The notes under the pieces were generated by a model, which had not been told where the DNA came from, did no database searches, and worked only from the letters and a program-made list of their open reading frames with translations. The position numbers and the translations under genes were made by a program. A DNA stretch of 64,000 nucleotides. Origin: a virus. Lineage: Duplodnaviria > Caudoviricetes. Positions 1-64,000 of this stretch are shown here, piece by piece. The stretch covers positions 32,001 to 96,000 of IMG/VR virus record IMGVR_UViG_3300037067_027616; one strand, written 5' to 3'. How positions within the stretch are numbered: the stretch's first letter is position 1; each line of letters begins with the position of its first letter.

Positions 1-1
1 G

Positions 2-544
2 AGTTACGGAGAATTTTCGTGGGCCAGATATGGCTCCGTACTCGTTGTTTCGCAGAAGAACCACGGCATGTCTGTCGGCGACCGCCTCCTCATCAGGAAC
101 GCGAATGTCCCATACCAGAGTTGCACGGTGACAAACACCACCATTGACTCATTCAGTGTAGGTACACAGGACTCTGGATATATCCAAGGATCTGCTTTGT
201 GGTGGGGCAGAGGATTCAACTTTGCCCACGTGGGGAGTCCAAAAACCGGAGGCACATTGACAACGTCATCGGACGATGTCAAGTTGTTGTCCATTCGGGT
301 GCGCACAGGTGTGAGGCAGAACACGACGTACGTTTTCCAGATACCCGTGTCTGCCTTGAACGATGAGAGTACTTCCATGGGAAGTTCATTCATACCGATG
401 CTGTCAGTGAGGCAGGACGCGGATCACCTTTCGGCGACGGCGGCCACCATATCAGCTAACTACATAGGCGACTATTCTGATTTTCTTGTGGCGAACCTTG
501 GTAACCCGGCAGCTTCCAGGGTCATCATACTCATGTTCGGATAA
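2..544 (+). CDS. Virion structural/tail-associated protein, 5'-truncated by the window
   Basis: Frame is open from position 2 (SYGEFSWARYG...KNHGMSVGD); HG(L/M)xxGD motif is common in phage tail/baseplate proteins; directly upstream of the fibre genes. Confidence 0.6.
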   Translation, partial: SYGEFSWARYGSVLVVSQKNHGMSVGDRLLIRNANVPYQSCTVTNTTIDSFSVGTQDSGYIQGSALWWGRGFNFAHVGSPKTGGTLTTSSDDVKLLSIRVRTGVRQNTTYVFQIPVSALNDESTSMGSSFIPMLSVRQDADHLSATAATISANYIGDYSDFLVANLGNPAASRVIILMFG

Positions 545-547
545 AAG

Positions 548-8233
<7,686 letters not shown>

Positions 8234-8247
8234 TATGGGGTAATGCC

Positions 8248-8961
8248 GTGGCGATGTCTTTTCAAGGTGCAACAGATTTAGACTATATAACCCTCGGGCA
8301 ACCGGCTATTTTGAATTTATTGCCACAAGGGACACAGTATACATTGTCCGTATGGTTCAAAACTTTAACAAACGTTGACTATGGTACTTTTTTTTGCCGT
8401 GGGGATAGTGCAACTAAACAGTTTCACTTTTCGATAGGATCCCCCGGGCCACCTTATGAACTGCAGGCACAAATAGGTGGGACGTTTTATACTACCGGCG
8501 TGGATGTCGGTGATGGGTTGTGGCATCATGGGGTACTTACCAACGCCAATGTTGCTGGTACGTACAGGTTTCAAATGTATAACAATGGTGTAGCTGCCGG
8601 AAATCTTACAGCATCGGGAGCGTCTACAATCGCTTGTGATGTCCTGATAGGCGCAAGGAGAGCTACGGGCAATACTGGAGCGGGTTTCGTAATGAGAGGC
8701 AGTCTAGCAGATGCTAGGATATATAACAGGGTTTTGTCTTTACCTGAAATACAGACACTGTACTACTCTCGTGGAAGAGATAACCTTGTAACAGGTTTAA
8801 TAGGAAGATGGCTCATGAACGAGAGTGCCCCTGGAGTTACTTGTACGGGTACAGCGACAGTAAAAGATAGTTCTAGTCAAAGAAATGATGGGACGCCATC
8901 AGCGACGCCTATATATGTAGACGATGAACCGTTAACTCTTAAGAGAAAGTTTTTTGTATAA
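8248..8961 (+). CDS. LamG/concanavalin A-like lectin domain protein
   Basis: YTLSVWFK, DGLWHHGVLT, IGAR...GSLADARIYNRVLS..EI motifs typical of Laminin_G_3. Confidence 0.85.
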   Translation: MAMSFQGATDLDYITLGQPAILNLLPQGTQYTLSVWFKTLTNVDYGTFFCRGDSATKQFHFSIGSPGPPYELQAQIGGTFYTTGVDVGDGLWHHGVLTNANVAGTYRFQMYNNGVAAGNLTASGASTIACDVLIGARRATGNTGAGFVMRGSLADARIYNRVLSLPEIQTLYYSRGRDNLVTGLIGRWLMNESAPGVTCTGTATVKDSSSQRNDGTPSATPIYVDDEPLTLKRKFFV

Positions 8962-8980
8962 CATTTGGCGAGGTAAATAA

Positions 8981-11065
8981 ATGGCCATAAGTTTTCCGCT
9001 TAATCCTAATGACGGGGATCTCTACATTACCCCAAACGGTACCAAATATGAGTATCGTGTGATTAGTAATTCGTGGGTTATTGTAGGTATACAAGACATC
9101 GGTAACCCGGGTGTAACAGGTCTGCAGGGTGTGACCGGTGCCGCAGGACAAGGAACAACAGGGCTTCCAGGAGAAACTGGTTTTCAAGGAGTAACAGGTG
9201 CTCAAGGACAAACCGGAGCGGGTATAGATGGTGCTACGGGTATCCAAGGTCCTACAGGGGCACAAGGGACAACGGGGGCGGGAATAGACGGGGCAACGGT
9301 TGCTCAAGGTGTAACGGGCTTGGGATCAACAGGTCTGCAAGGTATAACTGGTGATCAAGGCGCTACAGGTGATCAAGGCGCTACAGGTGAACAAGGCACT
9401 CAAGGTATTACTGGACAACAGGGGTCAACAGGACTTCAAGGGGCTACAGGGTCGCAAGGAGCTACAGGTAAACAAGGAGCAACGGGAGCACAAGGCTCTC
9501 AAGGTATTACTGGAGAACCGGGGATAACAGGTTTACAGGGAGCCACAGGCGAACAAGGGGCTACAGGTCAGCAAGGGGCTACAGGAGAACAAGGAATTCA
9601 AGGAGCCACAGGAGAACAAGGGCCTCAAGGAATAACAGGTCTACAAGCAATAACAGGTTCTCCAGGTATAACCGGTAGTGTGGGTGTCACAGGCAGCGGA
9701 GGTATTACAGGTACCGAGGGCGCGACAGGTTCACAAGGAGTTACTGGCGAGCAGGGGTTAACCGGAGCGCAAGGTGCAACCGGACAGCAAGGAGCAACAG
9801 GAGAACAAGGTGCCACGGGGGAAATAGGTATTACAGGGACACAAGCAATAACCGGATCTCCTGGTATAACAGGTAGTGGAGGTATCACCGGGACCGGAGG
9901 TATCACAGGTGCTGGTGGTATCACCGGACTTCAAGGTGCTACCGGACAACAAGGTGCTACTGGCGCTCAAGGCGCCACAGGGGCACAAGGGACAACGGGG
10001 GCTGCTGGAAGTGGTGGTGCAACAGGGGTGCAAGGTGAAACAGGTGCTCAAGGAGAAACAGGACTTCAAGGAACAACAGGCCTTGCGAACTTCATACAGA
10101 CAGACTCCTTTGATGCACCTGTGCTAGTGCCTGCCATAATGTGGAACTTCACAGACGAAACGTTCTATGGGTATGTTACAGGGGCTGGTGCTTGGATACA
10201 GATGTCTTCTGCTTCAAAAAGCGGCCCAACAGGGTTACAAGGCAGTACAGGATTACAGGGCCCTACAGGTATAGAAGGTTCTACAGGGCATCAAGGAGAA
10301 ACAGGTGCTCAAGGTCAAACAGGTGCCCTAGGTTTAGGCAGTACAGGATTACAGGGCCCTACAGGTATAGAAGGTTCTACAGGGCATCAAGGAGAAACAG
10401 GTGCTCAAGGTTTAGGCAGTACAGGTTTACAGGGTACTACAGGTATAGAAGGTTCTACGGGGCATCAAGGAGAAACAGGTGCTCAAGGTTTAGGCAGTAC
10501 AGGTTTACAGGGTACTACTGGATTACAAGGCACTACTGGACTACAAGGAAATACAGGTCTTCAAGGGATATCACATAAAGTTCTTATACTAGGTGCCGCC
10601 GGAGGGTGGGGATCTGTTACAAACGGGTGTGCGGGGCCTACTAGGACAGAACTAACAACAAATAAAGTAAATATACAGACATTAGATTTCGCTGCTGCCG
10701 CTCAAAAGTATGCCGAGTGGACTTGCTATCTACCAAGTAACTACACATCAGCGGCGACTATAACCGCAACATTTATATGGACAGCAAACTCCGCAACTAC
10801 CAACAGTGTTGTGTGGGGGTGTTCGGCTAGAGCATATGCAGACAGTGGTGCTCTAGATCAGGCTTATTCAGCAGGCGTAGAAGTAACTGATGCCAATAAT
10901 GCCACCTATGATTTAAATATTTCAGCGGCCACAGGTGCTGTTACTATTGCAGGGAGCCCTGCCGCAGGACAAATGTTACAAGTAAGAGTATATAGACTAG
11001 GGAGTGGAGCAGATAACTTGGCGGCAACAGCTAATCTATTACAAGTCATCATAACATATACGTAG
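8981..11065 (+). CDS. Second collagen-like fibre protein (694 aa)
   Basis: G-X-T/G-X-Q repeats in two tracts; N-terminal FPxxPxDGDLY motif; C-terminal domain resembles that of 548..8233. Confidence 0.9.
10241..10515 (+). repeat. Near-identical tandem DNA repeats (~78-96 bp) inside the second collagen gene
   Basis: Three copies of ggcagtacagg(a/t)ttacaggg...ggtatagaaggttctac.gggcatcaaggagaaacaggtgctcaaggt plus a partial fourth. Confidence 0.8.
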
Positions 11066-11074
11066 GAATAATGC

Positions 11075-11806
11075 ATGGCAGATCTAAGTGCATCACCTTT
11101 TACAATATCAGCAACGGCTGCTTACACTATACCCCTAGGTGTTACTTCATTGCAAGTAGTGTGTCGCGGTGGGGGTGCGGCAGGGTCAAATAACGGGTCA
11201 GTTGCTGCCAGACCTGGCGGTGGTGGAGGTGGTGGTGCTTACTCAAAAAGAGCAACAATAAGAGTCATACCAGGAAAATCTTATACTTTTACGGTAGGAG
11301 TAGCGGTAGCGGCGGCCTCACAATCTAACGGTAACCCTTCTACATTTACCGGTGAAGATGCCGTAGCATGTACAGCAGCTGGAGGGACCTCAACCACAAC
11401 AGCCGCGGGTGGTGCAGGAGGCACAGTTGCAGCTTCTGTAGGAGATGTAGGGTCCATGTATGCAGGTGGGGCCGGAGGTACAGCTGCTAACACAAAAGAT
11501 AACGGTGGTGCAGGTGGTGGAGAAGGCGGACGAAGCGACGGTACCGGAGATGCGGGAGATGCAAACACTGGTGCTACTGGTGGAGCAGGAGGTACTGGGG
11601 GTGATGGAGGAGACGGTGGAAAAGGAGGAGATAATACTCTTGCAGGAGGAGATGGCATAGCTCCCGGAGGAGGCGGCGGAGGTGCGGGAGGAAGCAATAA
11701 CGTTGGAGGAGGCGGTGCTGCCGGTCAGATAATAGTCACGTACGTTACAAACGTTACAAGATCCTATGGTGGCGGTTCTGCATCATATGGGACGATGAGT
11801 TTTTAA
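11075..11806 (+). CDS. Glycine-rich tail/fibre-associated protein
   Basis: GGGGGGG..GGGAY and GGAGG..PGGGGGG..GAAGQIIVTY motifs of the phage Gly-rich domain. Confidence 0.8.
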   Translation: MADLSASPFTISATAAYTIPLGVTSLQVVCRGGGAAGSNNGSVAARPGGGGGGGAYSKRATIRVIPGKSYTFTVGVAVAAASQSNGNPSTFTGEDAVACTAAGGTSTTTAAGGAGGTVAASVGDVGSMYAGGAGGTAANTKDNGGAGGGEGGRSDGTGDAGDANTGATGGAGGTGGDGGDGGKGGDNTLAGGDGIAPGGGGGGAGGSNNVGGGGAAGQIIVTYVTNVTRSYGGGSASYGTMSF

Positions 11807-11836
11807 TATAAAATAGCATAAAAGAAAGGAACAACA

Positions 11837-12034
11837 ATGGCATTCCCAACAAGCCCTAGTGATGGAGATTTGTATACCAACGCCCTTGGTGTTGTCTACC
11901 AATACGTCGCTGCAGGGGACAAGTGGATACTTGCAGGACAACAACTGAATGGATACATATTGTATGGTACGGGAGAACCTCCAGGAGCAACGGGGTTACC
12001 TGACGGAACAATATACGTCAAGTACACACCCTAA
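11837..12034 (+). CDS. Small fibre adaptor-like protein
   Basis: RBS AAGGA; N-terminus MAFPTSPSDGDLYT matches the N-terminus of 8981..11065. Confidence 0.7.
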   Translation: MAFPTSPSDGDLYTNALGVVYQYVAAGDKWILAGQQLNGYILYGTGEPPGATGLPDGTIYVKYTP

Positions 12035-12046
12035 CAGGGGCGTAAA

Positions 12047-13546
12047 ATGGCAGATTACATAGACGTCTTTTTCAAGGTTGGGGATGCTCCCGGTTTGCTG
12101 AAAGACGGCCAACCTGTGTTCTACATCGACCCAGATGAGTGGGGTTATGAACCCGTCCTATCTGAATGGATGCAGCGCGTATTTTTGTGCGTGCGAGTAC
12201 CTAAAACATGGAAGACAAAGTTGCTCAATGTTCTATCCTGTGTGTACGTTAACCCAGATCTGTGCGACCCTGATATTGCAAACATAAAATATGTTCGGGC
12301 AGCATACATATCTTTTGATGAATTTGCCACAGCGATCAACGATCCGGATTTGGTATCTCGTTTGAGAGGGGACAGCATAGTCAATATTATTGACTTGCGA
12401 GACAAAGATATAACAACAGCAATATTCAAAGATATGTCAACACACCCACTAACAGAACAACCAGACTATAATGCTGTTACTTCTGGAAGTTACACAGTAG
12501 GGTCTGGAGGGGACTATGCATCGTGGGTTGCCGCTTTTACAGACATAGGTAATCTTACTGGTGATCTTACCTTCACTCAAATTTCTGCAACGGCAGAAAC
12601 AGCTAGGATAACCTCAGCAGCGCAACTGAATGGGTATACTTTTTTAGCAACCTCTACTCCGCACCATTTGGGAAGTACCTCATCAAATTTAATATCTTTA
12701 AACCAAAATGAGTTCGGTTTCAACATTGCTTTTACAAATGCAGGGACTTCCATACTAGATAATCTAAATATTATATCAGCGGTAGCCTTGTCAACAAGGT
12801 ACCATTCAGTAAGTACAAGCCCCCCTGTGGGAGGAATAGTAACACAAGTATTTAGTAACCTTCTTGTAAATAAAAACCTGAAAATTGGGTCTTGTATTTA
12901 TTGTGGGGCTGGTCATTATTTTAGCCTTCATAATTGCAATGTGTGGAACCAAGCAACATCCACCCCACAAAATGGTGGCATTACATTTATGAGTAATGCG
13001 GTATTAACGTCTACTGTAGAAAATTGTGTGTCTGCGGGGTGTGTCATTGGATTTTTCTTAAACTATGATGGAACTGCAGCACCTGTTACACTTAGAAACT
13101 GCATTGCAGTAAGCAACGGTTTAGACTATTCTGGTACAGCTACTTTAACAGGATATAACAATGCTTCCCAAGACACGTCAGCAGATAACGCAAATTGGGC
13201 AACAGGATCTGGTAACGTTACAGGAAGAAGTGTATCCGACTTCAAATCTGTACTTATAGCGGATCCTAATTTTTTAGACATCGTGCCCACTAGTGACCTG
13301 GTGGACGCGGGTACCACCAACACGCTCACAAGACCGTCTTGCATTAGAGGTAGGACCGTACCAAATATGTACGGACATACAACGATAGGATCTTCTGAAG
13401 TCTATAAACCGTTCTACATTATTGTTGGAGGGGATTGGAAGGAAATTCAAAAAGGTGGGGCTTACGTAGATATAAATGGTACTACTGGCTGGATTGGCTT
13501 TGAAAAAACAAGCGTTATCGTAGATGGAAGCTTCAAGACGTATTAA
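12047..13546 (+). CDS. Putative tailspike/receptor-binding protein with pectin-lyase-like beta-helix
   Basis: TVGSGGDYAS start of helix region, Asn/Cys ladder (LHNCNVWN, VENCVS, LRNCIA), C-terminal YIIVGGDWK motif. Confidence 0.6.
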   Translation: MADYIDVFFKVGDAPGLLKDGQPVFYIDPDEWGYEPVLSEWMQRVFLCVRVPKTWKTKLLNVLSCVYVNPDLCDPDIANIKYVRAAYISFDEFATAINDPDLVSRLRGDSIVNIIDLRDKDITTAIFKDMSTHPLTEQPDYNAVTSGSYTVGSGGDYASWVAAFTDIGNLTGDLTFTQISATAETARITSAAQLNGYTFLATSTPHHLGSTSSNLISLNQNEFGFNIAFTNAGTSILDNLNIISAVALSTRYHSVSTSPPVGGIVTQVFSNLLVNKNLKIGSCIYCGAGHYFSLHNCNVWNQATSTPQNGGITFMSNAVLTSTVENCVSAGCVIGFFLNYDGTAAPVTLRNCIAVSNGLDYSGTATLTGYNNASQDTSADNANWATGSGNVTGRSVSDFKSVLIADPNFLDIVPTSDLVDAGTTNTLTRPSCIRGRTVPNMYGHTTIGSSEVYKPFYIIVGGDWKEIQKGGAYVDINGTTGWIGFEKTSVIVDGSFKTY

Positions 13547-13569
13547 ATGATTTTCCACTGACCAAATAT

Positions 13570-13630
13570 ACACGCAAGGCCGTGCGTGTCCTATTCACGT
13601 CTTTCGATGTGGCTTAAGGCCTTGCGTGTC
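13570..13630. repeat. 12-bp perfect inverted repeat plus 15-bp direct repeat at the convergence of the + and - modules
   Basis: acacgcaaggcc (13570-81)/ggccttgcgtgt (13618-29); aaggcc(g/t)tgcgtgtc twice. Confidence 0.6.
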
Positions 13631-13651
13631 TTGACCGGAACTTATTGCCCT

Positions 13652-14041
13652 TCAAACCTCGGCGCGAGCTCTTTTGGTATTGGGCGGCGGTTTGAGGTCG
13701 GATTTAACCGGAAGTTTGTTCTCATTAACGATCTTGTAAAGTCCGGCATATTTTACATTGAGCAATGCACACAGTTCTCTCATCGTTGTTTTTGCTGTGT
13801 CTACATTCTTGAGCCTATCAAGTACACGTTCGAGCCTGTCCGGGATGCTGAGATCCCGGCGTATCTTATAAATGGTATGCCTGGAAACATCAAACTTCCT
13901 GGCAAAGTCGATGTCTTTTGAATACCTCATGGGGTGGGCTTCATTCTTCATCACATCGGCGATGAATTCACGAGCCACTGCGGCCCGCTTCGTGCCCCCT
14001 ACGCGTTTATCCACCTGTTTTTTGCTCATGGCTGTCTCCAA
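13652..14041 (-). CDS. HTH DNA-binding protein
   Basis: DIDFARKFDVSRHTIYKIRRDLSIP and MRELCALLNVKYAGLYKIV helix-turn-helix-like segments. Confidence 0.6.
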   Translation of the reverse strand: METAMSKKQVDKRVGGTKRAAVAREFIADVMKNEAHPMRYSKDIDFARKFDVSRHTIYKIRRDLSIPDRLERVLDRLKNVDTAKTTMRELCALLNVKYAGLYKIVNENKLPVKSDLKPPPNTKRARAEV

Positions 14042-14339
14042 AGTATATGTAAACCCTCGTGCCCGACACCCGTGTGTTGAGTGGGTATGTGTCCTTTATC
14101 TGCTCCTGGTAAAACTTAACAAAATCCTTCGAGTCGTAAATCATGTCAACAGAAATATACTTATCTGTAACAGAAAAATCACTATCTTCATAAAGTGTCT
14201 TGCGTAAAAGGTGTTTTACATTTTTAATCACCGACTCCTTGTCGGTGAGATTTTGTCCTTTCCTTTTAACTTTATCACCCCTTACCCAAGTCATTTTAGT
14301 TATAGACTTGTCAAGGTTATTTTTGTCTGTCACCGACAC
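14007..14339 (-). CDS. Hypothetical protein
   Basis: Co-oriented ORF in a packed operon. Confidence 0.5.
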   Translation of the reverse strand: MSVTDKNNLDKSITKMTWVRGDKVKRKGQNLTDKESVIKNVKHLLRKTLYEDSDFSVTDKYISVDMIYDSKDFVKFYQEQIKDTYPLNTRVSGTRVYIYFGDSHEQKTGG

Positions 14340-14550
14340 CCCTGTCCACTATGTCCCTCAAATGAGAAGCTACACCCAAATCCTCTTGTGATGGCCCGTT
14401 TACTGCCGACCCCTGCAGTCCATCCAAAGCCCTTTTTAGGTCTTCCACGAGTTTCTCGGCTCCTGCCAGAGCTTTTCGCAACGCTTCTGCCGCCTCTTCC
14501 CGTGGCTCCATCTTTAGCCCTCTCGTATAATATACTAAATTAAAAGACAT
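14317..14550 (-). CDS. Hypothetical coiled-coil protein (true start probably the MEPREE ATG)
   Basis: Follows promoter 14529-14557. Confidence 0.45.
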   Translation of the reverse strand: MSFNLVYYTRGLKMEPREEAAEALRKALAGAEKLVEDLKRALDGLQGSAVNGPSQEDLGVASHLRDIVDRGVGDRQK

Positions 14551-14557
14551 ACGTCAA
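14529..14557 (-). promoter_or_regulatory. Sigma70-type promoter TTGACG-N17-TATATT
   Basis: Read directly on the - strand; 17-bp spacer. Confidence 0.8.
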
Positions 14558-14596
14558 GCAATAAATAACCTTCTCATTTTCACGACAAGGTTGACT

Positions 14597-14974
14597 ATGG
14601 CAAAGCCCTTCCAGAAAATAGATTGGGACAGCATCGTCAAAAGTGGCGAGCAAGGATACCTATATTGCGTGACCGACCCTCCGCACCCAAAAGGTGAGAA
14701 GCGTGGCGACCGAAACAAGAAGTACGTGTATTTGCACAGGGCCGTCATGGAGAACGAATTGGGTCGGTACCTTGAGGACGGAGAGGAAGTCGACCACAAG
14801 GACAAGGACGTTACCAACAACGAACCTTCCAACCTTATATTGCGCGTGCAAGGTGAACACCAACGCGAACACGCCCTCAATGGCAATTCATTCTGGGAGA
14901 AAAGTCCCCGGAACAAACCAAAGAAGGCTTCAGAGATTTCTGTAGTAACTGCGTTCATTCACTCACGACCTTGA
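14597..14974 (+). CDS. HNH homing endonuclease
   Basis: HRAVMENELGRYL...VDHKD...NNEPSNL (HNH_3 type); the only + strand gene in the - block. Confidence 0.85.
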   Translation: MAKPFQKIDWDSIVKSGEQGYLYCVTDPPHPKGEKRGDRNKKYVYLHRAVMENELGRYLEDGEEVDHKDKDVTNNEPSNLILRVQGEHQREHALNGNSFWEKSPRNKPKKASEISVVTAFIHSRP

Positions 14975-15166
14975 AACCAACCCACACGCCTTCGTATCCT
15001 CGTTCCAGATGCCGCATGCCTTGCCCATGCATACCACTTTGTTTTGATATGGCGTATAACTGTTTCCTGCGACGTTTCCAGAGGTCATGATGGGACAGTA
15101 TTTTACAGGGTTTTCCTTCCCTACCTCTTTATCCATGTTCTGATATTTTAACACCTCCTTTGACAC
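14963..15166 (-). CDS. Small Cys-rich hypothetical protein
   Basis: YCPIM...CMGKACGIW...ACG. Confidence 0.55.
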   Translation of the reverse strand: MSKEVLKYQNMDKEVGKENPVKYCPIMTSGNVAGNSYTPYQNKVVCMGKACGIWNEDTKACGLVSRS

Positions 15167-15226
15167 AAGTAACCCCCTTTGTAGTTATGCATCGTTATTA
15201 ACATATACCTAAACTGCTTTCAATAA

Positions 15227-15490
15227 CTACGATATGCGGACGGCATTGACTTCCATGCCCTCGTTGATGTCAGAACTCTCGAACGGTTCAAACCCGTTTT
15301 CCATTGAGTTGTATTTACCCGTTTCTACCTCAAGCACCAACTCAACCGCACCGTTGTCATCAAAAGGTATTACTACTTTGAGATCCCCAGGAAGCTTGGA
15401 CAAATTCTCGATCAATTGCTTTACAATCATGTGACACCTCCCTACTAATAATACTCTACCCGACGTTTCTTGGGGAAAAGGTGTCCCCAC
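15227..15490 (-). CDS. Small hypothetical protein (start probably MIVKQL)
   Basis: MxVKQLIExLxxLP motif common in phage ORFs; GGAGG RBS. Confidence 0.55.
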   Translation of the reverse strand: MGTPFPQETSGRVLLVGRCHMIVKQLIENLSKLPGDLKVVIPFDDNGAVELVLEVETGKYNSMENGFEPFESSDINEGMEVNAVRIS

Positions 15491-15648
15491 ATGTCAGTGT
15501 AGAACCGCCTGCGCAACATCTTCTTATACCATGGCAGGAAAGGCCATTCGTTGACGATCGCCACGCCAATATTCTCGTGCACCATCCACCCGATGATCTT
15601 TTTTGGATCGTCTGCAGGTATGACTGTCAGTTGTTGCCTATGCAACAC
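15445..15648 (-). CDS. Small hypothetical protein
   Basis: Packed operon ORF. Confidence 0.4.
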   Translation of the reverse strand: MLHRQQLTVIPADDPKKIIGWMVHENIGVAIVNEWPFLPWYKKMLRRRFYTDMWGHLFPKKRRVEYY

Positions 15649-15669
15649 GAGAACTTCTCCTTGTTGAAT

Positions 15670-16002
15670 TCATGAGAACACCACTACATCAAAATGCAAA
15701 TGTGGATCCTCATCCTTCACCTCGTATTCCTTGAATAAGTCATAGAACTTTCGAAATCCCGAAGCTTTTTCGGGTTCTGAATTTGCCCAGCTACAATCAT
15801 CATCTTCATCAAGATCCTCCCTCATCAAATCCCAATACCCCGACTCGATACCCAAACCTTTGGCATAGTCGATGATTTCGTCTGCGATGTCCTTTGTGAT
15901 GACACCTTCCTGTTCTGCATACTCCAAGCAATCGTCAAGAACGAGTAATGGCACTTGCTTCGGGACAGGTTTTTTTAGCTTCTTTGATTTCTTGCCTTTC
16001 AT
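15670..16002 (-). CDS. Acidic hypothetical protein
   Basis: GGAGG RBS upstream. Confidence 0.55.
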   Translation of the reverse strand: MKGKKSKKLKKPVPKQVPLLVLDDCLEYAEQEGVITKDIADEIIDYAKGLGIESGYWDLMREDLDEDDDCSWANSEPEKASGFRKFYDLFKEYEVKDEDPHLHFDVVVFS

Positions 16003-16012
16003 TTCAGCCTCC

Positions 16013-17737
16013 TTATTTTAGTCTCACCGAATACAACCGTCCGCCGTCAAGGAACATCACCGATGTGGTGTCATTGAGCAACCTGTCGCCCGTATGGAAC
16101 GGCGGGCCGTCAACGACCTTCACCTTCGTGGGATCCCGGAATACCTCCACCTGTTGGTCAGTCGGCTGGTGCACGCAAATTCCATTGGCAAGCACCGTGA
16201 AATGCACGGACGGATCAGAGGGGTCATCATCGATGCGCATTTTGTACGAAGAGAAGTCATCTGACATGAACAACACGAACCTTTTATACTTACCATCTTT
16301 TTCAGCCACGGCCATGAAAACACCACGCTCGTGCTTGGCATCTATGATACGGTGTCCATCCAGCTCTTTTACCCTACAATTCGAGCATTTACCCTCCGTG
16401 TAGGGTATCGCCAACCAACAAGTGCCGAGTACGTCCTGTACCGCCACCCCGGGGAACATCGTAGTGGACTGCTGAAGAACATTGCCCACAGGCTTCATGA
16501 AGTGAAGTACCTTGCCGTTCATGAAGGCAAAGGAACTCTCGGTCAGCACCCCGTTGTAGGCCGTGTAGATGCGGCCGTCATACTGCATGGCCTTGTCCGC
16601 AGCGATACGACCCACCAATCCTCCCTGCATATCGTGGAACACCACCTCGTGACTGTCCTGCTCCGCCAAAACTGGGTGGCTCCCAGGAACGCGCGCCAAA
16701 GAAACTTTGCCTGGCTTGCTTGTGAACTTTTTCACAAGGTTGCCGCCCACGTATACGCCTTCCTTGGTAATGGCACAGTCGCTACCATCGAAGAACCACA
16801 CCCCAAAAGCAGGCTCCCCATAGTCCCGGTACAAAGAAACCTCAAACGAGTCGGTACCTTTTACCACCACAGGGCGCAAAACGGCGATGAAACCGGATAC
16901 ATCCGGTAGGGGAGGCTCACAACGGGCCCCAGAAGGCCCCAGGACCTCTTTAAACCACGCCAAATGGGCTGGGGGTACCGCAGACCAATCCGACCACGGA
17001 GGGCCTACAGATACGTCTGGGTGGAATACTGAAAGGCCCTTGTCCATACGGACTGACCAATCGTTAGGACCGTACTTGGCGTGCTTGCCCTTCCGGTAGG
17101 GGTGGTAGCCCACATACATCTGCCAAGCAACTATGGCGAAACTATACCAATCGGATCCTTCAGAGAAATCACCAAATTTTATGGATCTATCCCGAATGCT
17201 CTCCATTATGGCTGTGGCTTTGAACGTGGGCGTCTGGTAGGAGTCTACATCTATGAACAGCACCTCTTGAAAATTTTTATCCAAAAGGAAATTCATCTCG
17301 TTTAAATCCACCACGAGGATGCCTTCACGGTGGATTTCGGACACGGTCAGTTGCATCCTTTTTACAAGGTGCATGATGGCGTCCGGAGTTATACCGTTGT
17401 CTGTTTTGAACCCCTTCCCGAACATACGACACAGAAACTCCGTCTGCTCGATGTATGGCATCGTGAAACCGATTGGTTTGTTGGTCTTGCCATCGAGCAA
17501 TATGTCACGCGGACCGAGGATGTTTCCAAAACGAGCCAACGGCGCCAATTCCCTCACTTTGGCTACGGATATCATTCTTTTGGGGTCGTGGTATACTTTG
17601 TAGGCCGTCGATCCGCGGCGGCACACCGTACCCTCACCGCCGGCGGCGATATAGTCGTTCTTGTTGAGGGTTTCCGACCCCTTGCCCTGCACAACGACTT
17701 TGTACGGGAAGTTCATTGTGCACTCCGTTACGGTCAC
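16013..17737 (-). CDS. Ser/Thr protein kinase of TerY-P type with C-terminal beta-rich domain
   Basis: GGEGTV Gly loop, AYKVY Lys, VDLNEMN catalytic loop, IDVDSY metal-binding motif. Confidence 0.85.
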   Translation of the reverse strand: MTVTECTMNFPYKVVVQGKGSETLNKNDYIAAGGEGTVCRRGSTAYKVYHDPKRMISVAKVRELAPLARFGNILGPRDILLDGKTNKPIGFTMPYIEQTEFLCRMFGKGFKTDNGITPDAIMHLVKRMQLTVSEIHREGILVVDLNEMNFLLDKNFQEVLFIDVDSYQTPTFKATAIMESIRDRSIKFGDFSEGSDWYSFAIVAWQMYVGYHPYRKGKHAKYGPNDWSVRMDKGLSVFHPDVSVGPPWSDWSAVPPAHLAWFKEVLGPSGARCEPPLPDVSGFIAVLRPVVVKGTDSFEVSLYRDYGEPAFGVWFFDGSDCAITKEGVYVGGNLVKKFTSKPGKVSLARVPGSHPVLAEQDSHEVVFHDMQGGLVGRIAADKAMQYDGRIYTAYNGVLTESSFAFMNGKVLHFMKPVGNVLQQSTTMFPGVAVQDVLGTCWLAIPYTEGKCSNCRVKELDGHRIIDAKHERGVFMAVAEKDGKYKRFVLFMSDDFSSYKMRIDDDPSDPSVHFTVLANGICVHQPTDQQVEVFRDPTKVKVVDGPPFHTGDRLLNDTTSVMFLDGGRLYSVRLK

Positions 17738-18030
17738 GACGCAATAATGTCCAACGATGATATGGACAGATACTTGACGGATTTGACTTTTCCGGTAGGA
17801 TCCAAATCATCGTTGATTAGGTCGAACTCCACCGTCATATTGTCCCCATCGAAATCGTAGTGGTTTCCTGTGTCCCGGTGTCCTTTGACTGATTTGACCC
17901 TGCCATTGAACCCGTGTCGTGAAAAGGTGTTGACGTGGACTATGGAATTGTTGCGTGCCATAGTTTTAAGAATGCCCAACACAAACCTGTCGCTACTGTC
18001 CACGAACCGCAAAATCAGATCGGACTTCAT
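17734..18030 (-). CDS. Hypothetical protein
   Basis: Overlaps the kinase start (GTGA); RBS AAGGAG. Confidence 0.5.
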   Translation of the reverse strand: MKSDLILRFVDSSDRFVLGILKTMARNNSIVHVNTFSRHGFNGRVKSVKGHRDTGNHYDFDGDNMTVEFDLINDDLDPTGKVKSVKYLSISSLDIIAS

Positions 18031-18086
18031 GTTTCGCTCCTTCCTTCCTTCATCCTCACTACAGTTGAAAAACCTAACACTAACAC

Positions 18087-18299
18087 CTATGCCCTTTCAA
18101 GTTTGCACGCCATGGTTCCTCTGACATGCGGGGCTGAAGAGTCGTAGTTCTCGCATGTCCGGCATGCACAGGAACCTACCATGGCCACCTTACCCTCGAG
18201 GTGCGGGTAGTCGGAGAAGTCGAACATCCTGTTCTTCTTGACCTTATGACCGTGAGGACACGGGGTCACGCAGTGGCGGGCCTTCACTTCGTAGTTCAT
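18087..18299 (-). CDS. Small Cys-rich hypothetical protein
   Basis: TPCPH...VGSCACRTC. Confidence 0.5.
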   Translation of the reverse strand: MNYEVKARHCVTPCPHGHKVKKNRMFDFSDYPHLEGKVAMVGSCACRTCENYDSSAPHVRGTMACKLERA

Positions 18300-18811
18300 G
18301 GTAGAGCTCCTTCTGGGAGCGTGGGCACGATGCGCATAGGATACAGCGGTCCCGAGTCCCTATCCCATTGTTCGGGGGATACAACTTTCTTTTGGATGTC
18401 CCACCACACCTGCTTCATGACTTTGGCCGTTGCCTCTTCCCCCGGGAACCATTGGCACAAGTACCAAAATGAAATGTGTGGCCTTGTGGGATCTGGTATC
18501 ATTTCGCAAACACTTTCCTGCCAGATCTTCCTGTTTTGATCATATAGCCCTGGCATGATCCTTCGCATAACCGTTTGGCGGCCATAGTCGGATCTCTCAT
18601 CGAGGTGTGTCTGTAGTTGCTCCCGCGAGTAGTCATCGGTCGGTACCCACTTCTTAATAAAACGTACGGACACCTTCTTCAAAGCCTTCTCGACGGCCTC
18701 TTGGCAGTCCGGGCAATACTCGGGATGGTTGTACGGGCCGTCCCACCCGCTCGGATGGTACCAATAGAAGGTTCCACAATGGACACATCTGCTATTTTTG
18801 GTCGTGGTCAT
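18296..18811 (-). CDS. Hypothetical protein with N-terminal Zn ribbon
   Basis: CVHC...YCPDC. Confidence 0.55.
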   Translation of the reverse strand: MTTTKNSRCVHCGTFYWYHPSGWDGPYNHPEYCPDCQEAVEKALKKVSVRFIKKWVPTDDYSREQLQTHLDERSDYGRQTVMRRIMPGLYDQNRKIWQESVCEMIPDPTRPHISFWYLCQWFPGEEATAKVMKQVWWDIQKKVVSPEQWDRDSGPLYPMRIVPTLPEGALP

Positions 18812-18844
18812 TGGATACTTACCTTAACACTGTTCATTTTTATT

Positions 18845-19321
18845 TCACGTCCACCCGAACGCGGCTCGTGTGTTTTCAAGGATGTCAGCCACGGACACAT
18901 CGTCCATTTTGAACCGTTTGCGATTTACTGTAATGCTGTAAGCGAGACTGCCATTATCGTGGCGTTCGCTCGCGCTTTTCCAATCAGCGAGAAGCTCTAC
19001 CAAGTCCACCAACGTCATGTCGGCTACGCCGCGCGGGTGGTTCTCCGGGTGGTGCCTGTGGCACGCATAATGGTGGTCAAGGGCAGGCTTGAGATCCTTG
19101 AGCATCTTGGCGTACTGTTTGCTCCCGTACGTGGAAGATTTCAGCCGGGGGGTCTCTCTGTCGAAAATTGGCTTCTCGGGAGGTATCAATTTGGTGCTAT
19201 CGTGATGGATGGCACGCTTGATGATCTCTGCCTGGAACGTGAGAAGTATCTCCTGCACGCGGCGGATATGCTTCAGCGTGTCATCGGTGCTGTCATATGG
19301 TGGCTGTTTCTTCTTCGCCAT
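18845..19321 (-). CDS. HD-like domain protein (DUF5662-like)
   Basis: HDSTKL, HHYACHRHHPE, ELLADW motifs. Confidence 0.75.
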   Translation of the reverse strand: MAKKKQPPYDSTDDTLKHIRRVQEILLTFQAEIIKRAIHHDSTKLIPPEKPIFDRETPRLKSSTYGSKQYAKMLKDLKPALDHHYACHRHHPENHPRGVADMTLVDLVELLADWKSASERHDNGSLAYSITVNRKRFKMDDVSVADILENTRAAFGWT

Positions 19322-19329
19322 AATGGCCC

Positions 19330-20217
19330 TCAATCTATCAATGTGATGGCGGCGCACGAAACGTCATCGTAGTGTTTGACACCGGTCTTCTCACATTCTT
19401 TGCGGAAGGCCTTCATGCGCCTTTGCACAAACTCCCCTGCGAGGGACTTATAACCCGTAACTCGTCTCATCAAACCGTCATTGTCGAATGCAGGAGAGGA
19501 ATCATTCGCTTGGTAACTATCCAAGCCATCGCTGAACAGAACGATTTGCAAAGGTGGTTCGTCAAAAGCACACCCGATGTTATCTATAACATAGGAGTAC
19601 TCTCGGCAAGGCTCATTGTCCCATTGTGTTTCCTTGATTCCCTCTGGGCCATGAAAAGTCTGCCGTATCATCAAATGCCTTCCATCTTTAAACAATGCCT
19701 GATATCCGGCGTCCTTGTCTGGATGCATTTTATATGACAGGTAGTATGGAGCATTGGAGTCGTACGACATGTGAATACATGAGAAATGTTCCTGTGGTTC
19801 TTTGAACTTCACCAATACAGTACCATCTCCTATGGCCAAAACCCTCCAATCAATATAGTTGCGTTCTGGGGTTCTCAATGCGAACGCTGTAAGGAGGGTG
19901 GCATCAAAAGCATCGTATTCCAAACGCATAGAAGTCCGGACGTTGGAGGCCCTATCAAGAACCATATCGTAAAACTCGGACTCCATCCCGCCATCCTCCA
20001 TGAACCTGCTATCGCTGAATCTTCCTCGCGATAGCATGCCAAGGAGCGTATCTTTCGCGATGTGGGTAAGTATACGGGCGCCAACATCGGTGTCCTTGGA
20101 CGATGAACATCCATCGCTGACGATGGCCCAAGTCAAACCGTCCTTCGAACCACTGAGGGCGTAGTCCTGGCACACGGTGTGTGTGGAACCTATCTCGAAG
20201 TAATGGTCGCTATGCAC
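19330..20217 (-). CDS. PP2C-like protein phosphatase (TerY-P type)
   Basis: GSTHTVCQD, VSDGCSS, DATLL, IGDG, FSDGL, DDVS motifs. Confidence 0.85.
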   Translation of the reverse strand: MHSDHYFEIGSTHTVCQDYALSGSKDGLTWAIVSDGCSSSKDTDVGARILTHIAKDTLLGMLSRGRFSDSRFMEDGGMESEFYDMVLDRASNVRTSMRLEYDAFDATLLTAFALRTPERNYIDWRVLAIGDGTVLVKFKEPQEHFSCIHMSYDSNAPYYLSYKMHPDKDAGYQALFKDGRHLMIRQTFHGPEGIKETQWDNEPCREYSYVIDNIGCAFDEPPLQIVLFSDGLDSYQANDSSPAFDNDGLMRRVTGYKSLAGEFVQRRMKAFRKECEKTGVKHYDDVSCAAITLID

Positions 20218-20241
20218 AGCCGCATTCCTTTGGGGTCAAGT

Positions 20242-21030
20242 CTATGCCGCCATCCTGTATCGGTTACCGAGGGTTTTGAAGGCCTCCTCATCAGATTCGA
20301 TCATGGCCTTAAACGCAACGACCTTATCTGTGTTGGGGGCCATTTTTCCATTTACCGCTTTGAGGTATACGCATATCTCCTCTATAACCTTCCCGCCTAC
20401 CCACACCTTTACATGGGATCTGTTGCGATACACTTGATAGGCCGCCCCACTCCTACCCCTCACCATTACGAACCCGTACCGCAGATACCTCTTGAATTCG
20501 TCCTCGGTGACCACCTCGCGGAGGGCTTCCATTGCTATTGCCTCTTCCACACTAATCCGGGAAGCTTCTTCGCACCGGGATTTCACAACAGGTGAAAGGT
20601 TTTGGCGCAACCTTGATAGTTTTATATCGCGTTTGCTTAAATTAAATTCGTTAAATGTGCTGTTGAGAGAAAAATTATAGTTATACAAGGGGGTAAACGT
20701 CGTGTTGCCTGTGAAATCGCCCGCGATGTAATTGTATCCTACCGTTGTATTATTATGAACAACAGCAAAATCTTCAGTCGTGCCAACACGAGTACCGTTT
20801 ATGGTGACTTCTAAATTGGGGTTTGTTACATTATAATTCCTGGAGGTATCTATAACATAGTTGTTCAACGAAGAGTAGATGCGTCTCCTGGTTTCTGGGG
20901 TGTCTTTCATTCCCACATAGCTGTTCAGCATCTCGGACAAATCGGTGCTGTAAGCTGCAGTGCATATCGTTGTGTCAGTCGAGTTACCTGTAAAATAAGT
21001 TGGTACTGTTTTGTTTATTAGTGTGGGCAT
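20242..21030 (-). CDS. Hypothetical protein with conserved C-terminal Cys/PxxD domain (paralog A)
   Basis: C-terminal ~100 aa closely match 21043..22104. Confidence 0.65.
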   Translation of the reverse strand: MPTLINKTVPTYFTGNSTDTTICTAAYSTDLSEMLNSYVGMKDTPETRRRIYSSLNNYVIDTSRNYNVTNPNLEVTINGTRVGTTEDFAVVHNNTTVGYNYIAGDFTGNTTFTPLYNYNFSLNSTFNEFNLSKRDIKLSRLRQNLSPVVKSRCEEASRISVEEAIAMEALREVVTEDEFKRYLRYGFVMVRGRSGAAYQVYRNRSHVKVWVGGKVIEEICVYLKAVNGKMAPNTDKVVAFKAMIESDEEAFKTLGNRYRMAA

Positions 21031-21042
21031 AATACAAACTCC

Positions 21043-22104
21043 TTATCCTACCGCCATCTTGTATACGTTGCCGGCCTTTTCAAAAGCCTTTTCATCGGCT
21101 TGTATCATCGCCTTGAATGCTATGATGTTATCAGTCGGTGGCACGGGCATGTTCAAACGTGAACAGATTTCAGCAACAACTTTGCCCTTCTCCCTAATTT
21201 TAGCATGCCACTTGTTTTTGAAAAGCTGATATTCCCTGCCGCTGTCACCCCTCACCACGATGAATCCTCTTTTAAGATATCTACGCCACTCCGATTCAGT
21301 CAGCATTTCCCGGAGGGACTCCAACGCGACTATCTCCTCATCGGTATTTTTGGTACACACCGAAGGTACGTGGTTGCCCCCCACGTAATATTGATTATCA
21401 AAAACAAACCCATTTGGCATTTCTACATTTACATAGGGCAACTCTTCCCACTCGATTATTTCGGAAAAACGGTCATCACGTATGAATACCTTGAGTTGCC
21501 GTGTTATCCTCCCGAATTCTTCCCTTTCCAGCAACTCAATGGAATCTGGATAAACACACCGTTTAGTTCCGGAGAATTTAGGTATCCTGGGGTAGTCAAG
21601 ATTGACACGGAACAATCTGCTTAAACCATTTGAAGAAACATCATCCCACCTGTCGGTGTTGACGACTTTATCAATCATGACATACATGCCAGCAACTTTA
21701 GAATAGTTTGAATCGGATCTGCATGTCCGTCGAAGCCACGCACCCCATACAGGTTTTTCAGACCCCAAATATTCTTTTATGGTAGAGTCTGCCCACGTTA
21801 CTATTTCTCCAAGCACATTTTCCAATGTGTATGAAGCAACAGGAAATGAAAAAAAGCTTGATTCAACATGCATGTCCGTGTAGTGCGACACGGAGATAAC
21901 ATGCTTCTGTGTCTGTGCCAAAGTGTACTCTCTATTACCCACTCTGCGCCCCCGCCACCCCGCAGGTGCGTCCTCATCAATTTTTACAATTGATAAGGGA
22001 TGCTCGGCGGGGTATGGAATATACGCGGTCACAGGCCTGTTAGATCCTACGTGGCCCGTAATACCCGGGGAAGGTCTGGCATTATACAGCCTTGGTATCA
22101 ACAT
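21043..22104 (-). CDS. Hypothetical protein with conserved C-terminal Cys/PxxD domain (paralog B)
   Basis: LRE..TE.E..RYL..GF..VRG.SG..YQ...EIC...P.TD...AFKAMI..DE.AF...GN.Y.MA shared with paralog A. Confidence 0.65.
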   Translation of the reverse strand: MLIPRLYNARPSPGITGHVGSNRPVTAYIPYPAEHPLSIVKIDEDAPAGWRGRRVGNREYTLAQTQKHVISVSHYTDMHVESSFFSFPVASYTLENVLGEIVTWADSTIKEYLGSEKPVWGAWLRRTCRSDSNYSKVAGMYVMIDKVVNTDRWDDVSSNGLSRLFRVNLDYPRIPKFSGTKRCVYPDSIELLEREEFGRITRQLKVFIRDDRFSEIIEWEELPYVNVEMPNGFVFDNQYYVGGNHVPSVCTKNTDEEIVALESLREMLTESEWRRYLKRGFIVVRGDSGREYQLFKNKWHAKIREKGKVVAEICSRLNMPVPPTDNIIAFKAMIQADEKAFEKAGNVYKMAVG

Positions 22105-22409
22105 CCTTCAGACCAACGAAGAAGGTCGTCTGGTGCATCGGAAGATGTTGTCAGCGCGGCGAAGGTCTTACTTCCGTGCCTGCCCACGATGAGACTCACA
22201 TCTGTGGCTCCGGTTATCTCCAATGCGCCATCGCTGTTTTTGAGTGCCTGGGACGCCTCGGTGAGGTCCTCTTTGAAACCCCTGAAATCTCTTTGGTACT
22301 TGCGTCCATCGTCATCATGGAGGTGTACTTCGCCGACACTCACATGCGCGCGGAATCCATGTATGCGTATCTCGTTTGTGCCACCCATATTGTGTTCCTT
22401 TCTTTTCAA
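22098..22409 (-). CDS. Hypothetical protein
   Basis: Packed operon ORF. Confidence 0.5.
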   Translation of the reverse strand: MKRKEHNMGGTNEIRIHGFRAHVSVGEVHLHDDDGRKYQRDFRGFKEDLTEASQALKNSDGALEITGATDVSLIVGRHGSKTFAALTTSSDAPDDLLRWSEGC

Positions 22410-22418
22410 TAAAAGCTA

Positions 22419-22838
22419 TTAGCCTTTGGCGGTCGGCGGGATCATGAGTATCTCTTCGGCCTCAACATCAAACTCATCGATGCGATGGTTCTTCTTACCC
22501 TTCGCATCGACACTGTACGCCGAGTAACCGCTTTTGACCAGGCTCAAGAACTTATCCTTGGCCTCTTTTGCCTGCTTACCGTTGTTGCTGTCCCACACGA
22601 CCCTCTCATCGCCTTTGTCGTTGAGGATCTTAAGCGTGCGGTTGCCGATGTGGTCAACGGTGGCCATGGCGACAAGTTCCTCGTAATGCGGCCGGAAAAA
22701 CTGCACAGGCTTCCCGTTGGTATCCTGGATGGGCACACCCTTACGTTTGAAAGCCACGAACCACTGCTTGGCCTCCTCGACCTGCTTCTTGCTCTTACTG
22801 TCCCAACACAATCTGGTGTTCATCACAAGTGACTGCAT
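22419..22838 (-). CDS. Two-repeat small protein ending ...ILMIPPTAKG
   Basis: Internal duplication (WDS...Q..EAK..F.....G); RBS GGAGG. Confidence 0.65.
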   Translation of the reverse strand: MQSLVMNTRLCWDSKSKKQVEEAKQWFVAFKRKGVPIQDTNGKPVQFFRPHYEELVAMATVDHIGNRTLKILNDKGDERVVWDSNNGKQAKEAKDKFLSLVKSGYSAYSVDAKGKKNHRIDEFDVEAEEILMIPPTAKG

Positions 22839-22847
22839 GGCACCCTC

Positions 22848-23234
22848 CTACTTGTTTTTGGTTTTCCTGGCCTTGTCAATGAGTTCGCGCAACCTCTCCA
22901 CGACAGCTATACCGCGCCGAGTGAGAGAAAGTTTGTACTCCCCATCGATGTTTTCAACAATGAGGTCGTCATTGTCACCAGACGCCTTGATCACGTGCTT
23001 GTCACCGGGTTTGAGGTCAAGAGGCACCTTGTCGAGTGACTGTTCAAACAAGTCACAATCCTTTTTGAACCGCATTTTGCCATCGGTGATGTGAATCGTT
23101 CCGAACGAATACACCTCCCAATTAAGGTCGTTCGGTTTCGTACCAATGGTGCCCCGTTCAATTATCTTTCCATCGGGATCTGAACCAGACGCTTTTCCAC
23201 CTTTGAACCGTATGAGTTCGAGGTGCTTTTTCAT
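22848..23234 (-). CDS. Hypothetical protein
   Basis: RBS GGAGG, packed operon. Confidence 0.55.
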   Translation of the reverse strand: MKKHLELIRFKGGKASGSDPDGKIIERGTIGTKPNDLNWEVYSFGTIHITDGKMRFKKDCDLFEQSLDKVPLDLKPGDKHVIKASGDNDDLIVENIDGEYKLSLTRRGIAVVERLRELIDKARKTKNK

Positions 23235-23428
23235 GAATCCTCCTTTTTTTCTTTAGATACAGGTTCCATTTCTGTCTTCACGCCGGCAGCTTCCAACTCC
23301 TGTTTGGTACACCGATACATACTCCCACATTTTCCGAGAGGACACGGATCCCCGCAGGAACACGTGCACCGCCCATCCTTACCTATGAGCACAATCTTTT
23401 CACCCATTTGTGGCACCATCCTCTTCAT
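23231..23428 (-). CDS. Small Cys-rich hypothetical protein
   Basis: CTCSCGDPCPLGKCG. Confidence 0.5.
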   Translation of the reverse strand: MKRMVPQMGEKIVLIGKDGRCTCSCGDPCPLGKCGSMYRCTKQELEAAGVKTEMEPVSKEKKEDS

Positions 23429-23846
23429 CTAATCCTGCGGAGTTTGAGCCTGTAAGGCCTGAAATTTCCCCATGCACATTCTTGAAATAATCTTGCCGTT
23501 CTACAACTTCCATCTCAATATCACGTAATAAGCAAGACAACATCATTTTTGATGCCTGCAACTCATCATCCGACATCAGCCTGAAATCGGGGGGTATAGC
23601 CTTTGGTTGCTCATCGGCATCAGTCATTTTAAATAATTCAAAAACCACGCATTTTTCCGCAAGGCCATTCAATAACCTGTCCCTTAAAAGGCATAGATTT
23701 ATATGAAGACTTTTTGGAAGTGCGTGTGCCTCGCTAAAAGTAATTTCACCTTGACTTTGAAGTTGTGGAATTTTGATCACGAGTTTAGGCATCGGAAAAC
23801 TCCTTCCAAAGCCTATGGAGAAAACCTTCAGCTTTATTGGTAGCAT
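23400..23846 (-). CDS. Hypothetical protein
   Basis: Packed operon ORF. Confidence 0.45.
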   Translation of the reverse strand: MLPIKLKVFSIGFGRSFPMPKLVIKIPQLQSQGEITFSEAHALPKSLHINLCLLRDRLLNGLAEKCVVFELFKMTDADEQPKAIPPDFRLMSDDELQASKMMLSCLLRDIEMEVVERQDYFKNVHGEISGLTGSNSAGLDEEDGATNG

Positions 23847-24096
23847 CCAATTCGGTTTCCTTGCTGAAATCCCTGCATGAAGATTTCATTGGAAGTATGT
23901 CTTCATAAAGGATAACACTGTCGTTCTCTGGGAATCGTGTATCCGTTATTTTACCGTTTTTGACCGATCGATAATGGACGTGTCCGCAGTTTGGACAATG
24001 TATCCGGTAGTTTCCGTTGAGGGACACGTTCATCATGAAGTCAAAGTATTTGTGACACCCTCCCGAGCAAAGGAACTCAGTTTTCACCCTAGGCAT
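23785..24096 (-). CDS. Zn-ribbon protein
   Basis: CSGGC...HCPNCGH. Confidence 0.55.
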   Translation of the reverse strand: MPRVKTEFLCSGGCHKYFDFMMNVSLNGNYRIHCPNCGHVHYRSVKNGKITDTRFPENDSVILYEDILPMKSSCRDFSKETELDATNKAEGFLHRLWKEFSDA

Positions 24097-24123
24097 CCGG
24101 AATCCCCTGTCTAATAACCAATG

Positions 24124-24321
24124 TCACGCGCGCACCTCTGGAGCCGCATCCTGGCATTCCTTCTTGTCCCCACAGTACCGCACATTGATGAACATGGTGC
24201 CTGGAGGTGACCCGTGGATCTCCGATACGTCCTTCTTCAAAACCTTTATCACCGTGGTTGGTCGGAGTTCCCCACATACCATACATACGACCTGACCATC
24301 GCTTTTGTCCGGCATACCCAC
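24124..24321 (-). CDS. Small Cys-containing hypothetical protein
   Basis: CMVCG...RYCGD..EC. Confidence 0.5.
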   Translation of the reverse strand: MGMPDKSDGQVVCMVCGELRPTTVIKVLKKDVSEIHGSPPGTMFINVRYCGDKKECQDAAPEVRA

Positions 24322-24324
24322 CCC

Positions 24325-25071
24325 TCAAAACGTCAATGGCTGAGACGGCTTTCCCGTACCCAACGCCTGGGACGTGGACGACACGCTCTTGCTGATGAAG
24401 TCCGCCAACTTCGCCAACCTCGTAGGAGTTGCCGCACCCATCTCCACGAATTGGTCAATGCCGGAGTCAACCTGAAACTTGTTGAGGAGATCCATTACCC
24501 CAGGTTCGGTCCCTACGCCGATAAGCACACTCCGGAAAGACTCGAGCGTTTCGTCCGTGAGTATGCGTTTGATGGCATCTTTGATGACAGTCGGAGACTT
24601 CACCATATGAGAATCGTTCTCCCCGCCATCGGTTATGACAAACATGATAGCGTTGCAGGGAAAGTCCTTGTCGACCAAAGTCTTTCCATACCTCTCCGTA
24701 GACTCTACTGCATCCGCCGTGGCATCATACAAAGCAGTCATACCCCGTGGCTTGAGGATATCATCGTATTCCTTGGGGTCGATGTTGCGCAACTCCCGGA
24801 AACCATGCAACTCCTCAATGTTGCTATTGAACTCCACCAAGCGCAGGAGAAGGTTCTCGGATCGCGGGGACTTCTTGCAGGCCTCGAGTATCTGTTTCAA
24901 GGCCTTCTCCATGTCGTTTTTGTAGGGACCGACCGATGTGGACGTGTCCTGCACGATGGTGACGATGGTGTACTCCGATGCTCCAAGGCTGTTGATGTCA
25001 ACGGCGCTGAATTGGAAGTTGTGTACCGTGTTGTGCGTCTGCATTGGATTCTTGTCGAGAAGCTTCGGCAT
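24325..25071 (-). CDS. vWA-domain protein (TerY-like)
   Basis: MIDAS DTSTS, GMTALYDA, ITDGGENDS. Confidence 0.85.
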   Translation of the reverse strand: MPKLLDKNPMQTHNTVHNFQFSAVDINSLGASEYTIVTIVQDTSTSVGPYKNDMEKALKQILEACKKSPRSENLLLRLVEFNSNIEELHGFRELRNIDPKEYDDILKPRGMTALYDATADAVESTERYGKTLVDKDFPCNAIMFVITDGGENDSHMVKSPTVIKDAIKRILTDETLESFRSVLIGVGTEPGVMDLLNKFQVDSGIDQFVEMGAATPTRLAKLADFISKSVSSTSQALGTGKPSQPLTF

Positions 25072-25130
25072 ATTGCCCTCTCATTCTGTTTGTGTTTTCT
25101 AACTTTGGGTAAAACGCTTTGTATCCACAA

Positions 25131-25499
25131 CTACCAACTTGATTTGAATGGCATGATAGGTATAGGGGAGTCGTCCCCTGAGTCCTGTGAAACACCACGT
25201 TGTGGTATGGCACACATTTGAAATTCACCGTTGTAATACGCCAAAAGGAACTCTCTCATTGAAAGGGTGTCGTTAATAACCGCCACCGTCATATTAGCGT
25301 TGCCAACTTTGATGTTCCTCCACCCCACAAGGTTGATTCGCTTTCTCTCCTCTGCTTGGGCCGCTCGTAGCTCTGATAAACGGAAAGAACCAAAAATGAA
25401 ACCGGAAGCCACCGCTAACATAGCTATTAAGCACAACGTGGCAAATCCACTTTTGGTTCTGTGCGGGTCAATGATGAAACTTTTGAGACATTCAAACAT
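25131..25499 (-). CDS. Membrane-anchored hypothetical protein
   Basis: N-terminal hydrophobic helix. Confidence 0.5.
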   Translation of the reverse strand: MFECLKSFIIDPHRTKSGFATLCLIAMLAVASGFIFGSFRLSELRAAQAEERKRINLVGWRNIKVGNANMTVAVINDTLSMREFLLAYYNGEFQMCAIPQRGVSQDSGDDSPIPIMPFKSSW

Positions 25500-25509
25500 A
25501 GTAAACCCC

Positions 25510-26238
25510 TTACGCCATTGATTTCCAACCGTCCTTCAACATATCCGGACGGTGCTTGCGGCCCCATTCAAGCACGGAGGCATATTTTCGAGCCAATGCA
25601 GGCTTTCCCCCGGCCATCTGTTTGGGGTCATAGGCCATGTCGGCGCCCAAAGCAATACGCACGTATTCCTTGTAACTCGATTCAAGTTTGTCTTGAAGGA
25701 ACCCCGTGATCTTGGCCACCCGTACATCGTAACCTTCTTTTCGGAGATCCTCTTTCAACACGCTGTTGACGTATCCGGTACATATCTCCACTCTGTGAAC
25801 TTCAGGAGAAGCCGAAAAATCATCCTTCATGACTTCCCTGGCTACCCTGGAATACTCGTACAGATACTTTCCCGTGTCAAACACGCCTTTCTTGAACCAC
25901 CGTACATCAACTACGGCGGTCATCATGTTCTGACCATCTGACACGCCAACCATGACTCCGCATAACGGGAAGCCCCACCCTGTATCATCAAGCTGCAGTA
26001 CTTTAAGGCGTGTATCAGGTTTCTTAAATGTTCCATCTGCAAGGGACATTAGAAGATGCTCATCGGGTGTGACCACCGCTCCTGAAGTATATATTTTGAC
26101 ATTCCAAGACGTAGGCACCAAACCCCCGGCGCCTTTGTAAGACACCTTGAGGTACTTGTTGTTTTCGGTGCGCGGCAGAAGGATCCCTTTTGTGCTAAGA
26201 TCCTTCAAAGCCGCTTCCATGTTCGCTGTAGAATTCAT
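25510..26238 (-). CDS. RNase HII/HIII-like protein with N-terminal TBP-like segment
   Basis: VKIYTSGAVV (cf. RNase HIII YxSGKV) and QLDDTGWGFPLCGVMVG (cf. GxDExGxG); start overlaps the upstream stop (ATGA). Confidence 0.6.
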   Translation of the reverse strand: MNSTANMEAALKDLSTKGILLPRTENNKYLKVSYKGAGGLVPTSWNVKIYTSGAVVTPDEHLLMSLADGTFKKPDTRLKVLQLDDTGWGFPLCGVMVGVSDGQNMMTAVVDVRWFKKGVFDTGKYLYEYSRVAREVMKDDFSASPEVHRVEICTGYVNSVLKEDLRKEGYDVRVAKITGFLQDKLESSYKEYVRIALGADMAYDPKQMAGGKPALARKYASVLEWGRKHRPDMLKDGWKSMA

Positions 26239-27167
26239 GCCGTTGCTTTCTGTCCCCATTGATGAATCATAAGCATGTTCAAGCATTTCTCTGCTGCCCA
26301 AACCTTGTTTTTGAATTCGGAAGACCACAGCGTGTGTAGCACAAATCCTCTCGATTCCAAAGCTTCTCTTTTTAGCATCTCTTTGTAACGCGCCTCCCCT
26401 GCTGTGAGGTATGGGTGGAAAACGCACCACCCAATATCTGTGTCAATCATCTCGGGACACGGGTGAAACTTTTCTCCGTTGAACTCCAAAGCTTGTTTCA
26501 AAGAAGTTACAACGAAGTCATATTTGTAATGCTCCCCCTTGTAAGTCATCACGAACTCGTGATTCAATTCAGCAAAATAAGTGTGACTACGGTGTTCTTC
26601 TGGAAGCAGGCGGTACACCCTCCAAAACAAATCTTGACTTTGCTTGGAAGCCGATCTGCTCAAATAGGCAAGGGACGGGACACCGTACACCTTGAGTAAC
26701 GTGGCTTTTAATGCTTCCCGTGCCGAAGGTATCTGCAGTGGGTACTCAACCCCGTATCTCTCAAGCAGACTTATCTTGCTCTTTTCCTTACCTTGACTTG
26801 ACGTCAAATAGAATCGGGACCCATATCTACCAAGGCAGGTCTTCTCACATTTGTTTTTTGTTTCTTGAAGGGAAGAAACCGAGGACACCCCATACCGATC
26901 TTGAACCGTGCGCGTACGTTTTGTTTTGAACTCGACTGTTTGTGTGGCCCTTAATCCACCGTGGCGAATTCTGTCTGTGATCTCAGCTTTTATGCGACCG
27001 CACGACACACACCCCTTACCTGCCCGAAAATTCCTCAAGGTAGTTGTTCTCTCGTTACCGCAGGAGCATATGTACTTCATAGGGAGGTTATACCCTCTAT
27101 ACTCAACATCGAGCAGGGTGCACCCCCTCTCAAAGAACATATTGCGGACAACTTCCGTAGAGAACAT
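26235..27167 (-). CDS. Putative homing endonuclease (Zn ribbon, KxTxxxRYG repeats, C-terminal Vsr/PD-(D/E)XK-like nuclease)
   Basis: YICSCG..GCVSC; four (R/V)YG repeats; YKYDF..ALEFNGEKFH. Confidence 0.75.
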   Translation of the reverse strand: MFSTEVVRNMFFERGCTLLDVEYRGYNLPMKYICSCGNERTTTLRNFRAGKGCVSCGRIKAEITDRIRHGGLRATQTVEFKTKRTRTVQDRYGVSSVSSLQETKNKCEKTCLGRYGSRFYLTSSQGKEKSKISLLERYGVEYPLQIPSAREALKATLLKVYGVPSLAYLSRSASKQSQDLFWRVYRLLPEEHRSHTYFAELNHEFVMTYKGEHYKYDFVVTSLKQALEFNGEKFHPCPEMIDTDIGWCVFHPYLTAGEARYKEMLKREALESRGFVLHTLWSSEFKNKVWAAEKCLNMLMIHQWGQKATA

Positions 27168-27169
27168 AA

Positions 27170-27973
27170 CTACCTCAAAAATTTGTCGGTCGTGGTAACC
27201 TTCATGCCCCGATCGATCATCTCCTTCATGAACTCCTTCTCTTTGTCTTCAAACCCCGGAACAGGGGAACAAGCATCCTCAAGGTACACAAACTTGCTAA
27301 CGTTGTCGTTTCCAAAACTGTTGGCAATATCAGTCACCGTTGCCCTTACGCAATGGCTGCTTGCCTCACCACCGATGGCGATCATGTCCATTTCCTGCAT
27401 CAACTTGATGAGGTTCGTGTTGAGTCCCGTGCCCGGATCCTCAGGATCGTAGACGTCTGCTTGTACGGCCGAATAATGCTCCGTGAAAATGTTGCTGCCC
27501 TTCGTAACGTAGTTCACCGCCGCGAACTCCTGCTCCCACTCGCAGAAAGCATCAAACAACGGGGGGTAGATGGCGGCGCCAAAAGAACCTATGAGGCAGT
27601 GCGGGGGCCATATGCACAGTACGTAGCGACCATTGGCCTTCAGATTCTGTACGTACTCCACCGAACGTTGCTGGTAGCCCCGGTTGGTTGCATGCCATTT
27701 GGGGTTTGGACCAACAACATCATCAACATTGATGAGCGTGAACGGATTCGGGTGGTTTCCGTCCTTATCCTTCCACCAAATCGGGTGTGCCACGTGAAGG
27801 GTCCGGTGTTGATCCATTGTGCTCACGATTTCTTCCAGATCTCCTTTTACCCTCTTGATCATGGTAGCCAAACGCTCCATGTCTTTATCGGCGCCTTTGA
27901 CGCTCAACTTCCCGGCGGGGTCACAGAAATCCACTTGACCGTCTACCACAAGTAGCGCAACTTTCTTTCCCAT
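27170..27973 (-). CDS. pncA: Nicotinamidase/isochorismatase-family cysteine hydrolase
   Basis: VVDGQVDFC, DQH..H, WPPHC, KG..EHYSA, GEASSHCV. Confidence 0.85.
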   Translation of the reverse strand: MGKKVALLVVDGQVDFCDPAGKLSVKGADKDMERLATMIKRVKGDLEEIVSTMDQHRTLHVAHPIWWKDKDGNHPNPFTLINVDDVVGPNPKWHATNRGYQQRSVEYVQNLKANGRYVLCIWPPHCLIGSFGAAIYPPLFDAFCEWEQEFAAVNYVTKGSNIFTEHYSAVQADVYDPEDPGTGLNTNLIKLMQEMDMIAIGGEASSHCVRATVTDIANSFGNDNVSKFVYLEDACSPVPGFEDKEKEFMKEMIDRGMKVTTTDKFLR

Positions 27974-27994
27974 GATTTGCTCCTATCTTTCGAG

Positions 27995-28600
27995 TTACTT
28001 TGTAAAGTTGTCGGATGCCTTCTTCGCGGCCTCCAGAGCCTGCATAGCCTTGTCGTAAGCCTCCCTGGTGTCCTTGGCGACCTTCTCCGCCTTGCTCAAC
28101 GGCGTGGACCCGTTGTCGTCCATCGTCACAATATTAGTGCTGTCAATGCTCCTTGGTGATAGATCCTTCTCGATGTCTTCAGACCACTTAACCATGACTT
28201 TGTTTAGGTACAATTTTGCAACCTTGACGACATCCTGTGGCAGTTCCATCAATTCCTTGTTCTGCGCAGCGGCATTGATGACCTTCGGTATCACGTAAAT
28301 GGCCACAGCCTGCTTGGTGTTTGGCAGAGCAATTTGAAATAACAGAGACACGCAAAACACCGGTATGAGTATCCTGCGCCACCACTTCCAAATTCCCACC
28401 CATCTTTTGCACCAAGCCTGTGTGCGTTGTAATGCTTCCCCGGGTTTGTCGGAATATAGGTGATCCGAACCGACTGCATAACCTATTCCATAAATAATCA
28501 ACCCAACAACCAAAAGCACAATGGAAAGAATCAGAAATACTTCCGATGCAGTTTTGAAGCTATCCAGCATGAAGAAAAAGTAAAGTATCCACCCACTCAT
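27995..28600 (-). CDS. Membrane protein
   Basis: Multiple hydrophobic helices; LPNTKQ..AIYVIP motif. Confidence 0.6.
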   Translation of the reverse strand: MSGWILYFFFMLDSFKTASEVFLILSIVLLVVGLIIYGIGYAVGSDHLYSDKPGEALQRTQAWCKRWVGIWKWWRRILIPVFCVSLLFQIALPNTKQAVAIYVIPKVINAAAQNKELMELPQDVVKVAKLYLNKVMVKWSEDIEKDLSPRSIDSTNIVTMDDNGSTPLSKAEKVAKDTREAYDKAMQALEAAKKASDNFTK

Positions 28601-29112
28601 GGCGTAACCCCCGTGTTAGTGTCGGCGGACTGGGTCTTCGTTTCCGGCCATTTGTCCGCTTCAGCCGGGAGTGTATAAACATATGTGTCCACCTTCATGG
28701 TAGCCATGATTATGGACTTGATTACCGGCCACTCTCCTCCAGCCAACCCCGCACCAATCCGGGGAACGGACACCGTGTAGCCTTTCTCAAGCGCGCGCTT
28801 CTGTACCTCATCGAGGCAGGTGTGCAGAGCTCCGTAGCGCAAAGGTATGCCTTCTTTGGAGGGTCGGATACCTTTCTGTGCGATCATGTTGGCCACGGTG
28901 ATGTCCGGCGACACGTCCACGAATTGGGTGTGACCCAACTGCATGTCGGCATTGGGCATAGCAAGGTAGTCCTGCTTGACTTGGGGATAGGTGTTTCCGA
29001 GAGGAATCACAAAGCCTGCGCCCCAAGCCCGAACCGTATTGCACACGTGGGCTATGATGGTAGGCTTTTTGACCGGCGCGGTGGCGTCCCCTATGACATG
29101 GTACAGTTGCAT
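28597..29112 (-). CDS. Macro domain ADP-ribose-binding/hydrolase (Appr-1-p processing, TARG1/DarG-like)
   Basis: GDAT, IAHVCN..WGAGF, NMIAQ, PRIGAGLAGGEW. Confidence 0.9.
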   Translation of the reverse strand: MQLYHVIGDATAPVKKPTIIAHVCNTVRAWGAGFVIPLGNTYPQVKQDYLAMPNADMQLGHTQFVDVSPDITVANMIAQKGIRPSKEGIPLRYGALHTCLDEVQKRALEKGYTVSVPRIGAGLAGGEWPVIKSIIMATMKVDTYVYTLPAEADKWPETKTQSADTNTGVTP

Positions 29113-29180
29113 GCGGACCTCATCTGGATGTGAATATCAACCTGCTCACCAATAATATACTTTTTGCCGAACCGATTTCA

Positions 29181-29774
29181 TCATTCAAATTGGGCAACCG
29201 TGTACGTCTGCTTCGGGTGCACCTGCCAATCCGGGGCAAACGCCTTGCGCCCGATGTTGCCATCGACTATCTGCACGGACCCTTTCACCGATGGCCACGT
29301 CTTGAGGTAGTTGACCATGCGTTGGATAGCACACAGCCGCCCTTCGTATCGGTGAATGCTCTCGCCTTCATCGTTATCTTCCCAAGGGATGTCTTTGGCT
29401 TGATACCCCACATGCCATTCTTGTACCTCCGGGCGGTCTCCAGGAGTCATTAGAGAAACCAACCAACCATCACGCCCAGCCCAATCAGCAAGGGTGAAGA
29501 ACCTTCTCACTTCTTCCGGGTCGTTCGCATGAGGCCCGTAGATCACTACGTACGTGTACAGCTTGTGATGGGACTTTGGCTCTTCCTCACCCTCGTACGT
29601 GAACCCACAGCACGAGAATGCCGTCCGGAACCCTACGCGGTGCAACTCCAACACCAACGGCCGTATGGGGCGGTCGATGGAGTCCAGCACGGATCGTTTG
29701 TCCGCATCCTCATTGAGTCTGATGATGCCCTCGCCCAACTTCTTCGACATGTTCGTCAGTCCTTTTTTCCCCAA
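29181..29774 (-). CDS. Hypothetical protein with Tyw3-like SCxG motif
   Basis: IDRPIRPLV.EL...GFRTAFSCCG. Confidence 0.45.
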   Translation of the reverse strand: MGKKGLTNMSKKLGEGIIRLNEDADKRSVLDSIDRPIRPLVLELHRVGFRTAFSCCGFTYEGEEEPKSHHKLYTYVVIYGPHANDPEEVRRFFTLADWAGRDGWLVSLMTPGDRPEVQEWHVGYQAKDIPWEDNDEGESIHRYEGRLCAIQRMVNYLKTWPSVKGSVQIVDGNIGRKAFAPDWQVHPKQTYTVAQFE

Positions 29775-29944
29775 GTAGTAGCAGTATCATCACCAGGCAC
29801 GTCCAAAATGTCCATCCTAAGAAATGCACTTTGGATTCGGGCAGGCCGAGGATAACCCACAGGTAACCGTGCAACAAATCCTCCAATAAAGCCACTCCCA
29901 AGAGGAAATTTTTATTTAAAAGAGACCAATAGTCCACGCCGTCC

Positions 29945-30652
29945 TCACGCCTTGTCAAAAATGATGTCATTGTCGGACGTGAGCATCACCTTTACAGGTT
30001 TGTCACCCCAATTAACGGACTTCCTCGGTATGCTCACGCGGTAGTCCTTCGACACCACCACGCCAACGGTGACCGCATTGTGCGTTTTGATGTGGCTGAG
30101 ATCTGCCGGCTGACCCGGCTTCCACCCAAGTTTGCGGATCATCGGCCCAGGTATCTTGATCCGTTCCCGCGTCTTGATGACCTTGGACATTATGATGTCG
30201 GTGTCCAGAACATCGGCGATATCCGATTTGTCGACCTGTTGTGTCACCATGCTCCTCGGGACGCGCTTTATGGCCGGGCCGTATGAACTGTGGAAGGCGG
30301 CTTTTGCAAGCGTTTGAACTGCCTGCACAGGGGCCACCACTCCAGGGACCTTTTTCGATACGGGAACTTCAGCCTTCTGATTGCGTTCGACATAGTCATC
30401 GGGGTTGACACCGCACGGTAGATAGAGTGCCGCCGACTTCGAATCACCATCGACATTGATATAGGCACGGTCATATCCATCGAATACACCGTCACCGGAG
30501 GAGAACATCTCACGTATCTCCGCCGCGACGACTCGGTTCCTTTTCCATATGCCCGACTTCTTGATGTCATTGGCAACATCGACAGACGTGAACAGTTTCT
30601 TGGAATCAGTGAACCTCCCGATGACACACCTCACCTCGTTTGACACGGACAT
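29945..30652 (-). CDS. Protein with C-terminal AbrB/SpoVT-like DNA-binding segments
   Basis: RIKIPGPMIRKLGWKPG and YRVSIPRK. Confidence 0.5.
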   Translation of the reverse strand: MSVSNEVRCVIGRFTDSKKLFTSVDVANDIKKSGIWKRNRVVAAEIREMFSSGDGVFDGYDRAYINVDGDSKSAALYLPCGVNPDDYVERNQKAEVPVSKKVPGVVAPVQAVQTLAKAAFHSSYGPAIKRVPRSMVTQQVDKSDIADVLDTDIIMSKVIKTRERIKIPGPMIRKLGWKPGQPADLSHIKTHNAVTVGVVVSKDYRVSIPRKSVNWGDKPVKVMLTSDNDIIFDKA

Positions 30653-30698
30653 GTTAGCCCCCGATCCTTGTATAGGTTATCTTTTGCAGTTCATAGTG

Positions 30699-30727
30699 AA
30701 TATACTATTCTATAACGATTTTGTAAA
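30699..30727 (-). promoter_or_regulatory. Sigma70-type promoter TTTACA-N17-TATATT
   Basis: Read directly on the - strand. Confidence 0.75.
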
Positions 30728-30737
30728 CAAGAAAATG

Positions 30738-31160
30738 TCACAGGAAAAGGGCATCGCTAGAACCCTTCTCCACGTACGATGGAACAATGTGAGGGGATTC
30801 CGGGCCATTCGGAAACATGACATAAAGGCACACGATGCCTTCTTTTATTTTGTTGAGGGTGACGGTCAAAAAAGGGGGTATCGAATCCACCGTGACGATG
30901 TCTTCCATGGGCATTTTGGCTTCTTCAAGACGCTCAAACAGTAATTTCTTGTCATTCGGTAATTCCTTCACGGCCTGCTCGTACAGCTCTTCCCTGCGCA
31001 CGAATATGTCCGTGTAGGTGTCAACGAACTTTTCACGTGTGATTGGCACGGCCTCAATTTTCATGCACAAATCGAGATACATGTCGTACATGCCCTGTTT
31101 GGACAGGTACTCGTCTATGAATTTCCGTGCGTCCAACGGATCCATTTCAGTACTTCCCAC
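30738..31160 (-). CDS. Hypothetical protein
   Basis: Packed operon ORF. Confidence 0.5.
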   Translation of the reverse strand: MGSTEMDPLDARKFIDEYLSKQGMYDMYLDLCMKIEAVPITREKFVDTYTDIFVRREELYEQAVKELPNDKKLLFERLEEAKMPMEDIVTVDSIPPFLTVTLNKIKEGIVCLYVMFPNGPESPHIVPSYVEKGSSDALFL

Positions 31161-31350
31161 GGCGCATCCACCCTCTTACGGCACCGATTTGCCTGGCCGT
31201 GTACCTGTGGTACCGTCGGCGCTGTATCTGTGCCGGTGTCCACCCCTTGTCTAAAAGCAGGCGGATCTTGTCTTTGTTCCCAAGGCTGATGGGTACGAGA
31301 TCCGTGTCCCGTTTGTCTGAAAACCTCGTAAGATAAATCGCGTTCAACAT
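31147..31350 (-). CDS. Small HTH-like protein
   Basis: Paralogous to the C-terminus of 31344..31997. Confidence 0.5.
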   Translation of the reverse strand: MLNAIYLTRFSDKRDTDLVPISLGNKDKIRLLLDKGWTPAQIQRRRYHRYTARQIGAVRGWMRRGKY

Positions 31351-31997
31351 TGTTTCTTTCCTTTCTGTAATTTGATACTTCTCTCCTTCAATGTCTTCAC
31401 GAGTAAAGGCAATTTTCCTTCGCGTATCTGTTTGGCAACATCCATAATCTGCTTAAGACTGTACGCCGGGAACATCTCTGCTACCTTCTCCGATTTCTTC
31501 CCGCGTATGAGATGCCAGGCTATACGCGCCTTGTCCGCCGTGGTCAAACTTTTCCTGCGCGTGATCGGGTTGCGCAAAAGCACCATCTGCAACGTACTGG
31601 GCTGTAGCAAATGGATGTTCCCAAATATGAAATCCTTCTCCACCAAACGACTCTCCTGGCAGGATGTGTCTTTGTTGATACTGAAGATTCTTTTGTTCAA
31701 ATCCTGTTTCAAAAAACGGTTACCCTCTTTTACATCCTGCTGTATTTCATCCGCATTGTTACTGGCCTGTCTCACGAGTATGAGTGTCTTACGCAATGCA
31801 CGATTGAATGGGCGATCCTTGTAAATGTCCCTCAAATTGTTCCCGTTCTCGTCAATAACACCGTCTCTCCATCTGCTGTAATGAAAACTGCAAAACCCAT
31901 CCTGCATATGTTTGCGGGGGCATCCCACAACCACGCACCTCTTGTCTTGGTCATTCTTTTTAGACATATCTAACGCTCCTTTTAGCTTCCGATGCAC
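31344..31997 (-). CDS. Protein with N-terminal Cys/His knuckle and C-terminal HTH-like domain
   Basis: CVVVGC...GFCSFHY; C-terminal DKARI..L..G...YS.KQI. Confidence 0.5.
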   Translation of the reverse strand: MHRKLKGALDMSKKNDQDKRCVVVGCPRKHMQDGFCSFHYSRWRDGVIDENGNNLRDIYKDRPFNRALRKTLILVRQASNNADEIQQDVKEGNRFLKQDLNKRIFSINKDTSCQESRLVEKDFIFGNIHLLQPSTLQMVLLRNPITRRKSLTTADKARIAWHLIRGKKSEKVAEMFPAYSLKQIMDVAKQIREGKLPLLVKTLKERSIKLQKGKKQC

Positions 31998-32875
31998 CCG
32001 CGCATCTTTTTAAGTGCTCTCTCACGTAACTGCCTTGCACGCTCCCTGCTGAAACCCATCATCACCCCTATCTCATTCAACGTGCACGAATACCCATCCG
32101 TTAATCCATAAGAAGCCTCGATGACTTTCCTTTCAGCAGGCAACAAATTTCCTATGGCGCATTTTATCTCGTCTGAAAATGACCTCGATATAAGTTCCTC
32201 GAGCGGGTCATCCTCTTTATTCTCCAAAGTGTCCCCAACAGTGAGTTCCCCACGGGGTCCACACAATTTCATGTCCAAAGACATAGGGGTGTTCATGATC
32301 ACGAGCATGTTCTGTATATATGAAGAATTGAGACCTGTGTATTCAGATATATCCTCCGGTGTCGGGTACTTCGCCCTTTTTTGCATGAGGATATCTATCG
32401 CCTTCAATATTCTTACAATGTGCTGTGTCTGGTTTAATGGGACACTGGTCATCCTGGACTGCACGGATAGGGCTCTCAAGATAGCCTGTCGTATCCACCA
32501 TACGGCGTATGATATGAACTTGAAGTTTTTGCTTGGGTCAAATTTATCCACGGCGCGTATCAAACCCTTGTTACCTTCCGATATGATGTCGAGAAACGGC
32601 ATACCTTGGTTGCTGTATCTTTTAGCTACCTTCACGACGAACCTGAGGTTTGACAAAATAATCTTCTTCTTAACAGATTTGTCCCCGGCGCGGTATCTGC
32701 GAAATAAATCCTGCTCTTCCTCCACAGACAAAGGCTCATGCTTGGAAATGTCATTGAAATAGGCATCAAGCACACGCTTCCCATCTCCGTAGTATCTAGA
32801 TTTGTACGGATCGGAAGATATGTCGGGGGTGTTCCTTCTTTTACCTATCGGCAGGGTCTTCACCACTCCATCCAA
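31982..32875 (-). CDS. RNA polymerase sigma-70 family factor (RpoD/RpoS-like, regions 1.2-4)
   Basis: NLRFVVKVAKRY, DIISEGNKGLIRAVDKFDP, FISYAVWWIRQAI, TLNEIG..SRERARQL. Confidence 0.95.
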   Translation of the reverse strand: MDGVVKTLPIGKRRNTPDISSDPYKSRYYGDGKRVLDAYFNDISKHEPLSVEEEQDLFRRYRAGDKSVKKKIILSNLRFVVKVAKRYSNQGMPFLDIISEGNKGLIRAVDKFDPSKNFKFISYAVWWIRQAILRALSVQSRMTSVPLNQTQHIVRILKAIDILMQKRAKYPTPEDISEYTGLNSSYIQNMLVIMNTPMSLDMKLCGPRGELTVGDTLENKEDDPLEELISRSFSDEIKCAIGNLLPAERKVIEASYGLTDGYSCTLNEIGVMMGFSRERARQLRERALKKMRGCIGS

Positions 32876-33135
32876 TCTGCTTTGGGGAACCGATCACAGA
32901 ACGGTGACCACCCTTTTTCTTTCTGCTCACAGAACCTGATCTTAAGATTGATCGGTAGTGTATCGTACGCATCTATAACTTTTCCAATGGCTTGCGTGAC
33001 TCTGTGTGCACGCACAGCGGCACAAACGGTATGAGAATCGCTCGCAGGCCCAAACCCGGAAATCCACCATGGTGAATTCAATTCAAAAGCACCGTAAGAG
33101 TACCTGTGATACCATGACACCCAAAATGATTTCAT
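32860..33135 (-). CDS. Hypothetical protein
   Basis: Packed operon ORF. Confidence 0.5.
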   Translation of the reverse strand: MKSFWVSWYHRYSYGAFELNSPWWISGFGPASDSHTVCAAVRAHRVTQAIGKVIDAYDTLPINLKIRFCEQKEKGWSPFCDRFPKADWMEW

Positions 33136-34067
33136 GCGGTCACCTCATATTCTTTTTTGACGATGCCTACCTCCGCCCGACCACGCATATGCGGAGGTAT
33201 CCAGAACGTCCCGATGTGCCTCCCAAACAACCTGTGTTCGGGAGTGTAAGTTTTGAAATGACCGCGGCAGGAATGCAACGGATTTGTCCACAAATTCTTG
33301 ATTTGCGTAAGGGACTTCACCCCTCCGTATTCCTTACCAAGATCCAAACGTAGAAGCTTGTAACTGTACTTGAACGACCCGGACACGCGTTTTTCGTTTC
33401 TGCTCTTAAGGGGCTTGTTTTTTACTTGTATTTCTTGGAACACATGGTTCTTGCAGTTAAGAAGCATGAGGAATTTTCCTAATGTCGAGATATCCGACCC
33501 GGCGTTGTAAATAAGTTCGTCAGCCATGTCTGTGATGACACGTTCACCCTCAAGCGTAGGGTTAAGCAGACACGTCGATACGTACGCATCGGGATTTGGA
33601 TCGCTCGGAAGCATGTGCCGTATGGACTCGTACCCTACGAGAGGTCGGTTAGCCACGAAGGATATGACAGGATCCATGGTCCACGTGTCGGGAGAGTCAA
33701 GCGCCGTGAAATGCATAACCGTGTAGAGTCCCTCATCGAACGCCGAGCAGAGCAACGCTGACCGGACATGAGGCGTCACGAATCCAAACTTATGTGAAGC
33801 GGGAGAATCTATACGGACATCAGAAATGTAGTCGAACCAACAATTGTCGTAGGGAAAACGACTTTGAGAGAACACATCAGCGTACGTGCGCTCCCCCCCT
33901 GCGGCGTGGTTTACCTCAGACTGCCTGCCCATGTGGAACTTCACGGCATCATTGATGCCCTGCAGGGTCTTCTTGAAAAGATCCATGTAGCCCTGGATGA
34001 GTTGGCAATAGAAAGACTTTTGCCAATCAGCACCATGATAGCTTTTGAAAACCTCATGAGCGTACAT
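33132..34067 (-). CDS. Conserved phage protein with C-terminal HxxRGH...WIPPH..G motif
   Basis: HSCRGHFKTY...FWIPPHMRG; own promoter and GGAGG RBS. Confidence 0.6.
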   Translation of the reverse strand: MYAHEVFKSYHGADWQKSFYCQLIQGYMDLFKKTLQGINDAVKFHMGRQSEVNHAAGGERTYADVFSQSRFPYDNCWFDYISDVRIDSPASHKFGFVTPHVRSALLCSAFDEGLYTVMHFTALDSPDTWTMDPVISFVANRPLVGYESIRHMLPSDPNPDAYVSTCLLNPTLEGERVITDMADELIYNAGSDISTLGKFLMLLNCKNHVFQEIQVKNKPLKSRNEKRVSGSFKYSYKLLRLDLGKEYGGVKSLTQIKNLWTNPLHSCRGHFKTYTPEHRLFGRHIGTFWIPPHMRGRAEVGIVKKEYEVTA

Positions 34068-34084
34068 AGAACCCCTCCGATTCG

Positions 34085-34113
34085 AATATACCTTTTTGAA
34101 CCGGATTTATCAA
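34085..34113 (-). promoter_or_regulatory. Sigma70-type promoter TTGATA-N17-TATATT
   Basis: Read directly on the - strand. Confidence 0.7.
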
Positions 34114-34158
34114 CCAAAAAATTTGTTGAAGCCCACTTGGTTTCTTCCAGCATATTTA

Positions 34159-34551
34159 CTATTGAGGGACTTTCCAGGGCACATAGGAAGATGCGGCTGT
34201 ATCCCCTGCAAGACGACCCTCATGCCTCGGAAGGATTGTCATGGCAATCGCTTGGGTACCAATAACAATCATAAGTTCGTTGTTTGTTGTTGAATCGAAA
34301 ACTATGTAGATTGTAGGGCCAAAAGCTTCGAGGCCGTATTTACCAGTCATCTTCAGCCTGTTTGCTCCTGTGATCTCCTTCAGTTTTGATCCTTCAATGT
34401 TTTCAGCGTTAACCACCGATTCCTGTTGCACCATACGAGTTTTTGCACTTTTAAACTTCGGTACAACAAGCGCACACAAAAAGCCAAAAATGACAATCAC
34501 TGTACCTATTTCAACGAACGTAACGCCACTACACTTGATTGGGATTTTCAT
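34159..34551 (-). CDS. Prepilin-like protein (type IV pilin N-terminal motif)
   Basis: SG/VTFVEIGTVIVIFGFLCALVVPKF: Gly-1, Glu+5, hydrophobic helix, Pro+22. Confidence 0.65.
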   Translation of the reverse strand: MKIPIKCSGVTFVEIGTVIVIFGFLCALVVPKFKSAKTRMVQQESVVNAENIEGSKLKEITGANRLKMTGKYGLEAFGPTIYIVFDSTTNNELMIVIGTQAIAMTILPRHEGRLAGDTAASSYVPWKVPQ

Positions 34552-34826
34552 TTCTTATTATTCTCTTCCCCGGAGGCCTGCATCTGAATCTTCGGAGTGC
34601 CCGGTTTCCTGTCAATGTATTTCCGGTATTTGGCATTCGAAGCTATGCGCTCCTGGAGGACCTTGATTTCTGTCTTTACACGGTCTGTTTCAACCTTGGA
34701 CTTGACGAGGCGTTCCAAAGCGCCTTCCCTTCTCCGTTTCACTGCGCTGCCGTTGTTCACATGATCCCCTTTGATAGGTGTTTTCCTAAACCTTCTTGAA
34801 TGAATTTTTCCACTCTTCAGTGTCAA
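34548..34826 (-). CDS. Small basic hypothetical protein
   Basis: Packed operon ORF. Confidence 0.4.
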   Translation of the reverse strand: MTLKSGKIHSRRFRKTPIKGDHVNNGSAVKRRREGALERLVKSKVETDRVKTEIKVLQERIASNAKYRKYIDRKPGTPKIQMQASGEENNKK

Positions 34827-35238
34827 ATTTCAAAATCTTGCCGTTTTCAATATCGACCCGATCAAAACAAAGACCAAGCAGTTCTGCGGTTTGGATAGGT
34901 ATCGGGCCATCAAACACACCACCGTCTCCTTTGGTATCGACTTTGCAGTCATAACACCAAATTAGTCCCTCCCATTCCGACCATTGGATATTCGACCCAT
35001 GGCATCTATCGCAGGACATTTCGTACTCCTGCGGCTTTTGAACGTACATATACCGACGTTTTACTCTTGTTTCTGTTACTGTAGGTTCCTCGCCCACAGG
35101 AACTATTTTTCCTTCCTTGTATATGTACTTTCCTGCGACACCTTTCTTTCTCTCCCCAAAAATGCGATCGAAGTTGCCATCATACTTTTTATGGTCAACG
35201 AGTTGGTCGTTGGTTGACGGATTGAATAAGTCACTCAT
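34786..35238 (-). CDS. Zn-ribbon protein
   Basis: CDRC...WCYDC. Confidence 0.55.
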   Translation of the reverse strand: MSDLFNPSTNDQLVDHKKYDGNFDRIFGERKKGVAGKYIYKEGKIVPVGEEPTVTETRVKRRYMYVQKPQEYEMSCDRCHGSNIQWSEWEGLIWCYDCKVDTKGDGGVFDGPIPIQTAELLGLCFDRVDIENGKILKFDTEEWKNSFKKV

Positions 35239-35371
35239 GGACTCTTCCTATCGTAAATGAAGTCGAAGGCGAGTTCGTTGATATGGTACAGCGTGCACTC
35301 CTGCGCGATCGTCAAAATGCGCGACTCGATGTACCAATTGATGATATATGCGACTACCCTCAAAATAACTC

Positions 35372-36055
35372 TCATCGCTGCCCACCCACCACGACACGGG
35401 AACACTTCTCAGGTACTCCACTTTTTTTCATCGCCTCGAATATGTCGGGGATCTTGTCATAAAAATGAAGGAACTTCGCCCCACAATCCGCACAAGTGTA
35501 CGGAGTACACTTGTCAGATCCCGTGGGACCGTGTACCCACGTGTGATCCGACCCCCAACCCTCACCTTGTATGTGGCTCTTCCGTTTTGGTGTCATGTTA
35601 CCTTCGTTGATGCCTCTGACCCCACTCCCAGGGCCTCCCGGACATCTGCACTTGAAGGTGTCGCCGCTGTGATCGGCCGAACCCAAAAGGACTACGCCAT
35701 GTACGGGGCAACGATGCCATTGGTGTCCGTTCTTGCAACTGGAATCCCCTAAAGGACATCTGCAGGTCATCACCGCCGGCTCATGGCACACCGGGCACTC
35801 ATTGGTGTATTGCTTTCTTTCAGCACCGCCGGTCAAAATGTCGGCTACAAAACGATATTGATCTTGCAGGTCTCTTCCTGTCTCGGACTCCATGTCCAAC
35901 CCGGTCTTGAGATTCGTCGACCCGCACACACGACAGATAGTTTCCTTGCGGTGCATCTCCTCCAGTTGCTCTGGGGTTTTGCCGATCCCCGTCTTGAAAC
36001 CCGTCCAAAAGTATACAGCTTTGCAATCGGGGCAGGTCGATTTGTATGCTTCCAT
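35372..36055 (-). CDS. Multi-Zn-finger Cys-rich protein
   Basis: Several CxxC pairs; start set at MEAYKS after GGAG. Confidence 0.55.
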   Translation of the reverse strand: MEAYKSTCPDCKAVYFWTGFKTGIGKTPEQLEEMHRKETICRVCGSTNLKTGLDMESETGRDLQDQYRFVADILTGGAERKQYTNECPVCHEPAVMTCRCPLGDSSCKNGHQWHRCPVHGVVLLGSADHSGDTFKCRCPGGPGSGVRGINEGNMTPKRKSHIQGEGWGSDHTWVHGPTGSDKCTPYTCADCGAKFLHFYDKIPDIFEAMKKSGVPEKCSRVVVGGQR

Positions 36056-36093
36056 GTCAGCAGATCTCCTTAATAAACAAATACAATACGCGG

Positions 36094-36510
36094 CTATCTT
36101 ACATAGAGAGTGGATTTGAGTTTTGTTTTGGGCCACGACTTGTGCTTCATAACATCAAAAGGGGACCACCACCCATTTTTACGGCACAAACATTTGCCCG
36201 TTACCATCATTCTATAGGGGTGTCCATGGATTACTTCAGCATCGTGTGGAAGCATCATGACACTACCATCATCGAGGTATCCTTTGGAGAGATCCACAGA
36301 CACGGAGTCAAAATCATATGAAGATACTTGGCAGTCTATCTCAATGGTGTTCATGTCCCCGAACGTAATTCCAATCATAACGGCCATGCCTGTGAACGCC
36401 ACAGACATTGAAAGAGAACCCCACAAAGTCTTCTTGAATGGCGTACCCGCGACTAACATCAACGAGAATAAAGTCAAAAATGCGGCAGAGAAACATATGA
36501 ATATAACCAC
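36094..36510 (-). CDS. Membrane protein
   Basis: Two N-terminal hydrophobic helices. Confidence 0.5.
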   Translation of the reverse strand: MVIFICFSAAFLTLFSLMLVAGTPFKKTLWGSLSMSVAFTGMAVMIGITFGDMNTIEIDCQVSSYDFDSVSVDLSKGYLDDGSVMMLPHDAEVIHGHPYRMMVTGKCLCRKNGWWSPFDVMKHKSWPKTKLKSTLYVR

Positions 36511-36571
36511 GGCTACTCCCTAATCTCAGTACACAAAAATATGCACTCGGGATCCATGTCCTTGGAATATT

Positions 36572-36955
36572 TCATTCACCCTTCAAGTCGTCCGGGTGGA
36601 TGCCAAACAGTTCGGATACCGGAGCGCGGAGTCCTTCACGTAACTTGCTAAGCGTCTTCTCAATGGTTTCGATCCGGGCGTCCTTATCGGACTTGCCCGA
36701 TTGGGCCATTTCCGCCGCAGCTTTGTAGGCGTCGTCTGACACGTAACTCAACTCCCCGTATCCGCTCAAGGAGTAACCGATGAGTTGGGCGAACTGCTGC
36801 CGGTCTTCCTGGCTGAAAGGCATGGTGGCCAATTTGTTCATGTCGTTCGGGCCATTGTCGAGTAGGTACCGCACGATGGCGTTCTCTTTAAACCGCAACC
36901 TGCCATCTTTGTCCTTCTCAAGAGGCTGAATGGGGTGCTTCGCGTGTTTTGCCAT
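36572..36955 (-). CDS. Conserved phage hypothetical protein
   Basis: HPIQP...RFKENAIVRYLLD...QFAQLIGYSLSGY.ELSYVSD motif. Confidence 0.65.
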   Translation of the reverse strand: MAKHAKHPIQPLEKDKDGRLRFKENAIVRYLLDNGPNDMNKLATMPFSQEDRQQFAQLIGYSLSGYGELSYVSDDAYKAAAEMAQSGKSDKDARIETIEKTLSKLREGLRAPVSELFGIHPDDLKGE

Positions 36956-36961
36956 GGGGGC

Positions 36962-38353
36962 CTACTTTCGCATCTCGATAAGGTACTTGAGCGTGCACTG
37001 CTCGAGGCTGTACACGATGAGTTCATCGTTGTAGAGCGAGTGTCCCTTCTTTGCCCATATGCTGTCGTATCCGTGCGGGCGTCTGCAGGAACTTGTCGCC
37101 GTATGGGTGCGGCCCATGGCAAAGTCGGCAAGGAAGAGGAAGGCGTTGTTTGCGGAACTGCGCCGAGCTCCCCAATAACCAATGCTGTAGTTCAAACTTT
37201 TGGTGGAGTTGTTGGCCCCGTAAACCCCATCGTCGAACATGCGGCCGGTCACGTGCCCTGCCGTGGACGGCGGAATGATGAGTCCGCCTTTCATAATTGA
37301 AAGGATGTTCGCGTTTGCGGAGCCGTGGAACACCTCCTGCACGTTACCGTAACGCTTCAGCGCCGCCTCGTACCTGGCGCGTTCGGCAGGCAACTTGACG
37401 CGGTACACCGCCGCGACATCGTAGTCCCACACGTCCGTGCCGCGGTGGTTGCCGGCCTTGCTACCGCGCACGTACGCCTTGATACGCTTGACCTCGTCCA
37501 GGTCATTGAGGAATTCGACCTCGGTGCCGAGAGCATTAAGCCTTTGGCCCGTGTTGCCCGTCATGGCGGCGCCCATCTTAACGCCCGTTTCGAGCTGGTC
37601 GAGGATGTCGAATTCTTTCATTACCGCATCGGAAGTGAGGATCATGTCATCGGCGCTGATCCTCATGCTGAACGCCTTGGGAATGAGCGAGAAGTAGGCG
37701 GAATTGGCCTTCTTAACGTCTTGGTCATCGGCATCGGCACCGTTCTTACCGATGAGGGCATTGACCGCCTGCAGGGATACGCGCGCCTTGGCGACGTGCT
37801 GCGGGGTGACCGGACCCAATTCCGTAGCGTATCCATTGGATGTGAACTTGATGTTCGTGCTGGAGGTGATGTTGTGGATGTTCTCCTGCACGAGTTGGTC
37901 GAGCAACTTGGAGATGCGCGGGTCGGAGTGGGTCGTGTCGATGGCGGTCTTGACCGTGACCGTTTTCTCCGCTTTGCCCCGTATATTCTCGCTGCCCACG
38001 GACGGGCTGACCACGTCCACATCTACATACGCCTCACGTTCACCGGTTTCCTTGTTCGTCTTGCCGCGCAGTTTTTTCTTGTGTATGTCTTCGAACTCTT
38101 CCCGTGCGGTGGCCTCATCGGTGACAGGACGGCCGTCAGCAATGTCCCGTACCTCGTAAATGTTAGTTATGCCAAGCCTGCCATAGTGCGTGAAGATGCG
38201 ATAACGACCCTGTGAGTTTTTCTGCAATTCCAAACAGAAATACTTGTTGTGATTCGTTGAAACATTCGCTTGATGCATCACATAATAGGTGAGAGTCTCG
38301 TTGAATCCATCGTTGGCGTTGCTGGCAACTTTCCTCACCGTGAACTTTGGCAT
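36962..38353 (-). CDS. PARP-family ADP-ribosyltransferase: WGR domain + helical regulatory domain + catalytic domain
   Basis: NHNKYF..HYGRLG (WGR), YFSLIP (regulatory), FHGS / GRMF..GVYGA..STKSLNY / NDELIVY (H-Y-E triad). Confidence 0.9.
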   Translation of the reverse strand: MPKFTVRKVASNANDGFNETLTYYVMHQANVSTNHNKYFCLELQKNSQGRYRIFTHYGRLGITNIYEVRDIADGRPVTDEATAREEFEDIHKKKLRGKTNKETGEREAYVDVDVVSPSVGSENIRGKAEKTVTVKTAIDTTHSDPRISKLLDQLVQENIHNITSSTNIKFTSNGYATELGPVTPQHVAKARVSLQAVNALIGKNGADADDQDVKKANSAYFSLIPKAFSMRISADDMILTSDAVMKEFDILDQLETGVKMGAAMTGNTGQRLNALGTEVEFLNDLDEVKRIKAYVRGSKAGNHRGTDVWDYDVAAVYRVKLPAERARYEAALKRYGNVQEVFHGSANANILSIMKGGLIIPPSTAGHVTGRMFDDGVYGANNSTKSLNYSIGYWGARRSSANNAFLFLADFAMGRTHTATSSCRRPHGYDSIWAKKGHSLYNDELIVYSLEQCTLKYLIEMRK

Positions 38354-38382
38354 CTTTTCTCCAATGGTTTGTGTCCAAGGCT

Positions 38383-38411
38383 AATATACTAATCTGGAAA
38401 GCTTTTGTAAA
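38383..38411 (-). promoter_or_regulatory. Sigma70-type promoter TTTACA-N17-TATATT directly upstream of PARP
   Basis: Read directly on the - strand. Confidence 0.75.
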
Positions 38412-38459
38412 CCAAAAAATGGGTTTCCGGTTTCGGTTCCGCCAGGACACATCATAGCT

Positions 38460-38945
38460 TCATTCATACCCAAAAGTTGCAACAGCAATTGCCTTTTTTA
38501 CGGTATCCTTCATCGTGTTGTATATCGTAGGATTGTCGCGGTCAGCCTTCCACATGATGTCGAGGTACCTGATACGATACGCGCCATCGGGCCTGCCGTA
38601 CACCACCTTATTTGGAGCCCGAGCGAGCCAATAACCTATCTCGAAGTTTGTGGTGAGCCCGATAAGTTCCCGAGTCCTGGGTATCCAGAACAAGATGCAG
38701 TCGGACCATTTGAGACCCTCGAATTCCCACAGAGGTATCCAATCTTTGCTTTTGTCTGACTCCGTCTTGTTTGAAAACTCCGGAAGGATAAGTACTCCAT
38801 CGAATCCCTGCCTCTCGAATTCATCTATACAATCTCCGCGCCAGGATATAAGGTGCTGTTGATTTCCCCTCACGGTTGGACCCGCCAAAAAAATGACAGG
38901 ACTTCGGTATTCCTTCATCGGTTGCTCATATCTTACTAATTCCAT
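38460..38945 (-). CDS. Nucleoside 2-deoxyribosyltransferase-like protein
   Basis: IFLAGP, WEFEGL..SDCILFW, TTNFEIG. Confidence 0.8.
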   Translation of the reverse strand: MELVRYEQPMKEYRSPVIFLAGPTVRGNQQHLISWRGDCIDEFERQGFDGVLILPEFSNKTESDKSKDWIPLWEFEGLKWSDCILFWIPRTRELIGLTTNFEIGYWLARAPNKVVYGRPDGAYRIRYLDIMWKADRDNPTIYNTMKDTVKKAIAVATFGYE

Positions 38946-38966
38946 CTAACACCCCCTTTCTTATAC

Positions 38967-39431
38967 TTACCCTACCTCTATAGTCACTTCAGGATAGTAC
39001 CTATCGCCCTTATCCCCGAGCTCGTCAAGGCGCTTCTGAAGGCGATCTATTTCCCCCGATAAATGTATCCCGCTGAAGGATCCCCTCTTCGGGAGAGCCT
39101 TAAACTTCTTTATAGCCGAGTTGCACATACACCGTGTCTTGACTATCTCTTCCCAATTAGGCTTATGCATCTTGATGGCTGCTTTTATTTCCGTTGGGCC
39201 AACGGGATATACGCATGTTTTCTCTGGTGAACACCGAAAGACATCTACTGACTCATACCACCGCGAAGACCAGAAGCGTGCTTGGCGCATTACATCCTTG
39301 GTGGGGCAGTCTATTACATGGGACTCTCCTGATGGGGAAACGAAGACGTATTTCATGATGGTTCCTTTATGAAGAGGGAGTGACGACTTGACCGTACTTG
39401 GAGTATTCTGACAAAGCATTGGCCTCAACAC
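38967..39431 (-). CDS. Hypothetical protein (start probably MKYVFV)
   Basis: Packed operon ORF. Confidence 0.45.
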   Translation of the reverse strand: MLRPMLCQNTPSTVKSSLPLHKGTIMKYVFVSPSGESHVIDCPTKDVMRQARFWSSRWYESVDVFRCSPEKTCVYPVGPTEIKAAIKMHKPNWEEIVKTRCMCNSAIKKFKALPKRGSFSGIHLSGEIDRLQKRLDELGDKGDRYYPEVTIEVG

Positions 39432-39618
39432 GTAGAAGCTGGGACTCCATTAAAAGGCGTTCAGCTTCGGTACGATAAAAATTTATCGATGTAGCGTCCC
39501 TAGCAATCTCTGCCTTGGCTTGACAGCTATTTGCAGTCTTTACACACTCATCGGCTCGGGAGATTTTCCCTGCTGCTATGCCTTGAAGGATTTGGCTCAC
39601 AATATCTTTTTCACTCAC
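39367..39618 (-). CDS. Hypothetical helical protein
   Basis: Packed operon ORF. Confidence 0.45.
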   Translation of the reverse strand: MSEKDIVSQILQGIAAGKISRADECVKTANSCQAKAEIARDATSINFYRTEAERLLMESQLLRVEANALSEYSKYGQVVTPSS

Positions 39619-39651
39619 GGCTCATCCTTTCGTATAAATTAGTATCAGCAC

Positions 39652-40836
39652 TTAATAATCTTGGTCTATGTCATTCATCACGCAAAATATCGATGCACCC
39701 AACGTGACAATTATTGTAATGATGAACGTTATCAAAACTGCTTTTCCAGAGGGTTCAACGGACAGGTAGCTGAAATCCTTGAAAGACTTCTTAACGAACC
39801 CCACTTTAACCATATTTGCCATGGTGTCCACGACCGCTGACAGGTTAAGGGCCTTGCCGCCGGAGTCGGAGAACATCATATAGATCGTGCGCTCCACATC
39901 CAACTTGAGGCGATCAGATTCAGACCAAGAAAATACTTTAGTCCATTGCACCATGCGCTTGCTGTCGATTCCGATGCACAATACGAATTCGTTTTTGTTT
40001 CCTCCGCACCAATATGCTTCCTGCAGTTCGCCGGCTTCCCGGGCCTTGTCCGTGAACACCAATATGAGCATATGCACTTTCTTCATGGCACCGAGTTTTG
40101 CGTTCCACCATGAGAGCCGTTTGGAGGCGGCATGATCCGATATGCCCATTATCGGGTTGTAATTGAATATGTCATAGTTGTAGTTGTACCCATGTAACTC
40201 CAGCTTTTTTACATCATCCGCTTCCACAGGTTGAAACTTGAACACAGAGTGGGAGGCCTGCACCCGGTTCTCGTATGAATGAACCACACAAACCGATTGG
40301 GTGTGTTCAAACACGTTGTCAAAAACAGTCTGGTAAGCATCACCGTCTTGACCGCACCCGAAATGGTGGTCGATATTTCTGTTCATATCAACGAAGACGC
40401 GCCTATTCCATCGTTTGCATAGGTCCTCAAATAGATACTGACTGATACTGTATGTTCTGCCTAAATTATCTGTGGCACTCCATGTTGCCGAATACCGATC
40501 GCAATGGGAGCAATCATAAGACTCGGTGTGGCAGGTCTGCGTACAGGTTCTATCCTCACCGCTACCAGAGCATGTTTCTTCACACACTTCCCTATAACAC
40601 GTTTCATCGTCCCAGGTGCTCCAAGGCTCTATGTATTCAGCGCACGTTAAGTATGAGTTCCAGAACTCTCGATCGTACGTGGCGGACTTCTCCACGGTTA
40701 TTTTTGATATTGCTATGGTCAGTATGGGTATGCCAAACACCACGAGGTACTCCCACCAAGCCATGCTCCGGTGAAAGAATACAGCCAGAACGAGTACCGC
40801 CACGATAGGTATAATAAGGCAAGTCCAAATAACCAT
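39652..40836 (-). CDS. Membrane protein with Cys-rich loop and TPM-like extracytoplasmic domain
   Basis: Two N-terminal TMs, CxxxCxxTC loop, QEAYWCGGNKNEFVLCIG, C-terminal TM. Confidence 0.6.
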   Translation of the reverse strand: MVIWTCLIIPIVAVLVLAVFFHRSMAWWEYLVVFGIPILTIAISKITVEKSATYDREFWNSYLTCAEYIEPWSTWDDETCYREVCEETCSGSGEDRTCTQTCHTESYDCSHCDRYSATWSATDNLGRTYSISQYLFEDLCKRWNRRVFVDMNRNIDHHFGCGQDGDAYQTVFDNVFEHTQSVCVVHSYENRVQASHSVFKFQPVEADDVKKLELHGYNYNYDIFNYNPIMGISDHAASKRLSWWNAKLGAMKKVHMLILVFTDKAREAGELQEAYWCGGNKNEFVLCIGIDSKRMVQWTKVFSWSESDRLKLDVERTIYMMFSDSGGKALNLSAVVDTMANMVKVGFVKKSFKDFSYLSVEPSGKAVLITFIITIIVTLGASIFCVMNDIDQDY

Positions 40837-40864
40837 AAATTTTATCTTTCAGGGTTAAAAAGAT

Positions 40865-41131
40865 TTACCTATTGCGAATGACACCAAACCACCCTTGAGT
40901 TTGGGAAATTTTTTTGCCCTTTGCCTGTTGTACGGTTCTTTTAGCCCGAACTATGCGGTGGCGTTCCACGTTTTTGGCGCGGCGCAATATTTCCACGACC
41001 CTTTGTGCCCACGGGAGCCTACGTGCAGCCTCACGCCTAACGCCAGCGTCATCTGCATCGCAAATGGAATCCGCGACGAATGCGAACCCTTGTGGTGCCT
41101 CGATTTCCGCCCAAAACTCCTTGCCGTTCAT
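40865..41131 (-). CDS. Distal cassette ORF, hypothetical (degenerate attC)
   Basis: 5' GTTGTAGGCC at 41163-72, R''-like GTACAAC at 40927-33, RBS GGAGG. Confidence 0.55.
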   Translation of the reverse strand: MNGKEFWAEIEAPQGFAFVADSICDADDAGVRREAARRLPWAQRVVEILRRAKNVERHRIVRAKRTVQQAKGKKISQTQGWFGVIRNR

Positions 41132-41165
41132 GCCACCTCCTATGTGCATTTGCACTGCTCATGGC

Positions 41166-41600
41166 CTACAACGCTCGGATTGGTAAATCCCCTTCAACAC
41201 GATCAAGGTTGCTGAGCAGATTATCTTTGATGCAGGCGTGCAGATGGGGATTGTCGAGAATGTCCTTGCGGATAGCCTCGGCGCCTTCACCGACATATTG
41301 GAGTTTCTCACGTATAACCCATGAGCCCTCGGCAGAAGATCTTTTTAGCCAAGGTTTTCCAATACAATCTTTGCGATGCCCCCGGAGGATTCTCAAAAGA
41401 GATGCCCTTAACTCTTTGCGGACTTCTTCTTGGTCACGGTCGAGCTTCTGTATCCTCCAGCAGAAGAGGGAGTCTATATTCTTAATACCCAAAGGGGTGT
41501 ACGCGGCAAACACGCCCCCTCCACTGACCATTGCTTGATCAATGTAGAGTTCTTCAACTGTAGCTGGCATCAGCGGGAGAGACATTTGAAGGCATTCCAT
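41166..41600 (-). CDS. Hypothetical protein; only the right half of its attC is recognisable
   Basis: Stop TAG lies inside GTTGTAG. Confidence 0.5.
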   Translation of the reverse strand: MECLQMSLPLMPATVEELYIDQAMVSGGGVFAAYTPLGIKNIDSLFCWRIQKLDRDQEEVRKELRASLLRILRGHRKDCIGKPWLKRSSAEGSWVIREKLQYVGEGAEAIRKDILDNPHLHACIKDNLLSNLDRVEGDLPIRAL

Positions 41601-41611
41601 GATTACCTCTG

Positions 41612-42007
41612 TTATTTGGGTTTGCCTGTTTGGTTCCGTTGCTGAACATACTCCACAAACTGATTGATAAACTGAACGTAACTACCAGATGCTCCAACAA
41701 ATTTGATAAACGACTCGGCAAGTTCAACAATGGCATCCCTTGCATTGTTGGTGGCAGTGATCTGCTTTTGGGACGCCACGCCTGCTGCTTGCGGTTCAAG
41801 TGTCACGGTTGGCGTTGTACGATGGTAGTATACCCCCAGTTTGGCCGCGTGCTTTGACATCAGATCGCCAACGAAACACCCTAGTCCGTTGAACCGCTTA
41901 ATGCGCCACCCGCATGAACATTTTTCTCTGCCAGAACCATTCCCGCCACGCTCGCATTCACTGCATGCTACCCACAGCCTGTCTCTCGAATCGCGATAGC
42001 TTCTCAC
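41612..42007 (-). CDS. Cys-rich cassette ORF with left-half attC remnant
   Basis: R''-like CACCAAC at 41747-53; partial arms TTGTTGAAC/GTTCAGCAA. Confidence 0.5.
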   Translation of the reverse strand: MRSYRDSRDRLWVACSECERGGNGSGREKCSCGWRIKRFNGLGCFVGDLMSKHAAKLGVYYHRTTPTVTLEPQAAGVASQKQITATNNARDAIVELAESFIKFVGASGSYVQFINQFVEYVQQRNQTGKPK

Positions 42008-42055
42008 GTTCTCTCGCTTTGAACGCGGCCACTACCGTATGTGTGGCCGACTGTT

Positions 42056-42120
42056 GTACAACGTCTGCGCTAAACGGACGCTGGCTTGCTTTGAATCTGG
42101 CGTTCCTTTAGCTTTTGTGC
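42056..42120 (-). repeat. attC-14 (R'' mutated AAC to AAA)
   Basis: Arms GCTAAAGGAACGCCAG/CCAGCGTCCGTTTAGC; R' GTTGTAC. Confidence 0.7.
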
Positions 42121-42351
42121 GAAGTGAACTTGGCTCTCCTTAATTGGCCGTGAATCCACCCACTGTATATGAATCGGAAAACACGGAACAAGACAAATCC
42201 ATACTTCCACCAATTTACAAATTGGCAACGAAAAAGATGGTGCGCCTTGTGGCATACACGTTTCACCACTGCGCCAAAATACGCCAACCCACATATCTGC
42301 CAATTTGTATTCTAAACAAATGTTGAGCATAAATATCCTTTGAAAAATCAC
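42070..42351 (-). CDS. Cassette ORF, hypothetical
   Basis: DMWVGVFW...WICLVPCFPI motif; ends in attC-14. Confidence 0.55.
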   Translation of the reverse strand: MIFQRIFMLNICLEYKLADMWVGVFWRSGETCMPQGAPSFSLPICKLVEVWICLVPCFPIHIQWVDSRPIKESQVHFAQKLKERQIQSKPASV

Positions 42352-42381
42352 GGCCTATGACTCAAAAACCAAGGCCATTTT

Positions 42382-42462
42382 GCACAACGTCCGCCGCACT
42401 CGCCCGAAGCGCGGTACACTATTTTTTATTTTTCACCGCGTTTTGGGCTGCGGCTGTTGTGG
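42382..42462 (-). repeat. attC-13
   Basis: CCACAAC..GCCGCAGCCCAAAACGCGGT / ACCGCGCTTCGGGCGAGTGCGGC..GTTGTGC. Confidence 0.8.
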
Positions 42463-42700
42463 GTTGGCTTTCCATATTTTTATTCCGAACCTCCGCCGCG
42501 ATTTTGCATCCCTCAACATGGCAAAAATCGTCAATATGGCAATCGAAACAGCACGTCAAATTCGGACACGCGCTTTGAACAACTTGATAAACCTCATCGC
42601 CGAATTTCTCTAGCAAGCTATTAAGAATAAAAGTTACCATGCGAGAGTTTTCGTGCATGATAATCTGACAATGGTTACAATCCCTGTCACATAATTTCAT
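42419..42700 (-). CDS. Cassette ORF, Cys-rich hypothetical
   Basis: CDRDCNHC...CPNLTCCFDC..FCH..C; RBS AGGAG. Confidence 0.6.
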   Translation of the reverse strand: MKLCDRDCNHCQIIMHENSRMVTFILNSLLEKFGDEVYQVVQSACPNLTCCFDCHIDDFCHVEGCKIAAEVRNKNMESQPTTAAAQNAVKNKK

Positions 42701-42751
42701 TTTTATTTTCTCCTAGTGGAGGACTATAACTCAATTATTCTGCCAGGACGC

Positions 42752-43090
42752 TCAAAATATCTTTCCGCCGTGCATGTACTCACGGTTACGATTGAACTCG
42801 ATTTTAGCAACGATGGCTTCTGCCACTTTCCAACCACGAGCCACGGCAACATCCATGATTCGAATAACCACATCAGCCAACTCCTCCTCAACAGCCGAGA
42901 ACTCGCCAATGTGCTCCGATGGTGGGTTGCCATGGCGGAGCCCTTCCAACGCCTCGGACAATTCAGACACCATAAGCATGAGCAACTCGCCATTGTTGCG
43001 GTCGCCCTTCCACCACCCCTTTGATACGGCAATTTCTTGCACGGCGGCGGCTATAGACTCCCATTGATACACAAATGCTTCTTTACTCAC
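42752..43090 (-). CDS. MazG-like NTP pyrophosphohydrolase
   Basis: SELSEALE..EEELADVVIR..D; GTG start overlaps the upstream stop. Confidence 0.85.
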   Translation of the reverse strand: MSKEAFVYQWESIAAAVQEIAVSKGWWKGDRNNGELLMLMVSELSEALEGLRHGNPPSEHIGEFSAVEEELADVVIRIMDVAVARGWKVAEAIVAKIEFNRNREYMHGGKIF

Positions 43091-43392
43091 GATGAGCCTA
43101 CTTTCTTTCCCCGGCCTATCACGCCAGAGCGCGGTTTCCACTTACGACAAGGTGTTCCAAGCCAGAAACCAACATCCCTACATTTGGGATGATAACAATT
43201 ACGGCATTCGCGAACGGTTGAAACCTTTCGTTGTTTTACGGGTGGCTTCCGCCAAACTGTGCGGCGGCGCTCAACTGATTTCAGAGCGGCGGTCTTTTGC
43301 CACTCTACACCAGCGAGAAAACCCGCCACATACCCGGGGTCGAAGTGCATGTTATCAACATATTTTTCGGCATACTGCTGTGTTCGTGTCAT
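43087..43392 (-). CDS. Cassette ORF, hypothetical; reads through the whole of attC-12
   Basis: GFLAGVEW motif; RBS GAGGAG. Confidence 0.6.
   Translation of the reverse strand: MTRTQQYAEKYVDNMHFDPGYVAGFLAGVEWQKTAALKSVERRRTVWRKPPVKQRKVSTVRECRNCYHPKCRDVGFWLGTPCRKWKPRSGVIGRGKKVGSS
43135..43236 (-). repeat. attC-12 (R' mutated GTT to GTG)
   Basis: AAACAAC.GAAAGGTTTCAA / TTGGAACACCTTGTCG..GTGGAAA. Confidence 0.6.
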
Positions 43393-43428
43393 TTCATCGC
43401 TCCTCTAAAATGGTCGTCGCCACATTGC

Positions 43429-43561
43429 AAACAACGTTTGCGACACAAGTGAACGTGCCTATGGCCTGTGTTGACACGACTCGCACCATATAATACCACG
43501 ACTGTCACGATAACCAATTACCTTCATACACCCAGGGCATGTCACTTTGTCGTTGTTGTGC
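43429..43561 (-). repeat. attC-11
   Basis: GCACAAC.CGACAAAGTGACATGC / GCACGTTCACTTGTGTCG..GTTGTTT. Confidence 0.8.
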
Positions 43562-43674
43562 GATGCGGAAGGAGTGCCTACTTTATGTTCGTGTTGGCGA
43601 CCCATGAACCAGCCGCATAGCCAGAAAAAACCTGCACCCATCAGCACTGATACAGCAGTAAGTAAAAGTCCCAT
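43459..43674 (-). CDS. Cassette ORF: TM helix plus attC-encoded Zn ribbon
   Basis: Hydrophobic N-terminus; CPGC..WCESC lies inside attC-11. Confidence 0.6.
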   Translation of the reverse strand: MGLLLTAVSVLMGAGFFWLCGWFMGRQHEHKVGTPSASHNNDKVTCPGCMKVIGYRDSRGIIWCESCQHRP

Positions 43675-43715
43675 GTCGCCAACCTCCCGATTAAGAAAAG
43701 CATGACTGAAATTTC

Positions 43716-43856
43716 ACACAACGTCCTCAGGCACCCGCCCGAAGTTGCCGCCCACAGAATGGACAAAAATTATATCCATTTTCGAGATAATAGCCGAGTG
43801 AAGCACGCTCTTCACAGCACGCACATGGCGGCAATTTTGGGCTGCCTGTGTTGTCG
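43716..43856 (-). repeat. attC-10
   Basis: CGACAAC.CAGGCAGCCCAAAATTGCCGCC / GGCGGCAACTTCGGGCGGGTGCCTG..GTTGTGT. Confidence 0.85.
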
Positions 43857-44293
43857 GCTGTGGCCTGCGCCTGGGCCGGTTCCACGATTGCCGCGAGACG
43901 CAACAGATACCTATGCAACTCAACGGGCGTGCGATTCGGCAGAGACTTCTTGAGTGCGTCCAACTCCCGCGAAAAGTATCCGACATCGACACCCCATTGG
44001 CGAAGTTGCACTATTCGTGCGTTGACCTTCGCTATGACACGATCTTTTTTATGCAACCCAACACCGCATAGTAACTCGTAAATGTCTTCGAATAGTGCGA
44101 TTTCGTCCATGGCGCTGTTGTGTGCCGTGCCTAACTCCTTAGCTTTGAGCGCTGCCCACTCTGCCCTCTGTTGCCATGTACCTATTTTGTCGGGGCATAA
44201 GGCGTAAGATATTTCTTCAATTTTTTCGATAAGCCACTTACAGTTTATGCCAAGCTGATCGGCACGTTTTGTTTCCATTTCAAGTTTTGTCAT
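43727..44293 (-). CDS. Fused two-cassette ORF (188 aa) spanning inactivated attC-9
   Basis: Start MTKLEM after AGGAG; open frame across 43981-44123. Confidence 0.65.
   Translation of the reverse strand: MTKLEMETKRADQLGINCKWLIEKIEEISYALCPDKIGTWQQRAEWAALKAKELGTAHNSAMDEIALFEDIYELLCGVGLHKKDRVIAKVNARIVQLRQWGVDVGYFSRELDALKKSLPNRTPVELHRYLLRLAAIVEPAQAQATADNTGSPKLPPCACCEERASLGYYLENGYNFCPFCGRQLRAGA
43981..44123 (-). repeat. attC-9 (R' mutated GTT to GAT)
   Basis: ACACAAC..CCATGGACGAAATCGCACTATTCG / CGAATAGTGCAACTTCGCCAATGG..GATGTCG. Confidence 0.8.
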
Positions 44294-44323
44294 AGCCGCG
44301 CTCCTATCATTAAAGGCATGGCA

Positions 44324-44458
44324 CCACAACATTTTCTAAATGGTTGATAGTTGCCGCATAGCCTCGATAAACAATGAAACTGGACCAGGGATATTATATC
44401 GTGGAAAAGTATCAACTTCTGCAAGACGAGCGGCAATTTCAGCCTTTAGCTGTTGTAG
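44324..44458 (-). repeat. attC-8
   Basis: CTACAACAGCTAAAGGCTGAAATTGCCGC / GCGGCAACTATCAACCATTTAG..GTTGTGG. Confidence 0.85.
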
Positions 44459-44596
44459 GCTGTTTGAGGAGGCTTCCATAGCTTCCTCAAATTTGATATA
44501 TTCTCCGCACTCACCTTTGTCACACATCTGGATAAAATCTGAATATCCAACAGGGCTACGAACCAATTTGTACCTTGTTAAATTTTCTACTGACAT
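44336..44596 (-). CDS. Cassette ORF, hypothetical (ends LQQLKAEIAA...RQLSTI)
   Basis: Start MSVENL after GAGGAGG. Confidence 0.65.
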   Translation of the reverse strand: MSVENLTRYKLVRSPVGYSDFIQMCDKGECGEYIKFEEAMEASSNSLQQLKAEIAARLAEVDTFPRYNIPGPVSLFIEAMRQLSTI

Positions 44597-44615
44597 AAAA
44601 GCCTCCTCAAATGGA

Positions 44616-44766
44616 CGACAACGTGCGCCGTTATGTGCAATCCGCAACTTTGGGCGGATTGAGGCGCTGGTACAACCAATCAACAAACTTGGATGATTCG
44701 CTATCAGCAACTTCCTTAACATATTCTCGCACCACTTCAAGCGCCGTCACATAGCGGCTGTTGTCG
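44616..44766 (-). repeat. attC-7
   Basis: CGACAAC.GCCGCTATGTG / CACATAACGGC..GTTGTCG. Confidence 0.75.
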
Positions 44767-44879
44767 GATCGTTGAGCGAGTTCCTTTACTGTTTTCCATG
44801 CCTCGCTTACGACTGGAGATATTGGATACGATATATCTAAAAAATTCTCTACTATGGATACAGGATCTTGGCTTGGCAT
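44631..44879 (-). CDS. Cassette ORF, hypothetical
   Basis: RBS GGAGG; stop inside attC-7. Confidence 0.6.
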   Translation of the reverse strand: MPSQDPVSIVENFLDISYPISPVVSEAWKTVKELAQRSDNSRYVTALEVVREYVKEVADSESSKFVDWLYQRLNPPKVADCT

Positions 44880-44913
44880 GGAAAACCTCCAATAAATTTA
44901 AGAGCATAATGTT

Positions 44914-44984
44914 CGACAACGTCTCGGCGCACCGCCCGATGCGGTACGCTACTCCTGGCCCGTTTCGGGCTGCGCCTGTTGTGC
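44914..44984 (-). repeat. attC-6
   Basis: GCACAAC.GGCGCAGCCCGA / TCGGGCGGTGCGCC..GTTGTCG. Confidence 0.85.
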
Positions 44985-45197
44985 GTTGTTCTCACGCCTA
45001 CCACCGCATTCTGCAATTTGTGACTCCAGATAGTTGATAACGGACTGTCCTATGTGGTTCGCAATAGCAGTGGCGCGGAACCTTCTGCACCCAACGGCTA
45101 TTTCGTCGTCATTCACGCACAGTGGGTCGCAGGCCACATACACCGGAGTACGAGCGCCGCTGCGAACTTTGACAGAGAAACAAAGCTGATTTTTCAT
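44949..45197 (-). CDS. Cassette ORF, hypothetical
   Basis: Start MKNQL after AGGGGG; stop inside attC-6. Confidence 0.55.
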   Translation of the reverse strand: MKNQLCFSVKVRSGARTPVYVACDPLCVNDDEIAVGCRRFRATAIANHIGQSVINYLESQIAECGGRRENNAQQAQPETGQE

Positions 45198-45230
45198 AAC
45201 AAATTGCCCCCTAAAACGTATGAGAATTTC

Positions 45231-45293
45231 GCACAACGTTCCGTAAATGTATGTTCGTTTGGCTTTGCAAATGACATACTTTACGTGTTAGAC
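45231..45293 (-). repeat. attC-5
   Basis: GTCTAAC.CGTAAAGTATGT / ACATACATTTACG..GTTGTGC. Confidence 0.85.
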
Positions 45294-45511
45294 GAATTTT
45301 TTCCAGCTTCCTTATCTTCTTTCAACTGGCGAAAATCTTTTGGAATACGATTGATACCAATAATTAAACTAATGGGAGCAAACAAAAAATTCAAAACAAT
45401 AACCCAAATATCCTTAATGAGATAATTACCTGTAATAACATGTTGAACACGCACACAAAAAACTGCCCATAAACAACACATCAAAAAATAAAGAATAAGA
45501 AATGTTATCAT
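45281..45511 (-). CDS. Cassette ORF: small AT-rich two-TM membrane protein
   Basis: Two hydrophobic helices; visibly lower GC than neighbours; RBS GAGGAG. Confidence 0.6.
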   Translation of the reverse strand: MITFLILYFLMCCLWAVFCVRVQHVITGNYLIKDIWVIVLNFLFAPISLIIGINRIPKDFRQLKEDKEAGKNSSNT

Positions 45512-45558
45512 GTTTTCTCCTCGCCAGTTTAACTATAAATTCAAGTTGGCAAAATTTT

Positions 45559-45699
45559 GTCTAACGTCACGGCCTATGCCTGCTGTACCGGCCTACACAT
45601 GCGACACTTGATGCAGATTTCCCAACCGATCACGTGCTTATTTTCGATTGGAGTCCACTGGTGATCGCAGGCTGGTATGGCAGATTGGGTCTGTTGTAC
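45559..45699 (-). repeat. attC-4
   Basis: GTACAAC.GACCCAATCTGCCATACCAGCCT / AGGCCGGTACAGCAGGCATAGGCC..GTTAGAC. Confidence 0.75.
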
Positions 45700-45951
45700 G
45701 CCTGTACAAGACAACCGAACAGACATGACGCAATAGCCTGCCGGAATGCCAAACTGGCCGCCATCCACCTTGTACACCACTTCGACCGCCACTTCGCGGC
45801 CAGAGTATTCGCAAATTGACGGTGACCACTCCCGCAAACGCAGAGTGTCCCCGACAGCGTAATGGCGGTCGTCCTTCCGATACTCAAACGTCTTGACTCC
45901 ATCCACCATGTGCTGAAACACCGACGGCCAAGTCTTCAATTCGTGCAACAT
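45574..45951 (-). CDS. Cassette ORF: ASCH/PUA-like DUF3850 protein
   Basis: HELKTWP..F...G.KTFEYRKDDR.Y.VGD.L.LREW. Confidence 0.8.
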   Translation of the reverse strand: MLHELKTWPSVFQHMVDGVKTFEYRKDDRHYAVGDTLRLREWSPSICEYSGREVAVEVVYKVDGGQFGIPAGYCVMSVRLSCTGVQQTQSAIPACDHQWTPIENKHVIGWEICIKCRMCRPVQQA

Positions 45952-45973
45952 AACTGCTCCTCCCGTGTATGGC

Positions 45974-46044
45974 GTACAACGTTCACTGCATGGCGAAGTG
46001 GTGTTTTAACCATTTGCAAAGCGAACGCCATGCAGTTGTTGGGC
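45974..46044 (-). repeat. attC-3
   Basis: GCCCAAC.ACTGCATGGCG / CGCCATGCAGT..GTTGTAC. Confidence 0.85.
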
Positions 46045-46156
46045 GATGTAATTTTTTGCCATATTGATAGGCAATAACTTCAACCGCCTCGTTAAGTCCG
46101 ATTGGAATACCTTGTCGCACTAGGTCGCTCAACTTTTCCAATCTATCATCAACCAT
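45983..46156 (-). CDS. Cassette ORF, 57 aa, absent from the ORF track (MVDDRLEKLSDLVRQGIPIG...HHFAMQ)
   Basis: GGAGG RBS, ATG at 46156, TGA inside the attC-3 right arm. Confidence 0.6.
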   Translation of the reverse strand: MVDDRLEKLSDLVRQGIPIGLNEAVEVIAYQYGKKLHRPTTAWRSLCKWLKHHFAMQ

Positions 46157-46178
46157 AATTCCTCCAAAAAATTATTTC

Positions 46179-46316
46179 GCCCAACGTATGCTAAACGGCT
46201 GACAGTTGCCGCAACTTAGCACAAAAAGAGTTGGTTACATCACTATCGCACTTCCACGAACCTTTAGTTTGATACTCATTAACGACTGCGGCAATTTCAG
46301 CCTTTAGCTGTTGTAG
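46179..46316 (-). repeat. attC-2
   Basis: CTACAACAGCTAAAGGCTGAAATTGCCGCA / TGCGGCAACTGTCAGCCGTTTAG..GTTGGGC; two bulged bases. Confidence 0.9.
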
Positions 46317-46439
46317 GCCCGTTGTTTGCGACTCCGCCTCTTCCAGAGTTTTTATGGACAAGTCCACAGCCTCCGAAAGCATAATACGACCATGAGGATA
46401 GTTGCTCTTGAGAACCGCAATCGCTTCTTTATTGTCCAT
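46191..46439 (-). CDS. Cassette ORF, hypothetical (ends LQQLKAEIAA...RQLSAV)
   Basis: AGGAGG RBS; EAIAVLK.NYP...L.EAVDLSI motif. Confidence 0.65.
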   Translation of the reverse strand: MDNKEAIAVLKSNYPHGRIMLSEAVDLSIKTLEEAESQTTGLQQLKAEIAAVVNEYQTKGSWKCDSDVTNSFCAKLRQLSAV

Positions 46440-46473
46440 AAAAACCTCCTATGAATGGTTCGCAAACTATGGC

Positions 46474-46616
46474 CTACAACGTGTGGCAAAGGGTTGATGC
46501 AATTAAACGCTATAGGCCCCGCACCTATGACCACAACGTTTACCTCCGGCATAAGGACAGCTTTCAGTTTTACGACAGATGCTGCGTTTAATTGTTTCAC
46601 CCTTTGTAGGTTGGTG
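46474..46616 (-). repeat. attC-1
   Basis: CACCAAC..CAAAGGGTGAAACAATTAAACGC / GCGTTTAATTGCATCAACCCTTTG..GTTGTAG. Confidence 0.9.
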
Positions 46617-46745
46617 GCCCGTGGCCGCTTGCGCCTGGGCCGCCTCGACATCTGCAATGGCAATATTTAACGCTTCGCGCAAACCACCATATCTCTCGTC
46701 AGGCCAATTTGCCTTGATTAACCGTACAGCTTCTGCCCGTTCCAT
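46503..46745 (-). CDS. First cassette ORF, hypothetical
   Basis: EAVRLIKANWP..Y..LREALNIAI, related to the cassette-2 N-terminus. Confidence 0.6.
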   Translation of the reverse strand: MERAEAVRLIKANWPDERYGGLREALNIAIADVEAAQAQAATGHQPTKGETIKRSICRKTESCPYAGGKRCGHRCGAYSV

Positions 46746-46771
46746 TTAATCCTCTCCGGCCCGCAGGCCAT

Positions 46772-46810
46772 GGACACCAACTATACGTATGATGAAACGC
46801 CTTTGTGTAA
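46772..46810 (-). other. Candidate attI-like primary insertion site (...CATACGTATAG/TTGGTGTCC)
   Basis: GTTGGTG complements R'' of cassette 1 but has no hairpin upstream. Confidence 0.5.
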
Positions 46811-46835
46811 GACTTTGACTTTTATAGCTTTGATA

Positions 46836-47396
46836 CTACTCTTTTTTTACATTGAAAAGGTCAACGTCATCGTCCTTGCCTGTCTCAAAAGCCTTTTCAG
46901 TACGGGACGAGGTCACCAACTTGAGCTCGAGTTCTTTAGTGCCTTTAATAGATAAGAACAAAGACGATGGAAACAGCATCCTCAAATTGTCGTGTTCCCT
47001 CTTGATATCGATGAGTTTCTGCTGTACGCGAGAGAACTCCAAACGATTTGACTCGATTGCCAATGAAAGATCTTTGTACAGGCTGATATCAAATTGTGGG
47101 TTCTGCTCTTGTACCCACTTCATGAGAGTGCCGTCACCGGATCCGTACCTGGCATCCATTATTTGAACGTAAACCTCTTTGAATTTTTCAGAGTACTCTG
47201 CAGATACGCCGGCCTTCTGATGAATGACTTTCCACACCTTGTCATAAATCACCTCATTGGCCTTCTGTTGCGCCCCGAATTGTGTGCGGAGAACTACTTC
47301 TTGGTTGCTATAGGTGACAAACATTATGGCACCTACAAAAAGACAGAAAAGCACCAACGATGCAACCACCAACTTCACAAGTGTTTTAAAACTCAC
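46836..47396 (-). CDS. LemA-like membrane-anchored coiled-coil protein
   Basis: N-terminal TM, WVQEQNP, IESNR.EF..Q..LID.KR.H...FP. Confidence 0.6.
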   Translation of the reverse strand: MSFKTLVKLVVASLVLFCLFVGAIMFVTYSNQEVVLRTQFGAQQKANEVIYDKVWKVIHQKAGVSAEYSEKFKEVYVQIMDARYGSGDGTLMKWVQEQNPQFDISLYKDLSLAIESNRLEFSRVQQKLIDIKREHDNLRMLFPSSLFLSIKGTKELELKLVTSSRTEKAFETGKDDDVDLFNVKKE

Positions 47397-47413
47397 GGGC
47401 TGCTCCTTTGTTA

Positions 47414-48040
47414 TTATGATTTTATGGGTTTAACACCCTCAACATCAGTTATCTTTGGTACGTTTCCAGAACACCAATCTTTGAAGAACTCTGAAATAAC
47501 TAGATCGTTTTCGTTAGCCAAAACAGGCACGCAATCAAACATTAACGCGGCCGTTATTTTTGGGACCCGGCTCGGTTCGCTTAATTGTTTGTAGAAATGG
47601 TGGGGCTTGTGTACTAATAGATACAAACAATGCTCATATGACTTGCAATGTTTCCACCACGCGTACGGCGTGCATTTTATATGAGATTTACCACCCTCAT
47701 CCATTACTGATTGAAAAAGTTCTATATGGGCTTGGCACATCTCGCTTTGTCCCGGCAACCATAATGTGTAATGCCTTGCTGACATCATGTTCCTTGCCTT
47801 GATACCCTTTGGAGACGGGTAGCATGACGCCTTTCGGCACCAATCCAAACTCTTCTTCTTGGTGCGAAGCCAATGGAGTACCAACGCCGCGTACCTCTGC
47901 TCATCGCTCGCCTCAAGAGGGACTGTTCCGGAACACCCAAAATTTATTGGCTCCTCCGCATAAGACAAAAATTCCATCCCAATCTTTTTTACAAGTTCCT
48001 GGTATTCTGTAATAGAGGTCATTACTTTTACGGTTCTCAA
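47414..48040 (-). CDS. Hypothetical protein
   Basis: Packed operon ORF. Confidence 0.5.
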   Translation of the reverse strand: MRTVKVMTSITEYQELVKKIGMEFLSYAEEPINFGCSGTVPLEASDEQRYAALVLHWLRTKKKSLDWCRKASCYPSPKGIKARNMMSARHYTLWLPGQSEMCQAHIELFQSVMDEGGKSHIKCTPYAWWKHCKSYEHCLYLLVHKPHHFYKQLSEPSRVPKITAALMFDCVPVLANENDLVISEFFKDWCSGNVPKITDVEGVKPIKS

Positions 48041-48182
48041 TAAACAGAGGTTTACGGATTAGCCCTTTTGTAGCACTTGTAGCACATGGATGCGTTGGGC
48101 TTCTTCAAAATAAGATTCATTTTGAGAGCCTTTCCGCACTTGATACACTTCCTGTCGGACATCTCACGAAAAGACACTTTAT

Positions 48183-48857
48183 TCATTCGTCCCCCTCAAC
48201 GGTCGCATTATGGTGTATGCCGTGTTTGTCAGCTTCATCTATGGCCCAAGATCTGTCTTCCGGGATCATAGGTGTGCTTTTATTGACTAGCTTGAGTGGC
48301 ATTAAAATTCGGGAAAGCCAATTCCGTTTTTTCCAAATTTCGTATGCCCGGGTCTGACGTTTTCTATCGGCAATAACTTCAATGTCTTGGGTGTTACGCT
48401 CGATGGTTTTGGCATTGTATTTGACTTGTAAATCATTTGCCGTTTTTAGGGCATCTTCCCGGGTTATCAACCAACACGGTTCAAGATCACACAAAGTGTC
48501 TAGGCCAAAAACACCTCCCACGCATTCTTCTTTCACAACAATATTGGTGTAAGTCCTGCCGTACTCAACGCCATCAATCCTGTTATTATAATCGCTATCA
48601 ACACATACACTAGTGGCACACGAAGTGTCATATTTTGTTCTTTCGGCAGAATAACGCAACCATTTTTCAGGGATAACCGTAGGACGCATAGTTTCCACAG
48701 CTATCACGCCTTCCATCATGACCAAAGAATCTTTGTAGAAGACACTGTCCGCAAGAACTCTGCTCTTTAGTCCAAAAGGAACCTTGAGGTGAACGAGAAA
48801 CTTTTTTGCCCTTTCAACCGTTTTGTTATTGGTTACCGCTACGATTGCGTTTTCCAT
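48183..48857 (-). CDS. Hypothetical protein
   Basis: AGGGG RBS. Confidence 0.5.
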   Translation of the reverse strand: MENAIVAVTNNKTVERAKKFLVHLKVPFGLKSRVLADSVFYKDSLVMMEGVIAVETMRPTVIPEKWLRYSAERTKYDTSCATSVCVDSDYNNRIDGVEYGRTYTNIVVKEECVGGVFGLDTLCDLEPCWLITREDALKTANDLQVKYNAKTIERNTQDIEVIADRKRQTRAYEIWKKRNWLSRILMPLKLVNKSTPMIPEDRSWAIDEADKHGIHHNATVEGDE

Positions 48858-48879
48858 TATGAAACCCCTTTATTATGTG

Positions 48880-49482
48880 TTATTTGACATCGTCATCTTC
48901 GACTTCCGACTTCTCTCCAATGCACTTCGCCCTGAGCGTAATGTGCTGTGGACTTTGAGCCTCTTCCATGGAGGCGTTTAGGATAAGCGAACCTTGTCGA
49001 TCCTCCACTACGACATGGTAAAGGGTTCCTTGATACACGGGCTTATCCGCCCCGCCCTCAAACAGGTCATAGGTGCCCACCCACAGGCTGTCGTGCATCT
49101 CCACCTTAACTTTATAGGTATCATTTCCATCATCCTTGAAGGAAAAGGACAGGGCATAAGGCTCGTACAGTCTTCTCTGCACATCCACAGCCTTTGCCAC
49201 CATGGGAACTTTCTGGTTCTCCTCGTAGAATTGAACATTTCCTTCATATGAAGCTACCACTCTGTCTGTGCCATGCAGGCGCAAGAGGCACCTGGGTATG
49301 GCGGCGCACTCGTAAGGATACTCCTTCCACATCTTTGAATCCCGCATATTCAAGCGCACAATGTAAGTGGTGCCAACGCCTGGCGCCCCGATTGAGGAAA
49401 CACCGACGATGACACCGCAAGCGCCGGAATCCGTAGTTGTTACGGCCGTGCCTGGCTTCAAGCAATGAGCATAATTCGTCAC
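48880..49482 (-). CDS. Hypothetical protein with SH3-like N-terminus
   Basis: Packed operon ORF. Confidence 0.45.
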   Translation of the reverse strand: MTNYAHCLKPGTAVTTTDSGACGVIVGVSSIGAPGVGTTYIVRLNMRDSKMWKEYPYECAAIPRCLLRLHGTDRVVASYEGNVQFYEENQKVPMVAKAVDVQRRLYEPYALSFSFKDDGNDTYKVKVEMHDSLWVGTYDLFEGGADKPVYQGTLYHVVVEDRQGSLILNASMEEAQSPQHITLRAKCIGEKSEVEDDDVK

Positions 49483-50069
49483 GACTTCAAGTCCTCCTCA
49501 TAATACACTCGGCGCTTGTCTGGAGGCACAAAGATCCTTTTGGAAAGCACCTCTTTAATCTCTCCGAAAGAAATGGGACGGAACAACGGTTCTCCATACA
49601 GCATGACATCCACACCAACGTCCATCTTCAAGCACGAGGGGTGTTCCGGCAGATCCCCATGGACGTGGCCATACAAATGCCAAGAGCCTTTCATGCTTCC
49701 ATCCCACGCCTGCATTGGAAAATGATCAAGGGCTATATGCACACCATCGAACGAAAGAGTTTTTCTCTCACCTACCCACTTCCAAGGCAACTTGACTACA
49801 GAAGGATTCTTTTGATCGTGATTTCCTATGATGAGAAATTTATCACCGTTGAGTTGACGGAAAATCTTCTCCGCCCCTCCTTCCGGCATTTTCACCGCAA
49901 AATCACCCAAGACATATACGATGTCATTCCTTTTGACCACGTCATTCCAACGTCGGATCAAATCCTCATTCATGTCCTCTACGGATTTGTACGGTCGTTT
50001 ACGTTCCAGCAAAGTGAGCATCGCGGGATGCCAAAAATGTGGATCTGCTGTGAACCAACGCTCCATCAA
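49479..50069 (-). CDS. Calcineurin-like metallophosphoesterase
   Basis: DPHFWH, LGD, GNHD, HFP, GHVH. Confidence 0.9.
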   Translation of the reverse strand: MMERWFTADPHFWHPAMLTLLERKRPYKSVEDMNEDLIRRWNDVVKRNDIVYVLGDFAVKMPEGGAEKIFRQLNGDKFLIIGNHDQKNPSVVKLPWKWVGERKTLSFDGVHIALDHFPMQAWDGSMKGSWHLYGHVHGDLPEHPSCLKMDVGVDVMLYGEPLFRPISFGEIKEVLSKRIFVPPDKRRVYYEEDLKS

Positions 50070-50449
50070 TTATCCCCCGTAAGTTCTTCTATCTCCGAAC
50101 GGATATGGGCATTAAAAATCATCGAATCAAATTCCTTGCTGGCCAATTCCTTGGCCACTATTTTTAAATCCTTTGGATATATGATATGGAGCCACACCAT
50201 CAGAAATCCGGACAAAAGCAAATAACTCCAACACATGTAGAATGAAAAAGGTTTCACAGAAAAGGCCCCAGGGATATACAGCAGTAATAGGAACGACACA
50301 TACGCAAAAGCTGGAACCAAGGCCACTGAAAACAAGCTTAATTCTTTGTATTTCAAATGTCGGTAATGCCCTATGGTATCCCAAGCCAAAAAGGATTCTA
50401 GGCTCTTCGCCGTAAAACAATACAATTTGTCGATACGGGCTTCAGACAT
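50066..50449 (-). CDS. Membrane protein
   Basis: Two TM helices. Confidence 0.5.
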   Translation of the reverse strand: MSEARIDKLYCFTAKSLESFLAWDTIGHYRHLKYKELSLFSVALVPAFAYVSFLLLLYIPGAFSVKPFSFYMCWSYLLLSGFLMVWLHIIYPKDLKIVAKELASKEFDSMIFNAHIRSEIEELTGDN

Positions 50450-50473
50450 ACACCTTATCCTGTTTGTAGTGGT

Positions 50474-50502
50474 AATATACCTTTCTATGAGATTTTTGTC
50501 TA
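50474..50502 (-). promoter_or_regulatory. Sigma70-type promoter TAGACA-N17-TATATT
   Basis: Read directly on the - strand. Confidence 0.65.
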
Positions 50503-50503
50503 C

Positions 50504-50800
50504 CTAAAATAAAAAGCAGTCGGGATCCTCATCGTCATCATATAGCTTTGGAAAGTCCTTCGGTGGGGCAACTGATTTTGGTGCCTTCCTAAAAGCTAAA
50601 CGCCGCGCCCTAGTACTTTCAGAACGTAAGCACCCGCAACTTGACGTGTTTCCTCTGATAACATTGTGCTTCAAGAGCGTAATCTTTTTTCCGCAGGAAC
50701 ATTGACAAAATATCTTCGGATTTTTTCCATGACCACCATCTTGCAATATTGTAAGTCTTCCGAAAACCTTACCTGTAACGTCTTTCTTGGGCCTAGGCAT
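50504..50800 (-). CDS. Stand-alone N-terminal domain of HNH/AP2-type homing endonucleases (nuclease domain absent)
   Basis: DVTGKVFGRLT...CQCSCG...GNTSSCGCL. Confidence 0.7.
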   Translation of the reverse strand: MPRPKKDVTGKVFGRLTILQDGGHGKNPKIFCQCSCGKKITLLKHNVIRGNTSSCGCLRSESTRARRLAFRKAPKSVAPPKDFPKLYDDDEDPDCFLF

Positions 50801-50839
50801 ATCTCTCCTACAGGTTCAAGGACCTCACACCCATAACCG

Positions 50840-50868
50840 AATATACCATTTTACACGTCATATATAAA
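50840..50868 (-). promoter_or_regulatory. Sigma70-type promoter TTTATA-N17-TATATT
   Basis: Read directly on the - strand. Confidence 0.55.
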
Positions 50869-50870
50869 GC

Positions 50871-50900
50871 AAAAAAGCCCCGGGATTTTACCCGGAGCTT
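50871..50900 (-). terminator. Rho-independent terminator after hsp20
   Basis: AAGCTCCGGG-TAAAAT-CCCGGGGCTT followed by a T run. Confidence 0.8.
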
Positions 50901-50925
50901 TAAATTAGAGATACTGTGAAAATGT

Positions 50926-51363
50926 TTATTTGATTTCGATACTCTTTGGTTTAGCTTCGGGAGCCTTCAACAAGTTGACTTCGAGTATACCGTCGTTCAT
51001 CTTGGCAGACACTTCAGACTCCTTTACGTTCTCTGGCAGTCTGAAAGACCTGGAGAATGACCCGAAACTTCTCTCGCGGTAAGTATATGACCCTTCCTTT
51101 TTGGTTTCTTCCCTTTTGCGCTCACCGCTTACTGTGATGACCCCGTCTTTGACCTCGACCGACACGTCTTTTTTGCTGATGCCTGGAAGGTCGAAAGACA
51201 GCCTATAGCCGTCATCCGTTTCTTGGATGTCTACCGGTGCATTGGTGGTGACTTCGGTGGCACGCGGCCAATGCCAAGGGGACCTGAACAATGAATCGAT
51301 CTCGTCCTCGATGGTGCTCAAAGTTCCGCCAAAAACAGGTGTCCTCAAAGCAAGTGCGTTCAT
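50926..51363 (-). CDS. hsp20: Small heat-shock protein Hsp20/alpha-crystallin
   Basis: VDIQET, DLPG, SGER, ERSFGSFSRSFRLP, A.MNDGIL. Confidence 0.95.
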   Translation of the reverse strand: MNALALRTPVFGGTLSTIEDEIDSLFRSPWHWPRATEVTTNAPVDIQETDDGYRLSFDLPGISKKDVSVEVKDGVITVSGERKREETKKEGSYTYRERSFGSFSRSFRLPENVKESEVSAKMNDGILEVNLLKAPEAKPKSIEIK

Positions 51364-51407
51364 ATTTACCTCCTGGGTTGTGGTTTGCACTTACGGCAGG
51401 AGGTATT

Positions 51408-51424
51408 TGCAAAGGTCATGCCAA
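51408..51424 (-). promoter_or_regulatory. Sigma-54 (-24/-12) promoter upstream of hsp20
   Basis: TTGGCATGACCTTTGCA: GG-N10-GC. Confidence 0.7.
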
Positions 51425-51522
51425 CACTTTAATTGGCATATGCTGTGTGTTGTAGGTAACAAAAGTTTCAAGATGAAACTTCTGTATTAGGGGCGTGTTT
51501 TAAATTGAATCGAAAAGCACAG

Positions 51523-51837
51523 TCAACGCCACCCGAAGAATTTCCTTAAAAACCATCTGCACAAGAAATTTTTTCCTGACGCATCGGGTGTAGGCAATCT
51601 TTCTTTTTTATTGTGGTCACGCCAGTTATTTATAATACGACGCGCGTCTTTGTGCATGCTGCGAGTATTGGTGTACGGCCCTAAAGTTATAATTATGAAA
51701 CCGTCTGGTGTGGTTTCCACCCTGCTTGCCTCAAATTCAGATAAATGGCACTTGTCAAACAATTTCATTAAAAGACCCTTTTGATCCCATTTTGACGGCC
51801 GAGCAGTACACAAGCTTGACAGTTTCATCAACGTCAT
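51523..51837 (-). CDS. Hypothetical protein (start probably MKLFDK)
   Basis: Packed operon ORF. Confidence 0.4.
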   Translation of the reverse strand: MTLMKLSSLCTARPSKWDQKGLLMKLFDKCHLSEFEASRVETTPDGFIIITLGPYTNTRSMHKDARRIINNWRDHNKKERLPTPDASGKNFLCRWFLRKFFGWR

Positions 51838-52831
51838 CCAAAGAACACTCTTCCACCGGGGTGTGCATGTATCTCACCGGAACAGATATGTTGATGGTAG
51901 GTATACCAACGTTGGTCAGACGTATAGCGTCCGCATCCGTGCCTGTCTCATTTGGTTCAGGGGCTATCTGAATGTCTATGTTATTCTCCTTTGCGGCCTC
52001 CTTGACGCACTGAAGCAGCACCTTATTGCAAGCCGCCCCCACAGTCACGATGGGACCTTTGCCCAAGGATATGCTCCCAACTTTTTTGGCATCGGTATCA
52101 TCGGGAGTGTCAGTCGCAAAAAACACATCCACCACGATTGCCGCATCAGGTTTTATGATGTTGGCAACTGTCTTCGCTCCGCACAACCCTATTTCTTCTT
52201 GGACGGTCGAAACGCCATAAAGCGTCAAAGGATCCTTGGCACCACACTCATGGGCGTAGCGAACAACTTCAGCCGCCACGAACGCCCCAATTTTGTCATC
52301 AAGGCCACGATTGGATAACCTTTTGTAATCACCACAAGGAAGAAGAATCGGGGATCCAGACTGCATATAGGCAACACTACCTACAGGTATAACTGAAGCA
52401 GCCTCTTGAAATGAAGATGCACCGACATCTATCCACAGGTCATGCACCTTCGTTTTTTTCTTTTCGTCGTCCTCATCTTGAAGGTGTATAGGTTGCCGTC
52501 CTATGACACCTATGACATCCGAGCAATGAAATTTTACCCTGGTACCCTGCAGGATATCAACGTCAACACCGCCTATCGGGGCAAAATGTGCGAAACCTTT
52601 GTCCGTGATGTGTGTTATCATAAGCCCTATTTCATCGCAGTGTCCTACGACCATGACGGTCTTATTGCTCACGGGTGTCCGCGCCCACGCGTTTCCCATG
52701 GAGTCCGTATCGTATTTAGCGGCGTATGGCATGACATACTTCAGCCACTCTCTTTGACCGAAAATTTCATAACCGGAAGGCGTACCACACTCGAGGAACC
52801 TCATGAGGAAATCCAACGATTCAGAGCGCAT
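51755..52831 (-). CDS. M42-family metallo-aminopeptidase
   Basis: PSGYE, HCDEIG, LDDKIG, VQEEIG, GTDAD, RYMHTP.E. Confidence 0.92.
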   Translation of the reverse strand: MRSESLDFLMRFLECGTPSGYEIFGQREWLKYVMPYAAKYDTDSMGNAWARTPVSNKTVMVVGHCDEIGLMITHITDKGFAHFAPIGGVDVDILQGTRVKFHCSDVIGVIGRQPIHLQDEDDEKKKTKVHDLWIDVGASSFQEAASVIPVGSVAYMQSGSPILLPCGDYKRLSNRGLDDKIGAFVAAEVVRYAHECGAKDPLTLYGVSTVQEEIGLCGAKTVANIIKPDAAIVVDVFFATDTPDDTDAKKVGSISLGKGPIVTVGAACNKVLLQCVKEAAKENNIDIQIAPEPNETGTDADAIRLTNVGIPTINISVPVRYMHTPVEECSLDDVDETVKLVYCSAVKMGSKGSFNEIV

Positions 52832-52834
52832 AAT

Positions 52835-53341
52835 TTAGTTGCCTTTCTCGAAAAGATCCAATTGTATTTTGTCTCTCCATCCCACCGAGCCATCGGCGCA
52901 CGGATAAAAATCCATGCCAGACGTATCATAAACCCTGAATATGGCTATGCACATATTTTTTCCGTTAGCCACAAAAACGCTGTACAAGCCGGCATATTTA
53001 TCCAAAACAACCACCTTGATGCCACGTTTTTTTGCAAAATGAAGAACAGATTTTTCAGAGCGTTCTGGTATTGCAGAAACAGAAACGCGTTGTCCATCTC
53101 CTAACTTAGGGAAATTAGTAATATTCCCGTGCATAAGATGCATGCAGTTGTTGTCCCCCGTTAATTGATCTTGGGGGACCTTGCATTGGCAATAATCATC
53201 TTTGTACCAAGCGCAATATATCTCGGAACACTTGACGGATTCCTCTGACACACGATGAATATTGCTTTTAGGACTCACTCTTCTTCTCCGTAGTCGATGC
53301 CTCCTATCACCCCGTTGATGAAGCAATTTACGGTAAGGCAC
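52835..53341 (-). CDS. Hypothetical protein (true start probably downstream)
   Basis: Packed operon ORF. Confidence 0.4.
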   Translation of the reverse strand: MPYRKLLHQRGDRRHRLRRRRVSPKSNIHRVSEESVKCSEIYCAWYKDDYCQCKVPQDQLTGDNNCMHLMHGNITNFPKLGDGQRVSVSAIPERSEKSVLHFAKKRGIKVVVLDKYAGLYSVFVANGKNMCIAIFRVYDTSGMDFYPCADGSVGWRDKIQLDLFEKGN

Positions 53342-53910
53342 ATCAATATGTCTGTTTTTATCTCCTCAAGGGCCCCCACAAGCGTCATGAGAGAGGACTC
53401 TGAAAGCACCCCGGATATCCTTCTTCCTCCGATACCGAGGGGTTGACCGGTATTCTCGTCTATGCCTACCATGAGAAGTACATATGACCCGTCCTCCAGG
53501 TGGTCAGCGTCAGCCTCATCATCACTCACCCCCTCATTGGTGCGCTCAAGAAACTTCCCGAACGCCTCCATAACGGCTTGTGTTTTCTCCACCTCTATCA
53601 CGCTTATAGCCATCTTAAGCAAATCTGGTGGGAAACTGGACAGACGGCTCATCCTGCCATTCTTCTCATACTTGCATTTTCCGTTTTTGACTTCAATGCG
53701 AAGCAACGGTATTTCCTCTACCTTTGTTTCTTCACTAAGATATGGTGCGGCACCCTTGAACTTTTTCAAACGCACAAAAGCACCTGAGTCGGACTTAACC
53801 CACCTGTCGTTGCTGTCGAGGCAACAGTCGATGTACTTCTTTCCACTACCGCAAGGGCAATCATCGTTGGCACCGACCGGGCTGTACGATTCTGACTCTA
53901 TCTCTGACAT
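53275..53910 (-). CDS. SEC-C motif protein
   Basis: VGANDDCPCGSGKKYIDCC. Confidence 0.8.
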   Translation of the reverse strand: MSEIESESYSPVGANDDCPCGSGKKYIDCCLDSNDRWVKSDSGAFVRLKKFKGAAPYLSEETKVEEIPLLRIEVKNGKCKYEKNGRMSRLSSFPPDLLKMAISVIEVEKTQAVMEAFGKFLERTNEGVSDDEADADHLEDGSYVLLMVGIDENTGQPLGIGGRRISGVLSESSLMTLVGALEEIKTDILMCLTVNCFINGVIGGIDYGEEE

Positions 53911-53956
53911 GTTGATCCCTTCATTGCACGATGGTTTTTCATGATGTATACCGAGT

Positions 53957-54781
53957 TCAGTTCTCCAATATCTCCAATATGAGGGAATCAGGCTCCCCGG
54001 ACTGTACCCCGCGGTGAAACATAACGAGTTTCTTGTACTCCTGCCACACGGACGTCTTGTATTCCTTGATGTAGGCTTGCGCTTCTTTGCTCTTCTTTTT
54101 TATTTTAGCGGGATCGCCGGTTCCTGAAACGTAGTGTCGCATTGCATGTTGCAGTGCCTCGTTGCGCGTCTGTCCCTCATTGATGGCATCAGTATAGCTT
54201 TCTGAAAAATAGGTGAAACCTATAACCATGTTGTAGAGATCGTTCCACAACGTTTCACCTTCCTTGTATCTGATGCCCAATTTATTTGCAATGGATTTAC
54301 CGGTCTTCTCCATGACTTGTGTCATCCCTACGGCTCCGCTATCCGATGTAAGCGTAGGGTTGAAATTGGACTCGTACCTCACCAAAGCAGCGTATGCTTG
54401 CCAAGGTATACCGTACTTATTGGAGAAATCCTTGAATATGAATGCGTAATACCTTGATTCCCATACGGTAAGATGGTCATAAGCCATGGATAGAGTCTTC
54501 TCCATGTCCTTGACTTCTTTATCGACAATAGCCGATTCGGCCACCTTTTCCTGTAACCTTGTGTAATCCTCTACGAAGTACCGGGTTTTGTTCCACCCCA
54601 AATACAAGAGCCACATGACCCCGAGCGCGGCGCATGTGTAGAAAAGAATAAAAATTGCTGACCTGATTATAAGATGATGCCTGTGCATTGGGTGCTTATC
54701 GTGTTCGACTATTTCATCGACGAGTTCATTGGGACTTGGCACTATGGTATCCTCATCAACGGGTTCGATAAGTGTCTTCAT
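53957..54781 (-). CDS. Membrane-anchored SLT lytic transglycosylase
   Basis: TM helix; YESNFNP...GAVGMTQVM. Confidence 0.85.
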   Translation of the reverse strand: MKTLIEPVDEDTIVPSPNELVDEIVEHDKHPMHRHHLIIRSAIFILFYTCAALGVMWLLYLGWNKTRYFVEDYTRLQEKVAESAIVDKEVKDMEKTLSMAYDHLTVWESRYYAFIFKDFSNKYGIPWQAYAALVRYESNFNPTLTSDSGAVGMTQVMEKTGKSIANKLGIRYKEGETLWNDLYNMVIGFTYFSESYTDAINEGQTRNEALQHAMRHYVSGTGDPAKIKKKSKEAQAYIKEYKTSVWQEYKKLVMFHRGVQSGEPDSLILEILEN

Positions 54782-55113
54782 CAGGATACTATCTCCCTTT
54801 CTTTTTTCGGAAGAAAGGCCAAACCAATTTCAAGGCCGGAAGGTTCCACTTTCCTTCTGTATATATCCTTACCCCGTCTTGATACGCGCTTTACGTACGG
54901 TGACAATCTTTTACTGAGGAGTTGTATCGAAGACTCAAATCCCCCTGTCTGCTTTTTGATCCTGACGATCCCGGATGTCGGAGACACATAGGACACCACG
55001 TGTGGTTTTGACTTCACCACACCTATGCAGACGATGTCTCCGGCTTTGACTCTGGCACGCAATATCCTGGAGGCCTCGGATGACATAAATTCCACGGTCA
55101 CCGTTTTTCCCAT
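54781..55113 (-). CDS. Basic hypothetical protein
   Basis: Packed operon ORF. Confidence 0.45.
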   Translation of the reverse strand: MGKTVTVEFMSSEASRILRARVKAGDIVCIGVVKSKPHVVSYVSPTSGIVRIKKQTGGFESSIQLLSKRLSPYVKRVSRRGKDIYRRKVEPSGLEIGLAFLPKKEREIVS

Positions 55114-55122
55114 AGGTACCCC

Positions 55123-55314
55123 TCAATCAGAACTGTCGTAGCGATATGTATACTTGCACTCCGCGCATTTTACAACGTGTTCTATACCGCGATGCGGGGG
55201 GCCAACATCAACATCAGAAACAACATGGTTCTTTTTCTGGCATTCGGTGACAATCTCGGGATTTTTCGTCCACTCATTTGCCCAGCCAAGATCCTTATAC
55301 TCGGGGTCACTCAC
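55123..55314 (-). CDS. Small Zn-ribbon-like protein
   Basis: GTG after AGGAGG; CQKKNH..CAEC. Confidence 0.5.
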   Translation of the reverse strand: MSDPEYKDLGWANEWTKNPEIVTECQKKNHVVSDVDVGPPHRGIEHVVKCAECKYTYRYDSSD

Positions 55315-55326
55315 GATAAGCCTCCT

Positions 55327-55364
55327 AAAAGACAGCACCCGCCAGATTGCGGATGCTGTTTTAT
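55327..55364 (-). terminator. Hairpin terminator
   Basis: ACAGCATCCGC-AATCTG-GCGGGTGCTGT-CTTTT. Confidence 0.65.
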
Positions 55365-55412
55365 TAATATACCTTTTAGGGACTTAAAATTCGACTATTA
55401 TTTATCAGAAAT

Positions 55413-56315
55413 TTATGCAGCCACTTTGCGCGTAGTAGGCTTTGACCGCAAGGATATAAGCCTGTTGGCGATTGCCTGGTGGCTGTATTTAGGGAGGCCT
55501 TTGCGAGAATTGAAATGCGTCTGGATCTCGCGTATGCTATATCCCTGCAGTCGTTTAGATATGATGGCACGGTCGTGGCACTTGGACCCGTTGTGTATGG
55601 CGTCCATGAACTCCTTCTCCCTGATGCCAACATCAACTGAACATAGCGCCTCTGAATAAGTGTGTTCCCCGATGCACGTGGGAGTGTCATCGAACATGGG
55701 AAACAACTTGCTCTCGTGGTTCGCAGCATAACCCCAGGCACCACTGCCTGCATAGTGGTCTTCAGGGTCGGCGTTCTTTTCCCTTGCCGCCCACGGAATG
55801 AACCCACGCTCACGGCGTGCGGATTGCCAATTCGTGGGATAGGACATGGAGGAATCAATACGGCCGAACCGGCGCATGTGAAGTCCGTCCCGGTGGTACT
55901 CTTGACCCATGATGTGTTCGATCCACTTGTACAGGAACTGACCGCGTTTGGCCTTAAGGTTTATGCCCATGTCCAAGGCAACCCTTTCGGCCTCATCGTT
56001 GCCGGCCTTCATGAGACGGTTGTAGACACGCGTAGCCTTGGCCGCGCTGTCGGTGCGACGCTTGACCTCGGCACGCACGACCCGCGCCACTGACCACTTC
56101 TGGAAAACCTTGAGTTCATACAGGCCTACGAACAGGCGGTTGAACGCATCGGGGATGCCATCTTGGCTCGGATACTTGTGGATCATGTGCTTGAAGATGC
56201 GGTTGATCTCTGCCTGGTCGCTTTCATAATTCATTTTGAACTCGTCCGCGTCCATGGCAACAACATCATCCTTCTGACTTCCGGTAAGCACTTCACCGGC
56301 GAAAGAAGATTTCAT
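55413..56315 (-). CDS. Hypothetical protein, possible divergent sigma-like factor (C-terminal region-4-like HTH)
   Basis: DRAIISKRLQGYSIREIQ...SHQAIANRL; own promoter. Confidence 0.4.
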   Translation of the reverse strand: MKSSFAGEVLTGSQKDDVVAMDADEFKMNYESDQAEINRIFKHMIHKYPSQDGIPDAFNRLFVGLYELKVFQKWSVARVVRAEVKRRTDSAAKATRVYNRLMKAGNDEAERVALDMGINLKAKRGQFLYKWIEHIMGQEYHRDGLHMRRFGRIDSSMSYPTNWQSARRERGFIPWAAREKNADPEDHYAGSGAWGYAANHESKLFPMFDDTPTCIGEHTYSEALCSVDVGIREKEFMDAIHNGSKCHDRAIISKRLQGYSIREIQTHFNSRKGLPKYSHQAIANRLISLRSKPTTRKVAA

Positions 56316-56360
56316 GTGGGTCCTCCTGCTCTAGAGGTTTTTGGTATGTGATGTAATGCG

Positions 56361-56389
56361 AATATACGGACTGGCAAAACGTATGTCAA
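56361..56389 (-). promoter_or_regulatory. Sigma70-type promoter TTGACA-N17-TATATT
   Basis: Consensus -35, 17-bp spacer. Confidence 0.85.
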
Positions 56390-56390
56390 G

Positions 56391-56672
56391 TCATTTTACA
56401 CCTAATTCTTTTTCCATCGCATCCCTAATTGAATGCCTCCTCTTGACGTCCCTTGAAACCTCCGCGAGACGGGCGGATATCGGCGCCGGAGGCGGGTCAT
56501 TCAAAGCCTTCGACATAGAGCGCAACTCATCCAAAGTCTGCGCGCGGTAGCGGTTCTCGGCATCAAACCTTCGGGCCTTTTCGATAGCTGAAGACTCCAG
56601 CAGCTTGGCTGATTTCTCGAGCACACACCCCAAAACCCATATGCCTATTACAAACAAAATGAATCCGATCAT
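56391..56672 (-). CDS. Small membrane-anchored protein
   Basis: N-terminal TM; GGAGG RBS. Confidence 0.55.
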   Translation of the reverse strand: MIGFILFVIGIWVLGCVLEKSAKLLESSAIEKARRFDAENRYRAQTLDELRSMSKALNDPPPAPISARLAEVSRDVKRRHSIRDAMEKELGVK

Positions 56673-56681
56673 GGTGACCTC

Positions 56682-57593
56682 CTATCCCCGGGCCTTTGCC
56701 CGGGGGTTCACCTTGTGTGCATACTCATTGCGCAACTCCGCATCTGCCGATTCTGTGGCATCCTTGGTGACCACGTCCTTGATGGCCGCGTCCCAATCGT
56801 AGGCCCACTCCTCGACGAGCGACACGGCGCGTTGCGCCTGCTCGGTGGTGAGTTCACCACGTACTACACTGCAGGACACCGAATAAGGCACGTCCTGGCG
56901 ACACATCGCATCGAATGTTTCCGCCGCATCGTCCGAGCAAAGTATCTCCGCCTCGGTAAAGTGCAGAAGCATGTCGATGGCAAGTTCCTCACCGTACTTC
57001 TCAACCACACGCTGGCATGCCTTCACCACATCGCGCCACTGTGCCTCGGTGTAGGAGTCAAGCCGCGCATCGGTGATGGCTACATCTATCAAGTTCTCCG
57101 GCATGCCCATCTTCCGCAAGGCCTCATCGAACCCATCGCGGATCTCCTGTTCGCGGGTCGCCTTCCGTGCTCCCTTGAGGGCTTCCTTAAGACCCTCTGA
57201 ATGGGCGGTCGACTTGCATTGATTCTTCAAATACCGCTGGTAGTCAGGATTAGGACGGCCGAGGATCGTGGGACTCGGAACATTGAGTCCCTCGGGATCC
57301 TTCTCGCGGCCCGACACTATGCCCTTGTACCTTGATATAACACTTTTAATGCGCGGGTCGCCCACCCATTTGGAAGGTTCAACCACACACATTCTCTCAT
57401 ACATACGTGCCACACTCTCCTCCGATGCAGGGCCAAGAACCTTGTCTGCTCCATAGGAGCCACTGAACTCCTCGAGCTTGTCATTAAGACGCGCCGCCCT
57501 GCCGGACAATGACCGAGTGACAGGGCCGCAGACGATACGCATGAAGCCCCAGCACACAAGTCCCAACACAATGGCTACGATCCATCCGAACAT
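56682..57593 (-). CDS. Membrane-anchored helical protein
   Basis: N-terminal TM. Confidence 0.55.
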   Translation of the reverse strand: MFGWIVAIVLGLVCWGFMRIVCGPVTRSLSGRAARLNDKLEEFSGSYGADKVLGPASEESVARMYERMCVVEPSKWVGDPRIKSVISRYKGIVSGREKDPEGLNVPSPTILGRPNPDYQRYLKNQCKSTAHSEGLKEALKGARKATREQEIRDGFDEALRKMGMPENLIDVAITDARLDSYTEAQWRDVVKACQRVVEKYGEELAIDMLLHFTEAEILCSDDAAETFDAMCRQDVPYSVSCSVVRGELTTEQAQRAVSLVEEWAYDWDAAIKDVVTKDATESADAELRNEYAHKVNPRAKARG

Positions 57594-57611
57594 GGCGAGC
57601 CCCCTTTCTTT

Positions 57612-58625
57612 TCAAACCAAGGACAGTTCCTTGCGGTACTGGTCGACAAGGCCACGAATGCTGGCTTCGTCAGCCGCCATAGTCGCAAGGCACTCCAACT
57701 CCGTAGTCACATTCGTGCGAAGACCCTTATCGCTGATGATGTCCTTGTCCTTGTACATGTCCAACACCCTTGTCTTGAACTCTTTGAGCTTCCCTTTGAA
57801 ATGTTCATCGCCGGCGAGATCCATCGACTCATACCGGTCAATCATCTTCCTCACCACATCAAGCGTCGCCTTCGTAAGACGCTTGCCTTCCTTGAACGTC
57901 TTGGCCGCATGCGAAAGAGCCTCGGTCGCCTCACCGCGCATCTGCGCCACCACTTGTTCCGAGAACGTGTTCACACGCTGACGGATGCTCTCCGTATACG
58001 CCTCACGAAGCAACCTGACCTTGTCCGCATCCTGGGCGATGTCCTCATAGGTCGCCCTCGTTATGTCCGGCAGCTGAACCTGGAAGACCACAAAATCCAT
58101 GTGATACTTTCTCCGCAATTCCTGCGGAGTGGGGTACACTTTGTTGATCCTTTCCAAGAACTCGTTTACGTAATCATCCTCCGTCTGATCCAAGCCGCCG
58201 CACAGGAGTGTCCTGCGCTTGTAGGCCTCGTGTGCCGCCGTCACGAACTCAGACCGCATGTCCATGCGGTGTTTGTCGTACTCCGACACAACCTTGTCCG
58301 CCGCATCATCATAGCAACGGATAAGGTGCTGGAGCTTGCTTGTGCATTCCTCAAGGTTTGTGCGTGGCACGAACCGGGCCCAACCGAACGGGAACGGGAA
58401 GCTGTAACGTGTCACTGTTTCCCTTGCTTGATACTCAAGGTGACGTATCTCCGCCATAGCCGATGCGGGTATCAACTTTTTGTGCCCGAGGATGAACGTG
58501 GCCGGCAGATCTTCTTTGGTCAGCCCGAGGTCTTCCGGCTGAAGCTTGCGCTCCGCCATCCACATCCCGACATTCAAGTCGATAAGACATCCCTTGCGAA
58601 ATATTTCCTGTAGTGACTCGGTCAT
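57612..58625 (-). CDS. DUF3150-like protein
   Basis: L..GMW..ERKL.PEDLG...LG.KKLIP...FPFG.ARFVP pattern. Confidence 0.6.
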   Translation of the reverse strand: MTESLQEIFRKGCLIDLNVGMWMAERKLQPEDLGLTKEDLPATFILGHKKLIPASAMAEIRHLEYQARETVTRYSFPFPFGWARFVPRTNLEECTSKLQHLIRCYDDAADKVVSEYDKHRMDMRSEFVTAAHEAYKRRTLLCGGLDQTEDDYVNEFLERINKVYPTPQELRRKYHMDFVVFQVQLPDITRATYEDIAQDADKVRLLREAYTESIRQRVNTFSEQVVAQMRGEATEALSHAAKTFKEGKRLTKATLDVVRKMIDRYESMDLAGDEHFKGKLKEFKTRVLDMYKDKDIISDKGLRTNVTTELECLATMAADEASIRGLVDQYRKELSLV

Positions 58626-59239
58626 TTCCTCAGCTCCCGGTAAGGATTAAGAATCTTCGGCTTTGTTTTATTACCCTCAATCGTCCACGGATAACACACA
58701 GCCACCAACCCGTAGTTTACCTCATTGCCCTCCTGTGAAGCCCACGCAAGGCCATCTTCGCTGACCTGCCCCTGGGTCTCGAACGGAGCCTGCGTGATAC
58801 GCGCCGTGGGATCCTCACGCGTCCAATAACACACGTGAAGAACTTTGCAGGCATCAGGCTCATCGTTCAGAGTCTCCGGTATCTCCGCGTTCGGGTCATC
58901 GTATTCTGCATACATGCAAGCCATGACCAAGGCGACCGCATCAGGGTTCAGCTTGTCGACTATTTCATCCGCCACCTTCTGGATGTTCTTCTCGTCCTCA
59001 TCGCCCTGCAACTTGAAACCAACAAGCGAACGATAGATCTTATCCGGCTCGTCCGTGTCAGCCTTGTCTTCCGAATCTACCGTTATGATCGACTCGTTCT
59101 GTATAATCGAAAGGTCAAGCGGCTCTCCCTTGTTGATGGCGTACAGCACAGGATAATGATGACCGTAACGCTTCATGAACGCAAACATCCTCTCCATGGA
59201 AAGACTCACAACCAAAGATGCTTCTACATGTCTGATCAT
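58622..59239 (-). CDS. Acidic hypothetical protein
   Basis: Packed operon ORF. Confidence 0.5.
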   Translation of the reverse strand: MIRHVEASLVVSLSMERMFAFMKRYGHHYPVLYAINKGEPLDLSIIQNESIITVDSEDKADTDEPDKIYRSLVGFKLQGDEDEKNIQKVADEIVDKLNPDAVALVMACMYAEYDDPNAEIPETLNDEPDACKVLHVCYWTREDPTARITQAPFETQGQVSEDGLAWASQEGNEVNYGLVAVCYPWTIEGNKTKPKILNPYRELRK

Positions 59240-59242
59240 GTG

Positions 59243-60454
59243 TTACCTTCCTTTCCGTTTCCCAAGGAGAACCCGAAGGTTGTCCGGGGTCACCCAAGGA
59301 GCCTGCACCCTGCGGAGCCTCTCCGACTCAAGCCGCGCGGTCGGGTCACGGTACAGCATGTCACCCTCGCCCGTCAAAGTCTCGGCACCGTTTTCGTCCA
59401 ACACCACACGCGAGTCCGCAGAAGAAGTCACCGAGAACGCCGCCCGTGCAGGCATGTTGCCCTTGATGAGGGACGTCACGACGGTTACCAAAGGCTTCTG
59501 CGTACCGAGTACCAGGTGTATGCCCACCGCCCGGGCCTTCTGCGCCAACCGCACGATAGCCTGCTCGACCGTCTGCCTCTGCTCCTTCGAACCCATCAGC
59601 ATGAGGTCGGCGAACTCATCAACAGCAACCACGATGTACGGGAACACGTTCTTGGGAGCGACCTTGTTATACTCCTTGATGTTCTTGCACCGGGCATCCT
59701 TGAGCACCTCGAAACGCCGCTCCATCTCGGCAACAGCGCCACGGAGAAGATCACGGGCCTCGTCAACTTCGTATGCAGGCTCGCCATCGACATGGCAGTC
59801 GCCTTCAAAGTCAGCGAACTCCACACGCTTCGGGTCGACCAGTTTCAAACGCAGACGGTCAGGCCCGAGGACGGCACACAGGGTGGAAAGCACCGAAGTC
59901 ATGAACACCGATTTGCCCGAACCGGTCTGACCGGCGACGAGCAGATGCGGCATGTCTGCAAGGTCACGGTAAACACCACGACCGTACGTGTCCTCGCCAA
60001 GGATGACAGGGAGCGCCATGCCTGCGGGGATGTTCGTGACAAGACCTTTGAAGTCAACCGAGAGACGAGTACCATTCTCGACCTCGATGCCGACAGTCAT
60101 GCTGCCGCTGGTAGCCTTGACGATGCGCAGGCTCGGCACACCAAGGTCCCGGGCGATGTCGTCCCGGTAACGCTCGATGGAAGACAGCCGGGTGCCAACG
60201 GGGATGGCAACCTCGTAGGTGGTCACCGAAGGGCCAATGCGATAGTCCTTGAAGGAACCTTCGAGGCCGTACCGAGCGAGAACTTCCTCGACCCGCGAAG
60301 GCTCGACAGGGGCCTTGAACTCTGCCTCACGCTTTGTGTCTTCGTCCGACAGTCCATCAAGAAGGGAAAGGTCAGGACGATGCCACGAGTAACGATTCGG
60401 GGACACAGCTTTCACAAGGAGCTTGAGTATCGAACCTGCTTTGCGAGTGTTCAT
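59243..60454 (-). CDS. ftsK: FtsK/SpoIIIE motor ATPase (alpha+beta domains only)
   Basis: GPSVTTYE, PHLLVAGQTGSGKS, VDPK.VE, VDEFADL, RAVGIHLVLGTQKP, SRVVLD..GAE.L.G.GDML. Confidence 0.9.
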   Translation of the reverse strand: MNTRKAGSILKLLVKAVSPNRYSWHRPDLSLLDGLSDEDTKREAEFKAPVEPSRVEEVLARYGLEGSFKDYRIGPSVTTYEVAIPVGTRLSSIERYRDDIARDLGVPSLRIVKATSGSMTVGIEVENGTRLSVDFKGLVTNIPAGMALPVILGEDTYGRGVYRDLADMPHLLVAGQTGSGKSVFMTSVLSTLCAVLGPDRLRLKLVDPKRVEFADFEGDCHVDGEPAYEVDEARDLLRGAVAEMERRFEVLKDARCKNIKEYNKVAPKNVFPYIVVAVDEFADLMLMGSKEQRQTVEQAIVRLAQKARAVGIHLVLGTQKPLVTVVTSLIKGNMPARAAFSVTSSADSRVVLDENGAETLTGEGDMLYRDPTARLESERLRRVQAPWVTPDNLRVLLGKRKGR

Positions 60455-60478
60455 GTGTCCACCTCCTTCCTTACAAGG

Positions 60479-60507
60479 AATATACTAAAATAATAAGCGC
60501 TTGTCAA
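60479..60507 (-). promoter_or_regulatory. Sigma70-type promoter TTGACA-N17-TATATT
   Basis: Consensus -35, 17-bp spacer, upstream of ftsK with GGAGG RBS. Confidence 0.88.
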
Positions 60508-60583
60508 CAGTTTTCTTTAGTTCCTGGAAAACCTTGTAACTCGTTGTTAAATAATGGGAATCAAATATAGAGGGGAAAAGAAA

Positions 60584-60985
60584 TCAAAGTAAATCGTCTT
60601 CAGTGTCACGGTCGCTTTCCAAAACGCCGGAGTATTCCACAGGATATGAACGTCCATCCTCCACCCATGTGCCCTTTAGCACGATGCCCTTATCTTGTTG
60701 CTCGACCCTCAATCCCTCCACCAAGTATCCCTTCCAATCCAACGAACGAATCGTCGACCTCTCACGGTATCTTCCGTACCCTGTGTATTGGAAGGAACAC
60801 TGCCACCCACTAGGAATCTCAACCGCTTTCACTCGATACGCTGTGTGGCTGTCACCGAAATCAAACATGATCTGTTTAATGCCCGACCCCGGAGTGAGGA
60901 CTTTCATGAGTACCCTTTTATACTCATAGTCCCCTATGACGGGTCGTTTGAACACCAGCTTTCCTATGTAATCCTTGATGTTCAT
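60584..60985 (-). CDS. Hypothetical protein
   Basis: Packed operon ORF. Confidence 0.5.
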   Translation of the reverse strand: MNIKDYIGKLVFKRPVIGDYEYKRVLMKVLTPGSGIKQIMFDFGDSHTAYRVKAVEIPSGWQCSFQYTGYGRYRERSTIRSLDWKGYLVEGLRVEQQDKGIVLKGTWVEDGRSYPVEYSGVLESDRDTEDDLL

Positions 60986-61443
60986 CAGGCAGCATCCTTT
61001 TTATTTTTGGAAAAAATTACCTTGATGTAATGATCCAACTCACCGTGCAACCCTATCAACATCGGAAGAAAATTTTCTTGGCTGAGGATGCACATAAGAA
61101 TCTTATGGCTCTCGCCTGCAGGGAGGTCTTCTATCCAGGTGCTCAATTTAGGGTACTTGTGTTCCCGATAATAATCCTTTAACGCTTCAATCATAATCTG
61201 TATCAAGATCCCAAAAAGAAAAATAAGGGCCAAGACAATAAGCAAAATCAATGTGACCAATAAACCACCCATCGTTTTCATTACAACATCGCCATCATTC
61301 ACATTAAGCAAACGGTGGGTGACAGTACCTACAAAGTAAAAGATTGACAACAGAACTGCTGTGCCCGAAACACCCATGCAAAACGTGACAGCCCCCGTTG
61401 TCGCTTTCGACCAGAACGCGCTTTTTATCATATCGACCGTCAC
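60985..61443 (-). CDS. Membrane protein
   Basis: Two TM helices. Confidence 0.5.
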   Translation of the reverse strand: MTVDMIKSAFWSKATTGAVTFCMGVSGTAVLLSIFYFVGTVTHRLLNVNDGDVVMKTMGGLLVTLILLIVLALIFLFGILIQIMIEALKDYYREHKYPKLSTWIEDLPAGESHKILMCILSQENFLPMLIGLHGELDHYIKVIFSKNKKDAA

Positions 61444-61697
61444 TTTCCGACTGTCATGCGAAATTTGAGATAGCCTTGCCTCGCCTCATCAATGTAGAGC
61501 GGAGGCACCTGCTCGATGGGTATCTCGAACAAGTGCTTCACATCATCCTTGAGTCCGTGGCTCTCAAGCAACTCCTTGAATTTCGCCGGCGAGTAGTCGA
61601 GTCGAGGTAGAAAGGCGGCGGGTATCGACCCGGGGGACGACACCCGCGCCAGCATCTTCATGTCCTCCTTCGTGTAGCGAGGTGAGGCCATGGTCAC
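61440..61697 (-). CDS. Hypothetical protein
   Basis: Overlapping start/stop with neighbours. Confidence 0.5.
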   Translation of the reverse strand: MTMASPRYTKEDMKMLARVSSPGSIPAAFLPRLDYSPAKFKELLESHGLKDDVKHLFEIPIEQVPPLYIDEARQGYLKFRMTVGK

Positions 61698-62371
61698 ACC
61701 GCCTGGCTTGCATCCTTGACGGTGTCTGCGGCCTGCTTGAAACCCCCTTCAAGAGCGGCCTTCTCGGCATCGGGCAAGGCATACTGCTTCTTGTCCATGC
61801 CCTCGCGCACCACGTAGATGGTCTCCTTCTTGAAATACTTCTTGATGCCTTCGATACCGAGGGCGGCTTCAAGCGCCTTGGAAAGTTCGACGCGCTCGGC
61901 GCGGTTCTTCAGTATCTCGTCCTTGATTGAAATCGTGGTGTCTTCCTCGGCGATGGCATCAAAGAAAACGGCCCCGACCTTCGACCGCACCGCCTTGAGA
62001 TCCACGCCCTTTATGGCAATCCACTTGTCAGACTGTGACACATCCGCCTGGAACAGCACCTTGTCCTTGCGCTCCCCGACAACGCGGTAGGTCTTCTGGT
62101 AATCACCCTGCTTGGCATTGCCCTCACGGAGTTCGCCCACGTACGCACGCAGCACCTCGGCGTGTTCCGCAGCGGCCTCTTCTGCGGCCTTCTTCTCGGC
62201 AAGAGCCTTGCAATACTTCCGCACAGCCTCCAGGACCGGTTGCGGATCGGACTTGTTCTCGACCTCCACCACCGTGTCCTGCGGATCGACCGCACGCACT
62301 TCCGACTTCTTGCCGGACGCCGTGAGTGTCGGAGCCGATGCGTGCTTGAGAATACCCTTTACCTTTGCCAT
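61694..62371 (-). CDS. Hypothetical Lys/Ala/Glu-rich protein
   Basis: GGAGG RBS, strong codon bias. Confidence 0.6.
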   Translation of the reverse strand: MAKVKGILKHASAPTLTASGKKSEVRAVDPQDTVVEVENKSDPQPVLEAVRKYCKALAEKKAAEEAAAEHAEVLRAYVGELREGNAKQGDYQKTYRVVGERKDKVLFQADVSQSDKWIAIKGVDLKAVRSKVGAVFFDAIAEEDTTISIKDEILKNRAERVELSKALEAALGIEGIKKYFKKETIYVVREGMDKKQYALPDAEKAALEGGFKQAADTVKDASQAV

Positions 62372-62433
62372 GACCCACCTCCACCATGTTGATATAAACC
62401 AGAACCTTCAAGGCGCCCCATGCGCCTTGAAGG

Positions 62434-63531
62434 TCACAGGTACGTCGACCTCATATCCGCCGCCTCCGCCGCCCGTATCGACCAAGTCGATATAGCAGTG
62501 GACAGCCACGATATCCCACACAGGGCCACTTCGCCCACAAAGAACCACCAGAATCCCGCCAACGGACCCGGTCCACCCTCACCCCACGTCTGGTCAAGGC
62601 AGTACACAGACCACACGAGCATCCCGAAGATGCATGCAATCGGCACCCAATACCCAAACAACGTGTGACCGACCTGCGCTACGACCTGCTCCGCCTTCGC
62701 CTCGACAAACGCCGCAGACACGGAACTCTTGACCGCACCAGACATCCAATAAGGACGGGTGTTTTTCCGCTCACACAACCCCGTCTTGCGGCCACGCAAA
62801 AGCATGGCCATGCCGTCTGACAACGGCCCTTCGTTGCCGATCACATCCGGGTTGCCGTACAACATCTGCACCGAACGGCGAACCAACGCGGCCAGATCTT
62901 CACCCATCGTTTCGTCCCAACACAAGGCACTTCCGTTACGATCCCGCGCCAAAAACCCGAAGGTCCACAAGGAACCCGCACGGGACGCCCGGTACTCCAC
63001 CGTCACCCACGCCGAATGAACGGCACGGGGACGGGCATTGTGTAGTGGGCCGGTGCCTTCACCAAGCAACGGCATGCTCTCGTCCACCGTTGCAAAGTCC
63101 ACGTACTGATCAGGCACCGCAGTGACATCGCCGCTCCAGGAATCAAACGAATCAACAGGGCTGCCTGCCGCCTCCCACCGCTCGTTGTGTACCTTCACGA
63201 CCGAGTTGTACCGCTCGAACTCCGCCATGTTGCTGTGGAAGTCAAGGGCCACCACCAAGCGACCCTCTCCCGGGAAACGGTTACGCTCTCGTATCTTCGC
63301 ACCAGAAGCAACGTCCTTCACCCAAAAGGTGGAAGTGTCGTCAACATAATGCGTGGATGAATACGCCGGGTCAAGACGCAAATCACGCGGCTCATAAAGA
63401 AACACAAGCCGCGCAAGGGTATCCGTCGGGTCACTGTCGGAAGTCTCCACAGGGGTGGAACGCAACGCGGACTTTTCAAGGTCCTTCCCGATGCGGCCAT
63501 ACATCCCGCGCAAATACTGTGCGTGTTTCAT
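62434..63531 (-). CDS. Hypothetical protein with two C-terminal TM helices
   Basis: Start MKHAQY overlaps the upstream stop. Confidence 0.55.
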   Translation of the reverse strand: MKHAQYLRGMYGRIGKDLEKSALRSTPVETSDSDPTDTLARLVFLYEPRDLRLDPAYSSTHYVDDTSTFWVKDVASGAKIRERNRFPGEGRLVVALDFHSNMAEFERYNSVVKVHNERWEAAGSPVDSFDSWSGDVTAVPDQYVDFATVDESMPLLGEGTGPLHNARPRAVHSAWVTVEYRASRAGSLWTFGFLARDRNGSALCWDETMGEDLAALVRRSVQMLYGNPDVIGNEGPLSDGMAMLLRGRKTGLCERKNTRPYWMSGAVKSSVSAAFVEAKAEQVVAQVGHTLFGYWVPIACIFGMLVWSVYCLDQTWGEGGPGPLAGFWWFFVGEVALCGISWLSTAISTWSIRAAEAADMRSTYL

Positions 63532-63962
63532 GACGGCCCCCTTCCTGTTTTGTCTGGCCATATCATTTTAATGGTCGTGCTCGCCCACGGATAAGTCCAC
63601 GAGTCAAACTTGATGTCCACTGTAGCATCCCCTATGAATCCACCAGTCGGAGAAACCAAACCCTTGACCCTGAACCTGCGTATCTTCGGATTCTCATTGG
63701 CGGAACTCTTGGGGTAGTCACCCATGTCCTTCATCTTGCTGAAACGATACCCTACTTTAGACATAGATTTTTCAGCATGACCTTTGTAGGTATCAACATC
63801 AGGCGTATAGTATGCCATGGTGCATACCTTACCACCGAGATTAATGACGGTCGAACAAACCCCCGCCACCAACGCCAAAAGGAAAGCCAACGTCATCGTA
63901 ACCGCAACCATATTTGACTGGCGAGCGCTGGCATTGCTCGTCTGATATATGCCCTTTACCAT
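63528..63962 (-). CDS. Membrane-anchored/exported hypothetical protein
   Basis: Hydrophobic N-terminal segment; GGAGG RBS. Confidence 0.55.
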   Translation of the reverse strand: MVKGIYQTSNASARQSNMVAVTMTLAFLLALVAGVCSTVINLGGKVCTMAYYTPDVDTYKGHAEKSMSKVGYRFSKMKDMGDYPKSSANENPKIRRFRVKGLVSPTGGFIGDATVDIKFDSWTYPWASTTIKMIWPDKTGRGPS

Positions 63963-63986
63963 GTCAGCCTCCTTTCCATATGGTGG

Positions 63987-64000
63987 AATATACTAAAATA
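63987..64000 (-). promoter_or_regulatory. -10 element TATATT of the same promoter family (-35 beyond the window)
   Basis: gaatatactaaaata is identical to the 60478 promoter. Confidence 0.6.

Follow-up and report, generated by a model that had tools for sequence, protein, structure and literature searches.

With a probability that we put at roughly two in three, the array described here is an orphan array from an integron-like system in which an XerA-like tyrosine recombinase without I2 takes the place of IntI, the enzyme being linked to it by association. It lies in a 467 kb phage genome, within the analysed stretch of 64 000 nucleotides (the window), and all of its genes and sites are on the minus strand. 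We found 13 foldable hairpins of 63–151 bp together with remnants. Both cores are intact in 11 hairpins (sites 1–8, 9b, 10 and 12) and one core is mutated in two (9a and 13). A reading made earlier from the letters of the window (the sequence-only reading) had counted 14 hairpins in this length range; the 14th (~43133–43239) proved to be degenerate and has no terminal hairpin fold.

Outside the array, an upstream gene matches phrog_1383 (46836–47396) and a downstream gene matches phrog_2087 (39652–40836), both on the minus strand. At the head stand a 50 bp block (46774–46823) and an attI-like or dif-like entry site without a hairpin (46770–46797), the right arm of which is supplied by cassette 1. 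The 80 aa ORF of this cassette (46503–46745, phrog_30902) stops inside hairpin site 1 (46474–46616, 143 bp). At site 2 (46179–46316, 138 bp), which belongs to a widespread family that includes site 8, the ORF (46191–46439) reads through. Site 3 (45974–46044, 71 bp; ORF 45983–46156) is followed by site 4 (45559–45699, 141 bp), which has the weakest fold and a DUF3850/ASCH-like ORF (45574–45951); the DUF3850 assignment had been suggested before and was borne out (PF12961, E 5e-26). Next are sites 5 (45231–45293, 63 bp; ORF 45281–45511), 6 (44914–44984, 71 bp; ORF 44949–45197), 7 (44616–44766, 151 bp; ORF 44631–44879) and 8 (44324–44458, 135 bp; ORF 44336–44596). At site 9a (43981–44123), where the R′ core is mutated to GAT, ORF 43727–44293 passes through the mutated site, which indicates that two cassettes have fused. 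Site 9b (43716–43856, 141 bp) belongs to a family shared with chromosomal sites behind I2-less recombinases, and site 10 (43429–43561, 133 bp) goes with ORF 43459–43674. A decayed stretch (42752–43392) contains ORF 43087–43392, which lies over the degenerate site, and then a MazG-like pyrophosphatase ORF (42752–43096), which shares 68% identity with a cassette of a recombinase-bearing locus (L294). Beyond it are site 12 (42382–42462, 81 bp; ORF 42419–42700), site 13 (42056–42120, 65 bp; ORF 42070–42330), in which the R″ core is mutated to AAA, and distal decayed cassettes with half-sites only (40865–42055; ORFs 41612–42007, 41166–41600 and 40865–41131; remnants at 41820, 41753, 41171 and 40933). 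About one ORF with a ribosome-binding site had been proposed for each hairpin. The ribosome-binding sites are clear for most ORFs, but weak or unclear for those at 44949, 42070 and 41612, and three ORFs lie between intact sites in 42463–43428.

The cassette units are joined at G|TT. It had been noticed that the R″ box of a cassette complements the box at its own 5′ end rather than the downstream one, and counting confirmed this offset: the match to the own 5′ box is 7/7 for cassettes 1–7 and 6/7 for cassettes 8–10. At the four variable positions, 37/40 bases in the window array match the own 5′ box and 21/40 the downstream box; permuting the pairing of boxes gave a mean of 21.4, and none of 200 000 permutations reached 37. 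For 54 pooled cassettes the values were 179/216 and 106/216 (permutation maximum, 136). Matches are perfect near the head and decay with distance from it. A site scanner detected 10 sites in the 6 kb region, 0–1 in each of 200 shuffles and no further sites in the rest of the 64 kb window; this count is partly circular because the scanner registers were derived from these same window sites, whereas the offset test is not. AAC/GTT cores are present in the R″ and R′ boxes, with GTTGTNG, not GTTRRRY, as the flanking consensus. We rejected the inverted orientation, in which a hairpin would move with the downstream gene: hairpins are absent from heads, and the R″ side goes with the hairpin family, one such family keeping its R″ side and varying after G|TT.

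The double-stranded entry site consists of an 11 bp left arm (46797–46787) and a 6 bp centre, GTATAG (46786–46781), with the G|TT crossover at 46781/46780. Heads like this one occur in 24 loci, and the dif-like 11+6+11 layout fits the window head and the 23 related heads. Array heads end in AG|T in 19/20 cases, and hairpins in CG|TT in 99%. The arm after the G has the consensus TTGTNNGCAAT, which we take to resemble the XerD arm. The exact head sequence had no match in the viral contigs searched. The head of array 1 is a copied one: 65 kb away, a second array opens with a 98% identical version of the entry site, the 50 bp block recurring at genome positions 144103–144152, where it forms the 3′ end of a 77 aa gene. 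Neither the entry region (46770–46823) nor the second array figured in the sequence-only reading. The second copy is also present in runs X1 (on a contig) and X3 (at a loose end), and in G007, as in the phage genome studied here, duplicated heads bear different first cassettes. Most of the small genes that precede heads without a recombinase cannot be aligned (only those of G000 array 2 and G002 align, at 53%); a weak Atlas match tentatively suggests ribbon-helix-helix proteins.

No tyrosine recombinase was found in this genome with PF00589, TIGR02249 or the L100 recombinase as query, and the best hit of an unfiltered profile search (hmmsearch --max, all frames, tables 11 and 15) had an E value of 0.49. 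Complete elements with recombinase, head and sites were found elsewhere (L071/L100, G003 and L161). In a prospective check, all five L100-recombinase relatives with available DNA had a head and same-strand sites directly behind the stop codon; their heads share nine bases with the window head, which is one base longer than those of the L100 family. In Fibrobacterota, 9 of 11 chromosomal loci have the same site family directly behind an I2-less recombinase, and all 18 chromosomal sites are downstream of the recombinase and on its strand. The I2 insertion is missing from the linked enzymes, in which the catalytic residues R-K-H-R-H-Y are conserved; they score under the TIGR02249 cut-off and have the domains SAM_4 and Phage_integrase, with NF040815 as the best NCBIfam match. 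The best PDB match is archaeal XerA (4a8e, 5hxy). A quick tree places them outside the IntI clade and apart from the XerC/D rows, but gives L100 no firm place and the I2-less array enzymes no demonstrated single clade.

Host XerC/XerD, or a single Xer protein, might instead act on the dif-like head and the folded sites, as for CTX phage, and no dedicated enzyme would then be needed. The layout of the head and its presumed XerD-like arm would suit such an activity, as would the complete phages G001 and G171, which carry orphan arrays without a recombinase, and an FtsK-like gene in the window (59243–60454). XerCD are also known to recombine folded single strands without I2 (PMC4246890, PMC7790495), and the 11+6+11 layout is that of dif (PMC4246890). 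However, the recombinase adjoining these sites is always of the dedicated I2-less type and never XerC/D, such arrays are absent from most other viral loci with a tyrosine recombinase, and the cassette arms are too variable for sequence-specific binding by XerCD. We therefore consider this explanation unlikely.

Of 55 informative relatives, 48 have the flanking genes phrog_1383 and phrog_2087 side by side without an array, and none has sites; the array is thus an insertion. It might have been put together in another place, taken up in a single block along with part of a head and be inert now, with strain differences arising by homologous recombination between similar hairpins. The copied head fragment, the truncated distal end, the lack of a recombinase gene and 31 identical bases in sites 2 and 8 are compatible with such a history, which we nevertheless judge to be distinctly unlikely. 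Both head copies are intact and have acquired different first cassettes, and the box matches, perfect beside the head, become poorer with distance. Moreover, the metagenomic run X3, which has the flanks (~96–98% identical) and the distal array, differs near the head: the neighbours of cassette 5 are different on either side and a different hairpin lies upstream of cassette 10, the switches falling at R′ boxes between dissimilar hairpins. The depth of the cassette 5 contig was 7.3, compared with 7.1–8.0 for the flanks; the X3 contigs could derive from other phages that share the cassette pool. Array parts without cover in X2 and X3 were left out of the evidence. The ORF of the site 8 cassette has a homologous cassette in array 2, which ends there in a different hairpin. 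By the X3 contigs and the duplicated heads, cassette content and order vary among relatives, and the earlier proposal of a phage platform for gene capture and shuffling, with site-specific recombination at G|TT, a phage-type cassette pool and an enzyme from outside, is supported. Junctions of excised circles were not seen in contigs, which cannot exclude them.

The claim that the enzyme is IntI and the sites are ordinary attC is not supported, either by the linked enzymes, which lack I2 and fall outside the IntI clade, or by the folds. The bottom strand folds more stably than the top strand in 11/11 window sites folded, but in these folds and in 126 viral sites every unpaired base is on the R′ arm. 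In 121/126 of these viral sites the R box is followed by a G-T pair and then by a covarying 6 bp helix; this was counted in a fixed register, which replaced a MAFFT alignment that was unusable because the hairpin loops vary. In 76 cassettes the outer cassette ends pair at positions 12–22 with an obligatory gap at 10–11. By definition, the extrahelical bases of attC are on the R″-L″ arm, and moving the first of them to the R′ arm reduced bottom-strand recombination by IntI1 50-fold and shifted the crossover (PMC2727003).

The AAC/GTT cores, the G|TT offset and the better-folding bottom strand would also fit a classical CALIN on which a host IntI acts in trans, and a diverse range of phage attC sites can be used by IntI1 (PMC9892861). 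IntI is also present in the candidate host phylum, Fibrobacterota (30/151 genomes over the cut-off). Against this, our scanner found no window site that fits the canonical attC registers, whereas the published TJE1 sites are symmetric and have their bulges on the opposite arm. In genome G012, an IntI integron has canonical sites (5/5) and the I2-less recombinases have window-type sites. A host IntI serving the array had been our first idea; we dropped it after the G012 site types, the recombinase searches and the chromosomal loci, and now regard it as very unlikely. Related phage contigs were binned with a Chitinivibrionales MAG, which is not proof of the host, and searches based on release factors and HU did not help to assign one. 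The view of the hairpins as terminators or as miniature repeats without site-specific recombination, which the many hairpins at gene ends might suggest, is already largely refuted and extremely improbable, since U-tract terminators are not in excess (14 found, 10.1 expected), an Rfam search of the hairpins gave no match, 51/65 ORFs read through their hairpins, and the offset, the heads and the linked recombinases would be left unexplained. A promoter scan found 14 candidates and 14.6 in shuffles, and we therefore claim no cassette promoter.

The array resembles integrons (class 1 and Vibrio chromosomal) in its entry site followed by tandem single-ORF cassettes, its AAC/GTT cores and G|TT crossover, the R″ box matching the own 5′ box, the better folding of the bottom strand and the newest cassettes at the head. 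It differs in the linked enzyme without I2, in the R′-arm bulges, and in a G-T pair and a 3–4 nt bulge instead of an unpaired central spacer. The ends of window-type cassettes pair over ~22 bp, and in most cases their ORFs extend through the hairpin; the I2-less recombinase gene is upstream in the same direction, with its stop codon at or near the entry site. Canonical attC clusters in phages have been published, namely CALINs in the virulent phages TJE1, PH101 and P12002L (Qi et al. 2023, PMC9892861). These are also site clusters in integrase-free phages, with orphan methyltransferase-type and hypothetical cargo as in related arrays. TJE1, however, has three canonical sites and four ORFs, whereas the window array has 13 hairpins that fold non-canonically, a polar gradient of cassette age and a defined entry site that is present in duplicate. 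The few asymmetric sites of P12002L may be members of the broader I2-less class. Xer/dif, IMEXs and the CTX phage attP(+) share the 11+6+11 layout, and attP(+) is similar in that a folded single strand and a double-stranded site are joined by an I2-less enzyme (PMC4246890). An IMEX, however, is a whole element inserted once at a chromosomal dif, whereas in the window system many unrelated genes enter a phage-borne site serially, by what is apparently a dedicated single enzyme. We found no published description of the I2-less class in a literature search that covered few subscription papers, and this version of an integron-like array is apparently undescribed so far.

We favour the integron-like system with an I2-less enzyme. 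As there is no tyrosine recombinase gene in the genome, the phage probably borrows an enzyme that acts in trans, from the host chromosome or from a co-infecting temperate phage. This enzyme would bind both the entry site and a circular cassette, the latter at its folded non-coding strand, and exchange one strand at G|TT, the junction then being resolved by replication. New cassettes would enter at the head, and older ones would move off and decay. In the circle, the cassette ends would pair over ~22 bp outside the R box and form a nearly double-stranded, Xer-like arm beside the G-T pair and a 3 nt bulge. I2 has been held necessary for cassette capture (PMC7790495); the end pairing may explain why the I2 helix is dispensable here, as in the folded CTX phage site. 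The payoff would be a common pool of accessory phage genes.

The site class is common to viruses of 44–467 kb with 29–49% GC. The array DNA itself had no match in 50 697 GenBank phages, and among 81 genomes of the G011 class it matched one hairpin, on a phage contig. We hypothesize that a cassette pool and an integron-like machinery with an I2-less, Xer-type recombinase are common to phages of environmental bacteria, and that this is possibly a living intermediate on the way from Xer/dif to integrons. A large phage such as the one studied here would keep only the entry site and duplicate it, and an enzyme of the host or a neighbouring phage would load genes during infection; the 22 bp pairing would be part of the site and may record the origin of a cassette. 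We give this wider picture an even chance of being correct. The integron literature notes that intermediates between Xer recombinases and IntI are missing (PMC7790495), and the question of this origin becomes testable with an enzyme of 270–290 aa, a 28 bp head and short hairpins. Standard integron searches need I2 and canonical attC sites and therefore probably miss the I2-less class. The enzyme could serve as a compact gene-stacking tool orthogonal to IntI, because one bacterial genome contains the two systems side by side, each with its own type of site. For phages, the array offers a concrete mechanism by which clusters of tiny variable genes may arise in their genomes.

The array (~40865–46823, - strand) lies in a 466,729-base virus record that is 98% complete by CheckV and of which the window covers bases 32001–96000. 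Contigs of run X1 tile the region with zero mismatches, which rules out an assembly artefact. The sequence-only reading had described 14 hairpins bounded by AAC and GTT cores. Eleven sites do carry both cores, whereas two have one mutated core, one is degenerate and the distal members are half-sites; a site scanner gave 10 matches in the region versus 0–1 in shuffled sequence. The proposed offset, in which the R'' box complements the box at the 5' end of its own cassette, was borne out in cassettes 1–10, with agreement at 37/40 variable positions versus 21/40 for the downstream box (a score of 37 was attained in 0 of 200,000 permutations). The match is 7/7 in cassettes 1–7 and 6/7 in cassettes 8–10, and the sites decay further out. 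The bottom strand folded more stably than the top in 11/11 sites folded, and the circular-junction form was predicted to be equally or more stable.

This array was inserted into a gene pair. Its flanking genes, phrog_1383 and phrog_2087, are separated by 3–2338 bp in 48 of the 55 relatives that were informative, with sites in none, and by 6 kb in the window. Cassette 1 starts at G|TT (46781/46780) within a head, a dif-like entry site at 46770–46797, and no hairpin lies upstream. A 50-bp block around this start recurs with 98% identity at 144.1 kb of the genome, heading a second array (~140.6–144.2 kb, - strand; stretch L087). There a 77-aa gene has this block as its 3' end, so the head in the window is the copy. 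Behind this twin entry site the second array begins with a different first cassette and decays with distance; one cassette ORF is homologous to window cassette 8 but has a different hairpin. The head is also duplicated in phage G007, again with first cassettes that differ: at 40.4–41.7 kb (L049) two copies of the head module, which comprises a small gene and the entry site, lie 1003 bp apart with cassettes in between and a different load on each copy. Heads end in AG|T at 19/20 loci and hairpins in CG|TT; the heads fit an 11+6+11 layout, which resembles dif (PMC4246890).

No tyrosine recombinase was found by sequence searches of the 467-kb record, nor in the complete phages G001 and G171. Elsewhere the site family is linked to recombinases without I2, the domain typical of the integron integrase IntI. 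At L071/L100, reached via a bacterial genome search, a 288-aa recombinase has a head directly behind it and then the same cassettes, an order repeated in G003 and L161. These enzymes keep the catalytic residues and lack the I2 insertion; the best profile for array-linked recombinases was NF040815, with TIGR02249 scoring under its cut-off, and the closest PDB match was XerA. In a prospective test we fetched six relatives of L100, and in 5/5 with DNA a head and same-strand sites follow the recombinase stop codon; nine bases are common to these five heads and the window head. An I2-less enzyme is encoded in 22/81 genomes of the class of G011 and G012, and such sites occur at 9/11 loci examined there, all downstream of and co-oriented with the recombinase. 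A survey of 80 viral tyrosine recombinase loci turned up two downstream arrays like these and, in four low-GC phages, divergent arrays of related type; most of the other loci have no array. Those four (L164, L168, L196, L222) encode related I2-less recombinases, and in L168 the cassette ORF opposes the site orientation. In another phage, recombinase and array are inserted between terminase-like and portal genes (L296:7001–13800). Where the recombinase is missing, a 68–77-aa gene usually precedes the head in its place (L087:6111–6344 (-); L003, L006, L007, L049, L053); it shows weak ribbon-helix-helix likeness (Atlas 0.93) and is possibly an array regulator.

We consider it probable (about 0.68) that a dedicated I2-less recombinase serves the array in the window. 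A quick tree placed the IntI rows in one clade (98) and the array-linked enzymes outside both this clade and the XerC/D rows; the array-linked enzymes themselves may or may not be monophyletic. Action of host XerCD on the array is unlikely. That the array is a captured block, now inert, is slightly less likely still. Run X3, from a different study, contains the array flanks at about 96–98% and the distal array. There, a cassette-5 contig has different neighbours on both sides, with switches at R' boxes, and cassette 10 has a different upstream hairpin, again switching at an R' box. Since X3 contigs are metagenomic, these differences may come from a second phage drawing on the same pool.

The hairpins are not canonical attC sites. 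On the bottom strand, a G-T pair follows the R box in 121/126 viral sites, and beyond it come a 3–4-nt bulge, a covarying 6-bp helix and more bulges, all on the R' arm. Extrahelical bases of canonical attC sit on the R''-L'' arm; IntI1 recombination fell 50-fold when the first of them was moved (PMC2727003). Published TJE1 sites and those of the IntI integron in G012 fold canonically. The earlier assignment to IntI and ordinary attC is not supported, as the linked enzymes lack I2 and the bulges lie on the other arm, and service by IntI is improbable. Across 76 cassettes, the ends pair beyond the R box: positions 1–9 are paired, 10–11 nearly never (0.12, 0.03), and 12–22 above permutation (sum over positions 8–20, 7.26 versus a permutation maximum of 4.43). 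In cassette 8 (44452–44475 with 44599–44622) end-to-end pairing spans the ribosome-binding site and could thus affect translation of the mRNA.

Members of one hairpin family turn up in 11 stretches from 10 other viral records, in arrays of up to at least 16 sites. For 54 pooled cassettes, the offset score was 179/216 for the own 5' box versus 106/216 downstream (permutation maximum 136). That the hairpins undergo no recombination at all is hardly credible. Homologues of window cassettes are present in other arrays, some at recombinase-bearing loci (MazG-like at 68%, DUF3850 at 45%). The ORF stop falls inside the hairpin in 51/65 assignable cases, so the sites double as coding sequence for protein tails.

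Elsewhere in the window are genes for a 2561-aa collagen-like tail fibre (548–8233, +) and a 463-aa protein matching phrog_23333, annotated polymerase (36962–38353, -). A 188-aa peptide-release-factor-like ORF with a GGQ motif lies at ~209.4–209.9 kb of the genome (L293:1438–2004, -). Bacterial Xer recombination is activated by FtsK, and the window holds an FtsK/SpoIIIE-like gene (59243–60454, -; phrog_1358, E 1e-81).

For the dedicated I2-less recombinase, we envisage an enzyme supplied in trans that would act on the folded single strand of a cassette, with one strand exchange followed by replicative resolution and new cassettes entering at the head. In CTX phage, I2-less Xer enzymes recombine a folded strand mimicking duplex DNA (PMC4246890, PMC7790495); by analogy, the outer pairing of cassette ends could supply this mimicry.

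CALINs, clusters of attC sites without an integron integrase, have already been described in phages (PMC9892861), so the presence of a cassette array in such a genome is not novel in itself; we found no description of the I2-less class in the literature searched. Polaribacter phage P12002L, a CALIN phage according to Qi 2023, has asymmetric hairpin sites (L379, 38876–40952 and 30005–30059) that run counter to its genes and may belong to the wider I2-less class. The array resembles an integron in its working but differs from IntI integrons in two defining features, the I2 enzyme and the bulge arm. G012, a member of the Fibrobacterota, carries a canonical IntI integron (contig C18) beside three I2-less recombinases (C15, C24, C25) with a different site type; this genome holds two parallel cassette systems. 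By association, Fibrobacterota are the best-placed candidate hosts.

Follow-up and report, generated by a model that had tools for sequence, protein, structure and literature searches.

An integron-type cassette array on a 467-kb phage with attC-like hairpins that are predicted to be translated and, where long, appear to serve as portable C-terminal modules

Here we describe a cassette array within a 64,000-nt stretch of viral DNA (the window; positions 32,001 to 96,000 of IMG/VR record IMGVR_UViG_3300037067_027616, with all coordinates below counted from its first letter). Between 42056 and 46781 lie about 13 minus-strand cassettes, each an ORF followed by an attC-type imperfect palindrome, and the 13 stop positions listed in the original prediction are all genuine, being the low ends of the minus-strand ORFs given below. 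Twelve hairpins were located by eye and by folding, those under 110 nt being classed as short; a covariance model built from short sites recovers 7 of the 12 at E<0.1, in a single polarity throughout. No attC-like site accompanies the MazG-like gene (42752 to about 43092). From the start of the array to its distal end the features are:

46775..46781, minus strand: lone R-box, CACCAAC on the plus strand and GTTGGTG on the coding strand, without a hairpin; marks the array start
46503..46745, minus strand: cassette ORF w13, 80 aa; tail HQPTKGE...C..C..CGHRC encoded within site 13
46472..46612, minus strand: attC-like site 13 (long), by folding; stop at 0.79 of the site
46191..46439, minus strand: cassette ORF w12, 82 aa; tail LQQLKAEIAA...RQLSAV
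46177..46317, minus strand: attC-like site 12 (long); stop TAG in the 3' arm, at 0.92 of the site; model 26 bits
45983..46156, minus strand: cassette ORF w11, 57 aa
45972..46045, minus strand: attC-like site 11 (short), by folding; model 24.7 bits
45574..45951, minus strand: cassette ORF w10; DUF3850 core (residues 3-77; Pfam E=5e-26), arm-encoded linker and 34-aa Cys-rich tail
45557..45700, minus strand: attC-like site 10 (long), by folding and covariance model; stop at 0.89 of the site
45281..45511, minus strand: cassette ORF w9, 76 aa, membrane-like; stop two codons past a TAAC-type R''
45231..45295, minus strand: attC-like site 9 (short), by folding; R'' is GTCTAAC
44949..45197, minus strand: cassette ORF w8, 82 aa; tail AQQAQPETGQE
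44912..44985, minus strand: attC-like site 8 (short); model 53 bits
44631..44879, minus strand: cassette ORF w7, 82 aa, more than half within site 7
44614..44767, minus strand: attC-like site 7 (long), by folding and covariance model
44336..44596, minus strand: cassette ORF w6, 86 aa; body homologues in L029, L117 and L150 with different loops or tails
44322..44460, minus strand: attC-like site 6 (long), by folding; arm family shared with site 12
43727..44293, minus strand: cassette ORF w5, 188 aa; putative zinc-ribbon tail NTGSPKLPP-CACC...CPFC-GRQLRAGA
43714..43857, minus strand: attC-like site 5 (long); loop apparently under purifying selection, arms identical to the L143 copy; model 48 bits
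43459..43674, minus strand: cassette ORF w4, 71 aa; TM helix and putative zinc ribbon, the ribbon upstream of R''
43428..43478, minus strand: attC-like site 4 (short, weak); stop in the loop; missed by the covariance model
43087..43392, minus strand: ORF w3, 101 aa; R'' box at 43230-43237, then a Cys cluster; 3' arm and R' decayed
42419..42700, minus strand: cassette ORF w2, 93 aa; tail TTAAAQNAVKNKK
42380..42463, minus strand: attC-like site 2 (short); top match to the family model, 86.5 bits
42070..42351, minus strand: ORF w1, 93 aa, of doubtful coding quality; reads into site 1
42056..42122, minus strand: attC-like site 1 (degenerate), by folding; R'' is CACAAAA; distal end of the array

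On folding, each of the 12 window sites forms an imperfect inverted repeat: R'' (RYYYAAC) and R' (GTTRRRY) boxes on the outside, and between them L''/L' stems and a variable loop. The structure covaries, with 11 pairs changed on both sides and 85% of cells paired against 36-47% when slid, a level reached by none of 500 shuffles. In 12 of 12 sites folding is more stable for the bottom strand (the plus strand of the window) than for the coding strand, and in 11 the bottom strand reads AACG, with the G immediately behind the R' box's AAC, as described for attC (PMC2727003). The outer R-box bases match the neighbouring site (40 of 55) more often than the partner box of the same site (29 of 55; permutation p<1e-4), and R'' is complementary to the R' remnant at the cassette start, a footprint of the circular intermediate also found in L026 and L031. 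The geometry is non-canonical: extra bases, in the form of 3-nt bulges, and a long spacer of 4-6 nt lie on the R'-L' arm rather than on R''-L'' as in integron attC sites, against roughly 1 nt on the R'' side, and the extrahelical bases on the R''-L'' arm and two-sided unpaired central spacer of canonical sites (PMC2727003) were not found in the window sites. As originally noted, R'' on the coding strand is nearly always CAAC (10 of 12 window sites, the exceptions being TAAC at site 9 and a degenerate CAAAA at site 1; 98 of 122 across the family, with TAAC in 13 of 122). CAAC is compatible with the RYYYAAC consensus, and even TAAC sites let two of the three frames pass.

What the 467-kb phage carries here is an integron-type array of cassettes, with no recombinase of its own. 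A tyrosine recombinase match (PF00589 or TIGR02249) was absent from the whole 466,729-bp virus record, which makes the array a CALIN, with at least two attC sites close together and no integron integrase by record-wide profile search and covariance model. The lone R-box is an attI-like junction and pairs with R'' of site 13 (4 of 5 outer bases); the complete integron in L031 has the same layout, the recombinase gene being followed by a lone GTTGTAAG box and this by ORF-attC units that all point one way. Members of this attC family are also present in further viral contigs, in metagenomes and in bacterial MAGs, with a Xer/IntI-like recombinase adjoining the arrays there. In related loci the covariance model identifies over 140 sites, of uniform polarity within each array. 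Recombinases adjoining the arrays in L031 and L036 score 149-177 bits, below the TIGR02249 cut-off for an IntI call (at least 265 bits), leave the IntI-specific insertion unmatched and have the XerA-type NF040815 as their top match; these neighbours are Xer-like, in contrast to those of integrons. One MAG carries a true IntI, on a contig unlinked to the array.

Much of this organisation is shared with integron cassettes and phage CALINs (Qi et al. 2023, PMC9892861), including codirectional promoterless ORFs each followed by an RYYYAAC/GTTRRRY palindrome, structure kept more than sequence, an R'' that matches the preceding R', a lone box at the array start, a bottom strand beginning AAC-G and a phage host without an integrase. 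The array described here is larger, with about 13 sites as against 2-4 in the reported phage CALINs.

Cassette ORFs read into their sites almost without exception, 97 of 101 stopping beyond R''. In 47 of the 50 long sites, 70% or more of the length is open in the entering frame, compared with 25 of 100 for the other frames (Fisher p=7e-17), so that read-through there exceeds chance, and the loops appear to be under protein-coding constraint. The substitution rates proposed as a check, which come from two diverged loop pairs, agree: between site 5 and its metagenome copy L143 the loop carries 10 synonymous and 2 non-synonymous changes (pN/pS about 0.05) and the arms, identical over about 26-30 nt, carry none, with 0 of about 14 synonymous sites changed in the arms and 67% in the loop, and between L026 and L005 the loop has a pS of 0.96 and a pN of 0.30 (pN/pS about 0.3). 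Read in the real frame, long-site loops encode 9.8% Cys and 19 CxxC motifs, against 3.6% and 2, or 5.7% and 8, in the shifted frames; some contain CxxCxGxG motifs. Cys clusters had been assigned to five hairpin interiors in the window. Three lie within clear hairpin loops (CACC..CPFC in site 5, CDH..CIKC in site 10 and that of site 13), whereas the CRNC cluster is downstream of the R'' box of the decayed site in w3, and CPGC..CESC falls outside a hairpin interior because it is upstream of R'' of short site 4.

The CxxC motif, a weak Pfam match and an AF2 model suggest that the tails may be zinc-binding ribbons. The w5 tail matches Pfam Zn_Ribbon_1 at E=0.008, below the cut-off, and its single-sequence AF2 model has a mean pLDDT of 66.7, with 64-80 in the ribbon; in w10 the core reaches about 90, the linker (81-91) about 58 and the tail, with three strands, 71-79. 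With Zn_Ribbon_1 and its relatives the tails share the CxxC-x(14-19)-CPxCG spacing and a small predicted beta-hairpin; they differ in having their knuckles immediately at the foot of the DNA hairpin, and in that the module is common to unrelated proteins through a recombination site.

A protein-database search for the tail, suggested at the outset, was productive. The putative zinc-ribbon tail of site 5 (NTGSPKLPP-CxxC…CPxCGRQLRAGA) ends 32 protein clusters, most of them known from protein sequence alone, and 29 unrelated groups can be told apart among their N-terminal bodies; the tail stands at the very C-terminus in 29 of the 32, and all four Cys are kept in 28 of these diverged tails. Covariation of the arms is visible even in the protein, KLPP occurring with GRQL, and KF(S/T)P or KYSP with GRKL (4 of 4). 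Homologous bodies can also carry different tails: a w5 homologue in L156 has another tail, read in another frame, and the w6 family has four. The w7 loop has a protein-level homologue in an ORF of L098, and the recurring peptide LQQLKAEIAA...RQLS(A/T)(V/I) is genuine in sites 6 and 12 and turns up again in metagenome loci L098, L117, L073 and L150. The w10 tail was absent from 390 DUF3850 relatives in viral contigs, which match residues 1-80 only. Since hairpin plus tail is present on many unrelated ORF bodies, the unit at long sites is best described as an exchangeable, portable C-terminal module. The proposal that attC acts as a portable C-terminal domain is supported to that extent; it does not extend to the arm peptides themselves, which are not a conserved domain because all three frames are in use across the same arms.

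How tails are exchanged is a separate matter. Canonical IntI cleaves at R' only. This restriction and the identity of the site 5 and L143 arms over some 26-30 nt fit a swap by homologous recombination or gene conversion between arms of 25-30 nt, possibly with concerted attC evolution within arrays, instead of a site-specific event at R''. Homologous sequence in the copies begins at the R'' box itself, and top-strand events are reported to move the crossover to R'' (PMC2727003), but neither point is decisive, and we regard the homologous route as a serious candidate, if a little short of an even chance.

Short sites behave differently from long ones. Their entering frame is no more open than any other (41 of 51 against 89 of 102), and translation of the predicted ORFs ends in the AT-rich loop; read-in here looks like a by-product of stop-poor arms, and the resulting tail of 10-13 aa is probably incidental. 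Stop triplets are equally scarce in the arms on the two strands (0.020/0.024 against 0.015/0.020 per nt), so a good part of the read-in needs no selection, and the claim that selection keeps the sites translatable does not hold as a general rule. Taken further, read-through might be incidental throughout, with compact cassettes, a stop-less R'' and GC-rich, stop-poor arms letting ORFs run to the first stop and leaving tails without a selected function. The use of the same arms in all three frames would fit this, as would the overlap of attC with the stop codon in most resistance cassettes (PMC11511950) and the wholly different loops of homologous w6-type bodies, from which it follows that many loops may be fast-evolving or dispensable. 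We nevertheless judge it unlikely, and for long sites it is already contradicted by the sequence comparisons above, namely the in-frame openness of long loops, their low pN/pS, the four retained Cys and the limitation of CxxC enrichment to the real frame. That the conserved stretches are instead protein motifs of a small-protein family (linker plus C-terminal zinc ribbon) with coincidental palindromy is highly improbable, coherent as that motif is at the C-terminus of 29 of 32 clusters, given the frozen synonymous sites of the arms, their reading in three frames, the base-pair covariation, the neighbour rule for the flanks and the tyrosine recombinases adjoining arrays.

Overlap of ORF and site, constraint on coding and a modular distribution are what the sequences show. 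The reading that we favour, and consider probable, is an integron-type array in which constraint falls on the arms as DNA and on the loop as protein, with hairpin plus tail as an exchangeable C-terminal module, all proteins being predictions. The bottom strand (window plus strand, beginning ...YAAC-G) would fold, and a host tyrosine recombinase of the Xer/IntI-like kind presumably acts on it at the distal R'. With no stop before R'', ribosomes would enter the T-poor, stop-poor 5' arm and translate it into a hydrophilic linker (NTGSPK, QQPQPK or TTAAAQN, according to frame). At long sites the variable loop would then be a true coding segment of 25-40 codons, often a putative CxxC...CxxC zinc ribbon, terminated within the 3' arm some 10 nt short of R', and tails may be exchanged at or near R''. 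When ribosomes run up to or across an attC, the following cassette is expressed more strongly, and stretches left untranslated reduce its expression (PMC8876359; Carvalho et al. 2024, PMC11511950). At long sites the untranslated distance to the next start has a median of 54 nt, compared with 170 nt if translation stopped at R'', and it is therefore plausible that reading through the hairpin lessens polarity. The earlier cases involve a separate short ORF in attC or a stop at R''; here, as far as sequence can tell, the cassette's own ORF crosses the hairpin.

Such overlap departs from the usual treatment of attC sites as non-coding and structure-only, with at most a few bases of gene overlap; the ACID annotation scheme allows 15 bp. 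Overlap in known cassettes is 0-15 nt as against 30-150 nt here, where the variable terminal structure also appears to encode a selected peptide, and pipelines that do not permit an ORF to overlap attC will cut such genes short or overlook them. The closest parallel is with synthetic coding-sequence attC sites (Nivina et al. 2020, PMC7439510), in which one DNA segment likewise combines the attC fold with protein coding and the arms serve as flexible linkers. Those were in silico designs tested with IntI1, whereas the present sites are natural and widespread, and their loop encodes a predicted folded mini-domain and not a linker only.

An attC family of phages and bacteria is thus, by predicted translation, routinely read into protein, its loop having been turned into an apparently selected C-terminal module on at least 29 unrelated proteins. 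Because long hairpins so read encode C-terminal modules on dozens of unrelated proteins, a single DNA stretch can be both a recombination site and a swappable protein domain, a natural two-layer coding in which DNA structure constrains the arms and protein the loop. This may offer a route of domain shuffling through site-specific recombination. It is a more speculative idea, and one we hold only tentatively, that attC hairpin and coding loop form an autonomous module exchanged at both R boxes, so that the system would shuffle not genes alone but also protein domains. If true, it would be a natural counterpart of the engineered coding attC sites and a clue to cassette making, in which a gene's 3' end would receive, in frame, an attC that takes the place of the stop codon and supplies linker, mini-domain and stop. 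The array thereby gives a testable handle on two questions of integron biology: how cassettes come into being, and by what means long hairpins keep from silencing the cassettes downstream.

The 466,729-bp virus record to which the window belongs (as positions 32001-96000) has 49% GC and is 98% complete according to CheckV. Between window positions 42056 and 46781, where the array's ORFs are numbered w1 to w13, every credible ORF lies on the minus strand, with imperfect palindromes between the ORFs that follow the plus-strand pattern ...YAAC-G-(3-5 nt)-stem...stem-(T)-GTTR..., and it is in this 5 kb of the phage that the ACAACG motif is concentrated genome-wide. The models TIGR02249 (integron integrase) and PF00589 (general tyrosine recombinase) had no matches in the whole 466,729-bp record, blastn of the array region against the phage collection gave none either, and Pfam searches with ten cassette proteins returned only DUF3850 and a weak zinc-ribbon match. 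The phage has a second array of these attC-like sites, smaller and outside the window, at ∼142,200-144,000 of the record (locus L029 4186-6000); its minus-strand ORFs likewise read into the sites, and one of them is a paralogue of w6 with a different, Cys-rich tail, the tail being the C-terminal peptide that the site encodes.

Crude regular-expression and stem scans gave 12-17 background matches per strand in a shuffled genome, and we therefore used instead a covariance model whose nine short training sites came from the window (two) and from related loci (seven). Covariation supports its structure: 11 of 25 pairs changed on both sides, and 85% of alignment cells were paired compared with 36-47% when the partner was slid; none of 500 shuffles matched the observed value. 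Matches were confined to arrays, with one polarity per array, in the window, the second phage array, viral contigs, metagenome contigs and bacterial metagenome-assembled genomes (MAGs), the last including contigs placed in Chitinivibrionales and Fibrobacteres and one unclassified bin. Sites 1, 3, 4, 6, 9 and 13 had no model match at E<0.1 and are defined by eye and folding only. The outer bases of the R boxes, which bound each palindrome, match those of the neighbouring site (40/55) more often than those of their own partner (29/55; permutation p<1e-4), the imprint that insertion of cassettes as circles leaves. Of the two strands, the plus strand gives the more stable fold in 12 of 12 sites, through G-T pairs, and this non-coding strand carries the AAC-G start described for attC bottom strands (PMC2727003).

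The elements that bear on the layout of these arrays are as follows.

Features that bear on array layout
46775-46781 of the window: lone GTTGGTG box at the upstream end of the array, without a hairpin, pairing with R'' of the first cassette
249-1115 of L031 (bacterial MAG contig), same orientation as the cassettes: recombinase adjoining an array, Xer-like, best match NF040815
817-2364 of L036 (bacterial MAG contig): recombinase adjoining an array, Xer-like, best match NF040815, with an extra N-terminal part of ∼230 aa

The array-adjacent recombinases are not canonical, scoring 149-177 bits against a 265-bit IntI cut-off, and the IntI-specific insertion is missing from those of L031 and L036. 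In L031 the recombinase gene is followed by a lone GTTGTAAG box and then by codirectional ORF-attC units; from this order and from the lone box in the phage it follows that the layout is that of a usual integron, each ORF being followed by its own attC with crossover at the distal R'. All sites between 42056 and 46612 have a non-canonical geometry, with 3-nt bulges and a 4-6 nt spacer on the R'-L' arm (the plus-strand 5' arm), a placement opposite to that in class-1 attC sites. This bulge position prompted an inverted model, in which crossover occurs at R'' and each hairpin is owned by the downstream ORF. As an account of array layout it was rejected: the array opens with a hairpin-less box, the complete integron L031 runs from recombinase to lone box to ORF-attC units, and the AAC-G strand is the non-coding one. 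Exchange at R'' may nevertheless explain tail swapping.

Several further features were observed. Within window 42752-43392, a MazG-like gene with no attC after it has a start that overlaps the end of w3, whose site retains its R'' box (43230-43237) and has lost a recognisable R'; this looks like cassettes fused through site decay. An array of the same bacterial and phage attC family is present on the 168-kb contig CAZUBH010000002.1 (L032), labelled a Thermoplasmatales archaeon MAG, which may have been wrongly binned and be of phage or bacterial origin. Elsewhere in the window, a 463-aa ORF (36962-38353) has WGR, PARP regulatory and PARP catalytic domains (E=2.5e-20), unusual for a phage. A 2561-aa ORF (548-8233) is shortly followed by a 694-aa protein with collagen triple-helix repeats (8981-11065, E=9e-53), and both are probably virion or fibre proteins. 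There is a weak protein-kinase-like match at 16013-17737 (E=1e-4) and a clear M42 glutamyl aminopeptidase at 51755-52831 (E=3e-77).

The original prediction held that the cassette ORFs read into their sites, and all 13 of the stop positions it listed are correct. To the window we added 122 unique sites found in related loci, took the longest open stretch into R'' as the entering frame and kept 101 cassettes with a credible ORF; the stop lay beyond R'' in 97 of them. Short sites (under 110 nt, N=51) and long sites (110-170 nt, N=50) behaved differently. In short sites translation stops in the loop, at a median of ∼0.46 of the site, and the other two frames are at least as open as the entering one (89/102 vs 41/51). 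Stop triplets are frequent in the loop (0.069 per nt) and rare in the two arms (0.015 and 0.011 per nt). A depletion of arm stops specific to one strand was rejected, since the opposite strand is equally stop-poor, as was the idea that short loops are built to give stops in all three frames, seen in 10 of 67 sites against 16.9±3.1 in shuffles. With arms poor in stops on both strands and no frame preference, short-site read-in requires no special selection, and for the same two reasons the proposal that selection generally keeps attC sites translatable does not stand.

Long sites are another matter. In 47 of 50 the entering frame remains open across 70% or more of the site, as do 25 of 100 of the other frames (Fisher p=7e-17), and the typical stop falls at 0.9 of the site, within the 3' arm. 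Translation runs through the same arms in each of the three frames, giving NTGSPK..., QQPQPK... or TTAAAQN...; T makes up only 12% of the 5' arm on the coding strand, which hence yields a hydrophilic stretch in every frame.

The loops of long sites bear the marks of protein-coding sequence. Cysteine makes up 9.8% of loop residues in the real frame, with 19 CxxC motifs, against 3.6% (2 motifs) and 5.7% (8 motifs) in the shifted frames; 18 of 50 long loops encode at least four Cys, and some contain CxxCxGxG motifs. Among the five Cys clusters originally placed in hairpin interiors, one lies upstream of R'' and one in a decayed site, and the rest were borne out; together with the MazG-like gene, which has no site, these are the corrections to an otherwise confirmed observation. 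A close copy of window site 5 is found in the metagenome locus L143, with DNA homology from R'' to just past R'. Their loops differ by 10 synonymous and 2 non-synonymous changes (pS 0.67, pN 0.033), and the two arms by none at ∼14 synonymous sites. A more distant copy (L133) and the comparison of L026 with L005 gave loop pS of 0.88-0.96 and pN of 0.30-0.41 with arms almost unchanged, and the w7 loop is conserved at the protein level in L098. Few as these pairs are, their low loop pN relative to pS is the coding constraint that was anticipated, and the synonymous excess in loops beside near-frozen arms indicates that arms evolve as DNA and loops as protein.

The same tails occur on different proteins. 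The N-terminal bodies of w5, L143 and L133, which share the site-5 tail, are unrelated. Searching 1.84 billion representative proteins with the 47-residue site-5 tail gave 37 matches, including 32 small proteins (75-125 aa) with NTGSPKLPP-CxxC-x(14-19)-CPxCGRQLRA(G/S)A; these clusters were read as proteins, with DNA context only where they coincide with related loci (e.g. P0020, which is L133). The motif lies within a few residues of the C-terminal end in 29 of the 32 and both CxxC knuckles are kept in 28, and the bodies fall into 29 groups without detectable similarity. Arm covariation is visible in the protein, KLPP occurring with GRQL, and KF(S/T)P or KYSP with GRKL (4/4). Conversely, a homologue of the w5 body in L156 has another tail in another frame, and the w6 body family (window, second phage array, L117 and L150) has four different tails. 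Nearly all of the 390 viral-contig relatives of w10, the DUF3850 protein, match residues 1-80 only, and the tail is absent from its 84-98 aa homologues in databases. AlphaFold modelled w10 with a core at pLDDT ∼90, an arm-encoded linker at ∼58 and a small three-stranded tail at 71-79; the isolated w5 tail was modelled with modest confidence (pLDDT 64-80 over the ribbon). The idea that attC acts as a portable C-terminal domain was partly supported, and too broad where it assumed general selection for translatability. For long sites, a portable, coding C-terminal module holds well on the observed overlap, frame openness, loop constraint and modular distribution. The tails may bind zinc.

Tails would be exchanged at or near R'', perhaps by a top-strand recombination event, reported to move the crossover to R'' (PMC2727003), or by homologous recombination across identical arms. 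Read-through may also raise expression of the downstream cassette: in long sites it leaves a median of 54 nt untranslated before the next Shine-Dalgarno-preceded start, instead of 170 nt, and Carvalho et al. reported lower expression of the next cassette with longer untranslated stretches and higher expression when translation was extended up to attC (PMC11511950).

Phage CALINs (attC clusters without an integron integrase) are already known, with 2-4 sites each (PMC9892861), as are ORFs "sometimes overlapping" attC or overlapping it at the stop codon, the overlap being limited to 15 bp in ACID. Short ORFs within attC that aid downstream translation are also known (PMC8876359), and engineered coding attC sites exist (PMC7439510). 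Neither the translation of natural attC loops nor their encoding of selected, shared protein modules was found described in the literature searched, the coverage of which was incomplete and does not prove their absence. The finding is relevant to integron and phage biologists alike.
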